A DNA stretch of 35,772 nucleotides, taken from a phage. Position numbers and translations under genes: made by a program. This document shows, piece by piece, positions 1-35,772 of the stretch (positions within the stretch are counted from its first letter, which is position 1; the number at the start of each line of letters is the position of its first letter). The DNA lies in the NCBI GenBank assembly GCA_019566835.1, contig GCA_019566835.1_3045.2. One strand, written 5' to 3'. The notes beneath the pieces were generated by a model. It was not told the DNA's origin. It worked only from the letters and a program-made list of their open reading frames with translations, and made no database searches.

Positions 1-81
1 CCTGCGTCTCAACCTTCTCACGTTCCGCGATTTGATCAAATCGTAATTAAGGATTCTGTTCAAGATTTCGGCTATTATTAA
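1..81 (+). CDS. 3' end of the upstream late gene, probably tail-fibre gene 36 (partial)
   Basis: Frame 1 is open from the window edge to TAA at 79-81, which overlaps the AAGAGGA Shine-Dalgarno of gene 37. Identity is by position only. Confidence 0.3.
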   Translation, partial: PASQPSHVPRFDQIVIKDSVQDFGYY

Positions 82-89
82 GAGGACTT

Positions 90-3000
90 ATGGCTACTTT
101 AAAACAAATACAATTTAAAAGAAGCAAAACCGCAGGCGCGCGTCCTGCTGCTTCAGTATTAGCCGAAGGTGAATTGGCTATAAACTTAAAAGATAGAACA
201 ATTTTTACTAAAGATGATTCAGGAAATATCATTGACTTGAGCATTTCCACTGGCGGCAATATCAGTGGAAATATCACTCAAACTGGTGATTATTTACAAA
301 ACGGCACGTATAATCTTAATGGAAACCAGTTTGTTTATGCAGGAAAATACATTGAATTTTTACCTAAAACCGCTGGTAATGGTGCGTGGGCAAATCAACA
401 CCTCAATAAAGCTCCTATCTTTACAGATTTAAGTTCAACTACTTCTGTTTCAGAATATCATCCACTCATTAAGCAGCGTTATAAAGATGGGACTTTTTCT
501 GTTGGTACGTTAGTAAACGAAGGAAGTTTTAAAATTCATTATATTAATGAATCGGGAACTTCAAAATATTGGACATTTCGTAGAGATGGTGGATTTGTTG
601 TTGATACAGGAAGTTTGACAGTAACAGATGGAAATATTTCTGCCTCTGGTAATATTAATTCAGCTACTGGGGTAGTTTCTGCTCCGCAGATTAATACAAA
701 GACTATAGTTTTTGATACAAAAGCGTTCGGACAATATGATTCGCAGTCATTAGTTCAATATGTTTATCCTGGAACAGGTGAAGCAAACGGAATCAATTAC
801 CTTCGCAAATTCCGTGCTAAATCTGGTGGTACAATTTATCATGAATTAGCTTCTGCGCAAACCGGAAAAAGTGATGAACTTTCTTGGTGGACTGGTAATA
901 CAGCGGTTAATAAACAAATGGGCCTTCGCAATGATGGGTCTTTAGTACTACGACGTTCACTTGCAATTGGTACAATTACAACAGATGAAAACATCAATAA
1001 CTACGGTTCCACTGGAGCAATGGGCGAATGTTATATAGTTATTGGTGATGCATCAACAGGTTTATCATACAAAAAAACTGGGGTATATGACTTAGTTGCT
1101 AGTGGTCTTTCTGTAGCATCTATTACTCCTGATAGTTTCCGTAGTACGCGCAAAGCGATTTTTGGACGCTCGGAAGACCAAGGCGGTACGTGGCTTCTTC
1201 CTGGTCAAAACTCATCTCTTCTTTCAGTTCGTACTGAAGCTGACCAAAACAATAATGGAGATGGTCAGACACATATTGGCTATAATAGTAATGGTAAATT
1301 TTATCATTATTTTAGAGGCAGAGGAAGAATGGCCATTGGAATGGCCGAAGGACTTATTGTTGAACCAGGAATTTTAGATATTAAAACTGGTTCAAATACA
1401 TTAAGTTTGCGTGCTGATGGTACCGTCGCTTCTGTTCAAACATTAAAGCTTAATAATGGATTATATTTTAATAGCGATGGAACTAACGCTTCTCTAATTT
1501 TTAAAGCAGCTTCAGGTATTGATGGTACTAAACAAATACTTTGGGAAGGTGGTACTCGTGCTGGGCAGAATAAGAGCTATGTAACTGCTAAAGCTTGGGG
1601 AAATTCATTTAATTCATCTGGCGATCGTAATCGTGAAACGGTTTTTGAAGTATCAGATGGACAAGGATATTATTTTTATGCTCAACGCGTAGCTCCTGCA
1701 CCAGGTTCAACAACTGGTGCAGTTCAATTTAGAGTTGCCGGAGCATTATTAACTTCTGGCGGTATTACATCATCTGGTTCTATTGTTACTGAATCTAGCT
1801 TAGTTGCAAATAATGGATTATCTGTAAATGGACAAGCTAAATTTGGTGGAACAGCAAATGCATTAAGAATTTGGAATGCCGAATATGGCGCCATATTCCG
1901 TCGCTCAGAAACAGCATTGCACATTATTCCTACTCTTAAAGACCAAGGAGAAAATGGTGAAATAGGTAATCTTCGTCCATTGAGCATCTCACTTAACAAC
2001 GGTATGGTTCAAATGCGCCATTCTGTCACGTTAGGTGATGATGGTGCAGGCGGTAATATGGTGACGGTTGATAATGATTCTAAAGTTATAGTAATGACGA
2101 CTAATAGCCGTATTAGTCCTAACTTCCGTATGCAAATTGGACAGTCGTCTTATATTGATGTGGAATGTACTGATGCTGTGAGACCTGCTGGAGCCGGTTC
2201 TTTTGCTTCACAGAATAACGAAAACGTTCGCGCTCCGTTCTATATGAATATTGATAGAACAGATACAAGCACTTATGTTCCTATTGTGAAACAAAGATAC
2301 GTGCAAAATAATAGTTGCTATTCTATTGGTACTTTAATTAATGGTGGTAACTTTAGAGTTCATTATCATGAAGGTGGCGATGGCGGTTCTACAGGCGCAA
2401 TTATAAAAGATTTAGGATGGGAATTTAATAAAAACGGTGATTTTTATTCTCCTGGTAAATTAGGCGCTGGAAATATTAGAATAGGTACTGATGGTAATAT
2501 CACGGGTGGTTCTGGTAACTTTGCTAACTTGAATACAACTTTAAACCGTAAAGTTAATTCTGGTTTTATTACTTATGGAGCAACGGCAGGTTGGTACAAG
2601 TTTGCAACAGTAACAATGCCTCAAGCTACATCAACTGTTTCAATTACAGTCACCGGTGGAAATGGATTTAATTCTGGGTCATTTAATCAGTGTGCAATTT
2701 CTGAAATTGTTCTTCGTACAGGAAACAATACTCCTAAAGGATTAAATGCTGTTCTATATAGAAGAGGACTAAATTCATTTAGAGATATTGCTTGGGTTAA
2801 TACATCTGGTGATACATATGACATTTATGTTAATATGGGAACATATGCTAATCAGTTGATATTTAACTATAGTTCTGTTGATAACGCCACAGTTCAAATT
2901 ATTGGCGCATTCAGCTCAGCTCAAAATCCTGTTGATGCATTGCCAGAAACATATGTTAAAGGTCAGGTAGCAGATGTATTGACTAACTTAGTTGATTCTG

Positions 3001-3953
3001 GAAAAACGAAGCGTTTTGTTGCTGAATCTGAAATAGCTGTTAATAATCAAACTGGATTACGTATTACGAGTAACGGTGATAAATCTGGTTCAAATTCAGT
3101 ATTATTCAGAAATGATGGCGGTAGTTTTTATATTCTTTTAACAGATAAAAACGCAGCAGATGGAAATACGACTGCTACAGAAGGAGATTGGAATGGTAAA
3201 CGTCCTTTCCAAATTAATATGACTTCTGGTGAAGTAACATTTGGAAATAATATTAATATTTCTGGAAACGGAAGCATTAATTGGACAAAAGCCGGAGCAA
3301 ACCCTAGAAATATGAGAATATTTCATGCAGGTGATGCTTCTCGTGGTAACCGTATTGAAATCGCAGATGATACTAACTATATTGCTTACTTTGAAAAAAC
3401 TCCAGGTGGAGCTAACCGCTTTGTAGTAAATAATGCTACTGTAGCTGGTGTTAATCAAATGAATTCATTTGGTATTAACATCAATAACGCGCTTGGTGGA
3501 AATAGTATAACATTTGGTGATAGCGATACTGGTATTAAGCAAAATGGCGATGGATTATTAGACATATATGCGAACAACGTACAAGTATTCCGTTTCCAAA
3601 ACGGTGATTTGTACTCATACAAAAATATAAATGCTCCAAACGTTTATATTCGTTCTGATATTCGTTTAAAATCCAACTTCAAACCTATCGAAAATGCGCT
3701 TGATAAAGTTGAAAAACTTAACGGTGTCATTTACGATAAAGCTGAATATATCGGTGGAGAGGCAATTGAAACTGAAGCGGGTATTGTGGCTCAAACGTTA
3801 CAAGACGTTTTACCAGAAGCTGTCCGTGAAACAGAAGACAGTAAGGGTAATAAAATACTCACTGTTTCTTCTCAAGCCCAGATTGCTCTTCTGGTTGAAG
3901 CTGTGAAAACACTTTCTGCTCGTGTAAAAGAACTTGAATCTAAACTTATGTAA
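90..3953 (+). CDS. 37: Long tail fibre distal subunit gp37, T2-type with C-terminal intramolecular chaperone module
   Basis: 1287-aa ORF. N-terminus MATLKQIQFKRSK...LAEGELAINLKDRTIFTKDDSGNIIDL and internal blocks NAEYGAIFRRSE, AECTDAVRPAGAGSFASQNNE and KQRYVQ match the gp37 signature I recall from T4. Last ~99 aa (SDIRLKSNF...GVIYD...) resemble a self-cleaving fibre chaperone domain. Confidence 0.93.
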   Translation: MATLKQIQFKRSKTAGARPAASVLAEGELAINLKDRTIFTKDDSGNIIDLSISTGGNISGNITQTGDYLQNGTYNLNGNQFVYAGKYIEFLPKTAGNGAWANQHLNKAPIFTDLSSTTSVSEYHPLIKQRYKDGTFSVGTLVNEGSFKIHYINESGTSKYWTFRRDGGFVVDTGSLTVTDGNISASGNINSATGVVSAPQINTKTIVFDTKAFGQYDSQSLVQYVYPGTGEANGINYLRKFRAKSGGTIYHELASAQTGKSDELSWWTGNTAVNKQMGLRNDGSLVLRRSLAIGTITTDENINNYGSTGAMGECYIVIGDASTGLSYKKTGVYDLVASGLSVASITPDSFRSTRKAIFGRSEDQGGTWLLPGQNSSLLSVRTEADQNNNGDGQTHIGYNSNGKFYHYFRGRGRMAIGMAEGLIVEPGILDIKTGSNTLSLRADGTVASVQTLKLNNGLYFNSDGTNASLIFKAASGIDGTKQILWEGGTRAGQNKSYVTAKAWGNSFNSSGDRNRETVFEVSDGQGYYFYAQRVAPAPGSTTGAVQFRVAGALLTSGGITSSGSIVTESSLVANNGLSVNGQAKFGGTANALRIWNAEYGAIFRRSETALHIIPTLKDQGENGEIGNLRPLSISLNNGMVQMRHSVTLGDDGAGGNMVTVDNDSKVIVMTTNSRISPNFRMQIGQSSYIDVECTDAVRPAGAGSFASQNNENVRAPFYMNIDRTDTSTYVPIVKQRYVQNNSCYSIGTLINGGNFRVHYHEGGDGGSTGAIIKDLGWEFNKNGDFYSPGKLGAGNIRIGTDGNITGGSGNFANLNTTLNRKVNSGFITYGATAGWYKFATVTMPQATSTVSITVTGGNGFNSGSFNQCAISEIVLRTGNNTPKGLNAVLYRRGLNSFRDIAWVNTSGDTYDIYVNMGTYANQLIFNYSSVDNATVQIIGAFSSAQNPVDALPETYVKGQVADVLTNLVDSGKTKRFVAESEIAVNNQTGLRITSNGDKSGSNSVLFRNDGGSFYILLTDKNAADGNTTATEGDWNGKRPFQINMTSGEVTFGNNINISGNGSINWTKAGANPRNMRIFHAGDASRGNRIEIADDTNYIAYFEKTPGGANRFVVNNATVAGVNQMNSFGININNALGGNSITFGDSDTGIKQNGDGLLDIYANNVQVFRFQNGDLYSYKNINAPNVYIRSDIRLKSNFKPIENALDKVEKLNGVIYDKAEYIGGEAIETEAGIVAQTLQDVLPEAVRETEDSKGNKILTVSSQAQIALLVEAVKTLSARVKELESKLM

Positions 3954-3954
3954 A

Positions 3955-3972
3955 AGAGGGCTTCGGCCCTCT
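3955..3972 (+). promoter_or_regulatory. C(UUCG)G tetraloop stem-loop in the 37-38 intergenic spacer
   Basis: AGAGGGC-TTCG-GCCCTCT gives a 7-bp stem with a UUCG loop, immediately after the gene 37 stop and before the gene 38 SD. No clean U-tract follows. Confidence 0.45.
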
Positions 3973-3983
3973 AAGGATTTTTA

Positions 3984-4661
3984 ATGGCAATTGTAGGTGT
4001 TCCTGGCTGGATTGGTGAATCTGCCGTGAATGAAACTGGACAACGCTGGATGGATGCTGCAATGAAAGCAGTTCGCGTTTCAGTTCCTGGCTGGATGAGT
4101 TCAATGGCTGGACAATCTAAAGAAGTATATTATAGTGTTGGTGCTAGTAATTCTTATAATAAAGACACACTAATAAATTGGATAAAAGCTCAAGGCAGTA
4201 CTCCTGTTGTTATTACTATTACAGGAAATATTGTTTCTCAATCTACTGGTGTTCCATGCTTAGATTTTCCTAGCTCATTAACTAATGCGTATGTTACCTT
4301 AAATATTAATAGCGGGGTTCATGTATTAGGTCGGGGAGGAAATGGCGGAAGTAACTCTGCTGGTGGAGCAGGAGGAACTGCAATAAATAACGGAATTGGA
4401 ACTCGTTTAAGAATAAACAATAACGGTATTATTGGTGGCGGTGGCGGTGGCGGCGCTGGTGCTAGATACCATCCTTTCCCTCAAATGGATATGATATTTG
4501 GTGGCGGCGGAGGTCGTCCATTTGGCGCTGCTGGCAAATCTTCATATATTCAAGGTGGTACTGGAGGAACTGTTCACTCGGGTGGTGCTGCGGGTAAAGC
4601 TGTTACTGGTAATGCTCCAACTTGGACTAAAGTTGGTACAATATACGGTTCAAGAGTATAA
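3984..4661 (+). CDS. 38: gp38 tail-fibre adhesin, glycine-rich-motif type
   Basis: 225-aa ORF directly downstream of gene 37 with SD AAGGA. C-terminal half holds several glycine-rich motifs (GRGGNGGSNSAGGAGG, GGGGGGGAGA, GGGGGRPFGAAG, GGTGGT, GGAAG) typical of T2/T6-type gp38 adhesins. Confidence 0.8.
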   Translation: MAIVGVPGWIGESAVNETGQRWMDAAMKAVRVSVPGWMSSMAGQSKEVYYSVGASNSYNKDTLINWIKAQGSTPVVITITGNIVSQSTGVPCLDFPSSLTNAYVTLNINSGVHVLGRGGNGGSNSAGGAGGTAINNGIGTRLRINNNGIIGGGGGGGAGARYHPFPQMDMIFGGGGGRPFGAAGKSSYIQGGTGGTVHSGGAAGKAVTGNAPTWTKVGTIYGSRV

Positions 4662-4668
4662 TTTTTGA

Positions 4669-4678
4669 ATAAATATCC
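4669..4678 (+). promoter_or_regulatory. Possible late promoter for t (imperfect TATAAATA)
   Basis: GAATAAATAT lies about 20 nt upstream of the holin start; it matches the T4 late -10 consensus except at the first position. Confidence 0.25.
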
Positions 4679-4693
4679 TTAAAAGGAGGGTCT

Positions 4694-5350
4694 ATGGCAG
4701 CACCTAGAATATCATTTTCGCCCTCTGATATTCTATTTGGTGTTCTAGATCGCTTGTTCAAAGATAACGCTACCGGGAAAGTTCTTGCTTCCCGGGTAGC
4801 TGTCGTAATTCTTTTATTTATGATGGCGATTGTTTGGTATAGGGGAGATAGTTTCTTTGAGTACTATAAGCAATCAAAGTATGAAACATACAGTGAAATT
4901 ATTGAAAAGGAAAGAAATGCACGCTTTGAATCTGTCGCCCTGGAACAACTCCAGATAGTTCATATATCATCTGAGGCAGACTTTAGTGCGGTGTATTCTT
5001 TCCGCCCTAAAAACTTAAACTATTTTGTTGATATTATAGCATACGAAGGAAGATTACCTTCGACAATAACAGAAAAATCACTTGGAGGATATCCTGTTGA
5101 TAAAACTATGGATGAATATACAGTTCATTTAAATGGACGTCATTATTATTCCGATTCAAAATTTGCTTTTTTACCAACTAAAAAGCCTACTCCCGAAATA
5201 AACTACATGTACAGTTGTCCATATTTTAATTTGGATAATATCTATGCTGGAACGATAACCATGTACTGGTATAGAAATGATCATATAAGTAATGACCGCC
5301 TTGAATCAATATGTGCTCAGGCGGCCAGAATATTAGGAAGGGCTAAATAA
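4694..5350 (+). CDS. t: Holin T
   Basis: 218-aa ORF with strong SD AAGGAGGG. Sequence MAAPRISFSPSDILFGVLDRLFKDN... with one transmembrane segment and a large periplasmic domain matches T4 holin as I recall it, same length. Confidence 0.96.
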   Translation: MAAPRISFSPSDILFGVLDRLFKDNATGKVLASRVAVVILLFMMAIVWYRGDSFFEYYKQSKYETYSEIIEKERNARFESVALEQLQIVHISSEADFSAVYSFRPKNLNYFVDIIAYEGRLPSTITEKSLGGYPVDKTMDEYTVHLNGRHYYSDSKFAFLPTKKPTPEINYMYSCPYFNLDNIYAGTITMYWYRNDHISNDRLESICAQAARILGRAK

Positions 5351-5623
5351 TTATTTGTTCGTATACATCTCTAGATATCGATATACACCCTCAAAACCCT
5401 CGTTGAATTCGTCGATGAGGGTTTTCTTATCTTCTTGAGTTAATTCAGAAACAATTTTACGGAATGAATTCTGATTTAATTTTCTACCTTCATGCGTTAC
5501 TCCAATCTCATTCAGAAATGCAATAAAATTAGCACGATTCTCAACAATATCTTCTCTGGAAAATTTAATCAAAATAGACGCAACAGTAATAATTTCACGA
5601 ACTGTATCAATGTTTTTATTCAT
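5351..5623 (-). CDS. asiA: Anti-sigma-70 factor AsiA
   Basis: 90-aa ORF, MNKNIDTVREIITVASILIKFSREDIVENRANFIAFLNEIGVTHEGRKL..., convergent with t; length and sequence match T4 AsiA. Confidence 0.95.
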   Translation of the reverse strand: MNKNIDTVREIITVASILIKFSREDIVENRANFIAFLNEIGVTHEGRKLNQNSFRKIVSELTQEDKKTLIDEFNEGFEGVYRYLEMYTNK

Positions 5624-5635
5624 TAACTATACCAC

Positions 5636-5788
5636 TCAATTAGTTGACTTTGCTATAATATCATCAGACGCTTGATTTGTAAACTGGTCTGTGGTATTTT
5701 CTTCAAAAATTTTTTCTACGAATTCCTTGAACGACTCGCGTTCCTGAGCTACATTATGCTCGATTACCTTTTCAAGATTATGACTCAT
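5636..5788 (-). CDS. Small acidic ORF (50 aa) between arn and asiA
   Basis: ATG overlaps the arn stop (ATGA). Its 3' half contains the asiA early promoter, so coding status is uncertain. Confidence 0.3.
   Translation of the reverse strand: MSHNLEKVIEHNVAQERESFKEFVEKIFEENTTDQFTNQASDDIIAKSTN
5655..5684 (-). promoter_or_regulatory. T4-type early promoter upstream of asiA
   Basis: Minus strand reads GTTTAC, 18-nt spacer, TATTAT, with an AT-rich upstream region. Confidence 0.6.
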
Positions 5789-6063
5789 TCGAAATAATCT
5801 TCAATTTCATAATCATGGACATAAATCATTATAGTTTTTAATACATCATCAATACTTTTTCCTGGAGCTGGAATTACGTAAAAATATCCTGCTTTTGAGA
5901 GGTCTTTATAAGTTCCAATCAAGAAATCATTATTCTCAAGATGTAGTTCTTCAACTAATTCATTAACAATTGAATGGTATAGGTTTGGTAGAAACTTATA
6001 TAGCTTTTCTAGAATATCAATTTTGATTGTGTATTGAACCACGGATTGAGAATCAATAATCAT
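5785..6063 (-). CDS. arn: Anti-restriction nuclease Arn (anti-McrBC)
   Basis: 92-aa acidic ORF in the T4 arn position next to asiA; size matches. Confidence 0.8.
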   Translation of the reverse strand: MIIDSQSVVQYTIKIDILEKLYKFLPNLYHSIVNELVEELHLENNDFLIGTYKDLSKAGYFYVIPAPGKSIDDVLKTIMIYVHDYEIEDYFE

Positions 6064-6349
6064 AGACCTTCCCCTTATGTTTCTGTTTGCGATTAGATTC
6101 TTTAAACGCTTTCTTCTTATCCATATGAACAGAAGCTTTATTAAAATTATGTTTTGCGACTAAATTGTTCATAGTGCTGAATTACCTCTCTCAAACATTT
6201 GCATGTGAATGAAAACTTTTTAGCTACACCACATTCAAATATATGTTCTCTTAAATCGTGTGTATCCGTATAATCCCATCTCAACAATAAAATGCCGTAT
6301 TAGATTTTTATCTTTATCATTGAGAGAATTAAAATAATCAGATTTTGAA

Positions 6350-6646
6350 TTAATTTCCCTGGCCAAATTGAATCACCTTCAGTTGACGTTTTAGCTCTTT
6401 TATCATCTCTTCGTTCATCGCAATATAAAGATCGCGTAAAGCAGGTTTTAGCATGTCATTTATTATAGAACTAAATGGACATACATAATCTTTTCCTACA
6501 AGCTTTTTAGTAAATTCCATATCACAGAACTTAAATCCCGGCTCATTGGTATAAATTCCCCAATTAGTTGACATCATTTTATTAGCGTATTCCAGTGCCT
6601 GGATTTGATTCATAATTCCATCAATTTGAAACTTTTTAATATTCAT
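6350..6646 (-). CDS. Hypothetical protein (arn.x-position ORF)
   Basis: 98-aa ORF, tiled end to end with neighbouring minus-strand genes. Confidence 0.6.
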   Translation of the reverse strand: MNIKKFQIDGIMNQIQALEYANKMMSTNWGIYTNEPGFKFCDMEFTKKLVGKDYVCPFSSIINDMLKPALRDLYIAMNEEMIKELKRQLKVIQFGQGN

Positions 6647-7107
6647 TAGTAAAGGTCCTCAGAGTAAAGTTCTTTTTCACTACCACCGCGTTCAATACGC
6701 ACCTGCCCAGCATAAGTTGCAATAATCATTGCTTCTTCACGTGTCCAATAATTACTATATTGGTCAATAAACCCTTGGTCATCATCACAAACTTGTTGAG
6801 TAACTAACTGTGGTTTAACTATATCTAAAACTTCTGCCATGTCCTTAGAATAATGACGAGCGCCTGGAATAATAAGAGTTCGTCCATCTTTTAATTTAAA
6901 ACGGTTGGCTGCGCAGACAATTCGTCGTTGATACTTTTGATTTTCATCCCAATATGCAGTCTGCCAACAGATTTCAGGAACTTCTTTCAGAATATCTTCT
7001 TCTGTGCATTTATAACCATGCGCTTTAAATTTTTGAACAAGACTCTCCGGAGTCTCACGAGATAAAGGAACATTCAGCATTTTTAAACGATTGATAAATG
7101 GGTTCAT
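6646..7107 (-). CDS. Hypothetical protein (arn.x-position ORF)
   Basis: 153-aa ORF; its stop overlaps the downstream start. Confidence 0.65.
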
Positions 7108-7433
7108 TTAAACCATCCTTTAATACGCTGCCACAAAGTTTTCTGCTGAGTTTTGTTAACACCAATTGAGCGAATAACTGGTTGAGATTCCTGGAATTCT
7201 TTATAATCAGCAAGGTAAATTTCGTAAGCTGCATCCGTAAATGAACTTATCGCTGCCATAAAATTATTGCGAATACCTATTGGAGCATCTTTACTGTCAC
7301 GAATAATCATGTATTTACCAGTCTTAATCTTTACAATAGTTCCAAGATAAGCTCCATGGTACCAAATGTCCCACCCCTCTTGAGTGGGTTCTGCACAACG
7401 ACGAAGTTCATTGATAATTTCTAACTTGTTCAT
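7104..7433 (-). CDS. Hypothetical protein (arn.x-position ORF)
   Basis: 109-aa ORF; 4-nt overlap with the next gene. Confidence 0.65.
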
Positions 7434-7443
7434 TATTTATTCC

Positions 7444-8079
7444 TCACAGTTCAGATGCTACAGTGATTACTGCTTCAATGTTTTCTGCCGAGCGTTTAAT
7501 GTCAAGATACACATTACCGTTTTTAGCGATTTTACAAGACATTCCGATATCAGTAAATTTCTGAATATGATGTTCCATCATTTTGTATCCAAAAATTCGC
7601 ATATTTCCATTATTGTTAATTTCAAAATTGCGAATTCCGTGGGTGCGTTTTTCTAAAATAGCGAGATAGTTACTGCGATAAGTTTCAACCTTTTTAAGAA
7701 CAAATCCATTTTCATCTAAAAGTTTTAACATAAAGTCTTTATCTTCTTCCATATCAGAAGTAATCTCGCGAGCTTTACGAGTTGCTCGTTTTTTCAGCAG
7801 TTCAGGAGCGTTTTCCTGTGCATATAAAGTTGCTGCGTTTGAAATAATATCTTGCGCTTCGCCTGTGATGATTAATCCATCACCTGATTTCTCTACCAGG
7901 CCTTTTTTAATCAATACCCCAATATTACTATTAACTACTGCGTTACCTAAATCTGGATGCACCTCACGAACTTCTGCGGCTGTAATGAAATCTTTCTTAG
8001 CAATAGTAATTAAAATCGCAGCAGTTTTTTCATTCAGAACATCGTTAGAAGCTTTGATGATGTAAGTTACTTTAGACAT
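7444..8079 (-). CDS. motA: Middle transcription activator MotA
   Basis: 211-aa ORF, MSKVTYIIKASNDVLNEKTAAILITIAKKDFITAAEVREV...; length and sequence match T4 MotA. Confidence 0.95.
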   Translation of the reverse strand: MSKVTYIIKASNDVLNEKTAAILITIAKKDFITAAEVREVHPDLGNAVVNSNIGVLIKKGLVEKSGDGLIITGEAQDIISNAATLYAQENAPELLKKRATRKAREITSDMEEDKDFMLKLLDENGFVLKKVETYRSNYLAILEKRTHGIRNFEINNNGNMRIFGYKMMEHHIQKFTDIGMSCKIAKNGNVYLDIKRSAENIEAVITVASEL

Positions 8080-8120
8080 TTTCTAATCTCCGTAATTCTG
8101 TATCAGTAGTTGATAGTTGT

Positions 8121-8150
8121 ATAGTACCACAGTATGCTTTGGTTGTAAAC
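8121..8150 (-). promoter_or_regulatory. T4-type early promoter upstream of motA
   Basis: Minus strand reads GTTTAC, 18 nt, GTGG-TACTAT, with AT-rich UP region 8151-8180. Confidence 0.65.
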
Positions 8151-8174
8151 CGTTTTGTGAAAAAAATTTTTGAA

Positions 8175-8203
8175 ATAAAAAAGGGAGAGCCGAGGCTCTC
8201 CCT
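8175..8203 (-). terminator. Rho-independent terminator
   Basis: Perfect 9-bp GC-rich inverted repeat GGGAGAGCC/GGCTCTCCC followed on the minus strand by a 6-U tract, just downstream of the 49-aa ORF. Confidence 0.7.
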
Positions 8204-8207
8204 AAAA

Positions 8208-8357
8208 TTACTGCATGACTGTGATAACTGTCATAATAACACGTTGAATTCCGAACGCAAGAAGACCTCCTGCTACGGCTGGAACAACACCTAAACCCGC
8301 CAGTAAAATGCTACCGGATACTAATGCAGCGCTTGTAATACCTATGAATGGACTCAT
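8208..8357 (-). CDS. Small hydrophobic membrane peptide (49 aa)
   Basis: MSPFIGITSAALVSGSILLAGLGVVPAVAGGLLAFGIQRVIMTVITVMQ. ATG overlaps the gene 52 stop (ATGA) and SD GAGGAA sits inside the 3' end of gene 52. Confidence 0.5.
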   Translation of the reverse strand: MSPFIGITSAALVSGSILLAGLGVVPAVAGGLLAFGIQRVIMTVITVMQ

Positions 8358-9682
8358 TTGATTTCCTCTAAATCTTTAGTGTATTCGGTAACTACATCAG
8401 TAGTTTTCCAATATTCGTTTTCTTCTTTCTTAGCTTTAGCTTCTTCAGCAAGTTTCTTTGCTTCGTCGGAAGTCATATGAAAAATATTCATTCCGACTAG
8501 TTTATCAACATAAGAAGAATACATCTCAATTTTAGAAAGTTCTTCGGTCAGTTCTTTACGAGTTTTACCCTGCACATCAATTTCACCTGAAATTACTTTC
8601 TTAATAAAATGTGCCTTGGCAAAGGCTAAACGAAATGCTGATTCAGTTTCTTTGATTTTGTTATCAATTCGTTTTTGGACATAAGTTTTACGAACTTCAA
8701 CAAAGTCTTTAATTAAATCAACTACGTTATCGTAAACTTGCAGCTTTCCTTTCTCATTAATAACCGTAATATTCTGAGAACGACGCTCAATCAACCCGAA
8801 GTCTTTCATAATTTTTGCATGGCGTTCTTCTTCATTATCGCTCAAAGAATATTCTTTACGGAATTTAACTTTAAAGCCAAAACCATGCTCACCACAAGCA
8901 TCATCCCATGTAATGAAGCCTTTATCTTCAAGTGGGTCTAAGATTTTACTCACATAAGTTTCACGATCATACTTATACGGAATCTCAGTGATATGCATTT
9001 GAGTTCGTGAAGTAAACTTATATGTTCCACGAATTTCATATTGCCCATCAATTTCAACGACTTCACCACGAAATTCTGGGAATTCTACCTTCGGTTTAGT
9101 TACTTTCTTTCCTTGAAGAGCTTGTAGTACAGCTTTCTTGACAGAAGAAACACTATGAGGAAGAATGTAAGTTGCATAACCAGTTGCAATACCGGAAACA
9201 CCATTAAGAAGAACAGTAGGAATAATAGGCAAATAGAAAGCAGGCGGAATGTGTTCTTTATCTTGATGTACCGGAGCATATTCAGTATCTTTATATACGT
9301 TATAGAAATTTTTACTTACGCGAGCAAAAATATAACGACTTGCTGCTGCTTTTTGAACGGTACGAGAACCAAAGTTTCCTTGACCGTCTAACAGAGGAAA
9401 GTTATTATTCCAAGTGTTAGCCATCAAAGCCCCCGCATCTTGTGCAGAGTTTTCACCATGATGATATCCAAGGTCAGCTACACCACCTGCAATAGAAGCT
9501 AGTTTGTGAAACTTATCTTTATTTCCCCGTGCCAAATCAAGAGCTCGAGCAATAACAAATCGTTGAACTGGCTTAAATCCATCAATCATATTTGGAATAG
9601 CACGATTTTCAACCGTGTACATAGCATAAGCCAATGCTTCATTATCAATGATACTTTTTAAATCGCGATTATTCAGTTGCAT
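8354..9682 (-). CDS. 52: DNA topoisomerase II medium subunit (GyrA-like) gp52
   Basis: 442-aa ORF, MQLNNRDLKSIIDNEALAYAMYTVENRAIPNMIDGFKPVQRFV... (GyrA N-terminal breakage-reunion motif); T4 gene 52 position and size. Confidence 0.93.
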   Translation of the reverse strand: MQLNNRDLKSIIDNEALAYAMYTVENRAIPNMIDGFKPVQRFVIARALDLARGNKDKFHKLASIAGGVADLGYHHGENSAQDAGALMANTWNNNFPLLDGQGNFGSRTVQKAAASRYIFARVSKNFYNVYKDTEYAPVHQDKEHIPPAFYLPIIPTVLLNGVSGIATGYATYILPHSVSSVKKAVLQALQGKKVTKPKVEFPEFRGEVVEIDGQYEIRGTYKFTSRTQMHITEIPYKYDRETYVSKILDPLEDKGFITWDDACGEHGFGFKVKFRKEYSLSDNEEERHAKIMKDFGLIERRSQNITVINEKGKLQVYDNVVDLIKDFVEVRKTYVQKRIDNKIKETESAFRLAFAKAHFIKKVISGEIDVQGKTRKELTEELSKIEMYSSYVDKLVGMNIFHMTSDEAKKLAEEAKAKKEENEYWKTTDVVTEYTKDLEEIK

Positions 9683-9686
9683 AAAT

Positions 9687-9827
9687 TTACCATACTAGTG
9701 AATGTAGTGCCATAATAACATCAGAAATGAAAAGCACGACTTGAATTAATCCAAACATTACTCCATAATATAGTGCTATTAATAAAATAGCAAGGGCTAA
9801 TGAATAGCCCAAGATTTTCTTAATCAT
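9687..9827 (-). CDS. Small hydrophobic peptide (46 aa)
   Basis: MIKKILGYSLALAILLIALYYGVMFGLIQVVLFISDVIMALHSLVW, read from the sequence; its start overlaps the stop of the ORF upstream. Confidence 0.35.
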   Translation of the reverse strand: MIKKILGYSLALAILLIALYYGVMFGLIQVVLFISDVIMALHSLVW

Positions 9828-9978
9828 TAGTAGATAACAACACAAATGTTAAATATGCACACATACCCTGAGCTAAAGCTTGCGAAAACACACTGCTGGC
9901 ATCAATACAGATAGTTAAAACACATGCTACTATCCAACAAATAAATGAAATAACTCCTAATAATTTTGCAATATTCAT
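9820..9978 (-). CDS. Small hydrophobic peptide (52 aa), paralog of the 51-aa peptide
   Basis: Start taken at MNIAKLL with SD GAGGAG. Shares the motif SSVFSQALAQG with the neighbouring peptide (SVFLQASAQG). Confidence 0.45.
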   Translation of the reverse strand: MNIAKLLGVISFICWIVACVLTICIDASSVFSQALAQGMCAYLTFVLLSTND

Positions 9979-9988
9979 AATATTCTCC

Positions 9989-10144
9989 TCAACTATTTTT
10001 AGAACCAATGTACGCGAATAATGATAAAATCGCTAATACGCCCTGAGCTGATGCTTGCAAAAATACTGAAGTTTCTCCAGTTATTACTGTTCCGATGCAT
10101 AAAAAGAACCAACAGAAAAAGGCTATACCGTGAACAAATTTCAT
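9989..10144 (-). CDS. Small membrane peptide (51 aa), possibly Ac
   Basis: MKFVHGIAFFCWFFLCIGTVITGETSVFLQASAQGVLAILSLFAYIGSKNS with SD GAGGAAAAT; lies between stp and gene 52 where T4 carries ac. Confidence 0.45.
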   Translation of the reverse strand: MKFVHGIAFFCWFFLCIGTVITGETSVFLQASAQGVLAILSLFAYIGSKNS

Positions 10145-10151
10145 ATTTTCC

Positions 10152-10232
10152 TCACTGGCGTCCGAAGACGCCTTTGGTTTTAAGATTGTTACGATAGAAC
10201 TGCATCACGTGTTCGTTGTGGAAATTACTCAT
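10152..10232 (-). CDS. stp: Stp peptide (suppressor of pseT; 26 aa)
   Basis: Translation [26 protein letters not shown] matches the T4 Stp peptide as I recall it. The start overlaps the ndd stop (TAATG). Confidence 0.9.
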
Positions 10233-10690
10233 TAATATGCCTGCAAAACGAATTTAAAGTTATCAGCCAACATACGGTTCATTTCTTCAAGTGTTTGATA
10301 CTCAGAATGATGATTACGAGTAAACGCCAAAGCTAACTGACCTTTACCAAATCCTGTCGTCAGAGGTTTCATCTTAGAAGCAGGCAGATAAAATACTGTG
10401 TATGGAACATTGTTATTTGCAATAGTACGTGCAAGCTGAGACCGACGTTGACGAATATGACTTAGAACTGCACTGAATCCTTGCTTAGAACGCTGATTAC
10501 CTACATAAAATCGTGCAGACACGCATGGATTACTAAATGGACGACCATCTAATTTACTTACTAAAAAGTAAAATCCAGGTTTAGATAAAATATCTTTATG
10601 CGGAGTTCCCAAAAACCATTCACCACCCTTGATTGTACCAATAACAGTAGCACCTGCGTTGTTCAGATCAGTAACAGTCATATATTTCAT
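10232..10690 (-). CDS. ndd: Nucleoid disruption protein Ndd
   Basis: Start taken at [33 protein letters not shown] (SD GAGGAA), giving 152 aa; T4 Ndd sequence and position. Confidence 0.85.
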
Positions 10691-10750
10691 ATTAATTTCC
10701 TCTAAATTATTTTCTACTCCAAGGCCGCATGAATACACACGGCCGATAAA

Positions 10751-10966
10751 TTAATCGTCGCAGTCGACGCTCAATTCCCAAAACTCTTCTACAGTATAAG
10801 TTTCAGTATCATTTTCAATACAGAAACGTTCATTACTGTTATTTGCTAAAGTAGCATTAACTGTCGGTTTCTCGCTAGTGCTCTTAAGAGGTGAAATACG
10901 AATTAACTGATCACCGTTATCTAAACAGAAAATTTCACCAACTTTTACATCTTTAAAACTTTTCAT
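10751..10966 (-). CDS. Hypothetical protein (ndd.x-position ORF)
   Basis: 71-aa acidic ORF with SD GAGGTG. Confidence 0.6.
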   Translation of the reverse strand: MKSFKDVKVGEIFCLDNGDQLIRISPLKSTSEKPTVNATLANNSNERFCIENDTETYTVEEFWELSVDCDD

Positions 10967-10974
10967 AATTCACC

Positions 10975-11082
10975 TCAAGGAGTATAAAATCCAAATGCAG
11001 TTGTTGACCATCCCATCCAATACGGAAAATTTGCACCAATGTAAAACATAAGAATATAAAACCAAATGTTTAGTAAATTCAT
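10975..11082 (-). CDS. Tiny hydrophobic peptide (35 aa)
   Basis: MNLLNIWFYILMFYIGANFPYWMGWSTTAFGFYTP. ATG overlaps the stop of the 65-aa ORF (TGATG). Confidence 0.35.
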   Translation of the reverse strand: MNLLNIWFYILMFYIGANFPYWMGWSTTAFGFYTP

Positions 11083-11279
11083 CATTTTACACCATTCCAA
11101 ATTGTTTCAACTACGGATTTTAAACCATTTTGATGAATATCCATTCCGACTACCGCCATCAAATAGATTCCAACTACAACTGAACCTAAGGCAAAAATCA
11201 GCATGAAAATGAATAAAGCCGGAAAAATATTATCGAAAAACCATTCAATAAATGTAAAAGCATTGCGTTTACGCTTCAT
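11082..11279 (-). CDS. Small membrane protein (65 aa)
   Basis: Start taken at MKRKRNAF with SD GAGGAAAAT; one predicted transmembrane helix. Confidence 0.55.
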   Translation of the reverse strand: MKRKRNAFTFIEWFFDNIFPALFIFMLIFALGSVVVGIYLMAVVGMDIHQNGLKSVVETIWNGVK

Positions 11280-11286
11280 ATTTTCC

Positions 11287-11400
11287 TCACATAAATCCAA
11301 AGTAAACGTTTAATACATCAATCATTAAAACGATTGGGAATATACTCAAAACTATTAGTATTATAACTACATTCCATATAGCTTTAATAATCTTTTTCAT
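11287..11400 (-). CDS. Tiny membrane peptide (37 aa)
   Basis: MKKIIKAIWNVVIILIVLSIFPIVLMIDVLNVYFGFM with SD GGAGGAA; sits directly downstream of an early promoter. Confidence 0.5.
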   Translation of the reverse strand: MKKIIKAIWNVVIILIVLSIFPIVLMIDVLNVYFGFM

Positions 11401-11428
11401 TTTCTGTTCCTCCGTAGTTGATAGGGTA

Positions 11429-11458
11429 ATAGTACCACGGAAGAACAGTCTTGTAAAC
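11429..11458 (-). promoter_or_regulatory. T4-type early promoter
   Basis: Minus strand reads GTTTAC, 18 nt, GTGG-TACTAT. Confidence 0.6.
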
Positions 11459-11465
11459 AACTTTT

Positions 11466-11564
11466 TTAAAAATATTCGTAATAAATGTGAATACCAACTA
11501 CTACCGCTGAAACCTGTGCAACCCACCATGCACAAGCAATAAGTACAGAATTTAAAATTTTCAT
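11466..11564 (-). CDS. Tiny hydrophobic peptide (32 aa), candidate
   Basis: MKILNSVLIACAWWVAQVSAVVVGIHIYYEYF with SD GAGGT; overlaps the promoter UP region. Confidence 0.25.
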   Translation of the reverse strand: MKILNSVLIACAWWVAQVSAVVVGIHIYYEYF

Positions 11565-11647
11565 AATAACCTCATTACAAAAGTAAATGTTAAACAAATT
11601 ACTGGAATACTAATTAACCAAACAAAACACCACCATAGTGAACTCAT
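11561..11647 (-). CDS. Tiny hydrophobic peptide (28 aa), candidate
   Basis: MSSLWWCFVWLISIPVICLTFTFVMRLL; ATGA overlaps at both ends. Confidence 0.25.
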   Translation of the reverse strand: MSSLWWCFVWLISIPVICLTFTFVMRLL

Positions 11648-11907
11648 AGCTCAATCTCAGCGATTTTCATTTCATTACTATTAATAGCCGCTTTAAGACT
11701 ATCTGAAAGAATTACATTCCAGTGGTCATTCATATGACCATTAACTAAGCGTGTAATTTCTTCAGGAGTTGAAAAATAAGGCTGATCAGACTCCCAATGC
11801 GATAATCCTAAGCGAGTATAAATCATGCCTTCATCATCGCTAGAATATTCAACTGACACAAACTCATCAGTTATTTTATGTTTAGCGTAATAAAATTTAA
11901 ATTTCAT
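11644..11907 (-). CDS. Hypothetical protein (87 aa)
   Basis: Start taken at MKFKFYYAKHK with SD GGAGAA, directly downstream of an early promoter. Confidence 0.6.
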   Translation of the reverse strand: MKFKFYYAKHKITDEFVSVEYSSDDEGMIYTRLGLSHWESDQPYFSTPEEITRLVNGHMNDHWNVILSDSLKAAINSNEMKIAEIEL

Positions 11908-11941
11908 TTTATTCTCCAAATCCGTATCAGTTGATAGTTGT

Positions 11942-11971
11942 ATAGTACCACGGTCCTTGTGGCATGTAAAC
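11942..11971 (-). promoter_or_regulatory. T4-type early promoter
   Basis: Minus strand reads GTTTAC, 18 nt, GTGG-TACTAT; overlaps the 3' end of denB. Confidence 0.6.
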
Positions 11972-11987
11972 CATTTTATGAAATTTT

Positions 11988-12545
11988 TTAAATGGAAAGA
12001 TACCATCCGTTGTAGTTGCTTTTTCTTACAACCTTACGAAGGTCTTCTCTATCACCGATGAACTTCGGAGTGTACTGGATGACACCTGGATGAATTTCTT
12101 TAGTGTTGAATATAATTATACAGTCAGCGACTTGATGATTTAGAATGGGCCCTAGATTTATTCCAGAACCGTATGGATACTCTCCGCTGTATCCTGTCGT
12201 TACTGAAATCCATCGAGAGTCAGTTTGGTGTGTTTTAACTTCTACCCGAAGCCCGCAGTATTTTGGATGTGCTAAAACATCCCATGCATATGTATACGGA
12301 TCATCGACGTCTTCTTGACCTTTATTAACATACCCACTTAACCAATCTGCTACAACATACTCAGCATACACTGCGATACGGCATCTTTCGATAACTTCTG
12401 CTTTATCCTGGTTCGGGTTTTGTTTTAAAGAGTATCTTGCTGTATCAGCAATTTTGACCTTCATTTCACTAGTCAAGTCACTGTTCGATAGGGTAAATGT
12501 CGGAATCTGAAATAGTCTCTGTAAACCCGGATTCGTTTTCTGCAT
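11988..12545 (-). CDS. denB: Endonuclease IV DenB
   Basis: 185-aa ORF in the T4 denB position between ndd and rIIB, same length; SD AAGGAAAG. Confidence 0.75.
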   Translation of the reverse strand: MQKTNPGLQRLFQIPTFTLSNSDLTSEMKVKIADTARYSLKQNPNQDKAEVIERCRIAVYAEYVVADWLSGYVNKGQEDVDDPYTYAWDVLAHPKYCGLRVEVKTHQTDSRWISVTTGYSGEYPYGSGINLGPILNHQVADCIIIFNTKEIHPGVIQYTPKFIGDREDLRKVVRKSNYNGWYLSI

Positions 12546-12587
12546 TTAAACTTTCCTTTATGTCGGAATCATAATTTCTCTTAAAAC

Positions 12588-12607
12588 AAAAGGGCCGAAG
12601 CCCTTAT
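12588..12607 (-). terminator. C(UUCG)G tetraloop hairpin, weak terminator or mRNA stabiliser
   Basis: Minus strand reads AAGGGC-UUCG-GCCCUU followed by UUGUUUUAAG. Confidence 0.45.
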
Positions 12608-12608
12608 T

Positions 12609-12803
12609 TTATTTGAATTGTGCGATTCTTTTCTCTAGACACTCAGCATAAGATTTCATTGAGATGAATTGTGAAAGCAGCAGTTCTTGCTCAACTGCAC
12701 TAACTGTTAGAAACTTTGCGCTTTCTAAAAATTTGCTCAGTGCATTAATTTTGAGCATTAATTGATCGTATTCTTCTTTTACTCGTGCTTGATAACCTAA
12801 CAT
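12609..12803 (-). CDS. Hypothetical protein (64 aa; denB.1 position)
   Basis: Coiled-coil-like ORF with SD AAGGAAAATT. Confidence 0.6.
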   Translation of the reverse strand: MLGYQARVKEEYDQLMLKINALSKFLESAKFLTVSAVEQELLLSQFISMKSYAECLEKRIAQFK

Positions 12804-12821
12804 AATTTTCCTTAATATGAT

Positions 12822-12837
12822 AAGGGCCGAAGCCCTT
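12822..12837 (-). promoter_or_regulatory. C(UUCG)G tetraloop hairpin at the rIIB stop
   Basis: AAGGGC-UUCG-GCCCUU overlaps the rIIB stop codon. Confidence 0.4.
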
Positions 12838-13774
12838 ATTTAAATTGTTCAGTAACGTCTTCAACCACTTCGTATTGGCAGGTACGCATTTTAGCATCAT
12901 TGTAATCAATCGGAATTGATACTACATCACGTGGATGTACTTTAACTTTTACAACTCGACTGGTTGAACTGCCAAAGTGACGAATATAAGATTTAGAACA
13001 TACATGCAGACCACGAGAACAAGTTTGTGTATCATCGTCATTCACACGAGTACGCGGCATTTTAACTACTTTACCAGGACTGTTATCAAAGGTGTTTGAG
13101 TGACAGTCAAAGTAGTTGTCACGAACTACTTTCCAAGCATAGAAGTAACCATCTTCGGTGATTTCAATATCGTTTGCTACCAAGAAATCAAAGAGTCGAG
13201 ATACCGCTTTTTGGCTTGGGTTTTCCAGCAGATTTTCCAAGAACGGAAAATAAAATTCAAAATTTTCGCCTTTTTCCATCGAGTCAAGAATACGATCAAC
13301 CAGACCAGACCGTAATTCGATATTTTGATAGAACAAGCTTCCGCCTTCAATTCGAACATCACCGGAAATATATTTTTCAACAGCGCGACGAACATTAATT
13401 TTTTGTGCAGCTTCTTCCAGCTTATCCGCTACAAGCAGATTAAGAATTTCCTGGAAGTTTGAATGAGTATTAGGAGTTGCGTTATAAGTTACACCGTCAA
13501 CAGTAATTGAAATGAATTTTTTAGATGCATTCCAAATAATGTCAGATTTAGCAACTGGAGCAATAACTTCATCGCTATTAACTTTAACTGTAATATCACC
13601 GCTAATAGTAACTTTAGGGCGTTTAGCTTCTTCAGCATTTTTCAAAACACGACGAATTGTGTCAACCGATACACCTTGCCAATCAGCCAATTCCTGTTGG
13701 GTGTAATTACCACTTGAATACAGTTTAACAATTTCAGCTTGTTCGTTTTTGGTCAGGCATTTAATATTGTACAT
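12836..13774 (-). CDS. rIIB: rIIB protein
   Basis: 312-aa ORF, MYNIKCLTKNEQAEIVKLYSSGNYTQQELADWQGVSVDTIRRVL...; T4 rIIB length and position. Confidence 0.9.
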   Translation of the reverse strand: MYNIKCLTKNEQAEIVKLYSSGNYTQQELADWQGVSVDTIRRVLKNAEEAKRPKVTISGDITVKVNSDEVIAPVAKSDIIWNASKKFISITVDGVTYNATPNTHSNFQEILNLLVADKLEEAAQKINVRRAVEKYISGDVRIEGGSLFYQNIELRSGLVDRILDSMEKGENFEFYFPFLENLLENPSQKAVSRLFDFLVANDIEITEDGYFYAWKVVRDNYFDCHSNTFDNSPGKVVKMPRTRVNDDDTQTCSRGLHVCSKSYIRHFGSSTSRVVKVKVHPRDVVSIPIDYNDAKMRTCQYEVVEDVTEQFK

Positions 13775-13785
13775 AATTTTCCTTA

Positions 13786-15963
13786 TTAGGCCGCAAGGGC
13801 CTTCATAGTTTTAGCGATTTGAGAAACTTCATCATCACTTAAAGAGTTGCGATATCCGATGAAGTCGGAAACAATACGGAATTTCTTGGTAAACTCAGCA
13901 ACCATTTTATCACTGTTTTTTGAAGCATTATTTGATAATACATCAAAAAGATTAGTTACTGTCCAGATGTCATGACCGATGGTATCTTTTCCACCATTAA
14001 AATATACACCGCGCAATGAACTAACTATATTAGCGAGTCGTGTATATTCTTCAGAAACTTCATCTGTACTGAAGTACTTCATCATAAAATCTAGTTCAGG
14101 ATACTTGATAATTTTATCAATATATCGTTGAGCTGAACTTGAATAACCTACATACTTATCATAATCTACATCATCAAAAGCATCTACATATAAATCACGC
14201 AAAGCTTCAAAAATACATTGGCACTGACCGAGTTCTTTTACCTTTTTCTGTAAAAGCGGACGAATAACATAAAATTCATTAATGCCAATAAGATTAGCCA
14301 TACGAATCAAAATATTCATAGATGGATGACAAAGTGATGTAGTACCATCCATAGAGAAAATATCAGAACGATGCATATACGCTACATAACCAGTAATTTC
14401 ATCTGCTTCTGACGTAAGTGTAAATAATTCCTCTTTTTCCCAACGCCCATCTTTAATTTCAAACTTAAATGCTGTAGCAGCTTTAGGACGAGGAGCTTTA
14501 CTTTTAACTACCTTTGGAATATAGCTTTTAACTAAAGCTTCAATTTCTGACAAATAATGAATGTTAACTTCATCACTTTCAAACATTGCCATAATATCAG
14601 GTAGTAAATCAATCTGCGATTCTACTTCTGGATTAATAAACAGAAGACGCTCATTATGATGAATATTTAAGGTGTTATTAAATTCGCTATCATCTAATGC
14701 ACGTGCTAATCCACGGACAATATTAACGCGATTTTTAATATTATCAATAACAATATTAATTTTTGTCGTATTAATACCAAACAGACGATAGCTTGATGCA
14801 ACGGCTGAAGTTTCATGACTTTGCTTAATGCGTTTCAGTCGAGGGTCAAGATTTACTTCATACACAACTCCTGCATTGCATAACTTACTGTCAGGTTCAA
14901 ACATGCTCTGCATCTTTTTATATGACAGATTTTTAGTCGTGAATTTGACCGAATTACTAATCATATAATCTCGAGCAGAATACCCCATCTTCATTAATTC
15001 GCGATATGTATGACGAGGAGATGTAGATTCTTTAAATCGTTTTACATCTTCATTAAATGCTTTCTCACTGAGTTCTTTAACTCGTTCAATAATATTTTTA
15101 CGAGTGCGATCATCTAGTGAAAGAGCCTCGCGAGATGGAGCAATATCAAGTGAACCCATTGGAAACTTAATGTAATTCACTTCATTGCGAATGCTTAGCC
15201 AGTTACGCTCTCTAATAACACCATCGATAGGATAAACAATACCACCATAGATAGCATATAATCCACCACGATCAGGCCAGTATCTTTCTGGATTTACACC
15301 GTAATAGTCATCAAAATCCGGAAAATAATCAATTTCGCGGTCAAGACCATTAATGATAGCCAAATCTTTGAACGGTCGCATGATATAAGAAACTTCATAA
15401 GCAAAGTTTCTAAAGTCTTTTTCTTCAACTGGAACTACGATTTCAATACCAGTTTTATCATCTGGACCCATTTCTTTCACGAATGTAGGTTTAATTTGTG
15501 GACCATCGCCATCCATGTAAGCTACATAACCACGAATTTCACCTTTATGATACGAAGTAATACTAAATGTATCAGTATAACTAAACGGAGATTTAGAACC
15601 TAAACCAAATCCGCCAATGAAATCGTTAGATTCAGCCTTAGATGAACTGAAGTATGAATTATACAAACCAGGAGAATTATCATCACCCTGAATATCAAAA
15701 TCACTCATACCCGGACCAAAATCTCGGCAAACAAATCGTGGATCTAAACGTCCAGGAACTTGAATGATAAATTTTTCAGGATTTCCATTGAGAGCATGGG
15801 CATCAATCATGTTGGTAATCAATTCACGGACTACTGCGCGAATCTTGTTTGTATACAAATCAGACGACAGAATTTTAAATACTTTAGGAGATGCTGTGAT
15901 GCTAAATGCTTTCGATTTAGAACCATTACCAAGAATTGTTTCTTTTTCAGTGGTGATAATCAT
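13786..15963 (-). CDS. rIIA: rIIA protein
   Basis: 725-aa ORF adjacent to rIIB; T4 rIIA length and position. Confidence 0.9.
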
Positions 15964-15973
15964 AATTTCCTCA

Positions 15974-16177
15974 TTAATTCATATTACGCTTAATAACTTC
16001 AGCAACTTCTAGTAGTTCATCTTTAGTTGCGGTGTCGGATTGAATTTTATCTCTAATATCTTTAAAGCGGTTTTTAAATTCTTCGGCTTCTCCCATATCG
16101 AAAAAGCGTTGAATGATTCTATATTCTCGATGAACTGCTTTATCAAAAAGTTCTAAATTTACTTTATATGATTTCAT
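15974..16177 (-). CDS. Hypothetical protein (rIIA.1 position)
   Basis: 67-aa ORF with SD GAGGAT, directly downstream of an early promoter. Confidence 0.65.
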
Positions 16178-16202
16178 TTCAATATCCTCATTTACCCAAT
16201 TA

Positions 16203-16232
16203 ATTATACCACATCCTTGTGGTAAAGTAAAC
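16203..16232 (-). promoter_or_regulatory. T4-type early promoter for the rIIA.1-rIIA-rIIB unit
   Basis: Minus strand reads GTTTAC, 18 nt, GTGG-TATAAT; the -35 element overlaps the gene 39 stop codon. Confidence 0.65.
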
Positions 16233-18049
16233 TACTGGCTCATCCATTCTTTACGAAGGTCAGCATTATCTCCCATGAGCATTTCAAAAAGCTCTTTCCA
16301 GTTCTCAGGAAGTTTAACAACATCATATACTGGATTTTGAATCATTTCACGATATTCAGATTTTTCCAAAGAGCCAAGTCCTTTAATATAACGGATGCTA
16401 TGTTTAGGTAGAGCATCTTTGGCACTCTCATATTCAGCGACTGTATAAAACCATTCTTGTTTTTTACCGACCTGAGCGATGATTACAGGAGTTTTGACAA
16501 AGCGAATTCGTCCTTGCTCAAACAATTCTGGCCAATTACTAAAAAATCCGAGCAGAGAAGGATAAATGCTTCCTAGACCATCATGGTCAGCATCAGTCAT
16601 AATAGCAATATTGCGATAATTCATGTTTTCAGCTTTTTCACCAAGAACTAATCCAGTGATTGCGCAAATATCAAATAGTTCTTTGTTTTTAAGCATATCT
16701 GCATAAGACATACCCCAACTGTTGAGAACTTTACCACGCAATGGATAACCACCATGAAGTTCTTTATCACGAACATCAATAAGATATCCGATAGCAGAAT
16801 CACCCTCAGTCAAGAAAAGAGTAGTATCAGCATCTTTACCGCACAGATTAGCTTTAATATGTTTATGAACCTTTGCCTTAGAAGCCTTTTTAGCTGCTTT
16901 AGTTTCAGCTGCTTTTTCTGCTGCCAATTTACGAGCTAGTGCAGCTTCAATAATTGGCATTAAAATTGCTTCATTATTTAAAATAGCGCGTGAAATCTTT
17001 TTAGCGTCAAGTTGAATATGACTACGGATTTCACCAAATGGAGAAGTCAAACGCTCTTTAGTTTGAGAATCAAATCGCATGTTTTTCATATCACGAACAA
17101 ACATAACGATAGTCAAACATTCTTTAACGCGTGCTTTAGTTACATCAATTTTGAACTTACGTTTGATTTGTGGAATAAGGTCTTCACAAATATCATCCAT
17201 AACACAGTCAATGTGATGGCCACCATTCTTAGTATGAATGTTATTGACGTATGTTAATTGACGAAATCCATCCGGTGAACGACCAACCGCAATAGAACAA
17301 TTTTCTTGTTCTTGAACAATAGCATGTTCATCATACTGTAGTGCATATTTCTTAAAATTGCCCTGAACCTTTTTACCATTAAAGGTAAATTGAATATCAG
17401 GATAAACAACAGCAAGTGTCTGGAGACGATCTAGTGTAATGTCAAGATAAACTTGGGACAGCTCATTAGTTTCAAATGACATAAAATCTGGAATGAAAGT
17501 AACACGAGTTCCTTTCCATTTTCCAGGAATAGTTTCCCAGGATTTATTTTCCATGCCATTTGAACAACGAACTACAATATTATTTTGACCATCGCCAGTT
17601 TCACCGACAAACATCACAGAAAAAATGTTAGTTAAACTAGAACCAACACCATTCATACCACCGGTGACACGTTCTTTATCATCACCAAAGTTACCACCCG
17701 CTTTTGGAATAGTCCAAGCAGCAACTGGACCAGGAATTTCTTCACCGGTAGGTGTTTTAACCATCGCTTGTGGAATACCACGACCGTTATCTTCAACTGT
17801 TACTTGATTGTTTTTAATAGTAACATTAATTTTATTTGCGAATTTAAACTTAGTACGAATACCTTCATCTACTGAGTTATCGATAATTTCATCAATAAGC
17901 TTAACAAGACCAGGTACATACTGAACACTTTCCCATTTACCAAACAGAAAGCGCTCATGCATTTCATTAGCAGAAGAGCCAATGTACATGCCACTACGCT
18001 TTTTGATATGTTCAATATCGCTCAGAATTTTAATTTCATTCTTAATCAT
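16232..18049 (-). CDS. 39: DNA topoisomerase II large subunit (GyrB-like) gp39, uninterrupted
   Basis: 605 aa from the ATG at 18049 (SD GAGGATAAG; the ORF-track start at 18052 is GTG). N-terminal GHKL ATPase motifs (DEIIDNSVDEG, EDNGRGIP) and a C-terminal Toprim-like region sit in one frame. Confidence 0.92.
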   Translation of the reverse strand: MIKNEIKILSDIEHIKKRSGMYIGSSANEMHERFLFGKWESVQYVPGLVKLIDEIIDNSVDEGIRTKFKFANKINVTIKNNQVTVEDNGRGIPQAMVKTPTGEEIPGPVAAWTIPKAGGNFGDDKERVTGGMNGVGSSLTNIFSVMFVGETGDGQNNIVVRCSNGMENKSWETIPGKWKGTRVTFIPDFMSFETNELSQVYLDITLDRLQTLAVVYPDIQFTFNGKKVQGNFKKYALQYDEHAIVQEQENCSIAVGRSPDGFRQLTYVNNIHTKNGGHHIDCVMDDICEDLIPQIKRKFKIDVTKARVKECLTIVMFVRDMKNMRFDSQTKERLTSPFGEIRSHIQLDAKKISRAILNNEAILMPIIEAALARKLAAEKAAETKAAKKASKAKVHKHIKANLCGKDADTTLFLTEGDSAIGYLIDVRDKELHGGYPLRGKVLNSWGMSYADMLKNKELFDICAITGLVLGEKAENMNYRNIAIMTDADHDGLGSIYPSLLGFFSNWPELFEQGRIRFVKTPVIIAQVGKKQEWFYTVAEYESAKDALPKHSIRYIKGLGSLEKSEYREMIQNPVYDVVKLPENWKELFEMLMGDNADLRKEWMSQ

Positions 18050-18076
18050 CACTTATCCTCGTTTGGTTTCGGGAAT

Positions 18077-18101
18077 ATTATACTCCGGTAATCATAAAGC
18101 T
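18077..18101 (-). promoter_or_regulatory. Middle-type promoter upstream of gene 39
   Basis: Minus strand reads TTTAGCTTTA, 12 nt, TATAAT; one mismatch to the MotA box TGCTTtA. Confidence 0.4.
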
Positions 18102-18119
18102 AAAGGCCCGAAGGCCTTT
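18102..18119 (-). terminator. C(UUCG)G tetraloop hairpin terminator
   Basis: AAAGGCC-UUCG-GGCCUUU overlaps the stop of the lipoprotein gene. Confidence 0.45.
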
Positions 18120-18388
18120 TATTTAAAACGAATAGTTGAATCCTTAAAGAACAGCCCAGAACATACTGTTCCTTCTACTTTCTGCCCGGTAGGTCCAATA
18201 GCACGAAATCCAGTATGTTGGAAATCATTTTCAGAGCAACCGAACCAGTTATATCCAGTGATTTCAATATTCGTAAAACCACTTGATGATAAAATTTTAG
18301 TTGCATTATCAGCATCAGTACATCCTACTAAAGATACTGCTAATACTAATGCTGCGATAGAACGATTAATATATTTCATAATTTTCAC
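18119..18388 (-). CDS. Putative lipoprotein (89 aa)
   Basis: N-terminal signal peptide ending in lipobox LVGC (SIAALVLAVSLVGC). Confidence 0.65.
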   Translation of the reverse strand: MKIMKYINRSIAALVLAVSLVGCTDADNATKILSSSGFTNIEITGYNWFGCSENDFQHTGFRAIGPTGQKVEGTVCSGLFFKDSTIRFK

Positions 18389-18756
18389 TTAAATTTAATA
18401 GCTTGAAGAAGACTAATAATTCTCAAGCGACTTCTTTCATCTTTAACTGTAAAGGAAAGAGGGTCGCCAGATTTCATGGTAATAGTGCATTCAAAATCAA
18501 AATCTTCTGTGACTTCTTCGAAGAAGTCAAATTCTTCAGCATAAATTAGAACATTACTCTGAAAACTGTGAAGAATTTTTCCGTTATTTCCAGACGCTGT
18601 ACTAATCATCGTAACATTATGACCTTTCATATCTTCAACGATAAATTCGCTTGTAGATATTACAGCATTAATAGAACCATTCCTATAAATAGCAGACATT
18701 AGATATTTCTTTTCTTCGCCTTCGCGAATACGATATTTCTTACCGATTTTAAACAT
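18385..18756 (-). CDS. Hypothetical protein (123 aa)
   Basis: ORF with SD AAAGGA; ATGA overlap with the downstream gene. Confidence 0.65.
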   Translation of the reverse strand: MFKIGKKYRIREGEEKKYLMSAIYRNGSINAVISTSEFIVEDMKGHNVTMISTASGNNGKILHSFQSNVLIYAEEFDFFEEVTEDFDFECTITMKSGDPLSFTVKDERSRLRIISLLQAIKFK

Positions 18757-18758
18757 AA

Positions 18759-18935
18759 TTATCCTTTAAGTAAGTCGTAAAATCCGCCATTCACATGCTT
18801 AGGAGCAGAAGGCCGACGAGTAGACAAACGATGACATTTAGGGCAAACATCATTTTCTCGTTCAGAAATCTTTTTAATTTTTTCATATTCATGCCCGCAA
18901 TCTTCGGATTGGCATTTATAATCATACATTGGCAT
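18759..18935 (-). CDS. Zinc-ribbon protein (58 aa), FmdB-like
   Basis: MPMYDYKCQSEDCGHEYEKIKKISERENDVCPKCHRLSTRR... has two CxxC pairs and the M-P-x-Y-x-Y-x-C start typical of FmdB-type zinc ribbons; SD AAGGAA. Confidence 0.5.
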   Translation of the reverse strand: MPMYDYKCQSEDCGHEYEKIKKISERENDVCPKCHRLSTRRPSAPKHVNGGFYDLLKG

Positions 18936-18937
18936 AA

Positions 18938-19363
18938 TTATTCCTTAAAGTGTGCTTTCAGCATTTGATACAAGGACCATGCCTGTTCATTATTTTCAAT
19001 AGTAACTTTCATGACAGGAAATTCTGTGAAATCTTCTATTTGTTCTTGCTCTTTCTCTTCCTGCTCTTGCTCTTCAGCTGCCTGATATGGATTTTCCACT
19101 TCATCAAAGAACTCGGCTTCGTTAGTAGAGAGCCAGATAAAGTTTTCGTCAAGGATATCACCATGTGTTGCATATCCAATTGTGCCAGTAAATGACATAA
19201 TTTTAGTAGGACGACCAAGATGGTCAACATCTAAAATTTTAAAAGGATGCATACCTAAACGTCGTGCATAAATTCCGTTATCAGTATGGTCTTTAATAAA
19301 AGCTTCTTGAGCTTGTTTATTTTTAAATTGATACCATTTATTAACTTCAAATCTAATAGCCAT
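18938..19363 (-). CDS. Hypothetical protein (141 aa)
   Basis: Start taken at [11 protein letters not shown] with SD GGAAGGA; acidic E/Q-rich linker. Confidence 0.65.
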
Positions 19364-19578
19364 TAATAAATTTCCTTCCAATAAGTTGTACCATCTTCAG
19401 TAATTTCGCGAAATACACCGTAAATTGGTTGTTTATCACCAACCTTTTCATACACATAAACCGAAGTCAAGTGAGTAAACTTAACGGTATGTTCTTTTTG
19501 AACTACTACCAAATCTGGATCGAATAATACATCTTCAAATTCGTCATTAGTGCAATTCTGAACAATTTTACGTTTCAT
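19363..19578 (-). CDS. Hypothetical protein (71 aa)
   Basis: ORF tiled between neighbouring minus-strand genes. Confidence 0.6.
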
Positions 19579-19591
19579 TACAATTTCCTCA

Positions 19592-19861
19592 TTAATTGAA
19601 CAGTGGAGCGATGCGTTTCAGAAGAGTAGCAGCACCTTTAGCGAATTTTACATCATGAAAAACAGTTTCTTCTTCTGTAACAACTCGAACTTTAATATTT
19701 TCACAATCCCAATTTTTACGAACAATCTTCAAAAGCTGCAGTAAATCTTTACATTCAGCAATATCGATAACACATCCACGAGAATCTTCCATTATCGCAC
19801 GATAACCGTAAGCCATACCATAATCATTGAAAGATTGCTCGATGATAATTAAGTTTTCCAT
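19592..19861 (-). CDS. Hypothetical protein (89 aa)
   Basis: Start taken at MENLIIIEQ with SD GGAGAATAAA. Confidence 0.6.
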   Translation of the reverse strand: MENLIIIEQSFNDYGMAYGYRAIMEDSRGCVIDIAECKDLLQLLKIVRKNWDCENIKVRVVTEEETVFHDVKFAKGAATLLKRIAPLFN

Positions 19862-19885
19862 TTTATTCTCCAAGTTGTTTTCTGT

Positions 19886-19928
19886 ATCAGTAGTTGATAT
19901 TGATATAGTACCATAATCAACTACTGAT
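19886..19928 (-). promoter_or_regulatory. Promoter-like element with extended -10 inside a 13-bp inverted repeat
   Basis: Minus strand reads TGG-TACTAT with no GTTTAC at -35; the -10 is bracketed by ATCAGTAGTTGAT and ATCAACTACTGAT. Confidence 0.35.
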
Positions 19929-19968
19929 GTATATAGTTTTATGAAAAAAATTTAAACTTTATGCAAAT

Positions 19969-20388
19969 TTATGCTAAAGCTGCTTCGCACCATTTTTTAA
20001 TTTGGAATTCAGGAACTACCATGAACTGGCCTGCAAAAACAATATTGTAGAGCTTGACACCATCTTCTACCCAACGGTCCGAAATAAAACCAGCGACTTG
20101 ATTCGTTGTCCATGGAGTTCCATCTGTTGCCGCCGCAATTGTGAATTTATGGTCTTTTACAACTAAAACTGAAGAACAAAGTTTCCATTTAAATGCGCTT
20201 TCTTCTGGCTCAATGAACTGACTTGAGACATAACCAATGTTACCATCAGCGTCACGAACTTTAACCTCGTTACGACCAAAAACTGGATCACTTACAGAAA
20301 GAACTTCAACCAGCTTTCCTGCAACTTTAGAACGAGAAGCAACGGATACATATACGTAATCACCAGTAGAGAGATTTGCAATATTCAT
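19969..20388 (-). CDS. Hypothetical protein, paralog family member A (139 aa)
   Basis: SD AAGGA. Shares the N-terminal SRSK-AG-LVEV block and the C-terminal GF-TD-W-EDG-KLYNIVF module with the next gene. Confidence 0.7.
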   Translation of the reverse strand: MNIANLSTGDYVYVSVASRSKVAGKLVEVLSVSDPVFGRNEVKVRDADGNIGYVSSQFIEPEESAFKWKLCSSVLVVKDHKFTIAAATDGTPWTTNQVAGFISDRWVEDGVKLYNIVFAGQFMVVPEFQIKKWCEAALA

Positions 20389-20397
20389 AATAATTCC

Positions 20398-20871
20398 TTA
20401 AGCTTTACGAGGAGAAGCATAACGAGTGATTTCAGATTCTTCAACAACCCGGAAGTCACCTAAGAATACGATATTGTAGAGCTTTTCACCATCTTCAACC
20501 CATTGGTCTGTGATGAAGCCACACATCCTATCAGTTTTACTTGGACCAGCGAAATCATCAATATAATCGAATTCTTCATCAGTTACAAATTCAACGCCTT
20601 TACACAACGCCCATTTAAATTGTGTATTAGACTCAGTGGATTCAACTTCTTCAACAGAAGCAAAATGAGAGCTAACACGAGTTTCCAGAAATTTAGGACT
20701 TACGTAAGCGTACTGAGTTTCAGTTTTTCCAGAACCAGGAATGATTCGAACTTTAACTTCTTTAACACGACCAGTACCATTAGTACGAAGTCCTACCACT
20801 TCAACTAGACGACCTGCAGCTTTAGAACGAGATGCAGACGATACACGCTTAATTTCACCGATAGTAATCAT
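20398..20871 (-). CDS. Hypothetical protein, paralog family member B (157 aa)
   Basis: Start taken at MITIGEIKRV, because the longer in-frame ATG lies inside the upstream promoter. Same conserved N- and C-terminal blocks as member A. Confidence 0.7.
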   Translation of the reverse strand: MITIGEIKRVSSASRSKAAGRLVEVVGLRTNGTGRVKEVKVRIIPGSGKTETQYAYVSPKFLETRVSSHFASVEEVESTESNTQFKWALCKGVEFVTDEEFDYIDDFAGPSKTDRMCGFITDQWVEDGEKLYNIVFLGDFRVVEESEITRYASPRKA

Positions 20872-20914
20872 AATTTTTCTCTCTTTGTTGTTAAGATTTA
20901 TACTCCGCAGGACC

Positions 20915-20944
20915 ATTATACTCTGGTCCCAAGAGTTTGTAAAC
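20915..20944 (-). promoter_or_regulatory. T4-type early promoter
   Basis: Minus strand reads GTTTAC, 18 nt, TATAAT, with a second GAGTATAAAT about 20 nt downstream. Confidence 0.55.
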
Positions 20945-21381
20945 TAGCTTACACGAACATTAATCACTGCGCTGCGAGGAACTACAGAGTACTCTCCAGC
21001 ATGAACTACGTTCAGAAGTTCAACACCATCTTCAATCCACTGATCAGTCACCCATCCACCCACAGGATTCGCGAATGGACGACGAATATAAACTGCCTTA
21101 CACAGCAGATCAGTTGGATCTTCAGGTTTTTCAATTTCTGTCAATAGACTAAAATCTTTTTCATAAATAATAAGCGGTGATACCATTCCATAATAGTTTC
21201 TAATTTCAATATACATCATACCGATAAGAATTCCGCTATTAACACTAATAACAGTAAAAGGATATCCGCCAGTTAAACCAAGAAGTTCACAAAACTTATT
21301 ATGAGCTGTATTAGACAGTACCGAAAAATTCTTAATTTCATCAAATTTTTTCAATTGATAAACAGCATTATTTTTAATCAT
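20944..21381 (-). CDS. Hypothetical protein, paralog family member C (145 aa)
   Basis: C-terminal GWVTDQWIEDGVELLNVVHAGEYSVVP matches the shared module of members A and B; the N-terminus is unrelated. Confidence 0.7.
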   Translation of the reverse strand: MIKNNAVYQLKKFDEIKNFSVLSNTAHNKFCELLGLTGGYPFTVISVNSGILIGMMYIEIRNYYGMVSPLIIYEKDFSLLTEIEKPEDPTDLLCKAVYIRRPFANPVGGWVTDQWIEDGVELLNVVHAGEYSVVPRSAVINVRVS

Positions 21382-21391
21382 AATTTTCTCT

Positions 21392-21895
21392 TTAATCTAA
21401 GGTAATAAAGCCTTTTAATTCGGCATGTGACTTGCGGAACATTACTTGATGCCCACCAATGATAACTTTATCTTCAGGTACTTCGTATACAGCGAGATAA
21501 AATCCTTTAGAAGCTAATTCTTCACGCTCTTCTCGTGTGAACCATCTCATCATATCATATTCACTAGCAAAAGCAAAATGATAAAGAGCTATAAACCATC
21601 CTGGAATATAGTGATCTACGCCTACATATTCTTCTTTCTCAAAATTAGTATTAATTGCTATATTAGCATTTTTAACTAATAGTTTGTCTTCGTGCGGAAG
21701 AGGAATTCTTTTATTATCATTACTATGATGCATAAAATTAGGTCTGTCATAACCTACGTGTAATAACCACTCTTCGCTCCATGAATCCATTATACTCCTG
21801 TACGGCGTTATTTGAACACAAAGATCTCGACGTATTGTTATAGCATCTTCATAATTAAGAATACTAAATGATGATTCAACACGATAAATTTTCAT
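21392..21895 (-). CDS. Hypothetical protein (167 aa)
   Basis: Start taken at MKIYRVESS with SD GAGGATAAT, directly downstream of an early promoter. Confidence 0.65.
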   Translation of the reverse strand: MKIYRVESSFSILNYEDAITIRRDLCVQITPYRSIMDSWSEEWLLHVGYDRPNFMHHSNDNKRIPLPHEDKLLVKNANIAINTNFEKEEYVGVDHYIPGWFIALYHFAFASEYDMMRWFTREEREELASKGFYLAVYEVPEDKVIIGGHQVMFRKSHAELKGFITLD

Positions 21896-21922
21896 TTTAT
21901 TATCCTCAGTAGCTATGGTGTT

Positions 21923-21952
21923 ATAATACCACAACTAACCGAGGAAGTAAAC
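21923..21952 (-). promoter_or_regulatory. T4-type early promoter
   Basis: Minus strand reads GTTTAC, 18 nt, GTGG-TATTAT. Confidence 0.6.
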
Positions 21953-21958
21953 AACTTT

Positions 21959-22642
21959 TTATCGTTTTGTTGGAAGAGTCAGAGGATCGCAATCTTCCTC
22001 TGACGGAGCATCTTCAAGACCCATAGCGTATCGCAAAGCATACTTCATCATCAGGATGTCTTTCGCACAGTCATGAATAGAATCATGTGCAACGAATCCA
22101 TCTAAAGTTCCCTTTGGAAGAGGACACGTGGTCATATCACGAACAAGCAGAAGTGCTTCAATTCTGGTACGAATATCACGCTGATTCCAGAATTTACATG
22201 GTTCTAACTTAAATGTATCAAGCTCATTCTCGGAAACGCCATTAAGACGTTGAATATCGCGAATGAGATCGACTAAAATTGGAAAATCAAACGACATTCC
22301 ACGGCACCAGCCTTGAGATTTCCAAGGATCGATATTATGTGCATTGATGTAATCGTTGAATTTTGCAATACCATCAATGGTGCTTACATCTTCATCGGAT
22401 GGTGCAATATTTTTTCGAGCTTCAGGAGACTGATTTTTCCACCATTCGATAGTGCTTTTAGTAAAAAGACGATGTCCTTTTTGGCTTTTTAAATCAAATT
22501 TGATTTTAATGCCACGTGAAACTAGTTCATCGAATGATTCAACTACTTCTGGGTTAGGGTCAAAAGCAATTACAGCCAAATCAATAACAGCTGCTTTTTC
22601 ACCGCTTCCCATTGTTTCAAAATCTATAATAAAATCAAACAT
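21959..22642 (-). CDS. dexA: Exonuclease A DexA (DnaQ-like 3'-5' exonuclease)
   Basis: 227-aa ORF; N-terminal IIDFETMG is the exonuclease Exo I acidic motif; T4 dexA length and position. Confidence 0.85.
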   Translation of the reverse strand: MFDFIIDFETMGSGEKAAVIDLAVIAFDPNPEVVESFDELVSRGIKIKFDLKSQKGHRLFTKSTIEWWKNQSPEARKNIAPSDEDVSTIDGIAKFNDYINAHNIDPWKSQGWCRGMSFDFPILVDLIRDIQRLNGVSENELDTFKLEPCKFWNQRDIRTRIEALLLVRDMTTCPLPKGTLDGFVAHDSIHDCAKDILMMKYALRYAMGLEDAPSEEDCDPLTLPTKR

Positions 22643-22884
22643 TAAATTTTCCTCGCTAAATCACGAATTTGGCCTACAGTATAGTCTTGAATATAAACTT
22701 TATTAATAGGCTCATCAATAAATTTTGCCATAGATTCAATATCTTTTTGTATCTCTTCAAGACTGTATACTATCTTTAAAGCTTTTTCGCGAATAGTAAC
22801 ATTATCAGGTCCTGAATTTTCTTGAATGACAGCTTTAACATTTGCCATAAGAGATTTAAACTGGTACCAACTTAATTCAATCAT
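22642..22884 (-). CDS. Hypothetical protein (dexA.x position), paralog pair member
   Basis: Start taken at MIELSWYQF with SD GAGG (the ORF track extends to 22899). Aligns along its length with the next ORF. Confidence 0.55.
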   Translation of the reverse strand: MIELSWYQFKSLMANVKAVIQENSGPDNVTIREKALKIVYSLEEIQKDIESMAKFIDEPINKVYIQDYTVGQIRDLARKI

Positions 22885-23122
22885 TAATAATCGCCTCATA
22901 AAGATAGCTAATTTCGCCTAAAACGTAATCATTGATTGTAACAGTTTTCACTTCACCACAAAAGAATTCTAACGCAATTAAATCTCGTTCAATTTCTTCT
23001 AATTGAAGCATCAACTTACTAGATTCAATTTTTACAGTTTCACGATTTTTACCATGAGCAATTTCATAAATTTCGCTAACTTTATCCTGAAGAAGATAAA
23101 ACTGATCTTTAGTTATTTCCAC
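22877..23122 (-). CDS. Hypothetical protein (dexA.x position), paralog pair member
   Basis: Probable GTG start (VEITKDQF) with SD GAGGAAG 7 nt upstream; the ORF-track start at 23137 is TTG with no SD. Confidence 0.5.
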   Translation of the reverse strand: MEITKDQFYLLQDKVSEIYEIAHGKNRETVKIESSKLMLQLEEIERDLIALEFFCGEVKTVTINDYVLGEISYLYEAIIND

Positions 23123-23369
23123 GAATAGCTTCCTCAAATTTAATTAGTAATTTACAGACACTTTCATCTAGTGTAATTACCGTATCTGTATTACTGTGAT
23201 ATGATTGTTTTTCAATTCGTTTAATTGCTAATATAGTATCACTTATAAGATAAAGCTTATGAAGGAGCTCAGCTCCTGTTACCATAACATCGAGATTATC
23301 TTGCTTATTAGTATGCTTCCTTATACCATCTATTAGACGATTTAAATATTTTGAATTGATGTTAATCAT
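23109..23369 (-). CDS. Hypothetical protein (86 aa)
   Basis: ORF with SD GAGG, immediately downstream of dda. Confidence 0.6.
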   Translation of the reverse strand: MININSKYLNRLIDGIRKHTNKQDNLDVMVTGAELLHKLYLISDTILAIKRIEKQSYHSNTDTVITLDESVCKLLIKFEEAIRGNN

Positions 23370-23375
23370 ATAGCC

Positions 23376-24695
23376 TCACACATAAAACACATCATAACGA
23401 CCGCGGGTGACACCAACATAAAGAAGTTGTTGAGCTAGTTCAGCATCTGCATAATGAATACAAGGCGTATAAATGAAAGCACGGTCTACAGACATACCCT
23501 GAGCTTTATGGAATGTTGATGCAGGAAGTGCTTTCACTTTACTGAACTGTGATTTAGCATCCCAAAAATCACTCCATGGAGCTTTTCCGCCTTTGTTCCA
23601 ATTTTTATAAGTTTCTGCCGTTTTACCTAAAAACAGGTTAAACTTATATAGCTCTTCATCAGATGAAATTATTTTAATCTTTTCACGATAATATTCATCA
23701 TCGCCGTAAGTTTCTACTGTTAAATCCCAATGACGAATTAAGTATTCTCCAGGAACACCACGAGCTTTAACAAACGTCGATGTATACTCTGCTTCTATAA
23801 TACGAACTAATTGCCCATTATTAAAAATAATTTCTGATACAGGCTTTCCATCAATTTTATATGTTTTAATTAATGGTTCCTGCATTACAATAATTTCACC
23901 GACAATAAAATCTTTATCAGTTTCAAAAATCTTTTTACGAATAATGCTATTTAACTTATCAACAGATTTATTCGTAAATGCCATCACACGATTTTCAAAC
24001 AAATCATCTAATGATTTAACAATTGAAAAATAATTTACCATAAAATCGCGTAAAGCGGTATCACCAGTAAATCCACGTACTCCATGCCCGTCAACAACTT
24101 TATCATAAATCCACTTACCGTTACGAACGTCAGTAGCTACATCAATAATAGGAGCATTACTGCGTTTAACTTCAGTGAGTTCACACTGATAAAAATCTTT
24201 ATGTGTAAAGAATGGACTGATATAAGCAGTATTTTCTCCTGGGTCAACAGGTCTAATTTGCTTATTATCCCCTATTCCAATTATAGTACACCACGGCGGG
24301 ATAGTTGAAAGCAGAATTTTAAATAGCTTTCTATCATACATTGACACTTCATCGCAGATTAATACCCTGCATTTAGCTAAATCTGGTACTTCTTTTTGTT
24401 CAAAAAGAACGTTTTCTTCATATGTTACCGGGTTAATTTTAAGAATACTGTGAATAGTACTCGCTTCTTTCCCCGACAGTTTTGAAAGAATCTTTTTAGC
24501 TGCATGAGTAGGAGCTGCTAAAATAATACCAGTTTCACCCGTAGATATTAAAGCTTCAATGATGAACTTAGTAAGAGTAGTCTTACCAGTACCAGCAGGT
24601 CCATTAATAGTTACATGATGTTTCTTTTCTTTAATAGCCCTCATAACAATGTTAAAGGCATTTTTCTGGCCTTCGGTCAAATCATCAAATGTCAT
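23376..24695 (-). CDS. dda: Dda DNA helicase (SF1B)
   Basis: 439-aa ORF with Walker A GPAGTGKT and DE box LICDEVSM; T4 Dda length and position. Confidence 0.93.
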   Translation of the reverse strand: MTFDDLTEGQKNAFNIVMRAIKEKKHHVTINGPAGTGKTTLTKFIIEALISTGETGIILAAPTHAAKKILSKLSGKEASTIHSILKINPVTYEENVLFEQKEVPDLAKCRVLICDEVSMYDRKLFKILLSTIPPWCTIIGIGDNKQIRPVDPGENTAYISPFFTHKDFYQCELTEVKRSNAPIIDVATDVRNGKWIYDKVVDGHGVRGFTGDTALRDFMVNYFSIVKSLDDLFENRVMAFTNKSVDKLNSIIRKKIFETDKDFIVGEIIVMQEPLIKTYKIDGKPVSEIIFNNGQLVRIIEAEYTSTFVKARGVPGEYLIRHWDLTVETYGDDEYYREKIKIISSDEELYKFNLFLGKTAETYKNWNKGGKAPWSDFWDAKSQFSKVKALPASTFHKAQGMSVDRAFIYTPCIHYADAELAQQLLYVGVTRGRYDVFYV

Positions 24696-25003
24696 CGTAA
24701 ATTCCCTGCAATTGGTATACTAACAATACGCCCAGTATCTAAAATTCGCTGATATAATCTTTGTGTGTCTACATCAGGCTTAACATGTTTAACTTCTATT
24801 TTATTAAACCAAAATTTACGTGGAGTCTCAACTAATCTTGGAATTCCCATACCTAAAGCTAGTTTATATTGGTCTTTGAGAGTAGTAAAAACTCTATCAG
24901 CAATCTCTCTTTCAAAAAACACAGCAGGACGATGTTCATCAAGTGGAACTGGCGCCGTAAATCCGTCTTTGTCTCGGTAAACTATCGCATATACATAAAC
25001 CAT
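24692..25003 (-). CDS. Hypothetical protein (dda.1 position)
   Basis: 103-aa ORF with a 4-nt overlap onto dda. Confidence 0.65.
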   Translation of the reverse strand: MVYVYAIVYRDKDGFTAPVPLDEHRPAVFFEREIADRVFTTLKDQYKLALGMGIPRLVETPRKFWFNKIEVKHVKPDVDTQRLYQRILDTGRIVSIPIAGNLR

Positions 25004-25004
25004 A

Positions 25005-25760
25005 TTATCCTCGGATAAGTTTAAAAATTGAACAATTTAGCGGGTATCCTCTTTTCAGTTTAAGTTTATCAATAAAAGACAAGTTTTGATACCGCTCTAC
25101 ACCTTGAATAATTTTATCACACATATCATATTGCATTTCTGCTTCTGACAACTTTTTCACAATTTTCCAATCCGAGCCTTTAAGAAGAACGTTCAGTTTA
25201 ACAACTTCAGCGCCTTCTGCTATGCGAGAACCATCAATACGAGCTTTAAGTGCTATAATCCTTAGCTTAATGTCAGAGGTCTGTTTTGATTTAGAAAGCT
25301 GAGAAATGTGTTCAATTCGGTTTTCACGTTTTTTCTGTATAGCTTTAATTTGATTATAAGTCTTTTTGATTTTAGCCCATTTCTTTTCATCTAAATTTAG
25401 TTTATGAACTTTTTTCGCAGATGAACGACCAATTCGCAAAGCAAATAAATCCCGTTTTTCAATCAACTCTTCTAAAGTATAATCAGAACGAAATGTATTA
25501 TACTTTTTCTTTACTGCAATAACATTCCCTTTAATGTATCCAATGTTATTATCAAAACGTTCTAATGATAATTTCTCTCCTTCAATACGATTATCAAAAG
25601 GTTCTCCCGAGTAAGCGCAAACTTTTTGGTCTAAAATGTTCTTAATGTAATTGAAGTCTAAGTTAAAATCTTTAGAACGTCTTTTTGCAGATGCCTGAGT
25701 GTGCTCTAAACGACGTTTAATTTTACGAATTTGATTATTAGACATATTATGCAGTTTCAT
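25005..25760 (-). CDS. srd: Srd-like protein (similarity to rpoD)
   Basis: 251-aa basic ORF between dda.1 and modA, where T4 carries srd; assignment is by position and size. Confidence 0.55.
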   Translation of the reverse strand: MKLHNMSNNQIRKIKRRLEHTQASAKRRSKDFNLDFNYIKNILDQKVCAYSGEPFDNRIEGEKLSLERFDNNIGYIKGNVIAVKKKYNTFRSDYTLEELIEKRDLFALRIGRSSAKKVHKLNLDEKKWAKIKKTYNQIKAIQKKRENRIEHISQLSKSKQTSDIKLRIIALKARIDGSRIAEGAEVVKLNVLLKGSDWKIVKKLSEAEMQYDMCDKIIQGVERYQNLSFIDKLKLKRGYPLNCSIFKLIRG

Positions 25761-25795
25761 ATTTTTCTCACATCTTACGGACGATTGACTACTAT

Positions 25796-25825
25796 ACTAT
25801 AACATTTTTACCTTGGCTTGTAAAC
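25796..25825 (-). promoter_or_regulatory. T4-type early promoter upstream of srd
   Basis: Minus strand reads GTTTAC, 18 nt, TATAGT. Confidence 0.55.
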
Positions 25826-25837
25826 AATTTTATGAAA

Positions 25838-25864
25838 AATGCTTCAAAAATTTCATGGTATAAT
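25838..25864 (+). promoter_or_regulatory. Consensus MotA-dependent middle promoter on the plus strand, antisense to modA
   Basis: Plus strand reads AATGCTTCA (MotA box), 12 nt, TGG-TATAAT (extended -10), pointing into the 3' end of modA. Confidence 0.4.
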
Positions 25865-25881
25865 GAATCTAAGTCCTTCCA

Positions 25882-26484
25882 TTATAGATTAAATCCTTCA
25901 AAATCAAGAGTATAGATAGTGTATGTTGAATACTTTTTATACTCATATCTATCTGCAATTCTAAATACACTTCCAGCTGGTATCATTACTTCCTGTTCAT
26001 CTGAAACTAATTCCATATTACGATAGCGATGGCTATCTGGAAATTTAAAACTCGGACTATATTCTTTACAACGTAGAGCTTTTATAGCATACTCCTGGAA
26101 ATTGAATACCATAGGAGCTTTGAATTCAAAAATAACTTGTGTGTTATACTCTAAACCGGAAGCAAAATGTAGAGCTATATTTTTATCATATGAAGCTGAT
26201 ACGACTTTATCAAATGTAATAATATCAATTCCTTGATTTAACACCTGCTTAGTCTCAGCTGGAACACCTCTCCAAAGAGGTTTATCGTTTGGAACCAAAC
26301 GAGATTTGATTATTTCATTTAACCAAGTATGGTCATCTGGTTTGTTGGTAATACAATGAATTAAAAGTTCAATTTCAGATAAATTAAACCCTTCAGAAAG
26401 TAATTCTTCACGAATAGAAGCACGCACCGATGCATCCATTGATTTTATTTTAAAATCTTTTAGTTGCATTACTGAGTATTTCAT
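25882..26484 (-). CDS. modA: ADP-ribosyltransferase ModA
   Basis: 200-aa ORF with an ADP-ribosyltransferase layout (LWRG, SAS, EQEVMIP catalytic block), in tandem with a 207-aa paralog. The modA versus modB label follows my recalled T4 lengths. Confidence 0.65.
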   Translation of the reverse strand: MKYSVMQLKDFKIKSMDASVRASIREELLSEGFNLSEIELLIHCITNKPDDHTWLNEIIKSRLVPNDKPLWRGVPAETKQVLNQGIDIITFDKVVSASYDKNIALHFASGLEYNTQVIFEFKAPMVFNFQEYAIKALRCKEYSPSFKFPDSHRYRNMELVSDEQEVMIPAGSVFRIADRYEYKKYSTYTIYTLDFEGFNL

Positions 26485-27104
26485 TCAACTACCTCAATAT
26501 CATAAACTTTAAATGTTCCAAATGAATCGTGTAATTTTTCTTTTGAAATAGAAGTTATTCTATACTTTCCAATTGGAATCATCCATTCTTGTTCATGCAC
26601 AATCATCATTAAGTTATCAGTACGCTCTGAATCTAGCCCATCAGTATCTTCATACGTGTACTTAAACTCAGTATTAGGAGAAGAAAGTATAATATCGCTG
26701 ATATGGTCAGAGTAATTAAAAGCTTTATCAGTTTTTAAACGAAGTATTGTTTCAGTGAAATATTCAGCATAAGAAAAAGAACACGCTGTATGCAAACTAG
26801 TAGTAAATGAATCTACCCTGTTCGTTGAAAACACTTCTCCAACTTGTAAATCTTTAATAAGTTCTTTTGTCGATTTTGATATACCACGATATAACTGATA
26901 AGGCGATTTAGTTAAATGCTTTTTAATGATTTTATTCAACTGTCTGTGAAGAGCTTCATTCTTTTTGGCTTCCATACATTGCCAAAGAACAGACTGCTCA
27001 AAGTCAGTAAATTTTTCACAGACTTTTTTATACATATCATATTGAAAATCAACGCTTTCAGCTTTTATAGATAACTGTTCAACATCTGCAGGATTAATAA
27101 TCAT
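26481..27104 (-). CDS. modB: ADP-ribosyltransferase ModB
   Basis: 207-aa ORF with LYRG, STN and EQEWMIP motifs; paralog of the adjacent gene. Confidence 0.65.
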   Translation of the reverse strand: MIINPADVEQLSIKAESVDFQYDMYKKVCEKFTDFEQSVLWQCMEAKKNEALHRQLNKIIKKHLTKSPYQLYRGISKSTKELIKDLQVGEVFSTNRVDSFTTSLHTACSFSYAEYFTETILRLKTDKAFNYSDHISDIILSSPNTEFKYTYEDTDGLDSERTDNLMMIVHEQEWMIPIGKYRITSISKEKLHDSFGTFKVYDIEVVE

Positions 27105-27130
27105 GATAGCCTCCGTATACTTCAGAAGCT

Positions 27131-27160
27131 ATCATATCATCGTTAGAAAGGAAAGTAAAC
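27131..27160 (-). promoter_or_regulatory. T4-type early promoter upstream of modB
   Basis: Minus strand reads GTTTAC, 18 nt, TATGAT, then SD GGAGG. Confidence 0.55.
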
Positions 27161-27171
27161 AACTTTTTGAA

Positions 27172-27354
27172 TTATTTTGCCCAGGGAGCCCAAGGCGGAG
27201 GGTCAAGATGGTATGAAGCTAGTTCTTCTAGAAGAGCATCTGGGGCTTCAATTCCATAATTCTGTAATACTATACGGTACTCTTTCTTATAATCACTAGA
27301 ATCATTCTGGTTATTCGTAGAATGATTATCTTCTAACATCTCAAATAAATCCAT
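27172..27354 (-). CDS. Hypothetical protein (60 aa)
   Basis: Acidic ORF ending PPPWAPWAK. Confidence 0.5.
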   Translation of the reverse strand: MDLFEMLEDNHSTNNQNDSSDYKKEYRIVLQNYGIEAPDALLEELASYHLDPPPWAPWAK

Positions 27355-27362
27355 ATTAATTC

Positions 27363-27833
27363 CTAGCGATAAAAACCAAAGTGACGATTAGCTTCAATGA
27401 TCTTTCTTTCTTCTTCGGACATTCTCCAGCGTAGTCCAACATCAAAATGAGCCCAGACCATCCTAACAAATGCATTTATATCTTTAATATCTTCAATAAT
27501 GAATGTTTTACTTTTAGAAGGTTGACTCGCTAATTTAACTTTATCGTCTTCAAACATGTCAAAAAGACCATATTCATGAGCTCTTTTATAGCCTTTAATA
27601 GTTAAAGCTTCAGAAGAAGAAAATGGTGAATCTGTATTCTGCAAAATATCTTCAGTATGCTTTATAATTAGAATAACATTTTCTGGATATTTTCTTTCTT
27701 TTATATCTTTAATTAAAATATCCGGATTTTCTGCTAAAGGAATAATTAACGAGCATTTTTTATCAAGTGTATTTACTGATTTACCTTCTTTAGACATAAA
27801 TTCTATTGAATATAATTTTGCTACTTCAATCAT
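27363..27833 (-). CDS. Hypothetical protein (156 aa)
   Basis: ORF tiled with neighbouring genes. Confidence 0.65.
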   Translation of the reverse strand: MIEVAKLYSIEFMSKEGKSVNTLDKKCSLIIPLAENPDILIKDIKERKYPENVILIIKHTEDILQNTDSPFSSSEALTIKGYKRAHEYGLFDMFEDDKVKLASQPSKSKTFIIEDIKDINAFVRMVWAHFDVGLRWRMSEEERKIIEANRHFGFYR

Positions 27834-27834
27834 G

Positions 27835-27990
27835 TTATTTCCTTTTGCCTACTAATGGACCGTCAGGAATTTTGTTTTCCTGAATGTATTTCTCATTTTC
27901 TTCCATCATTTTACTACCGATTTTAAGAAGCAAATCCATTGCTTCATTTGCTTTAGCCTTTGCCTCTTCTAACGTCATATCTTTGGTCAT
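27835..27990 (-). CDS. Small hypothetical protein (51 aa)
   Basis: [51 protein letters not shown]; ATGA overlap with the upstream stop. Confidence 0.4.
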
Positions 27991-28190
27991 GATTTATCAC
28001 CATAGATGTCTCTCATCAATTTAAGCGCTGAGCGTTCTAATTTCTTTTCTTTCTCAGCACTAATCATTGATTTCATCCATTCTTCTGACTCGTTCTGCAT
28101 TTCTTTATTTGCCTGTTCAACCCAACCATCATCAATATACATTGAGTTTGGTCTATTGAACCATTCAAGCATTTTCTTCAGAACTTTCAT
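27987..28190 (-). CDS. Hypothetical protein (67 aa)
   Basis: ORF with a weak SD; overlaps the upstream gene by 26 nt. Confidence 0.45.
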
Positions 28191-28650
28191 TTGTTTTACC
28201 TAAAACGATAGTATGGACAGCGTCAAATTCATGAATTTTTAGCAAATTAGGATTTAAATTATTCCATAAAGAGGTAATAAAATATGATAGCGCACTTTCG
28301 TCCGTAATTATAAATTTATTTCCTTTATCTATTTTCCAATCATATATTGAATCGTATGAATAGAAGGATAACGGTTTATTATTATAGTATGCTTCAGCAA
28401 CATCAATATAGTTAGATTTAGTAAATGCTTGAATTGCCATAAATGGAGAATTTTGTACAGTTTCAATAATTCCGATCTTTTTAAGTTTTATTTCAACATC
28501 TTCTGGAACTGGCATTGAAATAAAATCTTCTACTAGATACATGTCATTGTCATATCTTTTATCAATCATTACTGCTACTGTAATTGGAACATCCTTGACA
28601 AACGCCATACTAATACTATTGATAGACATTTCAAACAAAATCGCTTCCAT
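28165..28650 (-). CDS. Hypothetical protein (161 aa)
   Basis: Start taken at [10 protein letters not shown] with SD GAGGAAAATT. Confidence 0.65.
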
Positions 28651-28658
28651 AATTTTCC

Positions 28659-29000
28659 TCAATCACAAGATGTAGATGAACAACTAGAATCACAAGAACT
28701 TCCACATGAATCGCCCGTCCATACATGAACAGGAACATTGGTGTCATATGAATCAGAACTAGACTGTGTATTCTGTGCATTAGATGATGTAGTAGGTACT
28801 GACCAGCGCCAAGGATTTTTATAATATTCTTGGGCTTCTTCATAAGTCATAGTAACTGCTTCTACTGTTCCATCTCCCATATAAACATACTCAACTACAG
28901 TTAAAGGAAGGTAGTCATTTGAAATAGGAACTACACCTTCTCCCGGAGTTGTAGAGAAAAAATCTGTAAAGAAATTTTTAAACCAATTAAATATAAACAT
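28659..29000 (-). CDS. Hypothetical protein with cysteine/serine-rich C-terminal tail (113 aa)
   Basis: N-terminal aromatic hydrophobic segment [15 protein letters not shown]; C-terminus [18 protein letters not shown]. Confidence 0.6.
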
Positions 29001-29206
29001 TACAAAAAGCCTCTTTTGAATTCGACTTGCTTATCGCCATAATCATATCGAATCTCTGCATTAAATTCGACAGAACCATCTGCGTACATCATAAATGAAT
29101 GCACAACAACTTCTGTGGACCATGGCTGCAGTTCATATTTCTTCATTACATGCCGTGAAATGATAATATCTAAATCTTCATTTGGTTTAATCCAACGATT
29201 TAACAT
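29000..29206 (-). CDS. Hypothetical protein (68 aa)
   Basis: SD GAGGAG, directly downstream of an early promoter. Confidence 0.6.
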   Translation of the reverse strand: MLNRWIKPNEDLDIIISRHVMKKYELQPWSTEVVVHSFMMYADGSVEFNAEIRYDYGDKQVEFKRGFL

Positions 29207-29232
29207 AGTGCTCTCCTCTATAAGATAGTTCT

Positions 29233-29262
29233 ATTATACCACACTCATTTTGATATGTAAAC
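29233..29262 (-). promoter_or_regulatory. T4-type early promoter
   Basis: Minus strand reads GTTTAC, 18 nt, GTGG-TATAAT. Confidence 0.6.
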
Positions 29263-29264
29263 TG

Positions 29265-29298
29265 CAAAAACGAAAAAAGGAACCCCGAAGGATTCCTT
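29265..29298 (-). terminator. Rho-independent terminator downstream of soc
   Basis: Minus strand reads AAGGAAUCC-UUCG-GGGUUCCUU (9-bp stem, UUCG loop) followed by UUUUUUCGUUUUU. Confidence 0.7.
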
Positions 29299-29303
29299 AA
29301 ATT

Positions 29304-29561
29304 TTAACCACCAATACCTGGAGTTGGCGTAACAGTCCAAAGACCTTCATTAGCAGTGATCCATTCAGTACGCTGATTTTCTTCATATACTGTAGAATAT
29401 GCTGCTTTTTCAGAAGGGAATGTCTGATAATGAGCACCAGAAATTTTGTGAACATCAGAATAAAGAGGGAAAGCTACAGAAATTTCTTTACCCTGAATTG
29501 TACCACCATCAACTGCTTGGTCAAATGTTTTAATATTAACATAACCGCGAGTACTAGCCAT
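29304..29561 (-). CDS. soc: Small outer capsid protein Soc
   Basis: 85-aa ORF, MASTRGYVNIKTF...GKEISVAFPLYSDVHKISGAHYQTFPSEKAAYSTVYEENQRTEWI...; matches T4 Soc as I recall it, with a slightly longer C-terminus. Confidence 0.92.
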   Translation of the reverse strand: MASTRGYVNIKTFDQAVDGGTIQGKEISVAFPLYSDVHKISGAHYQTFPSEKAAYSTVYEENQRTEWITANEGLWTVTPTPGIGG

Positions 29562-29577
29562 GTAATTCTCCTTTTAT

Positions 29578-29787
29578 TTAAATTACATGATTATTTATAA
29601 TAAATTCTCGCGGAACGTTAAAATATCCGATTTTAGTTAATATAACAACATCACCGTTAATAATTACCGGAGAATAATCTTCTGGAGTGTTAAATTTCCA
29701 ATGGGATCTAATATTATATCCATCAGAACCAAATGCTCGAGTAGCCGGTCTCCCGGCTTTTTGCCACGCGTAGAAATCAAATTTCAT
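29578..29787 (-). CDS. Hypothetical protein (69 aa; soc.1-type ORF)
   Basis: Small ORF between soc and gene 56. Confidence 0.55.
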   Translation of the reverse strand: MKFDFYAWQKAGRPATRAFGSDGYNIRSHWKFNTPEDYSPVIINGDVVILTKIGYFNVPREFIINNHVI

Positions 29788-29978
29788 TTTGAATGCTCTA
29801 TAATTAATTTTAAAGCTTCTTCACTGACAAAAATTTCGTCAGGACCTTCTATAACTTCAACCATACGAAGTTGATTAGTTAAGAGCTCACATACGAGCTC
29901 CTTGTTATAATCTTTAAATAGCTGGTCAATACGTTTCTTATGGGCTTTCTTAAGCTGACGCTTATTTAAACGAGCCAT
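29784..29978 (-). CDS. Hypothetical protein (64 aa; soc.2-type ORF)
   Basis: Small basic ORF overlapping both neighbours by 1-4 nt. Confidence 0.55.
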   Translation of the reverse strand: MARLNKRQLKKAHKKRIDQLFKDYNKELVCELLTNQLRMVEVIEGPDEIFVSEEALKLIIEHSK

Positions 29979-30496
29979 TAATAACCTCGGTCTTGACGAG
30001 CGAAGTTTTCAGCATTTTTCAGGTAATAAAGTTTAAAGATTTCTTCAGCCGACATTCCAAGAGCAATAAATTTATTCATGAAAAAGTGAAATTGGTCAAT
30101 CAGTTCAAATTTAATTTCAAGCTGATCTTCAGGAGATAAGTCTTGAATTTTCTTGGATTGCATTTCAGAATAACGTTTCTTCCAAGGTTTCCATACAGCA
30201 GAAGCTTCTTTTTCACCATTACTCATACCACCAAGAGAAGTATATAGCTCGCGAGTTTCGTCTGCGATATAATCGTCTTGGTTTCGCAGCCAAGCAAGAA
30301 CTTCTCCTGCAGTTTCAAGTGAATCAGGATGACGATTTGTTTCTGGTTTATCATTAGCCAAACGAATCTGTAAATGCCGCTGCATGTCAAGCATAACCTG
30401 CAATGGGTCAATACTGTGCATAATATACTCAGCATATGCACGATTTGCTTTATCAACACCTTCGATCAAATGAGCACATTCATTAAAGTGAGCCAT
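29978..30496 (-). CDS. 56: dCTP pyrophosphatase gp56 (MazG-like)
   Basis: Start taken at MAHFNECAHL with SD AAAGGAAAAATA, giving 172 aa; the ORF-track N-terminal extension is hydrophobic and lacks an SD. Confidence 0.8.
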   Translation of the reverse strand: MAHFNECAHLIEGVDKANRAYAEYIMHSIDPLQVMLDMQRHLQIRLANDKPETNRHPDSLETAGEVLAWLRNQDDYIADETRELYTSLGGMSNGEKEASAVWKPWKKRYSEMQSKKIQDLSPEDQLEIKFELIDQFHFFMNKFIALGMSAEEIFKLYYLKNAENFARQDRGY

Positions 30497-30530
30497 TATT
30501 TTTCCTTTCAATTCATGGGTTAGTAGATTA

Positions 30531-30556
30531 ATTATACAATAAATATATAAAGCAAT
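30531..30556 (-). promoter_or_regulatory. MotA-dependent middle promoter for gene 56
   Basis: Minus strand reads ATTGCTTTA (perfect MotA box), 11 nt, TATAAT, about 30 nt upstream of the gene 56 start. Confidence 0.55.
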
Positions 30557-30567
30557 AAGGAGGACAT

Positions 30568-30768
30568 ATGGTACAAAAATTAATGGCACTTGTTAATGCC
30601 ATAAAAGGTAATAAAAAACGTATAGCTTTTACTATTTCTGCTATGGTAGGAATTTTACTCTGGAACTTTATTTTATCACCAATTGCAATTGCGCATGGTG
30701 TTAATATTCCAGTAGTTACTCTTGATACATTTGTAGATTTAGCATTTGCTTTAGTTGGGTTGATTTAA
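30568..30768 (+). CDS. Plus-strand small membrane protein (66 aa) in the 56-61 gap
   Basis: Consensus SD AAGGAGG 4 nt before the ATG; hydrophobic product; fills the gap exactly, with its stop overlapping the gene 61 stop. Confidence 0.5.
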   Translation: MVQKLMALVNAIKGNKKRIAFTISAMVGILLWNFILSPIAIAHGVNIPVVTLDTFVDLAFALVGLI

Positions 30769-31793
30769 ATCTTAGCATATTTAGATAGCCGCATTTTAGC
30801 CATCAACCCCTGGGCAATATTATTTTTCATATATTCCATAATTTGTTCAGGGGTTGCACCTTCCTTTCTAATCATATCATTAACATCTTTAGATTTCCAG
30901 GGAGATTTATCCCAAAACATAATCCTTTCTCCTGCATCAACTAATTTAGTCATTCGTTTGATAGTGTCAGGGTGACGAGGTTCATTATCTAAAACCCACA
31001 CTCGTCTATCTTTAAATGGAACAACTTCTAGGTCTAATTGACCACCCGTAATAGCTATACCATTTTCAATAAAAAGTGAATCTATAGGTCCTTCTAGAAC
31101 ATATACATCACCATCTTTAACTCGTTCAACACCGTAAATTTTTGTTGCCTCAGGATAAGCTTTAATGGTGATATATTTTTGAGGAGCATCTTTCTTTAAT
31201 GCACGTCCTTGAAAAGACTCAGCTTTTCCATTAGCATTATAAATTGGAATAACAAGACGAGGCTCAGAAATTTCCTTTTTGTATGTTCCCGGTGCTATAC
31301 TATTAACTAATTTAGGCCATTCGGTTGTAAACCAAAGATATTTCCATTTATCCTTTGGAATACAACGAGCTTTTACATATTTTATAATTGGATGGTCTTC
31401 CGCCAGTTTATCTAATCTAACACATGACGGAAGAGATTTAATTATTTTCTTCTCAGGTTGCTTAGGAAGTTCTTTAGGTTTTTCTACTGGACGACTTTTA
31501 CCTTTTTCTTTTCTTATTTCAAAGATATACTCACGATATAAATCAGGTTCAAACTCCTTTAAATATATTCCGATTGGTGCATGATAATTACAGTTATAAC
31601 AATGAATATTTCCTTCATTATTATCACCATAATACCATCCACGAGCTTTATTCTGGTCGGTTTTTGAATCTCCACAAACTGGACATCTAAACCGCAATTT
31701 AAAAGTTGAACTATTATTTACTTGTGTGAATTTAGGTAAATGAGCTAATGCACGGTATGCAAACTCATTATCAATCCAAGGTATTGATGACAT
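30765..31793 (-). CDS. 61: DNA primase gp61
   Basis: 342-aa ORF with N-terminal zinc ribbon (CPVCGDSK...CYNCNYHAP) and a Toprim-like core; T4 gene 61 length. Confidence 0.93.
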   Translation of the reverse strand: MSSIPWIDNEFAYRALAHLPKFTQVNNSSTFKLRFRCPVCGDSKTDQNKARGWYYGDNNEGNIHCYNCNYHAPIGIYLKEFEPDLYREYIFEIRKEKGKSRPVEKPKELPKQPEKKIIKSLPSCVRLDKLAEDHPIIKYVKARCIPKDKWKYLWFTTEWPKLVNSIAPGTYKKEISEPRLVIPIYNANGKAESFQGRALKKDAPQKYITIKAYPEATKIYGVERVKDGDVYVLEGPIDSLFIENGIAITGGQLDLEVVPFKDRRVWVLDNEPRHPDTIKRMTKLVDAGERIMFWDKSPWKSKDVNDMIRKEGATPEQIMEYMKNNIAQGLMAKMRLSKYAKI

Positions 31794-31795
31794 TT

Positions 31796-31960
31796 TTACT
31801 CTTCTTTTTCTTTAGATTCCTCTTTTTTCTTTTTAGGAATCTGCTCAGGACCTTTATTTACTACAGCGCCTGACGTTGTTCCAGTAGAGATATTTTCAGG
31901 ATTACCACCTGAATCTCCAGCGACCATATCTTCTTTAATAAATTCTTTATATGTTTTCAT
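31796..31960 (-). CDS. Small hypothetical protein (54 aa; 61.1 position)
   Basis: MKTYKEFIKEDMVAGDSGGNPENISTGTTSGAVVNKGPEQIPKKKKEESKEKEE; stop 2 nt before the gene 61 ATG. Confidence 0.45.
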   Translation of the reverse strand: MKTYKEFIKEDMVAGDSGGNPENISTGTTSGAVVNKGPEQIPKKKKEESKEKEE

Positions 31961-32005
31961 ATTAACCTCTATTCATAAAAGCATTAAAAATTTGGTCATC
32001 AATAG
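31958..32005. repeat. Direct repeat copy 1 (gene-junction cassette, about 48 bp)
   Basis: CATATTAACCTCTATTCATAAAAGCATTAAAAATTTGGTCATCAATAGA is about 92 percent identical to the copy at 32316-32363. Confidence 0.8.
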
Positions 32006-32318
32006 ATGGCGCAGTAATATTTTCTGCATCATTTAGTAAATCATTAATTTCATCAGATAGCATAACACATGTACCTTTATTTCCTGTAATTGTTACTGCA
32101 CAATTACGAACGTTTTCTTTATCAAATTTTAGGTTAATATTTTCGTAGTGAAAATCCTTTAATGCCGAATATATCTTTAAAATGAAATTGTCTTTTACTA
32201 CAATAAACCCAACCTCACTATTAAAACGCGGTTCATGGAAACTGTAATAAACCTTTTCATCTATAAAATCGTATGAAATTTTTTCCATTTTTAAATATGA
32301 AAATTCAGAACTATACAT
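31962..32318 (-). CDS. Hypothetical protein (118 aa; 61.x position)
   Basis: C-terminal 14 aa SIDDQIFNAFMNRG are shared with the upstream 210-aa gene. Confidence 0.6.
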   Translation of the reverse strand: MYSSEFSYLKMEKISYDFIDEKVYYSFHEPRFNSEVGFIVVKDNFILKIYSALKDFHYENINLKFDKENVRNCAVTITGNKGTCVMLSDEINDLLNDAENITAPSIDDQIFNAFMNRG

Positions 32319-32363
32319 ATTAACCTTTATTCATAAAAGCATTAAAAATTTGATCGTCAATAG
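32316..32363. repeat. Direct repeat copy 2 (gene-junction cassette)
   Basis: CATATTAACCTTTATTCATAAAAGCATTAAAAATTTGATCGTCAATAGA. Confidence 0.8.
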
Positions 32364-32952
32364 AAACTTTTACTTTAGGCTGTTCTTCAAACGGTAATTC
32401 ATATCCACATATTACAATTTTGTGATCGATACCAAAATACACAGAAGCAATATTATTAATATTATTTTCAGTGAAATCTAAATCAACATCAATATCTTTT
32501 TGACTAACGCTCAAAGGATAATTAATACGAATAATTCGATTATCTTTAACAAAGATTCCACCGACATACTCTGTGCTGCGTTTAAAGTTTACACGTTTCC
32601 TAAATGAAAAATATTCAGGTTCTTTATGGGCTCGACTCATAGGGCTTAAAGTGTATTCCGAATATGAAATATCAAATCCTACACCTTCAATATGAGCCAA
32701 AGTGTCATGATTAAACCAATTATAATCGTATGCCAAATCCATTAAATTGTAATATGTGAAAGGCACCGGATTAACATCATATGTTGTACCTTTAAAATCT
32801 GCCCAGGCAACGATTTCGTTATCTTTAACAATTACAAAAATTGTGCCAATAAGATATCCACGGTTATTTTCATCAGGCGTTATATTATAACATTGTGCAT
32901 CAGGAAATTTACCGTATTTAAACGGTGGATTTTTGTGCATATAATAAATCAT
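32320..32952 (-). CDS. Hypothetical protein (210 aa; 61.2-position ORF)
   Basis: ORF ending SIDDQIFNAFMNKG. Confidence 0.7.
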   Translation of the reverse strand: MIYYMHKNPPFKYGKFPDAQCYNITPDENNRGYLIGTIFVIVKDNEIVAWADFKGTTYDVNPVPFTYYNLMDLAYDYNWFNHDTLAHIEGVGFDISYSEYTLSPMSRAHKEPEYFSFRKRVNFKRSTEYVGGIFVKDNRIIRINYPLSVSQKDIDVDLDFTENNINNIASVYFGIDHKIVICGYELPFEEQPKVKVSIDDQIFNAFMNKG

Positions 32953-32953
32953 A

Positions 32954-33247
32954 TTATTCGCCTGTGATTTCGGTTACGATATTTTTGTTATTAAAGTTTT
33001 TATCGCAATACAGAACATAATTATACTGCATTACACCACCAGACTTAAGTTGTTTTTGCACTTCAGCTTTCATTTCAGGACGATCGCGCTCAACGATATT
33101 CATAATATCCGCTTCAATTTGAGTTTCAACTTCAGTCTGATCTGCAGTCATAGACCATTCACACAAATCTTTATCATATCCTGCCATAGCAGGCTGAGTA
33201 GCACAAGAAGCCAAAGTAAAAATTGTAGCAAAAATAAATTTTTTCAT
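32954..33247 (-). CDS. sp: Spackle periplasmic protein Sp
   Basis: 97-aa ORF with a cleavable signal peptide (MKKFIFATIFTLASCATQPAMA); T4 sp size and 61.3 position; SD GAGGAG. Confidence 0.7.
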   Translation of the reverse strand: MKKFIFATIFTLASCATQPAMAGYDKDLCEWSMTADQTEVETQIEADIMNIVERDRPEMKAEVQKQLKSGGVMQYNYVLYCDKNFNNKNIVTEITGE

Positions 33248-33275
33248 GATAATCTCCTCAGTAGTTTATGTTTAT

Positions 33276-33305
33276 ATAGTATCTCAATTTCCAACAAAAG
33301 TAAAC
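33276..33305 (-). promoter_or_regulatory. T4-type early promoter upstream of sp
   Basis: Minus strand reads GTTTAC, 18 nt, TACTAT. Confidence 0.6.
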
Positions 33306-33307
33306 AG

Positions 33308-33565
33308 CTATTTTAAAACTTCTGCGTAATCACATGTTACAAACTGTTTCTCTAGCTTAACGATTTTACGAAAATACCTTTTATACTGACGAATCTGCCT
33401 CTTCGTAGGACGTACAGCAAACTTAATAAATTCCACTCGACCAAATGGAGGACTTTCTTCTGCTGGAATATCTAACACCAATTCCCACGTATCCGCAATA
33501 AGTGCTTTGAATTGCGTATTTTTCCTGACGTTATACGGAGTAGGTTTAAATAAAACAATATGCAT
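33308..33565 (-). CDS. Hypothetical protein (85 aa; 61.4 position)
   Basis: Start taken at MHIVLFKP with SD GAGGAT, which removes the overlap with dmd. Confidence 0.6.
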   Translation of the reverse strand: MHIVLFKPTPYNVRKNTQFKALIADTWELVLDIPAEESPPFGRVEFIKFAVRPTKRQIRQYKRYFRKIVKLEKQFVTCDYAEVLK

Positions 33566-33566
33566 A

Positions 33567-33749
33567 TTATCCTCGGCAATCCACTTCGCACACTTTCTTG
33601 TCATCAATGAAAGCTTTAACTAATGCTTTATTAACTTCAGCATATTGAGTAGTAGCCCATTGAACGTCATCTTTCATCATTGTGATTTCTTTAGTAAACA
33701 TGCTTTCATTCTTAAACCACCCCATAAAAACTACTTTTACCAATTCCAT
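33567..33749 (-). CDS. dmd: Dmd antitoxin (inhibitor of RnlA/LsoA)
   Basis: 60-aa ORF with SD GAGGAG behind an early promoter, between the 61.x ORFs and gene 41; matches T4 Dmd in length and position. Confidence 0.7.
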   Translation of the reverse strand: MELVKVVFMGWFKNESMFTKEITMMKDDVQWATTQYAEVNKALVKAFIDDKKVCEVDCRG

Positions 33750-33778
33750 AACAATCTCCTCATTTAACCAACAAGACT

Positions 33779-33808
33779 ACTATACCATAGTCTTGTCAGC
33801 TTGTAAAC
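33779..33808 (-). promoter_or_regulatory. T4-type early promoter upstream of dmd
   Basis: Minus strand reads GTTTAC, 18 nt, TATAGT; the -10 sits inside a 9-bp inverted repeat (ACAAGACTA/TAGTCTTGT) and the -35 overlaps the gene 41 stop. Confidence 0.6.
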
Positions 33809-35235
33809 TAAAATTTTAATTCATTTGCCAAAGCATCTAACTGAGCTCGAGCTGATTCGTTTCTTTGATAGCGATTCTGTTCAGCCTGAATCTGTTGTGA
33901 ACCTGCTACTTCACTCACTTCGGTTGGAGTAGAATCTTGTTCAATTTCTACCCATTTTTGATTTCCTTTTTGAACACCCATCAAAAACTTATTCCACTTA
34001 TTCTTATCACCATATCGTGATTTGATTTGCTTAATAAGTTGTTGTTCAGCAGCTGCTAGCTCCTCAGTTTCAATGACCGCAAGCATAAAATCAGCTGTTG
34101 CTGGAAGACCAGCAGATTCTGCAATATCGCTCATGTTAACATCGGAAGAGTCCCAAGCTTGTTTACCGACCTGTGCTGCAGTCCAAAGAACAGTTTCGGT
34201 TTCAACAGCCAGAGCACGCAATTCCTCTGCGATAGCTTTAACAGTTGTGTAACTATTTTCTGAATAAACTCGGATGCGACAAGATTTACAAATACCCAGA
34301 TAGTCGACAATAATGATTGTTGGAACAAAATTCTTTTTGAGCTTCAATTCATTCAAGAGAGACCTGAATGTGTTAGCGTCTGCTCCACCAGTAGGATATT
34401 GCTTAACGATTAAACGACCAAGGGTAGATTTCTCACGCCATTTTTCCATTTTTCCTTTATATTCAGCGTAAGAAATATGCCCATCATCAATGTCATCAAG
34501 AGAAACATCAAGCATGTTAGCGTCAATACGCTTAGCACAGACTTCTTCTGCCATTTCCATGGAAATGTAAAGAACATTATGACCGAGCTGCAAATAATCT
34601 GCCGCTAATGAACACAATCCTAATGATTTACCAACGTTAACGCCAGCCATTAAAACGTTCAGTGTTCCAGTCTCAGCTCCGCCTTTAGTAATTTTGTTTA
34701 GAATTCTGAGTTTAAATGGAACCTTACGAGCTTTATTCATATAAGATAGCCAACGCGCTTCATAGTCATCCATCCAATCATGACCAACGTAGCTATCAAA
34801 TGAAATTGATAATGCTTGGCGCATGATGTCAGGAATAGCACCTACATCTGGCATTTTCTTATTTCGTTTTTCCGGAGGAAGCTCAGCATTAGTTTGAATT
34901 TCGATTATTTTAGACGTAGCATTAAACATCGCCCTTTGCTGAACATATTTTTCTGTTTCTTTTACTAACCAGCTGTGGTCTTCTGGAGAATCAGCCAGTT
35001 TTGAAATAAGTGTTTTTACACCAGAATATTCTGTTTCAGTAAATGAACTATTTTCTAATGCAACATTTAACGCATTAATAGATGGAACGCTATGATACTC
35101 ATTAACATGAGATTTAATTAATTTGAACGTATTTTTAGCTGGACCACTTTCAAAATATTCTGAATCCATATATGGCCAAACTTTTGAAAAATAAGCTTGA
35201 TCAAATATAAGATGAGAAAGAATAATTTCTACCAC
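33808..35235 (-). CDS. 41: Replicative DNA helicase gp41 (DnaB family)
   Basis: 475-aa ORF with Walker A GVNVGKS and DnaB-like motifs; T4 gene 41 length. Confidence 0.95.
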   Translation of the reverse strand: MVEIILSHLIFDQAYFSKVWPYMDSEYFESGPAKNTFKLIKSHVNEYHSVPSINALNVALENSSFTETEYSGVKTLISKLADSPEDHSWLVKETEKYVQQRAMFNATSKIIEIQTNAELPPEKRNKKMPDVGAIPDIMRQALSISFDSYVGHDWMDDYEARWLSYMNKARKVPFKLRILNKITKGGAETGTLNVLMAGVNVGKSLGLCSLAADYLQLGHNVLYISMEMAEEVCAKRIDANMLDVSLDDIDDGHISYAEYKGKMEKWREKSTLGRLIVKQYPTGGADANTFRSLLNELKLKKNFVPTIIIVDYLGICKSCRIRVYSENSYTTVKAIAEELRALAVETETVLWTAAQVGKQAWDSSDVNMSDIAESAGLPATADFMLAVIETEELAAAEQQLIKQIKSRYGDKNKWNKFLMGVQKGNQKWVEIEQDSTPTEVSEVAGSQQIQAEQNRYQRNESARAQLDALANELKF

Positions 35236-35244
35236 ACTTACTCC

Positions 35245-35589
35245 TTAAAAGAATTTAAACTTTTTCTTTGATCTTTTATTAAATGCATCTTGTAGTTGCA
35301 TTGTAATACATTTTTCTACATGAGGAGCTAACTCAGCTTTTCTTTCTTGGTCAAGAACAGCAAAGTCCATTACGACTTTTCCATCAACCCAATCTAATTT
35401 TGTCACATACACAATGTGTGTAGAACCATCTTCTAGTTTAATGACAATCTCCTGGATAACATTTTCCATGGCAGATTTAATTATCTTAAGAGATTCATTA
35501 AAAAGACGTTCTTTTCTTTCTTCTTCCCCCTCCGAAGAGGGGGATTCATCGATAATTTCTAGATCTAAATCTAAATCATCTTTATTCAT
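35245..35589 (-). CDS. 40: gp40-position protein (114 aa)
   Basis: Start taken at MNKDDLDLDL (the ORF-track start at 35607 is GTG); lies between uvsX and gene 41 as in T4. Confidence 0.55.
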   Translation of the reverse strand: MNKDDLDLDLEIIDESPSSEGEEERKERLFNESLKIIKSAMENVIQEIVIKLEDGSTHIVYVTKLDWVDGKVVMDFAVLDQERKAELAPHVEKCITMQLQDAFNKRSKKKFKFF

Positions 35590-35772
35590 TAAATTCTTCC
35601 ATATCACTTAGCTGATCTAGGTCAGTTTCTAAATCAGCAGCTGATTTACTTTTACTTTCTGGAGATTTAAATTTTTCAACTTTTGAGTTAATTAATTCAT
35701 CAACTTCCGCTTCAACAATTTCATTACTATCAATAGCACCTAACTGATAAGCACGCTTAATAGCATCACGGA
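35582..35772 (-). CDS. uvsX: 3' end of uvsX (RecA-like recombinase), partial
   Basis: Frame open from the window edge; translates to ...RDAIKRAYQLGAIDSNEIVEAEVDELINSKVEKFKSPESKSKSAADLETDLDQLSDMEEFNE, an acidic tail. Identity is by position upstream of genes 40 and 41. Confidence 0.55.
   Translation of the reverse strand, partial: RDAIKRAYQLGAIDSNEIVEAEVDELINSKVEKFKSPESKSKSAADLETDLDQLSDMEEFNE

Follow-up and report, generated by a model that had tools for sequence, protein, structure and literature searches.

The minus-strand reading frame described here is, by position and sequence, the orthologue of T4 gene 39.1 (UniProt Q01435, T4p007), and its product, gp39.1, is almost certainly a lipid-anchored protein that faces the space between the two membranes of the host. 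The window, meaning the whole analysed stretch of 35,772 nucleotides of phage DNA, is from a Tequatrovirus. Escherichia phage teqsoen matches the 2 kb around the gene at 99% identity, and hundreds of Tequatrovirus genomes do so at more than 90%. The best overall explanation is that gp39.1 is a T4 39.1 orthologue that acts as a periplasmic lipoprotein and binds or neutralises a conserved partner; this reading is given an even chance. An earlier note on this DNA called the product a phage-encoded lipoprotein, and that description is well supported by the lipobox, the conserved cysteine, the residue at position +2, and the co-varying cysteines. The lipoprotein observation is not new, as the gene has been catalogued and a few GenBank and UniRef entries already label gp39.1 "lipoprotein". 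No functional study of gp39.1 or of any family member was found in the literature.

Table 1. Positions of the features of the 39.1 locus, and of the Spackle orthologue, in the window.
Feature	Coordinates	Strand	Basis or remark
gp39.1 orthologue, most likely coding sequence	18119..18379	-	86 aa plus TAA stop at 18119..18121; ATG shared by orthologues, PHROG 902, dN/dS
In-frame GTG, start in the earlier note	18386..18388	-	upstream of the ATG; shares bases with the TGA (18385..18387) that ends the preceding 123-aa ORF
Predicted signal peptide, residues 1-19 (MKYINRSIAALVLAVSLVG)	18323..18379	-	K2/R6 n-region and hydrophobic core
Predicted lipobox L17-V18-G19-C20 (TTAGTAGGATGT)	18320..18331	-	regex match; Cys column conserved
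Predicted mature protein, residues 20-86 (67 residues)	18122..18322	-	AlphaFold2 model
Cys48 codon (TGC)	18236..18238	-	predicted disulfide partner, co-variation with Cys73
Cys73 codon (TGT)	18161..18163	-	predicted disulfide partner, co-variation with Cys48
Hairpin AAAGGCC-UUCG-GGCCUUU	18102..18119	-	begins at the last base of the stop codon; RNA fold
Spackle (gp61.3) orthologue	32954..33247	-	phrog_1586, E=9e-47

The ORF list of the window contains the minus-strand frame 18119..18388, and the 89 residues given for it in the earlier note are confirmed when the count starts at GTG. The ATG at 18379, three codons downstream of the GTG, is the start (MKYINRS...) in every orthologue, and T4 cannot use the GTG start, as it has an in-frame TAA right before this ATG. 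Because the ATG is common to all orthologues and is preceded by a TAA in T4, the real coding sequence is most likely the one in Table 1, with a product of 86 rather than 89 residues; the GTG is probably not a start. The length of the ORF is not decisive by itself, since about 7 stop-to-stop ORFs of 89 codons or more turn up per mononucleotide shuffle of the window (35% G+C), and since an antisense ORF of 136 aa overlaps the gene. This antisense frame (17982..18392, +) runs across the whole of 39.1, the hairpin, and the beginning of gene 39. The pattern of selection sits on the minus-strand frame, which makes the antisense frame almost certainly spurious. The reality of the gene follows instead from its conservation, which is seen in the PHROG 902 match, in the number of phage records and clusters that hold it, and in a low dN/dS.

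The match to PHROG 902 ("unknown function") covers residues 1-86 at E=6.2e-37, while searches of Pfam, NCBIfam, PADLOC, and PDB sequences gave no gp39.1 match beyond signal-peptide noise. By tblastn the protein is found in 1071 phage records. In a representative library clustered at 50% identity, a profile search matched 2223 clusters, of which 1103 had E<=1e-10. Comparisons among T-evens give a dN/dS of 0.02-0.09 in this frame, and those with other genera give 0.09-0.14 (once 0.21); by this measure gp39.1 is under strong purifying selection. Almost every T-even-type phage, therapeutic candidates included, carries a 39.1 gene that is strongly maintained.

The order of genes on the minus strand is cef, goF, 39.2 (zinc ribbon), a 123-aa ORF, 39.1, and gene 39 (topoisomerase II large subunit). 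The orthology with T4 39.1 rests on the same position between 39.2 and 39 and on 97.7% identity to the gp39.1 of re-sequenced T4. The same gene is annotated as 39.1 in T2 and T6, and the 39.2 - 39.1 - 39 synteny is shared by Tequatrovirus, Dhakavirus, Gaprivervirus, and Jiaodavirus. The conserved slot between 39.2 and gene 39 is held here as well, with the extra 123-aa ORF between 39.2 and 39.1. That ORF (18385..18756, -) belongs to phrog_622, of unknown function, and has a weakly goF-like N-terminus; it is missing from T4, and T2 has another ORF in its place. The spacing of 5 nt between its TGA stop and the ATG of 39.1 hints at translational coupling. Gene 39 (16232..18052, -) is a single ORF of 606 aa that has neither the T4-specific split into genes 39 and 60, nor the mobA insertion, nor the gene-60 bypass element. 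Three tandem paralogues with a MotB-like C-terminal motif (phrog_1671, phrog_2333) lie at 19969..20388, 20398..20916, and 20944..21381 (-), and by their sequences they are a locally expanded family in the early region.

Relatives of gp39.1 occur in phages of Klebsiella, Serratia, Aeromonas, Rhizobium, and Agrobacterium, and in jumbo phages. Gene 39.1 is taken here to be an accessory module that consists of one gene and belongs to large virulent phages, most of them contractile-tailed. Near its homologues in distant phages there is no conserved partner gene, and the contexts beyond Serratia phage phiMAM1 share nothing. In phiMAM1 (Ackermannviridae, 3959..5104) the homologue is immediately followed by a P22 gp17-like "superinfection exclusion" gene (PF17420) and a Lar-like gene for restriction alleviation; judged by gene content, these three genes are a small host-interaction island. 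No DNA match to 39.1 was found in 5,426 complete E. coli genomes. Outside phages, three plasmid matches to the family were found: a phage-like element of 117 kb that shares its gene order with a Rhizobium phage, a similarly sized Sinorhizobium record, and the accessory region of a Burkholderia megaplasmid.

The T4 reference record (NC_000866) annotates 39.1 as a protein of 65 aa with no signal peptide, as against 86 aa, and yet its DNA upstream of the annotated gene still reads MKYISRSIAALVLAVSLINSTDAD*. At 5570..5720 of NC_000866 a stretch of 151 nt is only 92% identical, with 2 indels, to every independently sequenced T4. This stretch is matched at 100% only by the legacy records AF158101/NC_000866, X06220, and M89919. 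Its frameshift and cluster of substitutions make gp39.2 shorter and deprive gp39.1 of its signal peptide and lipobox. In contrast, T4T, KJ477684-6, MT984581, OL964735, the OZ records, RB55, and RB59 encode the intact 86-aa protein that begins MKYINRSIAALVLAVSLIGC..., and the intact gene is present in at least 13 listed T4-type records. The frameshift, together with LINS in place of LVGC, might suggest that 39.1 has decayed in T4, but this view was dropped, since only the legacy records carry that sequence. The legacy stretch probably consists of old sequencing errors carried into the reference; the alternative is a stock-specific patch of mutations. It is the reason why PHROG-based tables list T4p007 as a "singleton", and why genome-wide screens built on the T4 reference, such as the CRISPRi-ART guides for 39.1, were aimed at the wrong sequence.

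The signal peptide and LVGC lipobox named in the earlier note hold up under a PROSITE PS51257-type rule: K2 and R6 lie within the first 7 residues, followed by ALVLAVSLVGC with the cysteine at position 20. The hydrophobic core is IAALVLAVSLV, with an 11-residue Kyte-Doolittle mean of up to 3.0. A lipobox was defined as [LVI][ASTVI][GAS]C closing the h-region, with the cysteine between residues 15 and 35. Cys20 is predicted to be the lipidated first residue of mature gp39.1. The lipobox cysteine is kept in 128 of the 143 aligned family representatives (90%), and LVGC, LSGC, and LAGC are the commonest lipoboxes of the family. About 10% of relatives have a plain signal peptide or a transmembrane anchor in place of the lipobox. 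In E. coli, lipoproteins that lack Asp at position +2 are sorted by Lol to the outer membrane. Position +2 is Thr here. The strict lipobox rule is passed by 152 of 196 sequences, and these have Thr at +2 in 116 cases, Ser in 19, and Asp in 1. Outer-membrane sorting is predicted from this +2 rule alone, and the very short tether could impair Lol trafficking. The regex also matches the Spackle protein of the same window, whose signal peptide reads MKKFIFATIFTLASC..., though Spackle is described as a soluble protein of 75 aa in its mature form. This match is either a false positive of the rule or a putative lipobox.

The AlphaFold2 model of gp39.1 (mean pLDDT 77.9; 77-93 over the mature part) consists of a 3-residue tether, a helix at 23-32, and strands at 36-43, 54-61, 67-74, and 82-85. 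The modelled fold is thus a compact one, in which one helix would pack on a four-stranded sheet. The mature part contains exactly the two further cysteines that had been pointed out before, at positions 48 and 73. Both are present in 133 of the 143 representatives, both are missing in 7, and only 3 have a single one. That they are kept or lost together indicates a disulfide and hence an oxidising compartment, the periplasm, so that this pattern points to a periplasmic Cys48-Cys73 disulfide. Across phages that infect gamma- or alpha-proteobacteria, five polar residues (D52, T56, K79, T82, and R84) are kept in 95% or more of the sequences. A Foldseek search of the PDB gave no significant structural relative of gp39.1, with T5 Llp and Cor included.

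Expression, which the earlier note had named as a point on which its reading could fail, is documented for the T4 orthologue with its 97.7% identity: the RNA of T4 39.1 is classed as early and the protein was detected by mass spectrometry (PMC9697503, supplementary files 4 and 6). The detected peptides are from the C-terminal part, which is common to the true and the mis-annotated protein. By orthology with T4, expression in this phage would be early too. A CRISPRi-ART knock-down of T4 39.1 was scored "Not Fit", with no fitness cost (PMC11879866). Going by T4, 39.1 may therefore be dispensable in the laboratory, though the evidence is weak, since the guides had been designed from the faulty part of the reference.

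The hairpin behind the gene is identical in T4, and one related record (H35) annotates a terminator there. RNA folding of 18070..18125 gives -14.9 kcal/mol (z = -2.1) for the hairpin and a second stem. A consensus terminator scan did not call it, owing to the short U-run. It is a putative terminator, or an RNA-stabilising stem, that would close the 39.1 transcription unit. Just past the hairpin, AGCTTTA (18095..18101, -) lies 12 nt upstream of TATAAT (18077..18082), again identically in T4. The segment 18077..18101 (-) is arranged like a MotA-dependent middle promoter of T4, which would presumably serve gene 39; a generic sigma-70 scan did not report this pair.

A precursor with a type II signal peptide, and a compact mature domain that is held by a Cys48-Cys73 disulfide and hence suited to the periplasm, are strongly supported for gp39.1. 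As proposed here, gp39.1 would then be processed by Lgt, LspA, and Lnt. Lol would pass it to the inner leaflet of the outer membrane, to judge by the Thr and the absence of Asp at +2. There it would sit almost flush with the membrane, as the tether has only about 3 residues. If it behaves like the T4 orthologue, it would be transcribed early and accumulate during infection. The final step, in which gp39.1 binds in a stoichiometric manner and neutralises a conserved partner accessible from the periplasm, and not the variable primary receptor, is tentative and well short of an even chance. A stoichiometric binder is suggested by the stand-alone gene, the early expression, the tiny rigid domain, the conserved polar residues, and the interchangeable anchors. 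Since about a tenth of the family uses an anchor other than the lipobox, the partner should be reachable from the periplasm and not embedded in the outer membrane. A conserved rather than a receptor-specific target is favoured because this phage, T2, T4, and T6 share 97.7-98.8% identity in gp39.1, which is as conserved there as the holin, whereas gp38 of the same four phages is only 12-61% identical (gp37 tips 16-68%).

Two versions of this proposal are ranked. The first is a Spackle-like block after adsorption, in which gp39.1 would act on a conserved part of the penetration apparatus of the incoming phage. The second is the inhibition of a conserved host periplasmic enzyme. The Spackle-like version is put first because of the Spackle precedent and because most of the identified carriers are large myoviruses. 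T4 Spackle (gp61.3) is a small, early, disulfide-containing periplasmic protein that binds a protein of the incoming phage (PMC7677548). This phage already has its own Spackle orthologue (Table 1). The exclusion phenotype of T4, which has an intact 39.1, is due to imm and sp, and a strong extra exclusion function in T4 would probably have been noticed. Both facts, the Spackle gene of this phage and the attribution of T4 exclusion to imm and sp, temper the idea, and superinfection exclusion by gp39.1 after adsorption is no more than a possibility.

In the likeliest of the rival explanations, gp39.1 would be tethered to the membrane and would inhibit a conserved periplasmic enzyme of the host (protease, peptidoglycan hydrolase, or nuclease), and in this way it would protect the infected envelope or components of the phage. 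An invariant polar patch that is kept across phages of very different hosts is in line with this, and so is the interchangeable type of anchor. However, the structural similarity is weak and generic, and the sequence matches no inhibitor family. Enzyme inhibition in this form is unlikely.

Receptor masking, one of the two roles offered in the earlier note, is disfavoured. In this role gp39.1 would be an exclusion lipoprotein of the T5 Llp/Cor type that binds the periplasmic face of an outer-membrane receptor and switches the receptor off. A small phage lipoprotein that is predicted on the inner side of the outer membrane, with a very short tether and with early expression as for Llp, would suit this role, and PHROG gives a weak Cor match (E=0.033). 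However, this match spans residues 8-29 only, with no homology in the mature domain. In the hhalign comparison of the gp39.1 family with T5 Llp, 18 columns were aligned, all of them in the signal peptide. The T5 llp gene abuts the receptor-binding gene oad, whereas 39.1 is an early-region gene, separated by about 13 kb from gp37/gp38 (90..4661) and not beside receptor-binding genes. T2, T4, and T6 use different outer-membrane receptors, and gp39.1 is near-identical in them and in this phage despite unrelated or divergent adhesins, so that its sequence does not track receptor specificity among these four. Members of the family also occur in phages of hosts as broad as Aeromonas, Rhizobium, and Serratia, and some have no lipid anchor. 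Finally, T-even-infected cells keep adsorbing superinfecting phage, which triggers lysis inhibition. Taken with these points, receptor masking is improbable. The adhesin genes of this phage encode a gp37 long tail fibre (1287 aa) followed by a T2-type, glycine-rich gp38 adhesin of 225 aa (+). This gp38 is 61% identical to that of T2, 51% identical to that of T6, and unrelated to that of T4, and its divergence makes a receptor specificity different from those of T2, T4, and T6 likely.

A role as the outer-membrane subunit of a spanin, or as another lysis component, is very improbable. It would agree with a small phage lipoprotein, and the phiMAM1 homologue lies a few genes from an Rz-like spanin. 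Against it, 39.1 has no adjacent or embedded gene for an inner-membrane spanin, its neighbours being the soluble 123-aa ORF, which has no hydrophobic segment, and the topoisomerase gene 39. The domain is folded and proline-poor, in contrast to the short unstructured o-spanins, and no spanin PHROG was matched. The RNA of T4 39.1 is early and not late like that of the lysis genes, which holds for this phage by orthology. T4-type phages also have spanins already, namely pseT.2 and pseT.3.

A functionless chance ORF or a decayed gene, for which the ORFs of similar length in shuffled windows and the shortened version in the T4 reference record might speak, is already refuted by the conservation and proteomics data, that is, by dN/dS of 0.02-0.14 in this frame, by the presence of the gene in 1071 phage records and 2223 clusters, by the detected T4 protein, and by the T4 shortening, which is seen only in the legacy record and in none of the re-sequenced T4 genomes.

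With the conserved-partner proposal as the preferred reading, a bolder extension makes gp39.1 a membrane-tethered periplasmic protein that neutralises a conserved component of incoming contractile-tail phages or of the host envelope, and thus the third envelope-level system, so far overlooked, in T-even and other large myoviruses. This is unlikely. If true, the system would have been missed for 60 years of T4 genetics, partly through the mis-annotation as a 65-aa cytoplasmic protein, and gp39.1 would represent a new class of phage periplasmic effector with more than 2000 clusters and a fold of its own. If gp39.1 conditions the envelope or excludes competitors, it would bear on interference between phages in cocktails and on the protection of infected cells.

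Compared with known systems, gp39.1 resembles T5 Llp and Cor as a small phage lipoprotein with one intramolecular disulfide and a predicted location on the inner leaflet of the outer membrane. Llp and Cor are expressed early or from prophages, and gp39.1 is early in T4. Unlike them, gp39.1 has a mature part with neither homology to theirs nor a fold match in the PDB, and its gene is unlinked to a receptor-binding gene and does not co-vary with receptor specificity. With the o-spanins lambda Rz1 and T4 PseT.3 it shares the features of a phage-encoded lipoprotein predicted in the outer membrane. It differs from them in lacking a partner i-spanin gene, in its folded domain, and in its early expression. 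Against the cystatin, PepSY, and VirB8-NTF2-like alpha+beta domains and the colicin M immunity protein Cmi, the gp39.1 structure scores in the range of generic folds; there is no sequence signal for any of them and no significant Foldseek match, and the model suggests a likeness of shape only. Like Spackle, gp39.1 is an early, small, exported, disulfide-containing accessory protein of T-even phages. In contrast, Spackle is all-helical and soluble, whereas gp39.1 is alpha+beta and lipid-anchored and has no sequence similarity to it. The gp39.1 family is also far more widespread, with 2223 clusters against 178 homologues of Spackle (PMC7677548). The family is unrelated to Llp, Cor, Spackle, and the spanins, and it is a real but ordinary finding, with a modest upside if gp39.1 is a widespread periplasmic effector.

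Follow-up and report, generated by a model that had tools for sequence, protein, structure and literature searches.

The window, by which we mean the whole 35,772-nucleotide stretch of phage DNA that was analysed, is a Tequatrovirus genome. A 1.5-kb region surrounding the small open reading frame (ORF) considered here matches 635 T4-like phage records, the best of them (98.7% identity) being that of Escherichia phage teqsoen. The ORF runs along the minus strand at 18759..18935 (177 nt); it opens with ATG and, after 58 sense codons, closes with TAA. Its predicted product, MPMYDYKCQSEDCGHEYEKIKKISERENDVCPKCHRLSTRRPSAPKHVNGGFYDLLKG, has 58 residues, a mass of 6.8 kDa and a mildly basic pI of 8.4. 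The preliminary description had placed a 58-codon ORF with the Shine-Dalgarno sequence AAGGAA here, leaving the strand unstated. Both are present on the minus strand, and the plus-strand translation of the same interval contains many stops. The gene and its immediate surroundings are:

18759..18935, minus strand: gene 39.2 orthologue (nwgI), from the ORF list, sequence, identity to T4 (47/58), position in T4 and dN/dS (omega) of 0.04-0.14
18941..18946, minus strand: Shine-Dalgarno sequence AAGGAA, 5 nt (TAATT) ahead of the 39.2 ATG
18938..19363, minus strand: goF orthologue, immediately upstream of 39.2 (phrog_622, E 3e-40)
18385..18756, minus strand: 123-aa ORF, a distant goF-family paralogue, 2 nt downstream of 39.2 (phrog_622, E 3e-29)

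The genes are packed head to tail, suggesting a polycistronic unit with translational coupling. AAGGAA, which is unchanged among the window, T4 and teqsoen in a DNA alignment, overlaps the final two sense codons of goF, and the goF TAA stop (18938..18940) is 2 nt from the 39.2 ATG, the minus-strand sequence 5′ of that ATG being TTTAAGGAATAATTATG; this 2-nt spacing and the position of the Shine-Dalgarno sequence within goF suggest that 39.2 is translationally coupled to goF. The GGATAATTATG junction is repeated between the 39.2 stop and the next ORF, which starts at 18756. From this arrangement, 39.2 is probably translated, coupled to goF, from a leftward, prereplicative, polycistronic mRNA. 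A promoter/terminator scan gave 11 sites against 12.7 +/- 3.4 in shuffled controls and, as this is no excess, no promoter was assigned; the top minus-strand promoter-like site (20943..20915, 11/12) lies ~2 kb upstream of 39.2, at a motB paralogue. Our literature search found no T4 expression data, or expression timing, for 39.2.

Orthology to T4 gene 39.2

The leftward gene order in T4 (NC_000866) is motB, cef, goF, 39.2, 39.1, 39; in the window it is two motB-family genes (PF17613), cef (PF24050, E 5e-35), goF, 39.2, the 123-aa ORF, a 39.1 homologue and gene 39. Thus the order motB-cef-goF-39.2-39.1-39 of both teqsoen and T4 matches that of the window, and cef-goF-39.2-...-39 is common to the window, T4, teqsoen, VR25 and RB69. 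The goF-family ORF of 123 aa that separates 39.2 from 39.1 in the window phage is annotated in teqsoen, but is absent from T4.

T4 Gp39.2 (assembly OZ035787.1), MPLYDYKCQSKDCAKEYEKIKKISERDTDVCPDCHRLAVRLVSAPKHVNGGFYDLLKG, is an uninterrupted 58 aa, of which 47 (81%, over residues 1-58) are identical in the window protein. The two proteins share their length, four cysteines and a C-terminal SAPKHVNGGFYDLLKG, and are encoded at the same place in the genome, with goF on one side and 39.1/39 on the other; none of the 11 substitutions (of 58 positions) falls at a predicted zinc ligand or in the tail motif described below. Both this conserved gene order and the sequence match identify the window ORF as the orthologue of T4 gene 39.2 (nwgI). 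Homologues from RB69, RB49 and RB43 align end to end with the window protein, and a homologue lies immediately upstream of the topoisomerase gene 39 in VR25 (Gaprivervirus), RB69 (Mosigvirus) and Citrobacter phage NM4.3 (Moonvirus), and likewise just upstream of it in RB49 and G2494 (Krischvirus), in Serratia phage 92A1 and in RB43 (Pseudotevenvirus).

In the T4 RefSeq record NC_000866, 39.2 is annotated as only 45 aa. When the two T4 spans are compared (5702..5839 of NC_000866 against 1201..1377 of OZ035787.1) the former carries an additional T as well as five clustered substitutions, and it is the additional T that accounts for the short annotation; a legacy sequencing error or a strain difference is the likely origin of the discrepancy. 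PMC5153855 gives the 39.2 product as a ‘58-amino acid peptide’, in agreement with OZ035787.1.

Conservation and architecture of a small zinc-ribbon protein

Profile searches bear out the earlier assignment of the product to the FmdB-type zinc ribbons, both family models scoring above their curated cut-offs: Pfam PF09723 (Zn_ribbon_8) at 45.7 bits against 34.4 (E 6.7e-12) and NCBIfam TIGR02605 (‘FmdB family zinc ribbon protein’) at 44.9 bits against 31.3; phrog_1076 is matched too (E 7e-12). The expectation that the frame would be conserved in related phages also held, the 39.2 frame being open in all 34 distinct homologous sequences, as against 0-4 of the 34 for the other five frames. Among orthologous ORFs taken from 37 loci, every copy that is not cut by a contig end is intact, at 53-65 aa. 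By codon position (1/2/3), variable columns number 11/7/40 when 20 distinct sequences from Tequatrovirus, Mosigvirus and Gaprivervirus are compared across 56 codons free of gaps, and Nei-Gojobori dN/dS (omega) against the window sequence is 0.04-0.14. Gene 39.2 is under strong purifying selection; small as it is, the ORF is a genuine gene and a strongly conserved one.

Against this, the supposition that it is a mere product of chance, in a phage genome rich in A and T, for which one could cite its shortness (58 codons) and the similar-length ORFs that overlap it in other frames, is refuted by the selection (omega and codon-position counts alike), by the frame conservation (at most 4/34 elsewhere) and by profile E-values of ~1e-11, runs counter to the deletion phenotype described for the orthologue in PMC5153855, and has virtually no probability left. 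The overlapping ORFs themselves (18791..18925 on the minus strand, 44 aa, and 18795..18968 on the plus strand, 57 aa) are judged spurious, since only the 39.2 frame is open throughout the 34 sequences.

Nor is the gene an overlooked one. A tblastn search with the window protein matched 886 phage records, 216 of them at 99% identity or more and 852 covering at least 80%, and more than 200 phage genomes on deposit encode exactly this protein, most often under the name ‘hypothetical’, ‘zinc ribbon’ or ‘FmdB-like transcriptional regulator’. The preliminary description called its size an unannotated one, which is true in that the ORF falls under a 60-aa ORF cut-off; the gene itself, though, has been annotated for T4 and in the majority of records from related phages, and annotations of it stand in hundreds of T4-like genomes.

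The protein divides into an N-terminal ribbon and a short tail, as follows (conservation percentages refer to the 34 distinct homologues aligned):

18816..18935, minus strand: zinc-ribbon domain, residues 1-40 (PF09723 match to residues 1-41; AlphaFold2 model)
18912..18914, minus strand: predicted zinc ligand C8, 97% conserved
18897..18899, minus strand: predicted zinc ligand C13, 74% conserved
18843..18845, minus strand: predicted zinc ligand C31, 88% conserved
18834..18836, minus strand: predicted zinc ligand C34, 100% conserved
18762..18815, minus strand: predicted flexible tail, residues 41-58 (AlphaFold2 pLDDT 52-61)
18774..18806, minus strand: C-terminal tail motif A44-P45-K-H-V-N-G50-G51-F52-Y53-D54 (alignment of the 34 homologues)

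The two cysteine knuckles, which start near the initiator methionine, are C8/C13 and C31/C34, the second of them being CPKC. M1, P2 and Y4 are invariant in the 34-sequence set, and Y6 and R26 are each 97% conserved. The first knuckle varies: Tequatrovirus has Cx4C, Moonvirus and RB43 have CxxC, and RB49-like phages have CxxH; in the RB49-like Krischvirus members G2494 and RB49 it reads C-E-E-H, and by alignment a histidine probably replaces the second ligand (C13) there. In RB43 the second knuckle is CxC. These variant knuckles argue that the ligand geometry is plastic while the tail motif is kept: across the family the tail conforms to A44-P45-x-x-[VI]-x-G50-G51-[FY]52-Y53-D54, with P45, G50 and G51 at 100% and A44, Y53 and D54 at 91-97%.

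An AlphaFold2 model built on a 28-sequence alignment (mean pLDDT 78.7) has four short beta-strands (residues 3-8, 16-20, 28-30 and 37-40; pLDDT 87-89), as for a zinc ribbon, and a tail whose pLDDT is only 52-61. A Foldseek search of the PDB with this model returned no match at E <= 0.001, every hit having E >= 0.38 and being a generic zinc module (MCM N-terminal domain, RbpA, RNAP subunit P, ribosomal zinc-ribbon proteins), and a sequence-profile search against PDB entries had no hit under E = 0.026; neither the sequence nor the fold search of the PDB thus detects a relative of solved structure. A tail that is as conserved as the zinc ligands and yet modelled as flexible would fit a partner-binding linear motif.

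The relationship to bacterial FmdB proteins emerged when 1.84 billion representatives were searched exhaustively with phmmer: 155 proteins reached E <= 1e-3, and 6 of these reached E <= 1e-10; a word-indexed protein search had given 7 close relatives only, and it was the exhaustive HMMER search that revealed the wider family. One group, ‘39.2-like’, has the NGGFYD tail, and those of its members for which context is available come from T4-like phages or from contigs of 135-180 kb, one cluster including a Pantoea sp. record. The second group consists of canonical bacterial FmdB proteins with ‘SAPxFxFKGSG[WF]YxTDY’, at the position matching AP..V.GGFYD of the phage tail, and often with long low-complexity extensions. 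Bacterial FmdB proteins (PF09723 Zn_ribbon_8; TIGR02605 CxxC_CxxC_SSSS) share with the phage protein the N-terminal MP.Y.Y.C, two cysteine knuckles ~17 residues apart and, after the ribbon, ‘SAP’ followed by a Gly-Gly/aromatic element. They differ from it in the first knuckle, which is CxxC where the window protein has Cx4C, and in the tail, the short NGGFYD(LLKG) of the window protein standing in place of ‘KGSG[WF]YxTDY’ and a long Ser/Gly-rich low-complexity extension. The window protein is without that extension, and ends 17 residues past the ribbon in a conserved, non-repetitive tail. The ‘SSSS’ in the TIGR02605 name stands for the degenerate low-complexity Ser/Gly-rich C-terminal extension, which the model does not require. 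Judged by sequence, the phage protein represents a compact subfamily within the FmdB zinc ribbons; a literature search on FmdB function found nothing relevant.

Probable GroEL modulation and competing functions

That the T4 orthologue acts on the host chaperonin is already known. Gp39.2/NwgI modulates the host GroEL/GroES machine (PMC5153855; PMC4396842, Mattenberger et al.; both citing Ang & Georgopoulos 2012, PMID 22234860), and for T4 both sources report that it suppresses the phenotypes of groEL/groES mutants. According to PMC5153855 it shifts GroEL toward an open, GroES-accepting state, on evidence that is both genetic (allele-specific) and biochemical, and T4 deleted for 39.2 does not grow on certain groEL mutants. 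The effect on GroEL is reported there for the T4 and RB69 orthologues, with reference to Ang & Georgopoulos, Genetics 2012.

Since the window protein is 81% identical to T4 Gp39.2, has an identical tail and is encoded at the same locus, we assign it the GroEL-modulator role by orthology, with a probability of roughly 0.85. By this analogy with T4 the window 39.2 protein would act on a host protein and not on nucleic acid, shifting GroEL toward an open conformation that accepts GroES or a phage co-chaperonin, and this shift would aid the folding of GroEL-dependent phage proteins where the host chaperonin is suboptimal. The zinc ribbon may serve as a scaffold and the conserved tail as the element that binds the partner. 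Gp39.2 could have further activities besides the one behind the GroEL phenotype.

The co-chaperonins gp31 of T4 and CocO of RB49 are, like Gp39.2, phage factors that adapt the host GroEL for phage protein folding. They are, however, going by their descriptions, GroES-like heptameric lids, unrelated in sequence and fold to the 58-aa zinc-ribbon Gp39.2; they replace GroES, whereas Gp39.2 reportedly biases the conformational equilibrium of GroEL.

A further step would be to regard the tail AP..V.GGFYD as a short linear docking motif for GroEL, shared with bacterial FmdB proteins acting as chaperonin modulators, a suggestion drawn from the conservation patterns and the T4 phenotype which we consider unlikely. 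If it were this tail that contacts GroEL, the large FmdB family of bacteria, with its ‘regulatory’ label, could be one of endogenous chaperonin modulators.

The preliminary description offered a different function, that of a nucleic-acid-binding regulator. On such a view the FmdB-like ribbon would control phage or host gene expression by binding to DNA, RNA or RNA polymerase. PHROG 1076 and RefSeq both use the name ‘FmdB-like transcriptional regulator’, the neighbouring motB, cef and goF act on transcription or RNA, the best (non-significant) folds include RNA-polymerase-associated zinc modules (RbpA, RNAP subunit P), and the protein has a mildly basic pI. The name itself, though, goes back to the genetic setting of a single bacterial gene. 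Our literature search found no experiment supporting the regulator label, a Pfam/NCBIfam scan detected no DNA- or RNA-binding domain besides the generic ribbon (Ogr_Delta, zf-FPG and similar models scoring far below their cut-offs), and none of the fold matches reaches an E-value below 0.38. A homologue of 39.2 in a Citrobacter phage carries the annotator's note ‘like_Com’, and phage Mu Com is, like the window protein, a small four-cysteine phage protein; Com, though, is an RNA-binding translational activator, and for the window protein Pfam yields no evidence of that kind, there being no match to the Com family. The phenotype demonstrated for the orthologue is on GroEL, and such experiments as are reported for it (PMC5153855; PMC4396842) concern GroEL/GroES only. 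The idea of a nucleic-acid-binding regulator thus finds no backing here, and we hold it to be quite improbable.

Alternatively, the protein might be a zinc-ribbon adaptor for another host protein, the GroEL phenotypes arising indirectly, for instance through titration of a GroEL substrate or induction of a stress response. Ang and Georgopoulos reportedly found overproduction of 39.2 to be lethal to the host, and this could be read in favour of a different target, as could the related tails in bacterial FmdB proteins and the highly conserved, predicted-flexible nature of the phage tail, which is typical of a short linear binding motif. What weighs against it is the allele-specific genetic, and the biochemical, evidence on GroEL conformation set out in PMC5153855, and we see only a very slim chance of another target.

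The value of the present analysis is mainly corrective: records that carry ‘FmdB-like transcriptional regulator’, or a ‘nucleic-acid binding regulator’ description, should be changed to ‘Gp39.2/NwgI, GroEL modulator’. For T4 itself, RefSeq NC_000866 also gives too short a gene, 45 aa, as the result of a 1-nt discrepancy.

Observations on neighbouring genes

In the window phage, 39.2 has a distant goF-family paralogue on either side, both matching phrog_622; direct pairwise comparison of goF with the 123-aa ORF shows no clear relation (21% identity, E 0.29). RB69 has some ORF in the slot equivalent to that of the 123-aa ORF. The mechanical goF ORF reaches a TTG at 19381; translation is likely to begin at the ATG that gives MAIRFEV..., for a product of 141 aa as in T4.

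The 39.1 homologue (18119..18388, minus strand) encodes 89 aa with a signal peptide and a lipobox-like LVGC (MKYINRSIAALVLAVSLVGCTDA) and, from these features, is a probable lipoprotein; one JLBYU record labels its 39.1 homologue ‘putative lipoprotein’. T4 39.1 is annotated at 65 aa, without the signal-peptide N-terminus, and a related MKYISRSIAALVLAVSLINSTDA reading lies just upstream in the T4 DNA. Gene 39 (16232..18052, minus strand), for the topoisomerase II large subunit, is one unsplit gene of 606 aa, without the T4 gene 60/mobA insertion and translational-bypass arrangement, and in this it resembles RB69.

At the upstream end, the two motB-family (PF17613) paralogues are adjacent (19969..20388 and 20398..20916, both minus strand). 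The promoter-like site at 20943..20915 is a near-consensus sigma-70-like TTTACA-17-TATAAT (11/12) that overlaps the mechanical start of the second paralogue, and this overlap suggests that the true start of that gene is an internal methionine (MITIGE...); the Pfam match of the second motB paralogue begins at the same methionine.

Follow-up and report, generated by a model that had tools for sequence, protein, structure and literature searches.

The 13-bp inverted repeat at positions 19886–19928 encloses the extended −10 element and the predicted start site of a putative early promoter ahead of cef, and comparison of the sequences at this promoter across phage genera indicates that the stem is kept by selection. 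We lean towards reading the element as a composite cassette of the promoter-early stem-loop (PeSL) type, with its stem under selection and with a hairpin in read-through RNA as the most likely working form. As such, the element belongs to a known kind of system and is not a new kind of switch. The stretch of DNA that was analysed, 35,772 nucleotides long and called the window here, is a segment of a Tequatrovirus genome with 98–99% identity to RB51, RB3, T2-like, and T4-like phages. In the order of transcription on the minus strand, the locus consists of motB, a motB-like gene, the inverted repeat, an ORF of 89 amino acids, cef, goF, 39.2, 39.1, and 60+39. Given this orientation of transcription, the 5′ arm of the stem runs from 19928 to 19916 and the 3′ arm, which belongs to the leader, from 19898 to 19886. 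The features of the locus are listed below.

20398–20916, minus strand: motB
19969–20388, minus strand: motB-like gene (paralog of motB), upstream of the element, with its stop codon at 19969–19971
19935–19968, minus strand: A/T-rich tract AAATTTGCATAAAGTTTAAATTTTTTTCATAAAAC, UP-element-like, between the motB-like stop and the −35
19928–19933, minus strand: −35-like hexamer TATACA, 17 nt upstream of TACTAT (ATATAC frame, 19929–19934)
19916–19928, minus strand: 5′ arm, ATCAGTAGTTGAT on the minus strand, in the promoter spacer right after the −35-like hexamer
19899–19915, minus strand: 17-nt centre TATGGTACTATATCAAT, with TG at 19913–19912 and the −10 hexamer TACTAT at 19910–19905
19886–19898, minus strand: 3′ arm, ATCAACTACTGAT on the minus strand, the conserved cassette leader and predicted initially transcribed sequence
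19859–19885, minus strand: rest of the leader ACAGAAAACAACTT, Shine–Dalgarno GGAG at 19871–19868 and ATG at 19861–19859, the same in paralogous cassettes
19592–19861, minus strand: 89-aa ORF (phrog_3720, RB51ncORF009c), first gene behind the promoter, with its ATG at 19861–19859
19363–19578, minus strand: cef, modifier of suppressor tRNAs
Downstream of cef, minus strand: goF, 39.2, 39.1, and the fused 60+39 topoisomerase gene

The gene that adjoins the element on its 5′ side is annotated as a MotB-like transcriptional regulator. The 89-aa ORF is intact in the window, in RB51, and in SholemSchwarzbard, and is internally deleted in T4, Pinarejo, Sfk20, SG1, and G29. A terminator scan found no terminator-like site between the motB-like gene and the promoter, and the region 19300–20300 had no Rfam family match at E-values up to 1. 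A replication origin at the element was rejected, as oriA of T4 is annotated elsewhere, at 16.8 kb. The “attL” label that one T2 record places on the leader does not point to integration, being an automatic repeat call.

The sequences ATCAGTAGTTGAT (19886–19898) and ATCAACTACTGAT (19916–19928) are perfect reverse complements of 13 bp separated by a gap of 17 nt, as the sequence-only reading had stated, and the repeat extends imperfectly to arms of 20 nt, of which 17/20 positions are paired, around a centre of 3 nt. No other perfect inverted repeat of at least 13 bp with a spacer of 3–50 nt is present in the window. First-order Markov simulations gave a mean of 0.07 such repeats per window, with at least one in 4% of the simulations, and shuffling of the spacer yielded a 13-bp repeat in approximately one of 10,000 trials. 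The inverted repeat is not a product of chance. The minus-strand RNA of the element (89 nt) folds at −23.6 kcal/mol (z = −6.1) and the single-stranded DNA folds with z = −5.1, while the plus-strand RNA reaches just z = −2.7. Either arm also reads internally as ATCA-N5-TGAT.

On the minus strand, the element begins as TAA(stop)-ATTTGCATAAAGTTTAAATTTTTTTCATAAAAC-TATATAC-ATCAGTAGTTGAT-TA-TGG-TACTAT-ATCAAT and continues after ATCAAT as ATCAACTACTGAT-ACAGAAAACAACTT-GGAG-AATAAA-ATG. The extended −10 that had been recognized in the 17-nt centre, TGgTACTAT, aligns with the extended −10 of paralogous early cassettes in the window and in T4/T2, and it matches the T4 early −10 motif TGTG(A/G)TA(C/T)(A/T)AT. 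The other arm had been thought to replace the −35, and this was wrong: the arm lies in the spacer, and TATACA is found at −35 with the standard 17-nt spacing. The combination TATACA-17 nt-TGgTACTAT is one mismatch away from TTTACW-N17-TAYWAT, the published cassette consensus of T4 and PST (Comeau et al. 2014, PMC4122927). The element would be expected to act as a promoter, and the usual distance of 7 nt would place the sense start site at A19898, where the 3′ arm begins. The plus-strand reading of the centre gives TGaTATAGT, with TG at 19901–19902 and the hexamer TATAGT at 19904–19909. The predicted starts at 19898 (minus) and 19916 (plus) are 18 bp apart.

Paralogous cassettes are found in the window at approximately 8096–8169, 11400–11437, 11897–11950, and 33258–33281, and also upstream of e.8 in T2L. 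Common to the four window paralogs and the e.8 cassette are the upstream A/T tract, TGgTACTAT, the leader ending in CTATCAACTACTGATACAG, and the Shine–Dalgarno sequence; all have GTTTAC at −35 and unrelated spacers. The 3′ arm is indeed the conserved early leader that it had been taken for, since the same 13-mer or near-copies of it follow other early promoters at approximately 8102, 11410, and 33257. The 5′ arm is unique to the cef-region cassette, and in the alignment the paralogs have an unrelated spacer in its place. Compared with the e.8 cassette of T2L, 18/21 positions are identical in the upstream A/T tract and 42/42 from the leader arm through ATGGA, as against 23/37 in the 37-nt part that reaches from the −35 as far as the start region. 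Another cassette of the window has a true GC hairpin followed by T6 just upstream of its promoter.

Within Tequatrovirus, the element is nearly universal at this locus. The 43 bp recur unchanged in T4, where they lie between motB and cef (T4 6582–6624), and the whole 60-nt element is found in 498 of the 534 phage records with a match (431 of them identical), compared to approximately 499 records with a Tequatrovirus-type cef. A pattern scan of IMG/VR for the element returned just two contigs. In a metagenome scan by the 18-mer upstream flank, 67 loci were recovered, nine of which were true orthologues, all in the standard orientation. Five variant records were inspected, and they contain a single arm change, an A to G in the 5′ arm that keeps a G-U pair in the sense RNA. 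In two of the five, the TATGG of the centre has become TATAG or TGTGG, and in one the leader differs beyond the arms. In Pinarejo, the whole 17-bp centre is inverted between two unchanged arms, possibly as an assembly artefact. Because the centre is quasi-symmetric, the flipped allele keeps a usable extended −10, TGaTATAGT (TGn + TAnnnT), exactly 17 nt from TATACA. Going by Pinarejo, the arms can mediate inversion of the centre, an event that is rare (one of approximately 500 phage records and none of the nine metagenome orthologues). Tequatrovirus genomes are 95–99% identical across the element, and sequences this similar cannot show selection on the arms through their conservation inside the genus.

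The comparison was extended to cef loci of Mosigvirus, Dhakavirus, Kanagawavirus, Marfavirus, and Gaprivervirus and to 33 IMG/VR contigs. In the other genera, the spacer between motB and cef is 50–75 nt long and has a standard GTTTAC/GTATAC promoter, and cef lies directly downstream of the equivalent promoter and stem. By its own terms, the sequence-only reading would have been refuted by related phages with an ordinary −35 and no palindrome. The ordinary GTTTAC is there in the relatives, but the palindrome is still present: at nearly all cef loci of other genera, a stem brackets the extended −10, with bases that differ from the T4 type. The stems are given below as 5′ arm / loop / 3′ arm.

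Marfa: GGTAGGAGC / GTGATACTAT / GCTCCTACC
Kanagawavirus: GGTGTAGGA / CCATGATACTATGT / TCCTACACC
Dhakavirus: GGTAGGGTA / GTGATAAGAT / TACCCTATC
Mosigvirus: GGTCTAT / GATACT / ATAGACC
A further cef stem: AGGGCTAT / GATACT / ATAGCCCT, with AGGGTTAT / ATAACCCT in a sister lineage
IMG/VR contig L110: GGTAGAAGAC / TGTGATACTATG / GTCTTCTACC
IMG/VR contig L105: GGTGTAGGAG / CATGGTATAGTA / CTCCTACACC

Gaprivervirus has a hairpin, GATAGGG/CCCTATC, 3 nt before the Shine–Dalgarno sequence of cef, with no recognisable −10 in its loop. Among the homologous promoters, loops measure 6–17 nt, arm centres are separated by approximately 14–30 bp, and each genus has arms of unrelated sequence. At the remaining promoters of these short loci, bracketing repeats are of 3–5 bp only.

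Covariation was assessed in 20 distinct cef-upstream promoters, aligned with MAFFT and anchored on the −35 and −10 hexamers only, with one gap column. A single helix of 13 pairs, laid out from the shared dyad axis that falls between −12 and −11, was scored. In this register, 79% of cells are paired, compared to 30–53% when the 3′ partner is slid by 1–3 columns, and 9/13 pairs have changed on both sides, compared to 1–6 in the slid controls. The covariation score is 0.387 vs. 0.168 in shuffles, none of which (0/500) reaches the observed value. The T4-type stem has unrelated arms and its dyad axis at −9, approximately 2.5 bp from the axis of the other genera. Unrelated arms together with a shifted axis imply that pairing was re-established after a change of cassette and was not inherited base by base. 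Where the stems depart from strict pairing, the sense strand mostly shows G-T and not A-C, and a G-T on this strand corresponds to an A-C on the opposite one. This bias lends weak support to sense RNA over a cruciform. Covariation by itself is no proof of a hairpin, as a co-evolving palindromic operator gives the same symmetry. The apparent covariation at cef may also be inflated by exchange of cassettes between loci, given that most Marfa early promoters carry such stems.

Stem-bracketed early promoters are not restricted to cef. Long bracketing repeats are found at two of the 11 pattern-defined early promoters in the window and at two of nine in the first 50 kb of T4, in both cases the cef-region and dmd promoters. 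The dmd stem is 9–10 bp long (ACAAGACTA/TAGTCTTGT around TGGTATAGT), and in Mosigvirus, Mizar, and RB49 the relatives of dmd lack an intergenic promoter in front of the gene. In Marfa, seven of nine early promoters have a repeat of at least 6 bp, and five of these repeats measure 8–12 bp, each with its own arms; GGTAGGAGC, GTGTAGGAGC, TGTAAGAGCA, and GGTGTAGAAGT thus differ within one genome. A −10 bracketed by a stem is thus a common architecture in certain genera and a residual one in Tequatrovirus.

Such elements have been described before. PeSLs were defined in RB49 and phi1, where they are tied to indels of ORFs; an A/T-rich upstream region is part of the definition, and overlap of the stem with the −10 is frequent (Arbiol et al. 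2010, PMC2839356). One PeSL stem cut lacZ expression like the strong terminator rrnB T1, and the authors ascribe terminator or attenuator activity to the stems (PMC2839356). PeSLs were later extended to PST and T4, in which the stems immediately precede the promoter (Comeau et al. 2014, PMC4122927). Like a PeSL, the cef-region element is intergenic, shows A/T-rich sequence behind the stop codon of the upstream gene, and combines −35 and −10 hexamers of sigma-70-like type with a stem that overlaps the −10. In addition, the cassette ends in a Shine–Dalgarno sequence and start codon, has near-identical copies in the genome, and adjoins an ORF that some close relatives possess and that is deleted in others. 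At the level of sequence, every property by which PeSLs are recognized is found in the element. It differs from the PeSLs of T4 and PST in that their stems lie upstream of the promoter while the cef-region stem encloses the −10 and the start site, and within the PeSL papers this is the form described for RB49 and phi1 and not for the T4/PST pair. The cef-region stem is also long, A/T-rich, and perfect rather than G/C-rich, and one of its arms is the shared leader. The cef-region stem has no U-run and the terminator scan was negative, and a terminator or attenuator activity like that reported for PeSLs would be putative here. The arm sequences were not found in a phage context in the literature searched, and the MotB, DksA, omics, and post-transcriptional reviews make no mention of cef, goF, or the cef-region promoter.

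Other systems resemble parts of the element. In T4, the inhibitory RNA hairpins of the genes e, soc, 49, and I-TevI have a promoter within their 5′ strand (PMC3014915). As in those genes, long upstream transcripts at the cef-region element hold both strands of the helix, and RNA from the embedded promoter, if it starts where predicted, lacks the 5′ strand. However, the embedded promoters there are late promoters and the one here is of early type, and the helix there holds the Shine–Dalgarno sequence and/or the AUG, while GGAG is here 16 nt 3′ of the stem. In bacterial bidirectional promoters, starts 18 bp apart are the commonest geometry (Warman et al., bioRxiv 10.1101/2020.01.31.928960). The cef-region element shares with symmetric promoters of this kind −10 hexamers that overlap on opposite strands and predicted starts at that distance, but its symmetry runs 13 bp further on each side and there is no divergent gene. 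An RNase III site was set aside: the stems of relatives are only 7–12 bp, and the substrate length of RNase III is the ground for discounting stems of that size.

The Pinarejo allele has parallels of its own. Minute inversions of hairpin loops between short inverted repeats are known from chloroplast non-coding DNA, and quasi-palindromes are reportedly a template for mutation in Ripley’s work on T4 rII. As in minute inversions, the Pinarejo segment of 17 bp was flipped between 13-bp repeats in one natural isolate; it differs in that the segment is the −10 of a promoter and that TGn + TAnnnT is retained at the same spacing. An inverton was rejected, given that the flipped form is found in one of approximately 500 records and in 0/9 metagenome orthologues and that no recombinase gene is annotated nearby. 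Known invertons are far larger than a segment of 17 bp.

Three interpretations had been offered from the sequence alone, namely an operator, a cruciform, and a scar left when two promoter cassettes recombined by inversion, and none of them is the best. The scar is unsupported, as the whole genus has the stem and equivalents of it occur in other genera. It is also very unlikely that the dyad serves a dimeric regulator, probably encoded by the phage, which would sit over the −10 and the start site and silence the promoter. The perfect dyad symmetry centred on the −10, the ATCA-N5-TGAT form of each arm, and the MotB-like transcriptional regulator gene directly upstream would fit such an operator, and so would the covariation, as a co-evolving pair of protein and operator would likewise keep half-sites complementary; in addition, the shut-off mechanism of T4 early promoters is described in the literature as unsettled. 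However, an operator of fixed geometry is disfavoured by loops that vary from 6 to 17 nt and by arms that differ within one genome, and the variable distance and unrelated arms suit a hairpin of nucleic acid better. The arms are wholly different between genera, their centres are approximately 14–30 bp apart, and the different stems within the one Marfa genome are beyond the reach of one regulator. MotB is reported as a non-specific DNA binder, and the sole arm variant seen gives a G-U pair. A plain intrinsic terminator of the motB-like gene that overlaps the next promoter by chance is extremely unlikely. The position is intergenic and follows a stop codon, the PeSL authors assign terminator or attenuator activity to such stems, and the window does contain a GC hairpin with T6 just upstream of the promoter in another cassette. 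Yet only 4/13 pairs of this A/T-rich stem are G-C, the sequence 3′ of it is ACAGAAAAC, with no U-run, the scan finds no terminator at the element, and in relatives the stems also precede A/C-rich sequence without a U-run.

Two further explanations were considered. One is that the stem is a neutral by-product: in the T4 lineage, a single intrastrand template switch (quasi-palindrome correction) would have copied the complement of the leader into the unconstrained spacer as the 5′ arm, which would serve no purpose and persist only because the genus is young. In favour of this, the 14 differences from the e.8 cassette all cluster in the 37 nt between the −35 and the start site, and spacers vary freely between cassettes. 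The high identity in Tequatrovirus means that conservation within the genus says little, the Pinarejo inversion shows that the arms interact in DNA metabolism, and such stems are present at only two of the 9–11 early promoters in T4 or the window. We nevertheless regard a neutral origin as unlikely, because the position upstream of cef has a stem, together with compensatory changes, in eight or more further lineages; a stem with new bases in the T4 lineage would be improbable in the absence of selection, and spacer shuffles reach 13 bp as rarely as given above. The other explanation is a symmetric DNA element, a bidirectional promoter core and/or a cruciform or invertible segment, that would serve the ORF and cef in the sense direction and run antisense to motB. 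The plus strand does have TGaTATAGT at the mirror position, the spacing of the starts pairs −7T with −11A of the other strand in the commonest bidirectional geometry, both predicted transcripts would open with the same 13 nt, and the Pinarejo flip keeps the −10 signals at their distance from TATACA. Against this, the antisense side has TCTGTA in place of a −35 and no A/T-rich upstream tract, the ORF list contains no plus-strand gene beyond the element for a divergent transcript, and in relatives the mirror-strand hexamer has no TG. The rarity of the flip argues against a switch at the population level, no recombinase gene is found among the annotated neighbours, and, in a cruciform, the opposite strand would have A-C mismatches where the stems have G-T wobbles. 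We consider a symmetric DNA element distinctly unlikely.

The reading that we favour, a PeSL-type cassette whose stem acts in read-through RNA, would work as follows. The element would be an early promoter of the sigma-70 type, with a stem-loop around its extended −10 and its start site. RNA reading through from motB would hold both arms and form a hairpin of 18 pairs, while the 5′ end of RNA initiated at the promoter would coincide with that of the 3′ arm, which leaves the leader open and free of the hairpin. Since promoter-initiated RNA would start at the 3′ arm, the hairpin would be confined to motB read-through RNA. It would mark long transcripts only, as an attenuator or insulator or as an element of stability or translation at the gene junction. 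RNA rather than DNA would then be the active form, with the effect falling on the read-through RNA. Structure predictions are consistent with this: the hairpin is in the minimum-energy fold of the read-through RNA in 12/12 lineages, and the promoter-initiated RNA is predicted to be essentially unstructured. The mean unpaired probability of the Shine–Dalgarno sequence in read-through vs. promoter-initiated RNA is 0.57 vs. 0.86 in the window and 0.24 vs. 0.60 in some other lineages, with no occlusion in read-through RNA predicted for Dhakavirus or Marfa. In the predicted fold, a weak outer helix alone touches GGAG (UUUUUCA with UGGAGAA). The stem probably sits around the −10 for want of room: in so compact an intergenic space, no positions are free apart from the spacer and the bases that are transcribed first.

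A more far-reaching version, to which we assign only a small chance, is that the stem is not a terminator but a conserved device for separating two classes of mRNA, and that its core in the T4 lineage also fires on both strands and tolerates inversion. If true, a two-class device would set the stability or translation of the downstream RNA-metabolism genes cef and goF, and likewise of dmd, and the symmetric core of the T4 lineage would be a minimal, recombinase-free “flippable” promoter. The Pinarejo 17-bp inversion would offer a clean, small case of hairpin-mediated rearrangement that spares the promoter signals. For T4, the reference phage, the stem bears on the limits to read-through between dense early genes and on the tuning of early expression. 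With its compensatory change across genera and its rebuilding in the T4 lineage, the stem at the cef promoter provides a concrete, cheaply testable hypothesis in the best-equipped of phage systems, and extends the PeSL concept to T4 itself.

The bracketed architecture of the cef-region promoter, in which an inverted repeat surrounds an extended -10 element, is found a second time in the window, and other features near early promoters of the window are listed with it.

Promoter-associated features of the window
33771-33808, minus strand: early promoter of the gene 41-dmd intergenic region, with the architecture of the cef-region promoter
33808-33803, minus strand: -35 element GTTTAC of the dmd promoter
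33796-33788 and 33779-33771, minus strand: perfect 9-bp inverted repeat of the dmd promoter (ACAAGACTA and TAGTCTTGT), enclosing TGGTATAGT
~8177-8202, minus strand: classical terminator-like hairpin, GGGAGAGCC-TCG-GCTCTCCC and then T6, immediately 5' of a further early promoter cassette
19592-19861, minus strand: phrog_3720 ORF (89 aa; RB51ncORF009c), of unknown function, immediately 3' of the cef-region promoter

Long bracketing stems are restricted to the cef-region and dmd promoters, among 11 early promoters in the window and nine in the first 50 kb of T4, where the dmd repeat is 10 bp long and lies at ~20.6 kb. The cassette 3' of the terminator-like hairpin has its GTTTAC at ~8150 and shares the leader ATCAACTACTGATACAG with the cef-region cassette; together, hairpin and cassette are the other layout of the promoter-early stem-loop (PeSL), in which the stem precedes the promoter.

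In phage Pinarejo (PP925831.1, 5885-5944; 1201-1260 of the fetched sequence L008), the 17-bp centre corresponding to window positions 19899-19915 is inverted while both arms are intact, and the flipped allele still carries TGaTATAGT, 17 nt from TATACA. This orientation was found in one of ~500 records, the Pinarejo isolate only, and may be an assembly artefact. The 89-aa ORF that follows the promoter is complete in the window, RB51, and SholemSchwarzbard; an internal deletion leaves its first few and last ~15 codons in T4, Pinarejo, Sfk20, SG1, and G29. The sequence equivalent to the leader arm is annotated as "attL" in the phage T2 record (AP018813.1, 6093-6112; L128, 404-423), but this label looks like an automatic call on repeated sequence rather than a real attachment site.

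Two motB-like genes (139 and 172 aa) lie in tandem at 19969-20916, whereas T4 has one motB at this position; over 93 nt the two genes are 71% identical at the DNA level, and they also have several shorter repeats in common. One uninterrupted 606-aa ORF (16232-18052, minus strand; 60plus39 in the RB51 annotation) encodes the large subunit of topoisomerase, unlike in T4, where the mobA/gene 60 insertion splits it.

Upstream of cef in one lineage of IMG/VR contigs (L100, L102, L104, L109, and L111), the spacer 5' of the stem contains CTTTCCTT, which is complementary to the cef Shine-Dalgarno GAGGAAA and is possibly an anti-Shine-Dalgarno: in this set, the ribosome-binding site is predicted to be unpaired with a probability of 0.24 in the read-through RNA, which includes both arms, versus 0.6 in the promoter-initiated RNA. 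No equivalent was seen in Dhakavirus or Marfa.

In Gaprivervirus, a hairpin (GATAGGG-TAATTTTG-CCCTATC) lies 3 nt 5' of the cef Shine-Dalgarno (L084, ~735-775; L113-L115, ~1145-1185) with no recognisable -35 or -10, and the stem seems to persist there without a promoter. Within positions 1-50000 of the Klebsiella phage Marfa (MN044033.1, L129), a 6-12 bp inverted repeat surrounds the extended -10 in seven of nine pattern-defined early promoters; the arms differ from promoter to promoter, and all stems are followed 3' by A/C-rich sequence with no U-run. A stem over the -10 is thus the rule in the genus of Marfa and residual in Tequatrovirus.

Follow-up and report, generated by a model that had tools for sequence, protein, structure and literature searches.

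The locus examined here raises the question of whether three small neighbouring phage genes are held together by a common C-terminal module and, if so, what that module may do. The window, i.e. the whole stretch of DNA that was analysed, is a contig of 35,772 nucleotides (GCA_019566835.1_3045.2). Within positions 19969-21381 it carries three consecutive open reading frames on the minus strand that encode proteins of 139, 157 and 145 aa, with coordinates and lengths as first noted. The first-pass annotation had regarded them as a tandem array of paralogs and had proposed diversified effectors with a common partner-binding module, possibly for counter-defence or host takeover. The window belongs to a Tequatrovirus and has 98% nucleotide identity with phages RB27, RB3, GiZh and REP1. 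The gene order cef, motB-like, motB, motB.1, motB.2, dexA is the same in the window, in GiZh and in RB27. Because of this identity, the common gene order and the Pfam and PHROG matches described below, the three genes are identified by sequence as the early genes motB-like (19969..20388), motB (20398..20871) and motB.1 (20944..21381, all on the minus strand) of a T4-type phage. In GiZh they are annotated as "motB-like protein", "motB" and, at the motB.1 position, "transcriptional regulator", with cef and goF on their downstream side and motB.2 and dexA on their upstream side; the 157-aa gene is named motB in RB27 as well. The trio is collinear with T4 except for indels and resides in the early, non-essential cef-dexA region of the Tevenvirinae genome.

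All three proteins exceeded the curated gathering score of 25 bits for Pfam family PF17613 ("motB, modifier of transcription"). The 157-aa MotB matched over its full length with 140.6 bits (E=5e-41), the 139-aa MotB-like protein reached 71.6 bits (E=9e-20) and the 145-aa MotB.1 reached 32.7 bits, the match of the latter being restricted to residues 104-139, that is, to the module. MotB and MotB-like fall into phrog_1671, MotB-like transcriptional regulator (E=9e-68 and E=1e-50, respectively), and MotB.1 falls into phrog_2333 (E=9e-68). The relationship between the three genes was already known: MotB and MotB.1 were reported in 2021 to have a common C-terminal domain and differing N-terminal domains, based on an alignment of 102 phage homologs (Patterson-West et al., 2021, PMC7827196). 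The same study described extra copies in several phages, RB69 having two motB genes, one motB.1 gene and a 29-aa remnant (PMC7827196). Our analysis is hence a confirmation of this relationship and a rediscovery of low novelty. What it adds to the published work is small, namely a partition of charge between the domains and the extra-base origin of the 119-aa MotB.1 of T4.

In pairwise BLASTP comparison, the 139- and 157-aa proteins aligned along their entire length with 41% identity (E=1e-29), the 157- and 145-aa proteins matched with E=4e-14 and the 139- and 145-aa proteins with E=2e-11, where in the last case the similarity (17 of 32 residues identical) was limited to the module. The common C-terminal module claimed for the three genes was also recovered by a module HMM and, for MotB and MotB.1, by profile-profile comparison, in which the C-terminal domains aligned over 36 columns with 98.2% probability (E 3.6e-14). 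With these three approaches in agreement, chance similarity was ruled out; the similarity is significant by both alignment and profile search. The module comprises G100-P126 of MotB-like (GFISDRWVEDGVKLYNIVFAGQFMVVP, 20011..20091), G118-E144 of MotB (GFITDQWVEDGEKLYNIVFLGDFRVVE, 20440..20520) and G109-P135 of MotB.1 (GWVTDQWIEDGVELLNVVHAGEYSVVP, 20977..21057), each encoded on the minus strand. Within this 27-residue core, G-[FW]-[IV]-[ST]-D-x-W-[IV]-EDG...VV, pairwise identities amounted to 20/27, 15/27 and 14/27. The motif originally given for the module matched in its core, but not in its closing VVP, since the middle protein of 157 aa closes with VVE. When all six frames of the window were searched with the module HMM, the three copies were found (E 1e-26 to 2e-29) and no further one, the next best match having E=0.41. 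Conservation across the family is highest in the C-terminal domain, and the invariant residues are the D, W, G, N and V of [ST]-D-x-W-x-E-x-G-x-x-L-x-N-x-V.

The N-terminal domains behaved differently. The N-terminal block described for the first two proteins is present, as ASRSK[VA]AG[KR]LVEV and FKW[KA]LC, and MotB and MotB-like are full-length paralogs that consist of a KOW-like N-terminal barrel, a linker and a C-terminal barrel. No similarity was detected between the N-terminal domains of MotB and MotB.1 by profile-profile comparison (probability 0.2%). Neither an internal duplication relating N- and C-terminal domains nor a remote kinship of the MotB and MotB.1 N-termini had sequence support (hhalign probabilities at most 0.8%), and both ideas were rejected. 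The plan of a KOW-like N-terminal domain followed by the conserved C-terminal domain was thus found in the 139- and 157-aa proteins and not in the 145-aa protein, which has an unrelated N-terminal domain and belongs to the MotB.1 branch. MotB.1 is a MotB-type C-terminal barrel placed behind an LSm/SH3-like N-terminal domain of the GoF/Frd.2 type. This agrees with the report that the N-terminal domain of MotB.1 is an LSm/SH3-like barrel common to GoF and Frd.2 (Kim et al., 2025, PMC12152347).

An exhaustive profile search over 1.84 billion representative proteins yielded 30 hits at E<=0.001, and in 28 of them the module was located at the C-terminus or within about 20 residues of it. The regions ahead of it were KOW-like, single or doubled LSm-like, or of other sequence, and KOW-like N-terminal domains occurred with either a MotB-type or a MotB.1-type flavour of the C-terminal domain. 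The description of a constant C-terminal domain on variable N-termini therefore holds well beyond the three genes, in these 28 of 30 hits and with several kinds of N-terminus. As judged from the sequences, the trio arose through duplication and domain shuffling. A large protein database contained 374 family clusters; PF17613 was present on every listed one, and the named entries among those listed were all proteins of T4-type phages or nominally bacterial. By tblastn, relatives were found in 763 phage records, overwhelmingly from phages of Enterobacterales, the named genera including Escherichia, Shigella, Klebsiella, Enterobacter, Edwardsiella, Kosakonia and Yersinia; the records that were inspected were T4-type. 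Many distant family members (P0127, P0129, P0132-P0135, P0138, P0140, P0145-P0148 and P0070, with P0148 having a weak version) carry a short, conserved motif D-x-D-[VIL]-[AE]-x-M-Y-x-T in the linker that precedes the C-terminal domain. The motif resembles a short linear interaction motif, and none of the three proteins of the window has it.

AlphaFold2 models of MotB and MotB.1 were built on family alignments. The MotB model (pLDDT 81) consists of an N-terminal barrel (residues 1-62), a disordered acidic linker (66-81) and a C-terminal beta-barrel (84-157) with strands at 92-105, 109-126, 129-136 and 139-144, a short helical turn and a strand at 148-152. In the MotB.1 model (pLDDT 80.5) an N-terminal domain (about 1-84; a helix and strands at 7-10, 42-49, 55-61, 67-73 and 80-83) precedes a C-terminal barrel (about 90-145) with the same strand plan as in MotB. 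In these models, the module takes in the latter half of strand 2 as well as strands 3 and 4, each with the turn before it (the EDG turn and the G turn, respectively). The MotB model matched the KOW domains of NusG, Spt5 and RfaH at 1.6-1.9 A, the aligned domain of the model being unspecified, and its resemblance to small barrels (the KOW domains of NusG and Spt5, the tandem Tudor of 53BP1 and the Tudor of PHF19) is one of fold alone, at 6-19% identity. No solved structure of a relative turned up when PDB sequences were searched by profile (best E 0.54). With the MotB.1 model, Foldseek retrieved T4 P39415 (E 6e-14) and GoF of phage VR7 (E 5.6e-3, probability 1.00, 91 columns). Membership in PHROG 2333, the predicted strands and the Foldseek matches all assign the N-terminal domain of MotB.1 to the GoF-like LSm fold. 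The goF gene (18938-19381) itself lies 1.5 kb downstream of motB.1, and given the likeness of the GoF and MotB.1 N-termini, the region holds two overlapping domain-sharing families, one with the LSm-like N-terminal domain and one with the MotB-type C-terminal domain. In the SH3-like order, a helical turn stands before the last strand, whereas in the OB-fold a helix lies between strands 3 and 4. Because a helical turn precedes the last strand in the models, we infer that the C-terminal domain would be SH3/Tudor-like and MotB a tandem of two small barrels.

For 47 members of the family, net charge was computed domain by domain. MotB-type members carry +4 to +9 in the N-terminal domain in most cases and +1 and +2 in two, the linker is acidic, and the module ranges from -6 to 0 in all members. 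In the group of the 139-aa paralog, the positive charge of the N-terminal domain is gone (-2 to +1). T4 MotB has a net charge of +6 and a computed pI of 9.23, equal to the published value, with +5 in the N-terminal domain and -1 in the module. The partition suggests that the N-terminal domain is a DNA binder and that the module has some other function, with net charge being a crude proxy for DNA binding. The MotB of the window is a 157-aa positional ortholog of the T4 protein that agrees with it in domain plan, upstream early-type promoter sequence and neighbours. However, it is only 55-57% identical to the T4-type branch (162-163 aa), in spite of about 95% identity in the flanking DNA. The protein is also acidic overall, with a pI of 5.4 as compared to 9.2 for T4 MotB and a net charge of -3, owing to a greater acidity of the linker and the C-terminal domain than in T4 MotB; its N-terminal domain is still basic (+7). 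Since its coding sequence diverges from T4 far more than the DNA on either side, motB is a local hot spot of variation.

The two companions of motB also differ from what is present in T4. The motB-like gene is absent from T4. It adjoins motB, directly downstream, in Mosigvirus HX01 at about 85% nucleotide identity, and its product is 83-99% identical to the MotB-like proteins of RB68, RB51, ST0, mogra and others, i.e. to the RB69/Mosigvirus type of second copy (RB32ORF010c-like). The protein follows the MotB-type two-domain plan, but unlike MotB it has an N-terminal domain without net positive charge and a short linker that is almost gone. Over their common part, the 145-aa MotB.1 and T4 MotB.1 (Category 2 of Patterson-West et al., 2021) are 77% identical; both have the same N-terminal domain and the same position upstream of motB. 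In the T4 reference, however, MotB.1 is a protein of 119 aa (P39415, "uncharacterized 13.8 kDa protein") that is missing most of the module, which is intact in the window. The cause is one extra G at about 2495-2520 of NC_000866 (corresponding to about 21010-21020 in the window) that cuts motB.1 within the module (GGATTGGAAGATGG versus GGATTGAAGATGG). The extra base is found in AF158101 and NC_000866 only, whereas 13 other records of at least 99% identity (eleven T4 isolates, including T4T, as well as RB55 and RB59) are without it and have the 110-nt version; T4_ev151 encodes a 144-aa MotB.1 with the full module. Because of this confinement to AF158101/NC_000866, the truncation is probably a sequencing error in the reference or a stock-specific mutation. 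This matters, as published MotB.1 constructs were designed from NC_000866.4. Phages with an intact MotB.1 and a second copy of MotB are better systems than the T4 reference for addressing the function of the module.

The locus varies further among related phages. HX01 has both motB copies and a motB.1 reduced to a 22-aa remnant (L003:3396-3464). One family member, P0014, is a 173-aa chimera of a MotB N-terminal domain and a MotB-like C-terminal domain, and another, P0004 from phage BYEP01, is a 43-aa fusion in which the N-terminus of MotB.2 (MKIYRVESSFSIL.YED) is joined to the end of the MotB.1 module. Because the chimera, the fusion, the remnant and the loss in T4 all fit such a process, they suggest repeated unequal recombination between the module repeats, together with deletion, in this region.

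For the function of these proteins, T4 MotB is the point of reference. This abundant early protein is toxic to E. coli and increases burst size about 2-fold (PMC6070864). [quoted passage not shown] MotB alters the H-NS footprint, and 75 host genes, about one third of them H-NS-repressed, are upregulated (PMC7827196). DNA compaction by MotB is attributed to Son et al. (2021), as cited in PMC12152347 and PMC13096335. A role in host takeover, as suggested in the first-pass annotation, fits this picture of a nucleoid-associated early protein that changes H-NS binding (PMC6070864, PMC7827196). The three proteins are MotB-family paralogs, and the explanation that adds to this nucleic acid-binding N-terminal domains and a module with a common function other than DNA binding is, taken as a whole, slightly better than an even bet. 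Their role would resemble that of T4 MotB, in which a nucleoid-associated protein of the phage coats the DNA, shifts H-NS and aids host takeover. The basic KOW-like N-terminal domain of MotB would bind DNA, and the LSm-like N-terminal domain of MotB.1 might bind RNA. The acidic-to-neutral, putatively SH3/Tudor-like module would have a function common to all family members, most likely self- or hetero-association or docking to one nucleoid partner rather than direct contact with DNA. This specific division of labour, with variable N-terminal domains binding nucleic acid and a constant non-basic module associating or docking, has at most an even chance of being correct in our estimation. Its practical pointer is that a module that is never basic and is predicted to be SH3/Tudor-like makes the N-terminal domain the suspect for DNA and the C-terminal domain the suspect for protein association.

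Several observations speak against this reading. Since the MotB of the window is acidic, extending the tight DNA binding of the T4 protein to it is an extrapolation. Attempts to show a DNA-independent contact between MotB and H-NS failed (PMC7827196). Deletion of motB.1 caused no phenotype in T4 (PMC12152347). The proposed role of the module in binding a common partner is not supported, and in the published view the C-terminal domain might bind DNA itself. The module belongs to a known and named family, which answers only half of the objection that it might be a known structural domain of defined function.

At such size, small barrels of the OB and the SH3-like kind are not easily told apart, and this lends weight to an alternative that we regard as somewhat unlikely, in which the C-terminal domain is an OB-fold DNA binder and all three proteins are DNA-coating nucleoid proteins whose N-termini modulate this activity or add functions to it. 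In contrast to the SH3/Tudor-like topology read from our models, HHpred assigned the C-terminal domain of MotB to the OB-fold (cold-shock DNA-binding, SCOPe b.40.4.5), and the authors considered that either domain might bind DNA (PMC7827196); this published call counts against our preferred reading. The position of the C-terminal domain as the most conserved part of the family would likewise fit a core activity. Under the preferred assignment of a non-DNA function to the module, one could also imagine a mixed "viral chromatin" in which MotB, MotB-like and MotB.1 form homo- and hetero-oligomers via the module or bind to one common nucleoid partner such as filaments of H-NS/StpA. We rate this extension as distinctly unlikely; if true, its composition would vary between phages with the paralogs that they carry.

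Counter-defence, the other role that had been put forward, would require that the trio are diversified effectors which dock via the module onto one component of host defence or immunity. We judge this to be very unlikely, even though the genes lie in an early, non-essential and highly variable region, their copy number and composition vary (T4 is without the 139-aa copy, HX01 without motB.1, and chimeras occur), and H-NS can be viewed as a xenogeneic-silencing defence that is relieved by MotB (PMC7827196). In the literature searched, no protein of the MotB family was tied to a defence system. Knock-down of motB had a general 2-fold effect on burst size on ordinary laboratory strains (PMC6070864), the motB.1 deletion is silent (PMC12152347), and the association of MotB with H-NS requires DNA.

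That the extra copies are mere redundant by-products of unequal recombination between module repeats, heading for loss, is hardly credible: although the P0014 chimera, the P0004 fusion remnant, the 22-aa remnant of HX01 and the lack of the 139-aa copy in T4 attest to a fluid locus, this copy is only 41% identical to MotB and yet intact at 83-99% identity in many Tequatrovirus and Mosigvirus genomes (the sequence representing its 90% cluster is by itself present on 126 contigs), which indicates old divergence under purifying selection, and the consistent loss of basic charge from the N-terminal domain in its group points to changed function rather than decay.

The claim that the second gene has its own early promoter stands at the level of prediction. 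A site resembling a sigma-70 or T4 early-type promoter (TTTACA-17-TATAAT, 20915..20943 on the minus strand) matches in 11 of 12 positions, the best value in the region. It begins right after the stop codon of motB.1 and fills the gap between motB.1 and motB, upstream of the latter. Over about 46 nt the site is base-for-base the same in T4, despite the diverged coding sequence next to it, and the GiZh annotation marks it as promoter-like. A longer motB reading frame of 172 aa was rejected, as its ATG (20916) falls inside the -10 hexamer and the orthologs in the databases have 157 aa. Because 9 nt separate the stop codon of motB from the start of motB-like, the two genes are probably co-transcribed from the predicted promoter at 20943..20915 and translated in tandem.

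Downstream of motB-like, a further minus-strand reading frame of 93 aa (phrog_3720, 19592-19873) precedes cef. In its T4 version the first few and the last approximately 60 nucleotides are kept and about 210 nt are deleted internally. The window contained no known RNA family at gathering thresholds. The intergenic stretch between motB-like and this reading frame is wholly identical in T4 and harbours a strong hairpin (19886-19928, minus strand) with an outer stem of 13 bp and an inner stem of 5 bp, at -23.5 kcal/mol for its 96-nt context (z = -4.8 versus shuffles). A classical intrinsic terminator was rejected, as no T-run follows the hairpin, which might act in the processing or stability of RNA or serve as a binding site for a protein.

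Follow-up and report, generated by a model that had tools for sequence, protein, structure and literature searches.

A predicted MotA-type middle promoter pointing antisense into modA is conserved across MotA-encoding T4-like phages

The main finding of this work is a predicted middle promoter in the spacer between modA and srd of a T4-like phage, which is directed antisense into the 3' end of modA and recurs at the same place in genera whose spacers are otherwise unrelated in sequence. The element is very probably a functional promoter site. For the whole statement, namely that it is a genuine MotA/AsiA-dependent middle promoter that would fire into modA and serve there as a brake, the sequence data leave us about evenly divided. 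The stretch of DNA analysed, hereafter the window, is 35,772 nucleotides long and comes from a phage of the Tequatrovirus (T4-like) type, as the 1-kb stretch round the site matches 503 phage records at 90-98% identity, every one of them T4-like, with AR1 as the best match (98% identity). The features of the window on which the argument depends are the following.

5351-5623, minus strand: asiA, co-activator and anti-sigma factor (Pfam AsiA, E = 1e-42)
7444-8079, minus strand: motA, activator needed by middle promoters (Pfam MotA_activ and MotCF, E = 5e-61 and 9e-67)
23376-24695, minus strand: dda
24692-25003, minus strand: dda.1
25005-25760, minus strand: srd
25796-25824, minus strand: srd early promoter (-35 TTTACA at 25824-25819, 17 nt, TG-TATAGT at 25801-25796)
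25838-25846, plus strand: MotA box AATGCTTCA, fitting the consensus and centred near -30 of the predicted start
25847-25858, plus strand: 12-nt spacer AAAATTTCATGG, whose final bases TGG (25856-25858) form the TGn of an extended -10
25859-25864, plus strand: -10 hexamer TATAAT
25865-25873, plus strand: discriminator and predicted start region GAATCT-A-AG, with the predicted +1 an A at 25871
25882-26484, minus strand: modA, RNA polymerase ADP-ribosyltransferase (stop codon 25882-25884)
26481-27104, minus strand: modB, the upstream gene in the same early unit as modA

From 5351 onwards the ORFs of the window lie on the minus strand, and plus-strand tail-fibre and holin (late) genes occupy 90-5350. 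The first-pass annotation had placed all genes on the minus strand for about 20 kb on both sides of the site, which stands on the low side (20.4 kb) and not on the high side, where the window extends for only 9.9 kb. Some details of the genes were also recorded. The srd product of the window phage and of AR1 has 251 aa, against 248 aa in T4, with a slightly longer N-terminus (MKLHNMSNNQ) and a short indel at the gene start (25750-25760). In Shigella phage Sf25 (locus L019, 577-1023) modA is annotated with 447 nt instead of the 603 nt found elsewhere and may be a truncated or frameshifted copy. A 14-bp stem-loop on the minus strand (27102-27136) covers the ribosome-binding site and start codon of modB (GATAGCTTC...GGAGGCTATC ATG) and is a possible translation-initiation structure.

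The published middle-promoter consensus reads (a/t)(a/t)(a/t)TGCTT(t/c)A, 12 +/- 1 bp and TAtaaT, often with TGn (PMC2988021). With its GCTT centre near -30, AATGCTTCA agrees with this consensus, and it is followed after 12 nt by TATAAT with a preceding TGn, so that the perfect MotA box, 12-nt spacer and TGG-TATAAT read on the plus strand by the first-pass annotation are borne out by the sequence. Both activators are encoded by the window itself, Pfam having found the MotA and AsiA genes, and the MotA of the window is 99% identical to annotated MotA. The predicted start at 25871, placed at the usual 7-nt distance after the -10, lies 11 nt past the modA stop codon and points into modA. The pattern TGCTTYA-N11-13-TATAAT occurs twice in the window, where 0.02 copies are expected from shuffled sequence. 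The other copy, also a perfect consensus (TATTGCTTTA, 11 nt, TATAAT), is on the minus strand at about 30531-30557, in sense orientation, either inside the ORF 29978-30589 or a short way upstream of it; it may be a known T4 promoter of the 56/69 region.

Within Tequatrovirus the element was found in 28 of 28 sequences, in which the box and the -10 are invariant except for T/C at the degenerate position of the box, and the spacer is always 12 nt long with two variable bases. The stretch that separates the box from the srd -35 varies in these sequences by indels of 0-2 nt, which fall directly before the box. Variable columns are fewer in the modA-side half of the modA-srd spacer (25838-25881; 4/44) than in the srd-side half (26/77). 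Within Tequatrovirus, coding DNA on the flanks (about 13% variable) is conserved at least as well as the 27-nt element, so this genus cannot decide the matter by itself and the case rests on cross-genus data. The same observation is what speaks for a chance match in AT-rich intergenic DNA, kept only by recent common descent, an explanation that we nevertheless regard as highly improbable, since only 0.02 matches are expected per window and the element is retained, as described below, across otherwise unalignable spacers.

Dhakavirus (Bp7), Gelderlandvirus (Melville), Mosigvirus (moskry, RB69), Karamvirus (KMB17) and a Klebsiella group (Roth66) share the gene order modA-srd-dda.1-dda with the window. 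Identity to the ModA of the window is only 25-36% for the ModA proteins of Bp7, Melville, moskry, KMB17 and Roth66. In all five of these phages the modA-srd spacer carries TGCTTT on the antisense strand and TATAAT at the right distance from it. Scanning IMG/VR with Srd as the anchor yielded 45 T4-like loci, which represent about a dozen lineages and take in Moonvirus, Tegunavirus (TG1, fHe-Yen9-01), EcS1, Serratia phage CBH8 and a Proteus phage. In 41 of them the antisense strand carries NGCTT-N13-15-TATAAT directly behind the modA-like gene, and nowhere else in the 139 kb of srd-anchored loci did either strand match this pattern. Gaprivervirus has a one-base variant, CGCTT, together with TGTG-TATAAT. 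When the matches were reduced to 25 distinct orthologous promoters, the spacers were 12 or 13 nt long and unrelated in sequence between genera. The box was held as T-GCTT-Y-W (first core T in 23/25, GCTT in 25/25) and TATAAT was identical in every MotA-positive lineage sampled; both GCTT and TATAAT were demanded by the search pattern, and the result for them is that every MotA-positive locus satisfies it. Beyond the box and the hexamer, G was held at -13 and -14, G at -6 and T at -3 were invariant, +1 was A in 22 and G in 3, and +3 was G in 23 of the 25.

The occurrence of the element also follows that of its activator. All full-length motif-positive contigs yielded a MotA gene as well, and motA and asiA were both confirmed in VR7 (Gaprivervirus). 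The motif-negative srd loci were those of Krischvirus (ECD7, GEC-3S) and one locus without modA upstream. Krischvirus retains a mod gene followed by srd, with only a TTGACA-type promoter and no element in the spacer, and neither MotA nor AsiA was found in its t-to-gene-52 region. RB49, the Krischvirus type phage, has been reported to be without motA and without middle promoters (PMC1524935). The middle-promoter identity proposed by the first-pass annotation is thereby strongly supported on comparative grounds, the element being kept in all sampled MotA lineages and missing, together with MotA, in Krischvirus. Loss exactly where MotA is absent also counts against the chance reading, which the cross-genus sequences already contradict.

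In T4 an equivalent element is found at the same place (AATGCTTTA, 12 nt, TATAAT; about 11,864-11,890 of AF158101, predicted start near 11,897), with a box even closer to the consensus than that of the window. It has no entry in the table of 58 T4 middle promoters identified by experiment that was published in 2010. These promoters came partly from consensus-guided searches, and the nearest of them are Pdda.1 at 11138 and P56/69 at 16813. The srd-modA spacer of RB69 maps to 11932-12202 and takes in a predicted plus-strand promoter, 'Pm:12081' (12081-12122), which is an HMM output line with a score of 7.9 (Nolan et al., 2006, Additional file 4). This is the orthologous element, listed there without comment on orientation, conservation or function. 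Antisense transcripts as such have precedents in T4. A T4 dRNA-seq preprint (10.1101/2024.04.04.588121) gives 150 start sites, 22 of them antisense, and antisense transcription has likewise been described for gene 32, a different locus (Belin et al., 1987). The T4 middle promoters PuvsX and PrIIB2, which are MotA/AsiA-dependent and work by sigma appropriation, resemble the window element in their consensus box, 12-nt spacer and perfect sigma70 -10 with TGn, and in that MotA and AsiA are supplied by the same phage. Unlike them, the window element opposes all surrounding genes, has no gene downstream and stands outside the table of 58. The predicted antisense element is in this sense an unmapped addition to the T4 promoter class, with an unusual orientation and unusually deep conservation.

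Consensus quality alone is no guarantee of middle-promoter activity, and silent consensus matches exist in T4. The Nivinskas laboratory has scanned T4 for matches to the consensus, and Stoskiene and co-workers are reported to have met, in 2007, with some good consensus matches that were inactive. Together with the missing entry in the mapped T4 list, this would agree with a conserved but non-productive site, at which MotA and polymerase dock as a roadblock to read-through, or at which a sequence of the gene strand is kept for another reason. The extra invariant bases at -6, -3 and +3, which exceed the usual promoter consensus, point the same way. We consider such a site unlikely, because the MotA box, a spacing of 12-13 nt and a perfect TATAAT all persist through a complete change of spacer sequence, which is the signature of a promoter and not of an RNA or of a site for a single protein. 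It is also disfavoured by the failure to find a hairpin, an ORF or an Rfam family there on either strand. No conserved hairpin was seen at the element, and a search of 25000-27500 against Rfam gave no family at E <= 1. On the gene strand, a mini-ORF that overlaps the spacer (MKFLKHFS) was rejected as a candidate, as its start is lost in several phages (ATG to ACG) and it has a non-synonymous change in T4. A modA terminator in the spacer was likewise discarded, the only candidate being a weak AT hairpin that is not conserved.

The predicted transcript itself seems to encode nothing. No credible plus-strand ORF was found downstream, the first ATG ORFs having 13 and 15 aa, and a downstream gene on this strand was rejected since the ORFs present are of only 13-60 aa, with no ribosome-binding site and no conservation across genera. 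The first-pass annotation was therefore right that no plus-strand ORF follows. About 400 nt into the predicted antisense RNA, at 26266-26302 within modA, there are two neighbouring hairpins of 6-7 bp that either strand could form and that are weakly terminator-like on the plus strand. Their sequence is the same in 27 Tequatrovirus sequences, apart from an AA/TT change confined to a loop. They were not accepted as an antisense terminator, because hairpins that lie in conserved codons make this invariance uninformative. Given that no conserved ORF, Rfam family or convincing terminator was found, any function would likely rest on the act of antisense transcription itself or on simple complementarity. 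The RNA might end by Rho or by collision. Its first 200 nt have 31% G+C and are C-rich with negative G skew, which ranges from -0.05 to -0.31 over the same length in nearly all lineages.

This composition bears on a further explanation, in which the transcript would be a primer RNA whose persistent R-loop starts leading-strand synthesis and adds to origin activity in the oriA region. The T4 origins oriF (uvsY) and oriG (gene 34) each consist of a middle-mode promoter, whose transcript likewise need not encode anything, and a downstream unwinding element, and oriA, which has been drawn near soc, is described as relying on a MotA-dependent promoter close by (PMC3016281). The transcript would head towards soc, which in relatives is 1-3 kb away. 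The origin oriA is classically tied to the gene 69 promoter (P56/69), whose start at 16813 is about 5 kb from the start near 11,897 predicted in T4, and the site does not coincide with any mapped T4 origin. Unlike at oriF and oriG, no distinct unwinding element is evident, and a predicted RNA that is C-rich, not G-rich, in nearly all lineages is unfavourable to stable R-loops. We hold a priming role to be very unlikely.

The position of the element relative to its neighbours was compared among the loci, and three layouts of the spacer were distinguished. At the srd site, an early promoter is annotated in three GenBank relatives. In the window this promoter and the antisense promoter stand back-to-back, with predicted starts about 82 bp apart, and the same layout, with starts 67-84 bp apart, is seen in Tequatrovirus, Mosigvirus, Dhakavirus, Gaprivervirus and others. 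In Karamvirus, Gelderlandvirus, Moonvirus and CBH8 the two promoters are face-to-face, with predicted starts within 1 nt of each other. In the face-to-face loci L029, L031, L058, L061 and L129 the two -10 hexamers are symmetric round the start. In EcS1, Jiaodavirus and Tegunavirus no recognisable early promoter is present, and the box is 14-17 nt from the next start codon. In addition, L052 (957-1148) and L069 have a 63-aa gene, followed by the srd early promoter, between the element and srd; the distance from the element to the modA stop is still 22 nt, and that to the srd early promoter about 270 bp. The ribosome-binding site of this 63-aa gene comes directly after the MotA box, and the two loci represent one lineage. 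In all three layouts the modA-like gene is faced by a predicted start that lies 5-40 nt beyond its stop codon and points into it. Since this position is kept across the layouts and despite a gene insertion, the constant feature is a start 5-40 nt past the ADP-ribosyltransferase stop. The antisense aim at modA that had been proposed for the window promoter fits this geometry.

It had also been noted that the element overlaps the UP region of the srd early promoter. For the window phage this is correct, as the -40 to -60 zone of that promoter (about 25829-25849) overlaps the MotA box, which is 13 bp from the srd -35. It does not hold elsewhere, where the element is downstream of the early promoter or the spacer has no early promoter. 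An srd UP element was rejected as the sole explanation of the conservation, because TATAAT falls at about -70 to -76 in the window, outside -40 to -60, and because in other genera the element is downstream of, or far from, the early promoter. A separate observation concerns the srd leader, where a GTCCGTAAGA motif is kept in Tequatrovirus, Dhakavirus, Mosigvirus and Gaprivervirus. The window has its copy (CGTCCGTAAGA) on the minus strand at 25773-25783, within the 5' UTR of srd, and further copies were noted in L028, L030, L039 and L032. In the Klebsiella group it falls inside the spacer of the antisense promoter (GTCTTACGGACGG). This motif may be a leader RNA element.

The proximity of the two promoters allows for local promoter competition as the main job of the element: polymerase carrying MotA and AsiA would block the srd early promoter and flip the direction of transcription at the early-to-middle switch, and the antisense RNA would be a by-product. 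The place of the window MotA box inside the -40 to -60 zone is consistent with this, and in Karamvirus, Gelderlandvirus, Moonvirus and L061 predicted starts within 1 nt of each other leave no room for joint occupancy. As a main job it is nevertheless rather unlikely. In L052 and L069 the srd early promoter has moved about 270 bp away while the element has stayed by the modA stop, the spacers of EcS1, Jiaodavirus and Tegunavirus contain no recognisable early promoter to compete with, and AsiA already disables -35-dependent early promoters (PMC2988021). Where the antisense promoter and the srd early promoter adjoin or overlap, the two can probably not be occupied at the same time, and competition with the abutting promoter is likely an added effect in most lineages.

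As to the brake on modA, the product of this gene is highly toxic, and the phage has use for it only for a short time, until ribosylation of the polymerase alpha subunits is complete; how T4 early expression as a whole is shut off is still unexplained (PMC2988021). We propose that 1-3 min after infection AsiA and MotA would remodel sigma70 polymerase, which could then start on the plus strand at about 25871 and meet the early modB-modA unit head-on. For the antisense transcript, the 3' end of modA would come first, and modB too would be crossed if it continued. This untranslated RNA could pair with the mRNA, and head-on collisions would add to the effect, so that synthesis of the toxic Mod enzymes would be shut down and early read-through into srd stopped. 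A regulatory effect of this kind on ModA is a plausible inference. Cis-antisense RNAs and convergent-promoter interference in bacteria and phages, for instance in units of the lambda PR/PRE type, combine head-on transcription with full complementarity to the target mRNA. The mode proposed here would be the same, except that the switch would be made by sigma appropriation and not by a repressor.

The several genera in which an early and a MotA promoter face each other round one shared start point suggest, tentatively, a more specific reading of the antisense brake. The locus would be a conserved direction-reversing switch, at which sigma appropriation stops the early promoter and redirects the same DNA to making antisense RNA against a toxic operon. 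This is possible, although we would not call it probable. If true, it would offer a concrete, locus-specific answer to how T4 early genes are shut off, and the element might be one among a wider set of antisense middle promoters. Should the element prove silent in T4, its strict cross-genus conservation would itself require explanation. T4 is the reference system for phage transcription control, and a conserved backward MotA promoter at its toxic ADP-ribosylating genes would bring antisense transcription into the early-to-middle switch.

Follow-up and report, generated by a model that had tools for sequence, protein, structure and literature searches.

The T4-like phage protein Mrh.1 (DUF7206) ends in an invariant two-cysteine tail, a candidate metal-binding claw

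The small open reading frame that a first-pass annotation had singled out for its cysteine- and serine-rich C-terminal tail, within the window (the whole 35,772-nucleotide stretch of phage DNA analyzed here), is almost certainly, judging from its sequence, the orthologue of T4 Mrh.1, a member of the Pfam family DUF7206. The gene is already known: it has stood for decades in the annotation of the T4 genome and has a Pfam entry. What we add is a family-wide definition of how the protein ends, with a dual S-C-D motif at the C terminus and a strict amino acid composition, which replaces the vague description of a "Cys/Ser-rich tail." We tentatively propose that this tail is a metal-chelating claw of thiolates and carboxylates on an accessory protein of host takeover, a possibility that we would sooner expect to fail than to hold. 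If such a metal- or thiol-directed tail effector exists, it would be a new mechanism of T4 host takeover and would explain a widely conserved DUF.

The frame is on the minus strand and runs from an ATG through 113 codons to a TGA stop, so that the 113-aa product first assigned to 28659-29000 is confirmed. The product matches PF23836 (DUF7206) with an E value of 7e-30 and 104.2 bits against a cutoff of 25.6, placing residues 3-113 on profile positions 1-107, and it matches phrog_2031 with an E value of 1e-33; the corresponding gene of phage AR1 is annotated mrh.1. The T4 protein (T4p027, 14685-15026, UniProt P20706) is also 113 aa long and is identical to the window protein at 109 of 113 residues, tail included, with S9N, T68V, T75A, and A95T the only substitutions in the window protein relative to T4. 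The two genes are likewise alike in lying between mrh.2 and mrh, in the order soc - mrh.2 - mrh.1 - mrh, and in belonging to an early transcription unit. Since T4 carries mrh.1 in the same place and with this degree of identity, the earlier statement that the frame has no counterpart in this neighborhood of T4 was wrong. No discussion of the function of Mrh.1 or DUF7206 was found in the main texts searched.

The window is a segment of a Tequatrovirus (T4-like) genome that leads from the tail-fibre genes through an early region to uvsX. Around mrh.1, the minus strand carries primase 61, dCTPase 56, two small ORFs, soc, mrh.2, mrh.1, mrh, srh, modA.4-.2, and modB, and the single-strand synteny of soc - mrh.2 - mrh.1 - mrh/srh - modA.x - modB is found both among the window ORFs and in the annotations of AR1, T4, and AV122 (Table 1). 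The stop codon of mrh.2 shares bases with the start codon of mrh.1 (TAATG, 28998-29002), which indicates translational coupling, and a similar stop/start overlap recurs in distant relatives (loci L008, L010, L012, and L015). At the other end of the gene, the mrh Shine-Dalgarno sequence GAGG (28656-28659) overlaps the mrh.1 stop codon. The promoter of the operon, an 11/12 match with an extended -10, sits upstream of mrh.2 and just past the soc terminator; in Yersinia phage fPS-90, a "predicted early promoter" is annotated at the corresponding place.

Table 1. Features of the mrh.1 region, in window coordinates
Feature	Coordinates	Strand	Basis
mrh.1 CDS (T4 mrh.1 orthologue; Pfam DUF7206)	28659..29000	-	ORF list, PF23836, phrog_2031, AR1 annotation, T4 identity
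Mrh.1 C-terminal tail, residues 96-113	28662..28715	-	Codon read-out; family S-C-D ... S-C-D-COOH
Mrh.1 residues 62-95, variable indel-rich Ser/Thr/Asn/Gln linker	28716..28817	-	pLDDT 41-47, predicted disordered
Mrh.1 residues 34-52, predicted beta-hairpin, E-Y-x-Y-M-G-D-G-x-x-E-x-V motif	28845..28901	-	AF2 strands 34-40, 46-52
Mrh.1 residues 1-15, predicted aromatic amphipathic helix	28956..29000	-	AF2 helix at residues 4-15
mrh (PF24070 T4_MRH), immediately downstream of mrh.1	28165..28650	-	PF24070, E 4e-41
mrh.2, 68 aa, upstream of mrh.1	29000..29206	-	phrog_1873, E 1.5e-36
mrh.1 Shine-Dalgarno AAGAGG, within the 3' end of mrh.2	29010..29015	-	Sequence
Sigma-70-type (T4 early-like) promoter of the mrh.2-mrh.1-mrh operon	29233..29261	-	TTTACA, 17 nt, TATAAT, upstream TG
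Intrinsic terminator after soc, upstream bound of the transcription unit	29277..29298	-	9-bp stem, then T-run
Mrh.2 / Mrh.1 / Srh, genes with similar amphipathic starts	29000-29206 / 28659-29000 / 27987-28190		Relatives: loci L008, L010, L012, L014

The tail of the window protein comprises 18 residues, with 8 Ser, 3 Asp, and cysteines at tail positions 4, 8, 12, and 17; the count of six cysteines given in the first-pass annotation should thus read four. Even so corrected, it is the only site with at least 4 Cys in 18 residues in the approximately 11,000 codons of the window ORFs, and when the window proteome was shuffled 2000 times, no 18-residue stretch with at least 4 Cys and at least 6 Ser arose. 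Tail statistics were taken from 114 full-length protein clusters that represent at least six groups of T4-like phages. The usual family tail consists of S-C-D, then 4-10 Ser/Gly residues, and finally S-C-D-COOH, with a Cys-Cys spacing of 4 to 10. The T4-lineage tail has been expanded to four cysteines, the last two of which are those of the family-wide motif. Exactly two Cys occur in the last 25 residues of 108 of the 114 clusters (two clusters have three), and 104 of 113 members have no Cys anywhere outside the tail. The final two residues are Cys-Asp in 112 clusters and Cys-Asn in 2, and the penultimate cysteine is followed by Asp in 99/114. Taken over the 114 clusters, Ser makes up 45% of the final 20 residues, Asp 17%, Gly 15%, Cys 10%, and Tyr 8%; Thr accounts for 1%, and H, K, R, E, Q, M, L, and I never appear. 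The net charge of the tail is -3 or -4, and the terminal carboxylate comes on top of this. Both tail cysteines are retained at 228 of 228 cluster positions, with no substitution. Cysteine is one nucleotide away from serine, in a tail that is rich in serine, and this complete retention therefore argues that it is thiol chemistry that has been selected and not the size or polarity of the side chain.

A tail of such simple composition might be an artefact, the product of a frameshift or of noncoding, low-complexity read-through, and a second frame is indeed open across it (ORF 28631-28843); a few database entries are also frameshifted or truncated (P0005, P0006, P0010, and L007). The DNA record leaves this reading almost no weight. 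A 121-nt stretch covering the tail and the start of mrh is present at full length, with at least 90% identity and ungapped tail DNA, in 482 of 484 Tequatrovirus records, and the 114 clusters, which span several genera, keep both the frame and the tail, so that neither of the two doubts attached to the original annotation, a frame not conserved in relatives or a tail created by a sequencing frameshift, is borne out. The linker varies in length by multiples of three nucleotides, so that one query span corresponds to 228, 234, 237, or 240 nt. The S-C-D-stop codons vary synonymously only, with TCN exchanged for AGT at Ser, TGT for TGC, GAT for GAC, and TAA, TAG, and TGA all used as stops, and this synonymous variation is confined to the mrh.1 frame. 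Four kinds of sequence follow S-C-D-stop in different relatives (the mrh Shine-Dalgarno, the srh start, promoter-like sequence, and another Shine-Dalgarno); given these differing contexts and the synonymous variation, conservation must act on the protein and is not imposed by a downstream ribosome-binding site. Conservation, shuffles, and synonymous pattern together lead us to reject both a frameshift and chance low complexity. The second open frame (minus strand) would encode 70 hydrophobic residues and, according to the synonymous sites, is not the selected one; the frameshifted call in phage ERS-1 (P0006) reads into it.

How far the family extends depended on the method of search. Single-sequence HMMER against 1.84 billion representatives returned 11 matches, two of them spurious Ser/Thr-repeat proteins, so the wider family was reached only by profile search, which recovered about 120 protein clusters, almost all of them with PF23836, the exceptions being the truncated fragments P0004 and P0122. 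Named profile matches come from T4-like phages of Escherichia, Shigella, Salmonella, Enterobacter, Serratia, Cronobacter, and Edwardsiella, and tblastn adds phages of Yersinia, Klebsiella, Citrobacter, Kosakonia, and Erwinia; in all, at least 776 phage records contain a tblastn match to the family, and nearly every genome has a single one. No cellular homologue of Mrh.1 was found in one genome per species from 185,579 bacterial and archaeal species. By these sequence searches, DUF7206 is a phage-only family of the T4-like phages of Enterobacterales, and this restriction, together with the lack of a cellular homologue, suggests that the target of Mrh.1 is probably encoded by the host.

The gene can also part from its usual surroundings. 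In Serratia phage PS2 (a Muldoonvirus; NC_024121.1 6147-20479, locus L020), the DUF7206 gene lies between 56 and a Mod-like gene, and soc, mrh.2, and the T4_MRH family are all absent from the 7 kb on either side. The family therefore persists independently of its usual neighbors, and the idea of an obligatory partnership with Mrh or Mrh.2 is weakened accordingly. Exchange within the gene is evident as well. Yersinia phage fPS-90 (L018 269-763) and E. coli phage 235Ecol030PP (P0003) encode a 164-aa mosaic Mrh.1 in which T4-type residues 1 to ~92 are followed by an RB69-type middle (MEEIIRQPEKAGN...AVSSW) and then, in frame, by a four-Cys T4-type tail, which points to recombination between lineage-specific versions with the frame of the tail retained. 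A further database entry, P0007 (ENA, a 647-nt contig), predicts a 150-aa protein in which mammalian-repeat-like sequence is joined to the start of mrh.1, and it is almost certainly a chimera of metagenome assembly.

Mrh.1 is a small, acidic, mostly disordered protein composed of four modules: a helix, a hairpin, a variable linker, and the invariant tail. AlphaFold2 models, built with a 114-sequence alignment for the window protein and for one RB69-type relative, are of low confidence overall (pTM 0.28 and 0.19), and both predict an N-terminal helix, one beta-hairpin, a further helix, and a disordered C-terminal half. The hairpin around EYVYMGDG (pLDDT 77-87) is the sole confidently folded element and also appears in the RB69-type model; its invariant or near-invariant columns are E37, Y40, G42, D43, G44, E47, and V49. 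Residues 62-113 have a pLDDT below 50. In RB69-, PS2-, and PEi20-type relatives, as in the 164-aa mosaic, the place of the linker is taken by an unrelated sequence. The window protein has all three of the family motifs, namely the amphipathic helix, the E-Y-x-Y-M-G-D-G hairpin, and S-C-D...S-C-D-COOH. The best Foldseek match in the PDB had an E value of 2.2, a profile search of PDB sequences gave no match, and the PADLOC models of anti-phage defense and counter-defense matched no family when applied to the window protein and two distant relatives.

The N terminus was correctly described at the outset as aromatic, with 8 aromatic residues among the first 15. Its hydrophobic moment is 0.5-0.6 in the window protein, and amphipathicity is a property of the family (median muH 0.68, with 80% of members exceeding 90% of their own shuffles). 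From this we infer that the helix docks on a membrane or on a partner. A signal peptide or transmembrane anchor is rejected, as the maximal 19-residue Kyte-Doolittle mean is 0.84 where at least 1.6 is required, and it is 0.24-0.73 in three distant relatives. With no transmembrane segment or signal peptide and an amphipathic start, Mrh.1 should be cytoplasmic or peripheral in location. Similar amphipathic starts are seen in three small early neighbors, Mrh.2 (MLNRWIKPN), Mrh.1 (MISWLKNLFKTKP), and Srh (MKPLSWLKDWLDRP), and could reflect a shared docking helix or chance. In hhalign comparisons, the Mrh.1 family resembles Srh weakly over the N-terminal 37 columns (probability 36%); homology of Mrh.1 to its coupled neighbor Mrh.2 is rejected (probability 0.15%).

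Large-scale studies of T4 give some indication of how much the gene matters. In the supplementary data of one study, T4 mrh.1 RNA is classed as early, and the protein is among those undetected by mass spectrometry in infected cells (PMC9697503 supplement). Mrh.1 contains only three Lys/Arg, and its sequence predicts tryptic peptides of 8, 53, 4, and 48 residues; this scarcity of tryptic sites and the two long peptides may explain the nondetection. The gene falls within the dispensable 39-56 region (PMC8262927), and supplementary transposon-sequencing data class it as nonessential, with insertions at all 31 of its TA sites (bioRxiv 10.1101/2025.11.20.689424 supplement). In the one condition comparison considered from the same preprint, transposon mutants had no phenotype, and its main text leaves mrh unmentioned (bioRxiv 10.1101/2025.11.20.689424). 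In the supplementary tables of the genome-wide CRISPRi-ART screen, knockdown of mrh.1 is scored "Semi-Fit" (score 0.79, p 0.069), which makes mrh.1 one of only five T4 genes of purely unknown function that the screen marked as contributors to fitness, with mrh, mrh.2, srh, and soc listed as "Not Fit" (PMC11879866 supplement). At that p value, the fitness effect of mrh.1 is marginal. The early RNA, the saturation of TA sites, and the "Semi-Fit" knockdown together argue for an accessory role.

How might such a protein act? We tentatively favor metal ligation by the tail. Under this proposal, Mrh.1 would be a nonessential accessory protein of host takeover, expressed early, with a helix and hairpin that would provide docking, either on a partner or on the inner membrane. 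The tail, flexible and anionic, would then offer two Cys, 3-4 Asp, and the terminal carboxylate as ligands (four Cys in the T4 lineage), and this claw might chelate a metal ion itself, perhaps as a dimer, or ligate a metal or thiol center in a host protein that enterobacteria have in common. The appeal of the proposal is that Cys-Asp pairs, the exclusion of Glu, Thr, and basic residues, a free carboxylate, and a flexible linker are all put to use, which makes ligation of a cation or metal the simplest chemistry to account for every feature. The likeness to metal-binding or redox peptides remarked on in the first-pass annotation gains strength from the two invariant cysteines, mostly paired with Asp, in a wholly anionic Ser/Gly/Asp tail. 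Several observations weigh against metal binding. Two Cys per chain are few for a stand-alone site, which would need dimerization, Asp ligands, or the metal of a partner; His is absent, and classical CxxC or CxC spacings do not occur beyond the T4 lineage; and an acidic neighbor raises the pKa of a thiol, which fits a nonmetal role as well. The marginal fitness effect, the lack of a phenotype in transposon mutants, and the nondetection of the protein count on the same side.

Known thiol peptides offer partial parallels. Phytochelatins, (gamma-Glu-Cys)n-Gly, and metallothioneins share with the Mrh.1 tail an alternation of thiol and carboxylate in a flexible, His-free, anionic peptide, and the T4-type tail has 4 Cys in 14 residues with Ser spacers. 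In contrast to both groups, most members of the Mrh.1 family have 2 Cys and no CxC/CxxC clusters, and the tail, whose metal binding is putative, is made on the ribosome and attached to a 90-aa docking region. Mrh.1 does not show the metallothionein pattern of many conserved cysteines in CxC/CxxC clusters: the window tail reads CX3CX3CX4C, and 108/114 relatives have 2 Cys spaced 4-10 apart. With only two cysteines in most members, the family as a whole cannot be read as metallothionein-like on the strength of the T4-type tail.

A more specific version of metal ligation, which we regard as improbable, would make DUF7206 a "thiol-warhead" pseudo-substrate that inhibits a host metallo-enzyme, or else a metallochaperone or metal sponge acting early in infection. 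As an inhibitor, Mrh.1 would sit on the inner membrane or a host complex, parked there by its helix, and the tail would thread into the metallo-enzyme so that the terminal Cys-Asp-COOH could ligate the catalytic metal, much as a cysteine switch or a captopril-type inhibitor does. Candidate targets would be FtsH, a Zn-protease of the membrane, or some other Zn/Fe enzyme shared by Enterobacterales; as a metallochaperone or sponge, the protein might instead reroute the metal pool of the host. An inhibitor of this type would represent a previously undescribed class of phage inhibitor. Sigma-32 is a substrate of FtsH, and mrh and srh, the neighbors of mrh.1, were named for effects on sigma-32. The FtsH inhibitors lambda CIII and B. 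subtilis SpoVM, along with membrane-targeting helices of the MinE/MreB type, resemble Mrh.1, an early phage protein, in being small or in having an amphipathic helix. Unlike CIII, which has no Cys-Asp tail, Mrh.1 carries its helix at the extreme N terminus, and its acidic, Ser-rich tail is unlike the known nonpolar degrons of FtsH. Homology to CIII is rejected (hhalign probability 0.13%, with the CIII query verified against lambdoid phages), and the FtsH idea is therefore an analogy only.

The tail can also be read without any metal. An invariant extreme C terminus with a free carboxylate, borne on a disordered linker, is what would be expected of a short linear motif that fits the pocket of a partner, either an Mrh-family or a host protein; Mrh.1 might even resemble a cargo with a C-terminal targeting peptide that is encoded beside its shell gene, Mrh being the assembly. 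In keeping with this variant, recombinant Mrh elutes as an assembly of megadalton size (PMC8076793), and genomes of the T4, RB69, and PEi20 types, as well as two T4-like contigs from metagenomes, have a T4_MRH-family gene one or two genes downstream. That adjacency is weak evidence, since T4-like synteny is conserved in blocks, and PS2 keeps the tail with neither a T4_MRH nor an mrh.2 gene nearby. Moreover, a motif recognized through shape and hydrogen bonds would allow Cys to become Ser, a change that is never seen in the tail. We consider metal-independent docking unlikely, if still plausible. The cysteines might instead cycle between dithiol and disulfide, the tail serving as a decoy or shuttle for host thioredoxin or glutaredoxin or forming a mixed disulfide with its target. 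Exactly two cysteines in 108/114 clusters, and four where the tail is of T4 type, all on a flexible C-terminal stretch, are in keeping with such an arm, and a loop of 4-10 residues would allow a disulfide to close within one chain. Class I RNR R1 (CX4C tail), MsrA (recycling Cys), thioredoxin reductase (GCUG), and MerA (Cys pair) likewise have a near-C-terminal Cys pair on a disordered tail. The arms of those enzymes, however, serve their own catalytic domain, whereas Mrh.1 has no enzyme domain; acidic neighbors and the lack of basic residues disfavor a reactive thiol of low pKa, two clusters have three Cys, and without an export signal the protein would face the reducing cytoplasm. A redox-active arm strikes us as rather unlikely.

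Least probable among the functional readings, and very unlikely in our estimation, is that the tail is an enzyme substrate or decoy, either covalently modified (by RiPP-like chemistry, phosphorylation, ADP-ribosylation, or ester/thioether cross-links) or soaking up a modifying enzyme of the host. The composition of the tail does resemble that of RiPP cores, with a subthreshold match to the FxLD lanthipeptide precursor TIGR04363 (E 0.034), and the ADP-ribosyltransferase genes modA/modB lie 1.5-3 kb downstream. The TIGR04363 score of 14.1 bits nevertheless falls far short of the cutoff, which is 30. The 35.8-kb counterpart of the window in AV122 has 69 annotated features, none of them a lanthipeptide synthetase, YcaO, radical-SAM, or ATP-grasp gene, and the neighbors identified in the window itself are Mrh, Srh, ModA.x, ModB, Soc, and gp56. 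The near absence of Thr is unlike a lanthipeptide or graspetide core. Membership among RiPP precursors thus failed on both score and maturase. T4 Alt, ModA, and ModB are described as arginine-specific, which we also count against a substrate or decoy role. Metal ligation remains the reading that we prefer, at the tentative level given above.

Several minor observations concern the surrounding genes. ModA.3 (27363-27833, minus strand) is a paralogue of Mrh, as both match PF24070 T4_MRH and phrog_1234, and T4-type phages therefore have two Mrh-family genes; RB69-type phages have one, a ModA.3-like copy, and are without mrh proper. The modA.2/.3/.4 genes (window 27172-27990, minus strand) are mislabelled in OR352952.1 (AV122) and NC_055723.1 (fPS-90) as the periplasmic ModA of a molybdenum ABC transporter, an error that is a collision of gene names. 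Relative to T4, the window is without segF and dam. Between soc and 56 (29578-29978, minus strand) are ORFs of 69 and 64 aa that match phrog_5773 ("head protein") and phrog_5782 ("virion structural protein"), and between 56 and 61 (30568-30768, plus strand) a hydrophobic 66-aa ORF, matching phrog_2024, lies on the opposite strand.

What the first reader, a model, noticed from the sequence alone, without database searches (positions are those of the whole stretch)
29578..29978. Two small ORFs, not a homing endonuclease, between soc and gene 56
The soc-56 interval holds two small ORFs (69 and 64 aa). In T4 this interval carries the homing endonuclease gene segF, whereas T2 has two short ORFs. 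This is therefore the endonuclease-free allele and a potential homing target.
Basis: established knowledge. Interest (0 to 1): 0.4.

Follow-up and report, generated by a model that had tools for sequence, protein, structure and literature searches.

The report
T2-type soc.1/soc.2 genes, no segF
The stretch between the capsid gene soc and the dCTPase gene 56 of this T4-like phage holds the two small conserved genes soc.1 and soc.2, as in phage T2, where T4 has the homing endonuclease gene segF; this is a common, already described arrangement.

Summary
The two minus-strand ORFs are at exactly the stated coordinates: 29578-29787 (69 aa) and 29784-29978 (64 aa). They lie between soc (29304-29561) and gene 56 (29978-30496).

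The interval aligns without gaps to phage T2 at 96.3% identity; T2 annotates the same two ORFs. In T4, homology stops at 29599, the edge of the soc late promoter. segF has no counterpart anywhere in the window.

- **Real genes.** Both ORFs are conserved in this position across several genera. dN/dS is 0.10-0.21 for soc.1 (Pfam DUF7422) and 0.08-0.52 for soc.2.
- **Where the target is.** The literature places the SegF target in gene 56, not in the interval. The window's gene 56 is T2-type: 97.3% identical to T2 and 71.5% to T4, with a 245-nt block identical to T2. Sensitivity to SegF is therefore likely but inferred.
- **Other alleles.** This is not the only endonuclease-free allele. Others carry soc.2 only, soc.1 only, a deletion, or an unrelated HNH-type endonuclease gene.

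The allele was described by Belle et al. (2002) and occurs in about 200 deposited phage genomes. The functions of soc.1 and soc.2 remain unknown. Interest is low.

The parts
29277..29298 (-). Intrinsic terminator downstream of soc. Inferred to end both the soc late transcript and the 56-soc.2-soc.1-soc read-through transcript.
   Evidence: 9-bp stem AAGGAATCC/GGGTTCCTT with a 4-nt loop, followed by TTTTCGTTTT. KAW1E185 annotates a terminator at the homologous place.
29304..29561 (-). soc, the small outer capsid protein gene (85 aa).
   Evidence: Pfam PF16855 Soc, E 2.7e-45. Lies within a block 95.8% identical to T4, window 23376-29599.
29592..29599 (-). T4-type late promoter box TATAAATA for soc, inside the last codons of soc.1. 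It marks the left edge of the segment that differs between T2-type and T4-type phages.
   Evidence: Read from the sequence. Homology to T4 ends at 29599. That TATAAATA is the T4 late promoter consensus is established knowledge, not tested here.
29578..29787 (-). soc.1, a 69-aa protein of the DUF7422 family; function unknown.
   Evidence: ORF. (PF24197, E 6e-46, residues 1-69 of 69). P0013, UniProt Q94MW2, is named 'ORF soc.1' of T2; invariant motif DxYAWQKAGRPA...HWKFN; dN/dS 0.10-0.21; confident model, pLDDT 88.9; no match to a known fold.
29784..29978 (-). soc.2, a 64-aa protein with a strongly basic N-terminal helix; function unknown.
   Evidence: ORF. (phrog_5782, E 2.5e-39); 83 homologues, one of them named Soc.2; conserved N and C termini with a variable middle; helices 6-38 and 53-63, at low confidence; dN/dS 0.08-0.52.
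29883..29900 (.). An 18-nt segment bounded by two GAGCTC palindromes inside soc.2. It occurs in opposite orientation in other phages (ELVCEL versus ELTYEL in the protein).
   Evidence: and alignment A3.
29978..30496 (-). Gene 56 (dCTPase/dUTPase, 172 aa), T2-type allele. The literature places the SegF target in this gene.
   Evidence: 97.3% nucleotide identity to T2 gene 56, 71.5% to T4 and 73.0% to RB51; phrog_173. SegF target is gene 56. The longer GTG-started ORF reaching 30589 is a mechanical extension.
30141..30385 (-). A 245-nt block of gene 56 (gene positions 112-356) that is 100% identical to T2.
   Evidence: all 14 differences from T2 lie outside this block.
30531..30555 (-). Putative MotA-dependent middle promoter of gene 56: TTGCTTTA box at 30548-30555 and TATAAT at 30531-30536. 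It marks the right edge of the variable segment.
   Evidence: Read. T4 and T2 have ATTGCTTA...TATAAT at the same place. Homology to T2 ends at 30556 and the 97% homology to T4 resumes at 30557. The promoter assignment is an inference from the consensus.

Best explanation
The window comes from a Tequatrovirus. Its soc-56 interval carries the T2-type allele: the small genes soc.2 (next to gene 56) and soc.1 (next to soc), with no homing endonuclease gene. They lie downstream of gene 56 on the same strand. By inference, they are co-transcribed with it from its middle promoter and translated by coupling, since the stop and start codons overlap. The soc late promoter sits inside the 3' end of soc.1.

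Together with a T2-type gene 56, the two genes form an island of about 940 bp (29600-30536) that has no homologue in T4 or is only 74% identical to it. The DNA on either side is 96-97% identical to T4.

Inferred mechanism, by analogy with T4 x T2 crosses. In a mixed infection with a segF-carrying phage, SegF would cut this T2-type gene 56. Repair of the break from the T4 chromosome would then replace gene 56, soc.2 and soc.1 with T4 gene 56 plus segF. This is intronless homing, also described as localized marker exclusion.

Shown here: the anatomy, the homology, the absence of segF and the T2-type gene 56. Inferred: transcription, cleavage and conversion. What the soc.1 and soc.2 proteins do is unknown. 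They are conserved, selected accessory proteins, and nothing supports a capsid role.
For: - ORFs and packing.
- Gap-free 96.3% alignment to the T2 interval, with identical ORF structure.
- T4 homology breaks at 29599 and 30015, and gene 56 is only 74% identical.
- segF is annotated in T4 between soc and 56.
- No SegF-like, HNH-endonuclease-like or Dam-like coding sequence in any frame of the window.
- Gene 56 is 97.3% identical to T2 and 71.5% to T4, with a 245-nt block identical to T2.
- The T4-type gene 56 (53 records at 80% identity or more) and segF (50 records at 80% or more) are almost equally frequent in the phage collection, consistent with linked inheritance although record-level co-occurrence was not checked.
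- Literature: segF insertion site soc/56, target gene 56, exclusion of T2 gene 56, and soc.1/soc.2 in T2.
- Coding status.
- No terminator between gene 56 and soc.1, and a terminator after soc.
Against: - The exact SegF recognition and cleavage sequence could not be obtained, because Belle et al. 2002 is not in the library. Presence of the site is therefore inferred from near-identity to T2, not shown.
- The window differs from T2 at 14 of 519 positions in gene 56.
- Unlike T2 and T4, the window lacks dam upstream of gene 56. The homologous flank on that side is either a short patch at the 5' end of gene 56 or lies beyond a 900-bp T4-specific insertion. This could lower or alter conversion.
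- Transcription and translational coupling are inferred from sequence only.
Confidence: 0.9

Rival explanations
1. The two ORFs are decayed remnants of a former homing endonuclease gene, that is, a degenerating element rather than separate genes.
For: Free-standing endonuclease genes do decay in T-even phages; T4 mobA is annotated as defective. This interval hosts endonuclease genes in other phages.
Against: - Neither protein shows similarity to SegF or to the HNH-type endonucleases of PYps11T (tblastn E of 3 or more anywhere in the window).
- Their family matches are to their own families only.
- dN/dS is well below 1.
- Full-length conservation extends across genera.
- soc.1 folds confidently as a compact domain.
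Confidence: 0.02
2. The allele is endonuclease-free but is not a SegF target, either because its gene 56 has diverged at the recognition site or because the missing dam flank prevents productive conversion.
For: There are 14 nucleotide differences from T2 in gene 56, including 3 amino-acid changes near the 5' end. dam is absent, so the flanking homology to T4 differs from the T2 case. The site itself could not be checked.
Against: Gene 56 positions 112-356 are 100% identical to T2. GIY-YIG homing endonucleases generally tolerate single substitutions in their sites (established knowledge, not tested). The DNA about 20 nt upstream of gene 56 plus its first 50 nt is nearly identical to T4, and 97% homology resumes at 30557.
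Confidence: 0.12
3. soc.1 and soc.2 are capsid or virion proteins, as many database records name them ('small outer capsid protein', 'head protein', 'virion structural protein').
For: PHROG annotations phrog_5773 'head protein' and phrog_5782 'virion structural protein'. Several GenBank and RefSeq records use the same names.
Against: - No detectable similarity to Soc.
- The Pfam Soc model hits only soc.
- The genes lie upstream of the soc late promoter, in the gene 56 transcription unit, which has a middle-type promoter. That placement would suit pre-late rather than late structural genes.
- The names most plausibly spread from the gene labels soc.1 and soc.2, which only denote map position. 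No proteomic evidence was found in the library.
Confidence: 0.05

Closest known systems
Phage T2 soc-56 interval (ORFs soc.1 and soc.2; Belle, Landthaler & Shub 2002; LC348380 T2_028/T2_029)
   Same: Same position, strand, ORF number and ORF lengths (210 and 195 nt). The interval is 96.3% identical without gaps, the adjacent gene 56 allele is the same (97.3%), and the soc late promoter sits in the same place inside soc.1.
   Different: 16 substitutions in the 429-nt interval and 14 in gene 56. T2 has dam upstream of gene 56 and the window does not. The original T2 deposit lists soc.1 as a 40-aa frameshifted ORF.
Phage T4 soc-segF-56 locus (GIY-YIG free-standing homing endonuclease SegF, formerly gene 69)
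   Same: Same flanking genes and the same soc late promoter. Sequence is identical up to window 29599. In both, the interval gene follows gene 56 with overlapping stop and start.
   Different: T4 has one 224-aa endonuclease gene in place of soc.2 and soc.1, with no sequence similarity to them. T4 gene 56 is only 71.5% identical. T4 also has dam, a split gene 39/60 and mobA, all absent from the window.
RB51-type 'empty' soc-56 interval
   Same: Endonuclease-free. Identical to the window through 29613, and homology resumes at 29978.
   Different: About 364 bp (29614-29977) is missing and replaced by 16 nt. It is therefore a deletion derivative that keeps the last 36 nt of soc.1. It is linked to a third gene 56 type, 73% identical to the window.
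Other alleles of the interval: RB14 (soc.2 only), wV7 and PSD2001 (short or long soc.2 relatives), Klebsiella phage VPA32 (soc.1 only), Yersinia phage PYps11T (HNH-type endonuclease gene)
   Same: Same flanking genes. soc.2 or soc.1 homologues are retained in most of them.
   Different: Their content differs. PYps11T has a 278-aa phrog_655 homing endonuclease gene in the interval, unrelated to SegF, and a second one upstream of gene 56.

Membership tests
T2-type (soc.1/soc.2) allele of the soc-56 interval | Two small same-strand ORFs between soc and gene 56 | tested here: met
   29578..29787 and 29784..29978, minus strand. Flanks identified.
T2-type (soc.1/soc.2) allele of the soc-56 interval | Colinear nucleotide homology with the T2 interval | tested here: met
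   100% coverage, no gaps, 96.3% identity to LC348380 14218-14646. links the 69-aa ORF to UniProt 'ORF soc.1' of T2.
T2-type (soc.1/soc.2) allele of the soc-56 interval | Absence of segF | tested here: met
   (no T4 homology at 29600-30014). (tblastn with SegF against the whole window, best E = 5).
T2-type (soc.1/soc.2) allele of the soc-56 interval | Linked T2-type gene 56 | tested here: met
   97.3% to T2, 71.5% to T4.
Recipient (target) allele for SegF intronless homing | Contains the SegF recognition and cleavage sequence in gene 56 | not testable with these tools
   The site coordinates are in Belle et al. 2002, which is not held. Indirect evidence: a 245-nt block identical to T2.
Recipient (target) allele for SegF intronless homing | Homologous flanks to a segF donor on both sides of the heterology | tested here: met
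   95.8% identity over 23376-29599 and 97.3% over 30557-31830. The right flank, however, lies beyond T4's dam. A short near-identical patch exists at the 5' end of gene 56.
Recipient (target) allele for SegF intronless homing | segF-dependent exclusion in mixed infection | not testable with these tools
   Needs a genetic cross.
GIY-YIG / SegF homing endonucleases | Sequence similarity to SegF or another seg or mob endonuclease | tested here: not met
   no such match for either ORF or for any frame of the window.
Pfam DUF7422 (PF24197) | Full-length match above the gathering score | tested here: met
   154.9 bits against a cut-off of 27, residues 1-69 on profile positions 1-69 (soc.1 only).
Soc (small outer capsid protein, PF16855) | Similarity of soc.1 or soc.2 to Soc | tested here: not met
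   no match. Database names of this kind for soc.1 and soc.2 are unsupported.

The most novel reading that the evidence does not exclude
soc.1 and soc.2 are not filler but the ancestral, functional occupants of the interval. They could be pre-late accessory proteins, for example a nucleic-acid-binding soc.2 and a host- or defence-directed soc.1. If so, segF and the HNH-type endonuclease genes spread by deleting useful genes, and the allele polymorphism at this locus reflects a balance between homing drive and the benefit of soc.1 and soc.2.

Support is only indirect:
- conservation of the two genes in this position across four genera;
- dN/dS below 1;
- the RB51 'empty' site being a deletion derivative of this allele;
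- the basic helix of soc.2.
Probability: 0.15. Interest if true: 0.45.

Novelty: already known. Interest (0 to 1): 0.1.

Why it matters
It matters little beyond correct annotation. The locus is the textbook example of intronless homing, and this window carries the well-known recipient-type allele, present in roughly 200 deposited phage genomes.

Some modest practical points follow.
- The widespread labels 'small outer capsid', 'head' or 'virion structural protein' for soc.1 and soc.2 look like name carry-over and should not be trusted.
- The target of SegF is gene 56, so the allele type of gene 56 predicts susceptibility, not the interval content.
- The interval has at least six allelic states, including a second, unrelated endonuclease family. 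That makes it a convenient natural system for studying competition between homing elements and resident small genes.

Tried and rejected
- **Belle et al. 2002.** I tried to read it by DOI and by PMC id to get the SegF cleavage site. It is not held, nor is Sandegren 2005. The reviews that are held give the target gene but not the site.
- **Function of soc.2.** The model has low confidence (pTM 0.34), so no fold search was run. PDB profile hits are only chance matches to helical designs. The weak NCBIfam hit to Cas2 (E 0.019, below its cut-off) is treated as noise.
- **Compensated frameshift in soc.2.** I tested whether the PP01-type middle of soc.2 is a compensated frameshift of the window type. 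It is not; it is a non-homologous replacement of about 55 nt.
- **Decayed endonuclease.** Rejected.
- **A poor first reference.** The first T4 record returned (MZ375356, a mutant clone with a truncated segF and other truncated genes) was unsuitable, so I used NC_000866 instead.

Full report
**Observation**

Mechanical ORF listing gives two minus-strand ORFs at exactly the reported coordinates: 29578..29787 (69 aa) and 29784..29978 (64 aa). On the low-coordinate side is an 85-aa ORF, 29304..29561, that matches Pfam Soc (E 2.7e-45). On the other side is a 172-aa ORF, 29978..30496, that matches the gp56-type nucleoside triphosphate pyrophosphohydrolase family phrog_173 (E 2.7e-44). Next comes primase gene 61 (30765..31793).

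Read directly from the sequence, the gene 56 stop overlaps the start of the 64-aa ORF (TAATG). The stop of the 64-aa ORF overlaps the start of the 69-aa ORF (ATGA). A GAGG lies 6 nt upstream of the first of these starts. No terminator-like site lies on the coding (minus) strand between gene 56 and soc; a good one follows soc at 29277-29298.

- Window 29562-29990 matches phage T2 (LC348380 14218-14646) over its full length at 96.3% identity, and the three-way alignment has no gaps. T2 annotates two hypothetical proteins of the same sizes in the same places (T2_028 and T2_029).
- A database protein named 'ORF soc.1' of T2 (UniProt Q94MW2) matches the 69-aa ORF, and a protein named Soc.2 matches the 64-aa ORF. 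So soc.1 is 29578-29787 and soc.2 is 29784-29978.
- Against T4 (NC_000866), a block of 95.8% identity runs from 23376 to 29599 and stops there. Nothing in 29600-30014 aligns. Gene 56 aligns at only 74%. Identity of 97.3% resumes at 30557.
- T4 annotates segF (675 bp) between soc and 56.
- tblastn with SegF, with two HNH-type endonucleases found at this locus in another phage, and with T4 Dam finds nothing in any frame of the 35.8-kb window; every E-value is 3 or more.

The literature held in the library agrees: segF insertion site soc/56, target gene 56; SegF is responsible for exclusion of T2 gene 56 in T4 x T2 crosses; T2 has soc.1 and soc.2 in place of segF.

**Are the ORFs genes?**

Yes.
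- soc.1 matches Pfam DUF7422 over its whole length (E 6e-46). Homologues at 55-93% identity share an invariant motif, DxYAWQKAGRPA...HWKFN.
- soc.2 has 83 homologues, with a nearly invariant basic N-terminus (MARLNKRQLKKAxKKRIDQLFK) and a conserved C-terminus.
- Both sit in the same interval in Tequatrovirus (T2, KAW1E185, PP01) and Mosigvirus (PNJ-6). soc.1 alone is present in a Karamvirus, and soc.2 relatives are present in RB14, wV7 and a Gaprivervirus.
- Nei-Gojobori dN/dS against these relatives is 0.10-0.21 for soc.1 and 0.08-0.52 for soc.2. The nearly identical KAW1E185 pair is left out because it has too few substitutions.

**Where the homing target is**

The reviews state that free-standing endonucleases cut hundreds of base pairs away from their own gene, and that the SegF target is gene 56. 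The relevant question is therefore which gene 56 allele the window has.

Gene 56 falls into at least three nucleotide types that differ by about 25-28%. The window groups with T2, KAW1E185 and RB14 (97% identity). It is 71.5% identical to T4 and 73.0% to RB51. Only 14 of 519 positions differ from T2, and gene positions 112-356 (window 30141-30385) are identical.

In the phage collection, 53 records carry a T4-type gene 56 (80% identity or more) and 50 carry segF at 80% or more. Near-equal frequency is what linked inheritance would give, but I did not check that they are the same records. I could not obtain the mapped cleavage site because Belle et al. 2002 is not held. Susceptibility is thus a strong inference, not a demonstration.

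**Anatomy of the variable segment**

The left breakpoint against T4 (29599/29600) lies immediately upstream of the late-promoter box TATAAATA (minus strand, 29592-29599). That box sits inside the last codons of soc.1 and drives soc. The right breakpoint against both T2 and T4 (30556/30557) lies immediately upstream of a MotA-box-like TTGCTTTA (30548-30555), followed by TATAAT (30531-30536) in front of gene 56. The unit 'middle promoter - 56 - soc.2 - soc.1' thus behaves as a module bounded by promoter elements. The promoter assignments are inferred from consensus sequences.

**The interval is polymorphic**

Sampling the hits shows at least six states.
1. soc.1 plus soc.2. 205 records cover at least 80% of the interval.
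2. soc.2 or a soc.2 relative alone (RB14, wV7, PSD2001).
3. soc.1 alone (Klebsiella phage VPA32).
4. A nearly empty interval (RB51). It is 100% identical to the window through 29613, has 16 unrelated nucleotides, and resumes at 29978. It is therefore a deletion derivative that keeps the last 36 nt of soc.1.
5. segF (T4, RB55, RB59 and others; 61 records at 60% protein identity or more).
6. A 278-aa phrog_655 HNH-type homing endonuclease gene unrelated to SegF (Yersinia phage PYps11T). That phage has a second such gene on the other side of gene 56.

The wide distribution of soc.1 and soc.2, together with the deletion scar in RB51, suggests that soc.1/soc.2 is the older state and that endonuclease genes replaced it. 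This is an inference.

**Function of the two proteins**

Function is unknown.
- soc.2 is predicted, at low confidence, as a long basic helix, a variable linker and a short C-terminal helix.
- Sequence-profile searches of the PDB and NCBIfam gave nothing credible.
- The frequent database names 'small outer capsid protein', 'head protein' and 'virion structural protein' are not supported. Neither protein resembles Soc, and both genes lie upstream of the soc late promoter in the gene 56 transcription unit. The names most likely derive from the positional labels soc.1 and soc.2.

**Likely mechanism**

Shown: the anatomy, the homology, the absence of any endonuclease gene and the T2-type gene 56.

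Inferred: gene 56, soc.2 and soc.1 are co-transcribed before late times and translationally coupled. In a mixed infection with a segF-carrying phage, SegF cuts this gene 56. The break is resected into the flanking homology and repaired from the donor, which replaces gene 56, soc.2 and soc.1 with T4 gene 56 plus segF.

One difference from the T2 case is that the window has no dam gene. The upstream homology is therefore either the short near-identical patch at the 5' end and leader of gene 56 or the DNA beyond T4's dam, in which case dam would be brought in as well.

**Verdict**

The finding is correct and ordinary. It is a known allele, first described in T2 in 2002 and common among sequenced T-even-like phages. 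The window is 97.4% identical over 24.8 kb to its best match, phage JLBYU31.

Noticed in passing
window 29883-29900 (inside soc.2): An 18-nt segment GAGCTC-GTATGT-GAGCTC (minus strand) is present as its exact reverse complement (GAGCTC-ACATAC-GAGCTC) in RB14 and PP01. This gives ELVCEL or ELTYEL in the protein. Both forms are common among homologues, which indicates an in-frame inversion polymorphism between two palindromic hexamers.
   Followed up: partly
window about 29810-29870 (middle of soc.2): The central ~55 nt of soc.2 is a non-homologous replaceable segment: 'MVDWVVEEGPDEIFVS' type versus 'KAYTIKTGHIQLGKVH' type. Some phages have 9-nt VDW tandem expansions. The window has a 6-nt shorter version (VE--VIEGPDE). 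It is not a frameshift.
   Followed up: partly
window 30537-30556 and 30568-30768 (+): There is no dam methyltransferase gene between gene 56 and gene 61, although T2 and T4 both have one. About 900 bp of T4 is represented by about 20 bp here. Next to the gap, a plus-strand 66-aa hydrophobic ORF (phrog_2024; RB32ORF030w / RB69ORF029w family) is conserved in RB14, RB51, wV7 and KAW1E185. Its DNA is 97% identical to an unannotated stretch of T4.
   Followed up: partly
window 16232-18052, junction 16568-16631: Topoisomerase gene 39 is a single unsplit 606-aa ORF. T4 positions 2794-3910 (the gene 60 bypass region, 60.1, mobA and the start of 39) are replaced by 64 bp. A second T4 endonuclease-associated insertion is therefore also absent from this phage.
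   Followed up: partly
L006 (RB51) 1501-1568, compared with window 29562-29990: The 'empty' soc-56 interval of RB51 is a deletion of window 29614-29977. It retains the last 36 nt of soc.1 and has a 16-nt filler that faintly resembles the start of soc.2.
   Followed up: yes
L013 (Yersinia phage PYps11T) 456-1292 and 1770-2453: Gene 56 of this Tequatrovirus is flanked on both sides by phrog_655 HNH-type homing endonuclease genes unrelated to SegF. One occupies the soc-56 interval and overlaps gene 56 by 11 bp, the same overlap as T4 segF.
   Followed up: partly
protein P0013 (UniProt Q94MW2), compared with window 29578-29787: The originally deposited T2 'ORF soc.1' is 40 aa. It matches the 69-aa ORF for 23 residues and then continues in another frame. 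Either the strain sequenced had a frameshift or this is a sequencing error. The later T2 genome LC348380 has the full 69-aa ORF.
   Followed up: partly
window 29978-30496, compared with L004, L006: Gene 56 exists in at least three nucleotide types about 25-28% apart (T2, T4 and RB51 types), inside otherwise 95-97% identical genomes. The first 50 nt are shared between the T4 and T2 types, while positions 51-90 of T4 resemble the RB51 type, so the gene is a mosaic.
   Followed up: partly
window 30583-30602 (-): A stem-loop followed by a T-run lies directly upstream of the putative middle promoter of gene 56. The arrangement is reminiscent of the promoter/stem-loop (PeSL) motifs proposed to mediate module shuffling in T4-like phages. 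It overlaps the start of the plus-strand 66-aa ORF.
   Followed up: no
window 29304-29561: Soc is 85 aa here and ends in ...LWTVTPTPGIGG. The soc ORF is 258 nt here and in T2, KAW1E185 and RB51, against 243 nt in T4 and 237 nt in RB14 and wV7.
   Followed up: no

Follow-up and report, generated by a model that had tools for sequence, protein, structure and literature searches.

The closest described relatives of the locus analysed here are RB32ORF030w, RB69ORF029w and VR7ORF033w, small genes of T4-like phages that belong to phrog_2024, a family of unknown function. In size, the encoded protein also recalls the class II holins and pinholins such as S68 of phage 21 (about 65–70 aa), with which it would share late expression and a possible two-helix N-in/C-in hairpin; it differs from them in showing no detectable sequence similarity, in lacking a charged cytoplasmic tail, in having a very short second helix and in lying outside a lysis cassette. 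A further described system is the holin family PF11351 (GTA_holin_3TM), which we take to be TC 1.E.54, with the putative holin of the rcc00555/rcc00556 lysis pair as its namesake. The family is named after the Rhodobacter capsulatus gene-transfer-agent lysis genes rcc00555 and rcc00556 (as cited in PMC3423380).

The window, that is, the whole 35,772-nt stretch of DNA that was analysed, is a segment of a Tequatrovirus (T4-like) genome, and the 2 kb around the ORF share 99% identity with Escherichia phage vB_EcoM-S1P5QW and 98% with many phages of the RB32 type. Between genes 56 and 61, the initial annotation had placed a hydrophobic plus-strand ORF of 66 codons with a consensus Shine–Dalgarno site AAGGAGG and a stop overlapping that of gene 61, and it had regarded this ORF as the only credible plus-strand gene inside the minus-strand block. 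All of this is borne out by the layout in Table 1 and by a Kyte–Doolittle profile that peaks at 2.0 over residues 19–42. Within the block (5351–35772), the ORF is the sole ATG-initiated plus-strand frame of at least 25 aa that has a Shine–Dalgarno site and lies clear of minus-strand ORFs, the two other candidates found being 27–28 aa long and devoid of such a site. The GGAGG(A) upstream of the ATG is retained in all 20 loci compared, and the overlapping TTAA stops of the ORF and gene 61 recur in RB32, T4, Kosakonia phage 305 and RB69.

Table 1. Features of the 56–61 interval and copies of the late-type octamer in the window (positions are those of the window).
Feature	Position	Strand	Remarks
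Protein-coding ORF	30568..30768	+	66 aa + stop, ATG start: MVQKLMALVNAIKGNKKRIAFTISAMVGILLWNFILSPIAIAHGVNIPVVTLDTFVDLAFALVGLI
Shine–Dalgarno AAGGAGG	30557..30563	+	4 nt 5' of the ORF ATG
TTAA palindrome	30765..30768	.	overlapping convergent TAA stops of the ORF (+) and gene 61 (-)
Gene 56 (dCTPase)	29978..30496	-	divergent from the ORF; tblastn with T4 gp56, 70% identity; annotation of relatives
Gene 61 (DNA primase)	30765..31793	-	convergent with the ORF; tblastn with T4 gp61, 99% identity; annotation of relatives
MotA box TATTGCTTTA, gene 56 middle promoter	30548..30557	-	one base in common with the ORF Shine–Dalgarno site
-10 TATAAT, gene 56 middle promoter	30531..30536	-	11 nt from the MotA box; aligns with T4 16820-16825
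Late-promoter-like box AATAAATA	30538..30545	+	22 nt 5' of the ATG; T4 consensus TATAAATA, A(-13) variant
WATAAATA before holin gene t	4668	+	layout like that of the ORF
WATAAATA before soc	29592	-	layout like that of the ORF
WATAAATA	4382	+	intragenic, in a gene 38-like ORF
WATAAATA, copy TATAAATA	18684	+	intragenic, antisense within a minus-strand gene; possible antisense late promoter
WATAAATA	7434	-	overlaps a start codon

Two other signals in this interval were set aside. A 203-aa version of gene 56 that opens at a GTG at 30589 is artefactual; as in T4, the start of gp56 is the ATG at 30496. A minus-strand terminator-like hairpin (30602–30583), located just upstream of the gene 56 middle promoter and 160 nt downstream of gene 61, covers ORF codons 6–12 and is followed by a T-run; it is weak, with 8 pairs including 3 G-C, its count is at chance level (1 found, 0.7 expected), and it is not treated as a feature. 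The matching VR7 sequence, checked by eye, contains no comparable inverted repeat, and an Rfam scan of 30200–31000 yields nothing meaningful (mir-3473 at 20 bits against a threshold of 71.8).

The ORF protein matches phrog_2024 over its full length (E=1.5e-31, residues 2–66 on profile positions 1–65 of 65), and this is the only family recovered when the window protein is scanned against Pfam, NCBIfam and PHROG; the NCBIfam matches of its relatives scatter over unrelated membrane families. It is 98% identical to RB32ORF030w and 51% identical to the VR7 protein, and a tblastn search matches 868 phage records, 694 of which cover at least 80% of the protein. The ORF is annotated in RB32 (as "similar to RB69ORF029w"), VR7, Mineola, Kosakonia phage 305 and RB69, and as "hypothetical" in hundreds of records, so its existence is not new. 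An ORF of 62–66 aa occupies the strand opposite to 56 and 61, between these genes, in Tequatrovirus, Mosigvirus (RB69), Gaprivervirus (VR7) and Jiaodavirus (Mineola), as well as in Kanagawavirus (Kosakonia phage 305) and in a further type (L017–L019), with a protein that matches the one found in Klebsiella phages Marfa and Potts1. The comparison of this interval across T-even phages, proposed earlier as a check, thus finds the ORF kept in six Tevenvirinae genera. Gene 56 (or dam) upstream and convergent gene 61 downstream frame it in 19 of the 20 loci as well as in RB69; locus L016 is a short contig on which gene 61 alone is visible. Relative to RB32ORF030w, RB69ORF029w and VR7ORF033w, position, length, Shine–Dalgarno site and upstream box all match, identifying the same gene with no substantive difference; the absence of dam from the window places the ORF back to back with the gene 56 middle promoter.

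The frame shows the marks of a coding sequence under constraint. It alone stays clear of stop codons throughout the 20 loci, dN/dS ranges from 0.06 to 0.39 within lineages, and 13 of the 22 variable sites in Tequatrovirus are third codon positions. Family members as distant as about 20% identity retain a length of 62–70 aa and the motif W-N-x4-P-x-A-x3-G-x3-P..(D/E)..G, the residues that persist at about 20–30% identity being W32, N33, P38, A40, G44, P48, an acidic residue at 53 and G64. A chance, unexpressed ORF in an AT-rich spacer, propagated by annotation pipelines, would agree with its shortness, with its omission from curated T4 records and with the lack of a Pfam family, but such an origin is very unlikely indeed: across six genera and outside them, at identities from 97% to about 20%, the length, frame, start context and motif are kept, dN/dS stays far under 1, and every other frame is closed in some lineage. 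Together, the conserved open frame, the purifying selection, the synteny in six genera and the conserved late-like box uphold the earlier view of a credible plus-strand gene, and comparative sequence evidence makes the ORF almost certainly a real one. An HMM search of 1.84 billion representative proteins returns 20 in all at E<=0.001, which marks the family as small and narrow.

A second, paralogous small gene is observed in VR7 (HM563683.1, locus L002, 2701–2970, plus strand), directly downstream of VR7ORF033w and unannotated. It is of the type beginning MGTLFYQIWK, which Klebsiella phages Marfa and Potts1, like L017–L019, carry as an intact gene of 66 aa; the VR7 copy has a C-terminus frameshifted relative to these intact homologues and overlaps gene 61 by about 70 nt. 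It represents a tandem duplicate in decay or, alternatively, an error in the sequence.

T4 itself carries the gene intact at 17738–17938 on the plus strand (3239–3439 of locus L003), with 97% amino acid identity to the window protein. The T4 copy fills the 310-bp "gap" between dam and 61, is unannotated in both NC_000866.4 and AF158101.6, and is preceded by GATAAATA at 21 nt and AAGGAGG at 5 nt from its ATG. The initial statement that T4 has dam between 56 and 61, and that this interval of the window encodes no methyltransferase, proves correct, no Dam homologue being present anywhere in the window. Relative to T4, about 900 bp carrying dam are missing, and homology resumes at the ORF Shine–Dalgarno site. 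Because the ORF and dam coexist in T4, the ORF is neither a replacement for dam nor a gene peculiar to this phage.

Several further observations concern the mosaic character of this region. The gp56 protein is 70% identical to its T4 counterpart whereas the adjoining gp61 is 99% identical, which indicates a mosaic junction at the dam/ORF boundary. Downstream of gene 56, T4 and VR7 each have a 224-aa segF-sized ORF, but the window has none, and only small minus-strand ORFs lie there between gene 56 and soc. In Kosakonia phage 305 (NC_070776.1, locus L005, 479–1942), gene 56 is annotated as two pieces around a homing-endonuclease gene, which may represent an intein-less split or an endonuclease invasion.

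Upstream of the ORF, the late-promoter-like element that the initial annotation had pointed to near 30538 is present as AATAAATA, suitably placed on the plus strand and identical to a documented single-base variant of the T4-type late promoter. Of 50 T4 late promoters, 9 are of this A(-13) type (PMC2988020), and the T at -13 is poorly conserved in T4-like phages (PMC1524935). An nATAAATA box starts 20–41 nt before the ATG in all 20 loci and in RB69 (21/21); its first base is A in the window, RB32, RB69 and L016–L019, G in T4, C in VR7, and T, giving the full consensus, in Kosakonia phage 305. This box is kept while the DNA upstream of it varies, consisting of gene 56 directly, of dam or of other inserts of 0.6–0.7 kb. 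Moreover, WATAAATA is scarcer in the window than in shuffled sequence (6 copies, as against 14 +/- 4.1), and three of the six copies sit 18–31 nt upstream of an ATG with a strong Shine–Dalgarno site, namely those of t, soc and the ORF. The likeness is closest to t, which has AATAAATA 18 nt before its ATG where the ORF has the same box at 22 nt; t and soc are established late genes, whereas late transcription of the ORF is presumed. A transcript from the box would start near 30551, with roughly 17 nt of leader.

A published HMM scan of RB69 tempers this assignment, for it lists 31 late promoters and none of them 5' of RB69ORF029w, although the list does include one at 15279 (-), just upstream of soc; its authors find late promoters solely before orthologues of T4 late genes. 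Box spacing also varies in its consequences: in VR7 and Kosakonia phage 305 the box lies so near the Shine–Dalgarno site that the presumed start coincides with the first base of that site, and in Mineola the distal box alone would keep the site within the mRNA. On balance, late transcription of the ORF is probable. No plus-strand intrinsic terminator is found for more than 4 kb past the ORF, and a late transcript would consequently run antisense into gene 61 unless stopped by Rho.

On the opposite strand, the gene 56 middle promoter proposed in the initial annotation is recovered as the MotA box TATTGCTTTA, an 11-nt spacer and TATAAT. T4 middle promoters have the consensus MotA box (a/t)(a/t)(a/t)TGCTTtA at 12 +/- 1 bp from a -10 element TAtaaT (PMC2988021); the window promoter, running from 30557 to 30531, agrees with this pattern in box, spacing and -10, and is homologous to the mapped T4 promoter P56/69, which has its start site at 16813. 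The same annotation had also read the Shine–Dalgarno site and start codon of the ORF as the reverse complement of the MotA box and -10, and this does not hold: the Shine–Dalgarno site (30557–30563) abuts the box, and the start codon, at 30568, falls beyond the promoter. It is the plus-strand late-promoter-like AATAAATA that occupies the spacer separating the MotA box from the -10, and the coupling between the ORF and the gene 56 promoter consists of adjacency plus a late box within the promoter spacer.

This arrangement raises the question of whether a late plus-strand RNA could matter more than the protein, by running antisense into gene 61 and by colliding with or occluding the gene 56 (oriA) middle promoter, which would help to shut off early and middle expression. 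The late box inside the middle promoter spacer and the lack of a plus-strand terminator would both suit such a role, and T4 transcribes both strands at several sites at different times (PMC2988020). The pattern of conservation argues otherwise. Purifying selection acts on the amino acids, the open frame and the motif persist where DNA change is saturated, and the consensus Shine–Dalgarno site is conserved in all loci, while in T4 the box lies about 900 bp from the gene 56 promoter, so that promoter interference is not a conserved property. A primary role of the RNA thus has only a slim chance of being correct, though RNA and protein roles of the locus could coexist.

The protein itself is very probably a membrane protein, judging from its predicted topology. 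Five basic residues (K4, K13, K16, K17 and R18) precede the hydrophobic stretch 19–42, residues 44–66 are moderately hydrophobic with two Asp, and the chain ends in ...LAFALVGLI with no charged residue beyond D57. An AlphaFold2 model built from a 27-sequence alignment contains helices at 2–12, 16–42 and 52–63 with a mean pLDDT of 75. One helix of the protein is clearly of the membrane type, and the hydrophobic helix at the C-terminus, with roughly 13 hydrophobic residues, is short for a membrane span. By the positive-inside rule, the basic N-terminus should be cytoplasmic. For the orthologue RB69ORF029w, a transmembrane segment at residues 21–41 and no signal peptide were predicted by Nolan et al. 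(2006). A Foldseek search of the model against BFVD recovers members of the same family alone, and the label "Holin" on one of them, A0A482MZV5, is a submitter annotation that was not taken as evidence.

Detectable similarity outside the family is confined to holins and emerges from the relatives rather than from the window protein, which has no Pfam match at E<=10 and no NCBIfam or holin match. Four family members match PF11351 weakly (E 0.03–0.1), the best of them at 13.6–15.3 bits against a gathering threshold of 24.8 bits, and the three examined singly align in the same register, at about profile positions 66–117 of 123; two members additionally match phrog_3427 (holin), with a best E of 5e-4. 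For a profile comparison, nine phage proteins were gathered as the holin set by their homology to the holin of DSL-LC05, a protein with a PF11351 score of 78.5 bits, and most of the PF11351 genes used adjoin endolysin-type genes (peptidase M15, GH108, endolysin, peptidoglycan-binding). Aligning 39 family sequences with these nine holins by hhalign gives a probability of 89.5%, E=2e-6 and a score of 37.1 over 51 columns, pairing query positions 19–69 with template positions 68–125 of 147. Since 200 column-shuffled controls score 10.1 +/- 2.0 (maximum 17.1) and the reversed alignment 10.2, the similarity is specific and not compositional. W32, F34, P38, G44, P48, D53 and G64 line up with conserved holin positions, and every family-invariant residue (W32, P38, G44, P48, the acidic residue at 53 and G64) is among those matching them.

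The common region comprises the last ~55 residues of the holins, namely helices 2 and 3 with the intervening loop, and is marked by the pattern aromatic-x-F-h-h-x-P ... G ... (L)P-x-h-(D/E) ... G and by a basic stretch before the first common helix. Homology to this two-helix membrane core is accordingly well supported by the profile comparison and can be considered likely. The complete PF11351 architecture, by contrast, spans about 120–150 aa with N-terminal hydrophobic and charged helical regions, two C-terminal helices and a basic tail, and it is not found here. The ORF protein has 66 aa against 127–152 aa, lacks the N-terminal ~70 residues that hold the first hydrophobic helix and the charged helical region, lacks both their RTxEKxKG tail and the highly charged, hydrophilic C-terminal tail characteristic of holins in general, and is flanked by dCTPase and primase genes with no endolysin neighbour. 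Below threshold, at half the length and without these parts, it is not a member of PF11351.

Taken together, these features are best read, tentatively and from sequence and structure prediction, as those of a late-made, holin-core-like membrane protein that is possibly involved in lysis. Late in infection, gp55-RNA polymerase would start about 6 nt downstream of the AATAAATA box, producing a short-leader mRNA whose strong Shine–Dalgarno site would direct synthesis of the 66-aa protein, for which coding capacity is supported by comparison and translation is presumed. The product would insert into the inner membrane with its basic N-terminus in the cytoplasm, helix 19–42 spanning the bilayer and the short loop HGVNIPVVT leading to a second hydrophobic helix (about 52–63) that may return into the membrane or lie in it, both helices being putative homologues of helices 2–3 of the "3-TM" holins of PF11351. 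Oligomers formed late in infection might then act on membrane integrity or on the timing of lysis, the protein serving next to holin T of T4 as an accessory factor of a holin-like or holin-modulating kind. A lysis-related function is conceivable, with the balance leaning slightly against it, and the more specific proposal of an overlooked T4 lysis component, a truncated "half-holin" that, co-assembled in the inner membrane, would tune holes, timing or lysis inhibition together with holin T, antiholin RI and RIII, is unlikely. Against any such role stands the fact that t, e, rI, rIII and the spanins already account for T4 lysis.

The remote homologues outside the T4-like phages bear on this question from another side. 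In E. coli prophages located in yegD beside alkA, or beside yliH (L023–L028), a 67–70-aa homologue is the last gene, about 1.5–2 kb from a DUF2730 gene and from an oppositely oriented Phage_lysozyme gene. This terminal position, some 1.5 kb from the lysozyme gene, is typical of accessory or exclusion genes and speaks against a lysis role. Another homologue lies directly upstream of the gene for a 352-aa RelA_SpoT-domain protein (L022, 129–1383), and in the related contig L021 the homologue sits between Endonuclease_7 and minor-tail-protein-like genes, near an integrase. Candidate spanins near the remote homologues, a 196/106-aa and a 179/105-aa pair, lack a membrane anchor in their translated sequences; in L021, the 179-aa protein hits a minor-tail-protein PHROG, the 105-aa one having no match. 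These pairs were therefore no longer taken for spanins that would mark a lysis cassette. As a whole, the remote contexts are compatible both with a part in lysis and with an accessory, moron-like function.

The accessory reading proposes a late or constitutive small membrane protein with no part in lysis, serving superinfection exclusion or immunity, or inhibiting or modulating a host inner-membrane protein; its similarity to holins would then reflect mere common ancestry of a membrane hairpin. The prophage homologues at terminal positions beside yegD/alkA or yliH and the one adjoining the RelA_SpoT-domain gene favour this reading, as do the missing holin hallmarks (charged tail, endolysin neighbour), the failure to reach the PF11351 thresholds and the fact that this region of T4 harbours further accessory genes for small membrane or periplasmic proteins, sp among them. 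It sits less easily with the signals of the locus, since the ORF bears a late-type signal only, whereas the T4 exclusion genes imm and sp are early and on the other strand, and the sole families with detectable similarity are holins. A protein unconnected with lysis is therefore a serious though somewhat improbable alternative, and the late-made, holin-core-like membrane protein with a possible part in lysis remains the preferred reading.

A literature search of limited coverage, directed at this gene, at small or unannotated T4 proteins and at ribosome profiling, found nothing on the gene; within that coverage, its absence from the curated T4 records, the homology to the two-helix core of a holin family and the late-promoter-like box whose fixed spacing to the gene survives replacement of the DNA upstream all appear to be new. 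T4 is the reference genome of its group and among the most studied, and its curated records omit a gene conserved under purifying selection in at least six Tevenvirinae genera; adding this gene is a concrete correction of the annotation. The locus additionally shows a late box kept at constant distance from its gene amid upstream exchange, with dam present or absent and other inserts in its place. For phrog_2024, a family without a function so far, the putative link to the holin core provides a testable hypothesis. Should the protein influence the timing or the inhibition of lysis, a classic system believed to be completely catalogued would gain a further component; should it have no role in lysis, it would exemplify the reuse of a two-helix module of holin origin as a small, late membrane protein.

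Follow-up and report, generated by a model that had tools for sequence, protein, structure and literature searches.

A 49-nt direct repeat at the 3' ends of two tandem AdfA-family genes in a T4-like phage and the gene indel that it bounds

In a T4-like phage, a 49-nt direct repeat is probably the conserved 3' end of two tandem AdfA paralogs, and recombination at this repeat probably adds or removes the smaller of the two genes. The window, which is the whole 35.8-kb stretch of DNA analysed here, comes from a Tequatrovirus and is 99.9% identical to phage teqdroes over the region. The minus-strand gene order is as in T4: 41 (helicase), dmd, 61.4 (tifA), sp, 61.2, the 118-aa gene, 61.1, and 61 (primase). 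It has been proposed that the interval from dmd through tifA to adfA makes up an anti-TA island (PMC9391042).

In the preferred reading, the two-domain adfA/61.2 and the single-domain 118-aa gene are ancient paralogs that stand in tandem within the anti-TA island between 41 and 61. Selection at the protein level keeps their C-terminal tail across several genera, and the gene bodies diverged long ago. Homologous recombination between the near-identical tails would delete the 118-aa cassette in frame, or insert it through donor crosses. Such exchange would yield T4-type genomes, in which 61.2 is followed directly by 61.1, and two-gene genomes, which carry both genes. The same exchange, or gene conversion, would hold the two tail DNAs nearly identical within Tequatrovirus.

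The repeat and the two genes that it ends

A repeat search of the window places the direct repeat at 31958-32006 and 32316-32364. The two copies are 49 nt long and 46/49 (94%) identical, and their starts are 358 nt apart. The first-pass annotation had reported a direct repeat of about 48 bp with about 92% identity. That repeat is real, with 45 of 48 positions matching at its coordinates, and its extent is refined here to 49 nt. It is not a product of chance: with up to three mismatches allowed, the 49-mer occurs at exactly two sites in the window, compared with 0.00 expected from 100 dinucleotide shuffles. The edges of the repeat are sharp, and the 30 nt flanking it on each side match at 11/30 and 9/30 positions.

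Read on the minus strand, each copy spans a whole gene junction, as had been proposed. It contains the last 14 codons of a gene (SIDDQIFNAFMN-R/K-G), a TAA stop, one spacer base, and the ATG of the next gene. The upstream copy (32316..32364, minus strand) is the junction from 61.2/adfA to the 118-aa gene, and its 14 codons are SIDDQIFNAFMNKG. The downstream copy (31958..32006, minus strand) is the junction from the 118-aa gene to 61.1, and its 14 codons are SIDDQIFNAFMNRG. The 118-aa and 210-aa proteins have a common C-terminus, also as proposed, in that the same 14-residue tail ends both.

The upstream gene is 61.2, or adfA (anti-DarT factor A; 32320..32952, minus strand), which encodes 210 aa. 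Its product is a full-length member of Pfam PF23813 (461.7 bits, profile positions 1-211, gathering threshold 27) and of phrog_3781. Record PV857777 annotates 61.2 as AdfA. The AF2 model of 61.2, which is of moderate confidence (pLDDT 68, compared with 72 for the 118-aa protein), has two tandem beta5-alpha units, a linker, and a C-terminal tail helix. The N-terminal and C-terminal halves of 61.2 show suggestive sequence similarity (p ~0.03). An internal duplication within 61.2 is suggestively supported by the topology of the AF2 model, which is of moderate quality.

AdfA (gp61.2) of T-even phages is the anti-DarT factor A of LeRoux et al. 2022, as that work is summarised in PMC11257639 and PMC9391042. 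AdfA binds DarT1, and residue 164 decides neutralisation (PMC11257639). DarT1 is neutralised by RB69 AdfA(R164H) and also by the T4 allele when this is expressed ectopically (PMC11257639). The position equivalent to RB69 residue 164 is Arg164 in RB69, His165 in T4, Asn167 in the window AdfA, and Asn72 in the 118-aa protein. The two Asn codons are at 32452-32454 (codon 167 of 61.2/adfA) and 32103-32105 (codon 72 of the 118-aa gene), both on the minus strand. The active alleles have His at this position, whereas both window proteins have Asn. His is also present in nearly all other 61.2 clusters retrieved. The window type of 61.2 allele (Asn167) and the T4 type (His) are only 73% identical.

The 118-aa gene (31962..32318, minus strand) encodes a single-domain AdfA-family protein of the RB32ORF033c type (phrog_4122) that is homologous to the C-terminal half of 61.2. 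The first-pass annotation had called the two genes otherwise unrelated, and this does not hold. In BLASTP, residues 21-118 of the 118-aa protein match residues 111-210 of 61.2 with 37% identity (E=6e-11). The 118-aa protein also scores above the gathering threshold of PF23813, with 31.9 bits over profile positions 113-211 only, and the phrog_3781 and phrog_4122 families cross-match reciprocally. When the tail is removed, the BLASTP match is still significant (E=1.4e-4). The tail-less Smith-Waterman score is 65, compared with 31.5 +/- 5.6 for shuffled sequences (z ~6), and 0 of 2000 shuffles reach it. The homology is therefore independent of the 14-aa tail.

The predicted structures agree with this relationship. 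Both AF2 models have a b-b-b-b-b-a unit in common, followed by a low-confidence linker and a short C-terminal tail helix. The model of the 118-aa protein has one beta5-alpha unit, an extra helix, and the linker and tail helix as in 61.2. The two-unit architecture (~208-216 aa) is found in the 210-aa protein, whereas the 118-aa protein corresponds to the C-terminal half only and has one of the two domains, as known here from sequence and model. A search for a solved structure or fold relative found none. The 2006 annotation of RB32 already describes ORF033c as 'similar to gp61.2', and both AdfA-family genes lie downstream of sp in the 41-61 interval of Tevenvirinae. Judged by sequence, the 118-aa protein is a half-length paralog of 61.2/AdfA. 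It is probably another toxin-binding counter-defence factor, with a tail-mediated function in common with AdfA.

T2 has been described as lacking adfA and as resisting DarTG1 through AdfN (PMC11257639). T2 carries a 118-type AdfA-family paralog. In T2 record NC_054931 (locus L004, 1956-2619), the 118-type gene is annotated '61.2' and is given 108 aa from an internal Met. The sp gene in the same record has an extra A and is shortened to 92 aa.

Age of the gene pair and conservation of the C-terminal tail

Outside the tail, 8 of the 25 residues that are identical between 61.2 and the 118-aa protein use the same codon. The duplication is ancient because the homologous bodies are saturated at synonymous sites. 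Phages of the VR25 type contain an ortholog of the 118-aa protein that is 46-49% identical and forms a tandem pair with a second gene that bears the tail. The existence of this pair suggests an old two-gene state.

The tail was compared across genera in 31 IMG/VR loci anchored on gene 61.1. It is 14 residues long, with the pattern S[IV]DDQIFNAFM[NK]RG, and it ends proteins of different sizes at this locus in at least four Tevenvirinae genera. The tail-ending proteins between sp and 61.1 are of the 61.2 type (208-219 aa, RB69-like loci included), the 118 type (117-119 aa, VR25-like loci included), or the JS98 type (146 aa). VR25-like phages contain a tandem pair of 146-type and 118-type proteins, both of which end in the tail. 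With a final Gly or Asp allowed (S[IV]DDQIFNAFM[NK]R[GD]), the pattern ends all of these proteins. The shorter form DDQIFNAFM[NK]R[GD] ends proteins of 146, 117-125, and 212-219 aa, and degenerate forms of the tail are found on proteins of 111, 126, and 138 aa. When 1.84 billion representatives were searched exhaustively with HMMER, only 10 family members were found. Three of these ten (119, 120, and 125 aa) add to the single-domain proteins; their bodies differ greatly and their tail is the same.

The peptide is constant between genera and its synonymous codons vary (TCT/TCA, CAA/CAG, GCT/GCC/GCA, AGA/CGA). Long-term conservation therefore acts at the protein level. As far as these loci indicate, the shared end is a pre-existing, selected family motif that recombination would exploit, and not the product of an event at this locus. 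The predicted form of the tail is an amphipathic helix carried by a flexible linker (tail pLDDT ~50).

These results bear on the origin that had first been proposed for the repeat, namely that it is the footprint of a recent insertion of an unrelated 118-aa gene or of a recent duplication of part of the locus. Such an origin is very unlikely. It would fit the 94% identity and sharp edges of the repeat, the polymorphism of relatives for the 118-aa gene, and an indel of exactly one repeat period. However, the two genes are homologous outside the repeat and saturated at synonymous sites, which places the duplication in the distant past. The same tail also ends different proteins in VR25-, JS98-, and RB69-type phages with other synonymous codons, so it predates any event at the level of Tequatrovirus, and the 118-type ortholog is already present in VR25-type phages.

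Within Tequatrovirus, the tail DNAs are more alike than the peptide requires. In the window pair, 10 of 12 tail codons are the same, compared with 8 of 25 in the body (Fisher one-sided p=0.004). From codon usage, 6.6 of 12 would be expected (P(>=10)=0.035), and in RB32 all 12 of 12 are the same (P ~5e-4). A force beyond peptide selection therefore keeps the tail DNAs alike in this genus. The most economical account of the excess identity, which concerns 12 codons, is exchange between the copies; a nucleotide-level element is the alternative.

The identity could also be passive, the result of peptide selection and AT-rich codon bias, with no recombinational role for the repeat. The peptide is conserved throughout the family, all of the tail codons are the preferred AT-rich ones, and an agreement of 6.6 in 12 codons is already expected from codon usage. 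This account is nevertheless highly improbable: the agreement in the window pair and in RB32 exceeds that expectation, the body of the same gene pair lacks it, both edges of the indel fall at the repeat, and one genome has a chimeric junction.

A tail-only profile search of 5.8 billion proteins returns eight candidates, all of them fragments from the same phage family, and the tail may also occur in other contexts. Tail-less families were compared by hhalign (61.2 N half, 61.2 C half, 118, 146, 126, 111, and 138 aa). In these alignments, which are too shallow to be informative, only the 126-aa and 111-aa families are linked (E=2e-5). Beyond the tail, any homology of the 146-aa protein of the JS98 type is putative.

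Gene content among relatives and the 358-bp indel

In the phage collection, 299 records contain the DNA that is unique to the 118-aa gene. In 326 records 61.2 is linked to 61.1, with or without the 118-aa gene in between, and in about 141 records sp is followed directly by the 118-aa gene. The last arrangement defines the T2-type, which carries the 118-aa gene only. There are roughly 170 T4-type, 160 two-gene, and 140 T2-type records; these counts are approximate and include some RefSeq/GenBank duplicates. All three gene contents are thus common among relatives.

The T4-type phages sutha and SCS4 and the two-gene phage 310Ecol104PP share the same 61.2 allele. Their alignment contains a single gap of exactly 358 columns, which is bounded by the repeat and has flanks that are 96-98% identical. 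The indel unit (32007..32364, minus strand) is made up of the 118-aa gene body and one repeat copy. It had been suggested that the repeats could mediate deletion of the 118-aa gene, and this suggestion is supported by T4-type and two-gene genomes that differ by exactly 358 repeat-bounded base pairs.

The three variable sites of the repeat support its role as a recombination joint. In window-type genomes, these sites read C,T,A in the upstream copy and T,C,G in the downstream copy. T4 and most T4-type genomes read T,C,G. The single junction of sutha reads C,T,G and is a chimera of the upstream and downstream variants. A crossover within the 25 identical bases that separate the second site from the third is expected to give this product. 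Among relatives, the 61.2 alleles and the 118 alleles occur in mixed combinations. This genome comparison points to crossover at the repeats, and either deletion or insertion would fit any given lineage. The case for gene conversion between the tails is weak, as the sites in question are two synonymous C/T positions at which mutation could recur. For efficient recombination in T4, Singer et al. 1982 reportedly found a threshold close to 50 bp. In experiments, T4 has amplified and deleted this region by recombining at homologies far shorter than the repeat (PMC9391042).

The T2-type genomes are not congruent with this pattern. They retain only the last ~14 nt of the junction after the sp stop, where sp (spackle; 32954..33247, minus strand, in the window) is followed by this remnant and then by the 118-aa gene. 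A search of the T2-type junction for microhomology found no clean one. The T2-type genomes are therefore not products of the 49-nt repeat.

Two further kinds of apparent duplication were rejected. In Yersinia phage phiD1 (HE956711, locus L038, 1367-1561), a second copy of the 118-aa gene and a 33-aa fragment are an assembly artefact, marked by Ns and an Illumina adapter remnant (GATCGGNNGANCNNANNTNTGAACTNNAG); a genuine double copy would have shown unequal crossover directly. Nor do the 33-aa ORFs that bear the tail (P0031-33, FL12) represent partial duplications; they are truncated calls, made where a 1-nt loss in an A-run affects the 118-aa gene. In FL12 (PP400786, locus L045, 1763-2119), one A is lost from the run (GGAAAAAATTT -> GGAAAAATTT) and only the 33-aa ORF is annotated. 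The 33-aa ORF cluster P0031 is recorded on 17 contigs. A loss of the FL12 type could be a real pseudogene or a homopolymer sequencing error.

The 49-bp repeat would explain a common three-state polymorphism among therapeutic and model T4-like phages, except for the T2-type state, which does not come from the repeat. Stocks of two-gene phages may segregate 358-bp deletion variants.

Junction signals, known systems, and neighbouring genes

Each junction contains a ribosome-binding signal within the end of the preceding gene. The Shine-Dalgarno sequence GAGG of 61.1 (31966..31969, minus strand) lies in the Arg-Gly codons (AGA GGT) of the 118-aa gene, and the Shine-Dalgarno-like AAGG of the 118-aa gene (32324..32327, minus strand) lies in the Lys-Gly codons (AAA GGT) of 61.2. 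Both are 5 nt before the ATG, and the gap between stop and start is one base. From the sequence layout, the short gap and the position of the signals imply translational coupling. The R-G-stop-N-ATG layout is also found in JS98-, VR25-, and RB69-type loci, where the downstream genes are different. Across relatives, the variable A/G site of the repeat (Lys or Arg) mostly tracks the downstream gene, because the Arg/Lys-Gly codons double as the Shine-Dalgarno sequence of that gene.

The junctions also contain a promoter-like sequence. A MotA-box-like TGCTTT and a -10-like TAATAT form a predicted middle promoter at 31959..31986 (minus strand), with a second copy at 32317-32344. The arrangement, TAATGCTTTT followed by 12 nt and TAATAT, fits the MotA middle-promoter consensus quoted in PMC1524935 ((a/t)(a/t)(a/t)TGCTTtA, N11-13, TAnnnT) except for the final A of the Mot box. 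A DNA or RNA regulatory element made up of this promoter together with the Shine-Dalgarno sequence and start codon could keep the copies identical in place of recombination. The annotation of phage Lutter predicts a 'promoter' at both junctions. A relaxed MotA-box/-10 pattern occurs five times on the coding strand, compared with 0.72 by chance, and two of the five sites are the junctions. The spacing of GAGG/AAGG before the ATG and the conservation of the stop-start layout across genera are also in keeping with an element of this kind.

Several results make such an element unlikely as the cause of the identity. The strict consensus WWWTGCTTYA is not present at the junctions, and the box is not conserved beyond the genus: TGCATTT stands here in RB69, a phage with MotA (PMC1524935), and TGCCTTT in JS98-/VR25-type phages. 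The TAATAT -10 overlaps the next start codon, so a transcript from it would lack the start of the next gene. The Shine-Dalgarno sequence accounts for the last ~10 nt only. No sigma-70 promoter-like site is found at either junction (14 in the region, compared with 10.3 expected), nor is any terminator-like site (0) or Rfam match. The two junction copies do not have an RNA fold in common (z = -2.4 and 0.0). The T4 records in the phage collection are without promoter features. The RNA of the downstream junction (31940-32030, minus strand) has a possible hairpin, UCUAUU/AAUAGA, just before the Shine-Dalgarno sequence (z=-2.4). The upstream copy reads AAUAAA and is without the hairpin (z=0.0). The downstream-only hairpin may be due to chance.

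Exchange at the selected tail, which is the preferred reading, resembles known forms of plasticity in T4-type phages. The nearest mechanism on record is the modular shuffling of PeSL cassettes (2010, PMC2839356; Comeau et al. 2014, PMC4122927), in which short conserved repeats also flank small non-essential genes in a hyperplastic region, recombination inserts or deletes whole gene cassettes between close relatives, and the repeats bound the indels. Unlike the PeSL, the 49-nt repeat is protein-coding (C-terminal peptide, Shine-Dalgarno sequence, and start codon) rather than intergenic, it is without a sigma-70 early promoter and a stem-loop terminator, and in-frame exchange at it would swap protein 'heads' before a constant tail. 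A second parallel is the amplification and deletion that T4 undergoes around dmd-tifA when short homologies recombine (Srikant et al. 2022, PMC9391042). Those events and the 358-bp indel fall in the same anti-TA island and involve gain or loss of counter-defence genes via direct repeats. They differ in that the former use 2-10 bp microhomologies in the laboratory, whereas the repeat of the window is 49 bp long, conserved, and segregating in natural populations.

Tandem arrays of paralogous counter-defence genes are known from other phages, as in anti-CRISPR and anti-RM islands. The AdfA pair is similar to these arrays in its small, fast-diverging inhibitor genes and in presence/absence variation between close relatives. 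It differs in that an invariant C-terminal motif and a translationally coupled junction are kept and the rest diverges. A feature of this kind is an ordinary outcome in a highly recombinogenic phage whose tandem paralogs have a common end under selection. The half-length AdfA paralog (in T2 too), the family-wide tail, and the in-frame cassette indel are modestly new. They refine a known family and a known mode of genome plasticity and do not overturn current understanding.

A broader reading, which is possible though doubtful, treats the AdfA locus as a site of in-frame cassette exchange. A constant 3' module (tail helix, Shine-Dalgarno sequence, and next start) would follow swappable toxin-binding heads, the tail would have a common function, every head would stay linked to coupled expression of the following gene, and the 118-aa protein would be a second active anti-toxin. 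The heads would include the two-domain 61.2, the 118-aa type, the JS98 type of 146 aa, and others, which homologous recombination would swap, stack, or drop. If this were true, the 118-aa protein in ~300 sequenced phages, including T2, would have its own specificity. Few phage inhibitors of DarT toxins have been characterised, and AdfA is among them. A half-length paralog adjoins adfA, or replaces it in T2-type phages, in the same ~300 genomes and is an overlooked candidate counter-defence gene. The invariant tail offers a handle for asking what the tail binds.

Several observations concern the neighbouring genes. Gene 61.1 (31796..31960, minus strand; 54 aa) is the downstream neighbour and has its start codon and Shine-Dalgarno sequence inside the downstream repeat copy. 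In teqdroes, Phaginator, the JLBYU phages, and others, gp61.1 is labelled 'major capsid domain-containing protein' or 'putative major capsid protein', which is most likely a propagated annotation error for a protein of 54 aa. More distant phages have 61.1 as the C-terminal part of a longer protein, of 154-164 aa. Between gene 56 (dCTPase) and gene 61, a 66-aa ORF that is membrane-protein-like lies on the opposite strand (30568-30768, plus strand). It occupies the position at which T4 has the dam methyltransferase gene, and dam is absent there.

The longest ORF of 61.4/tifA (33308-33607, minus strand) starts with TTG and overlaps dmd. Relatives annotate 85 aa from an internal ATG, and the 99-aa ORF listed here is probably too long. 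In JS98-/VR25-type loci (L011-L018, ~3094-3318, plus strand), the gene immediately downstream of the tail-bearing one encodes a 61.4/TifA paralog of 73 aa (35-41% identity, E ~1e-12). Duplication in the JS98-/VR25-type genera may therefore extend to other members of the anti-TA island.
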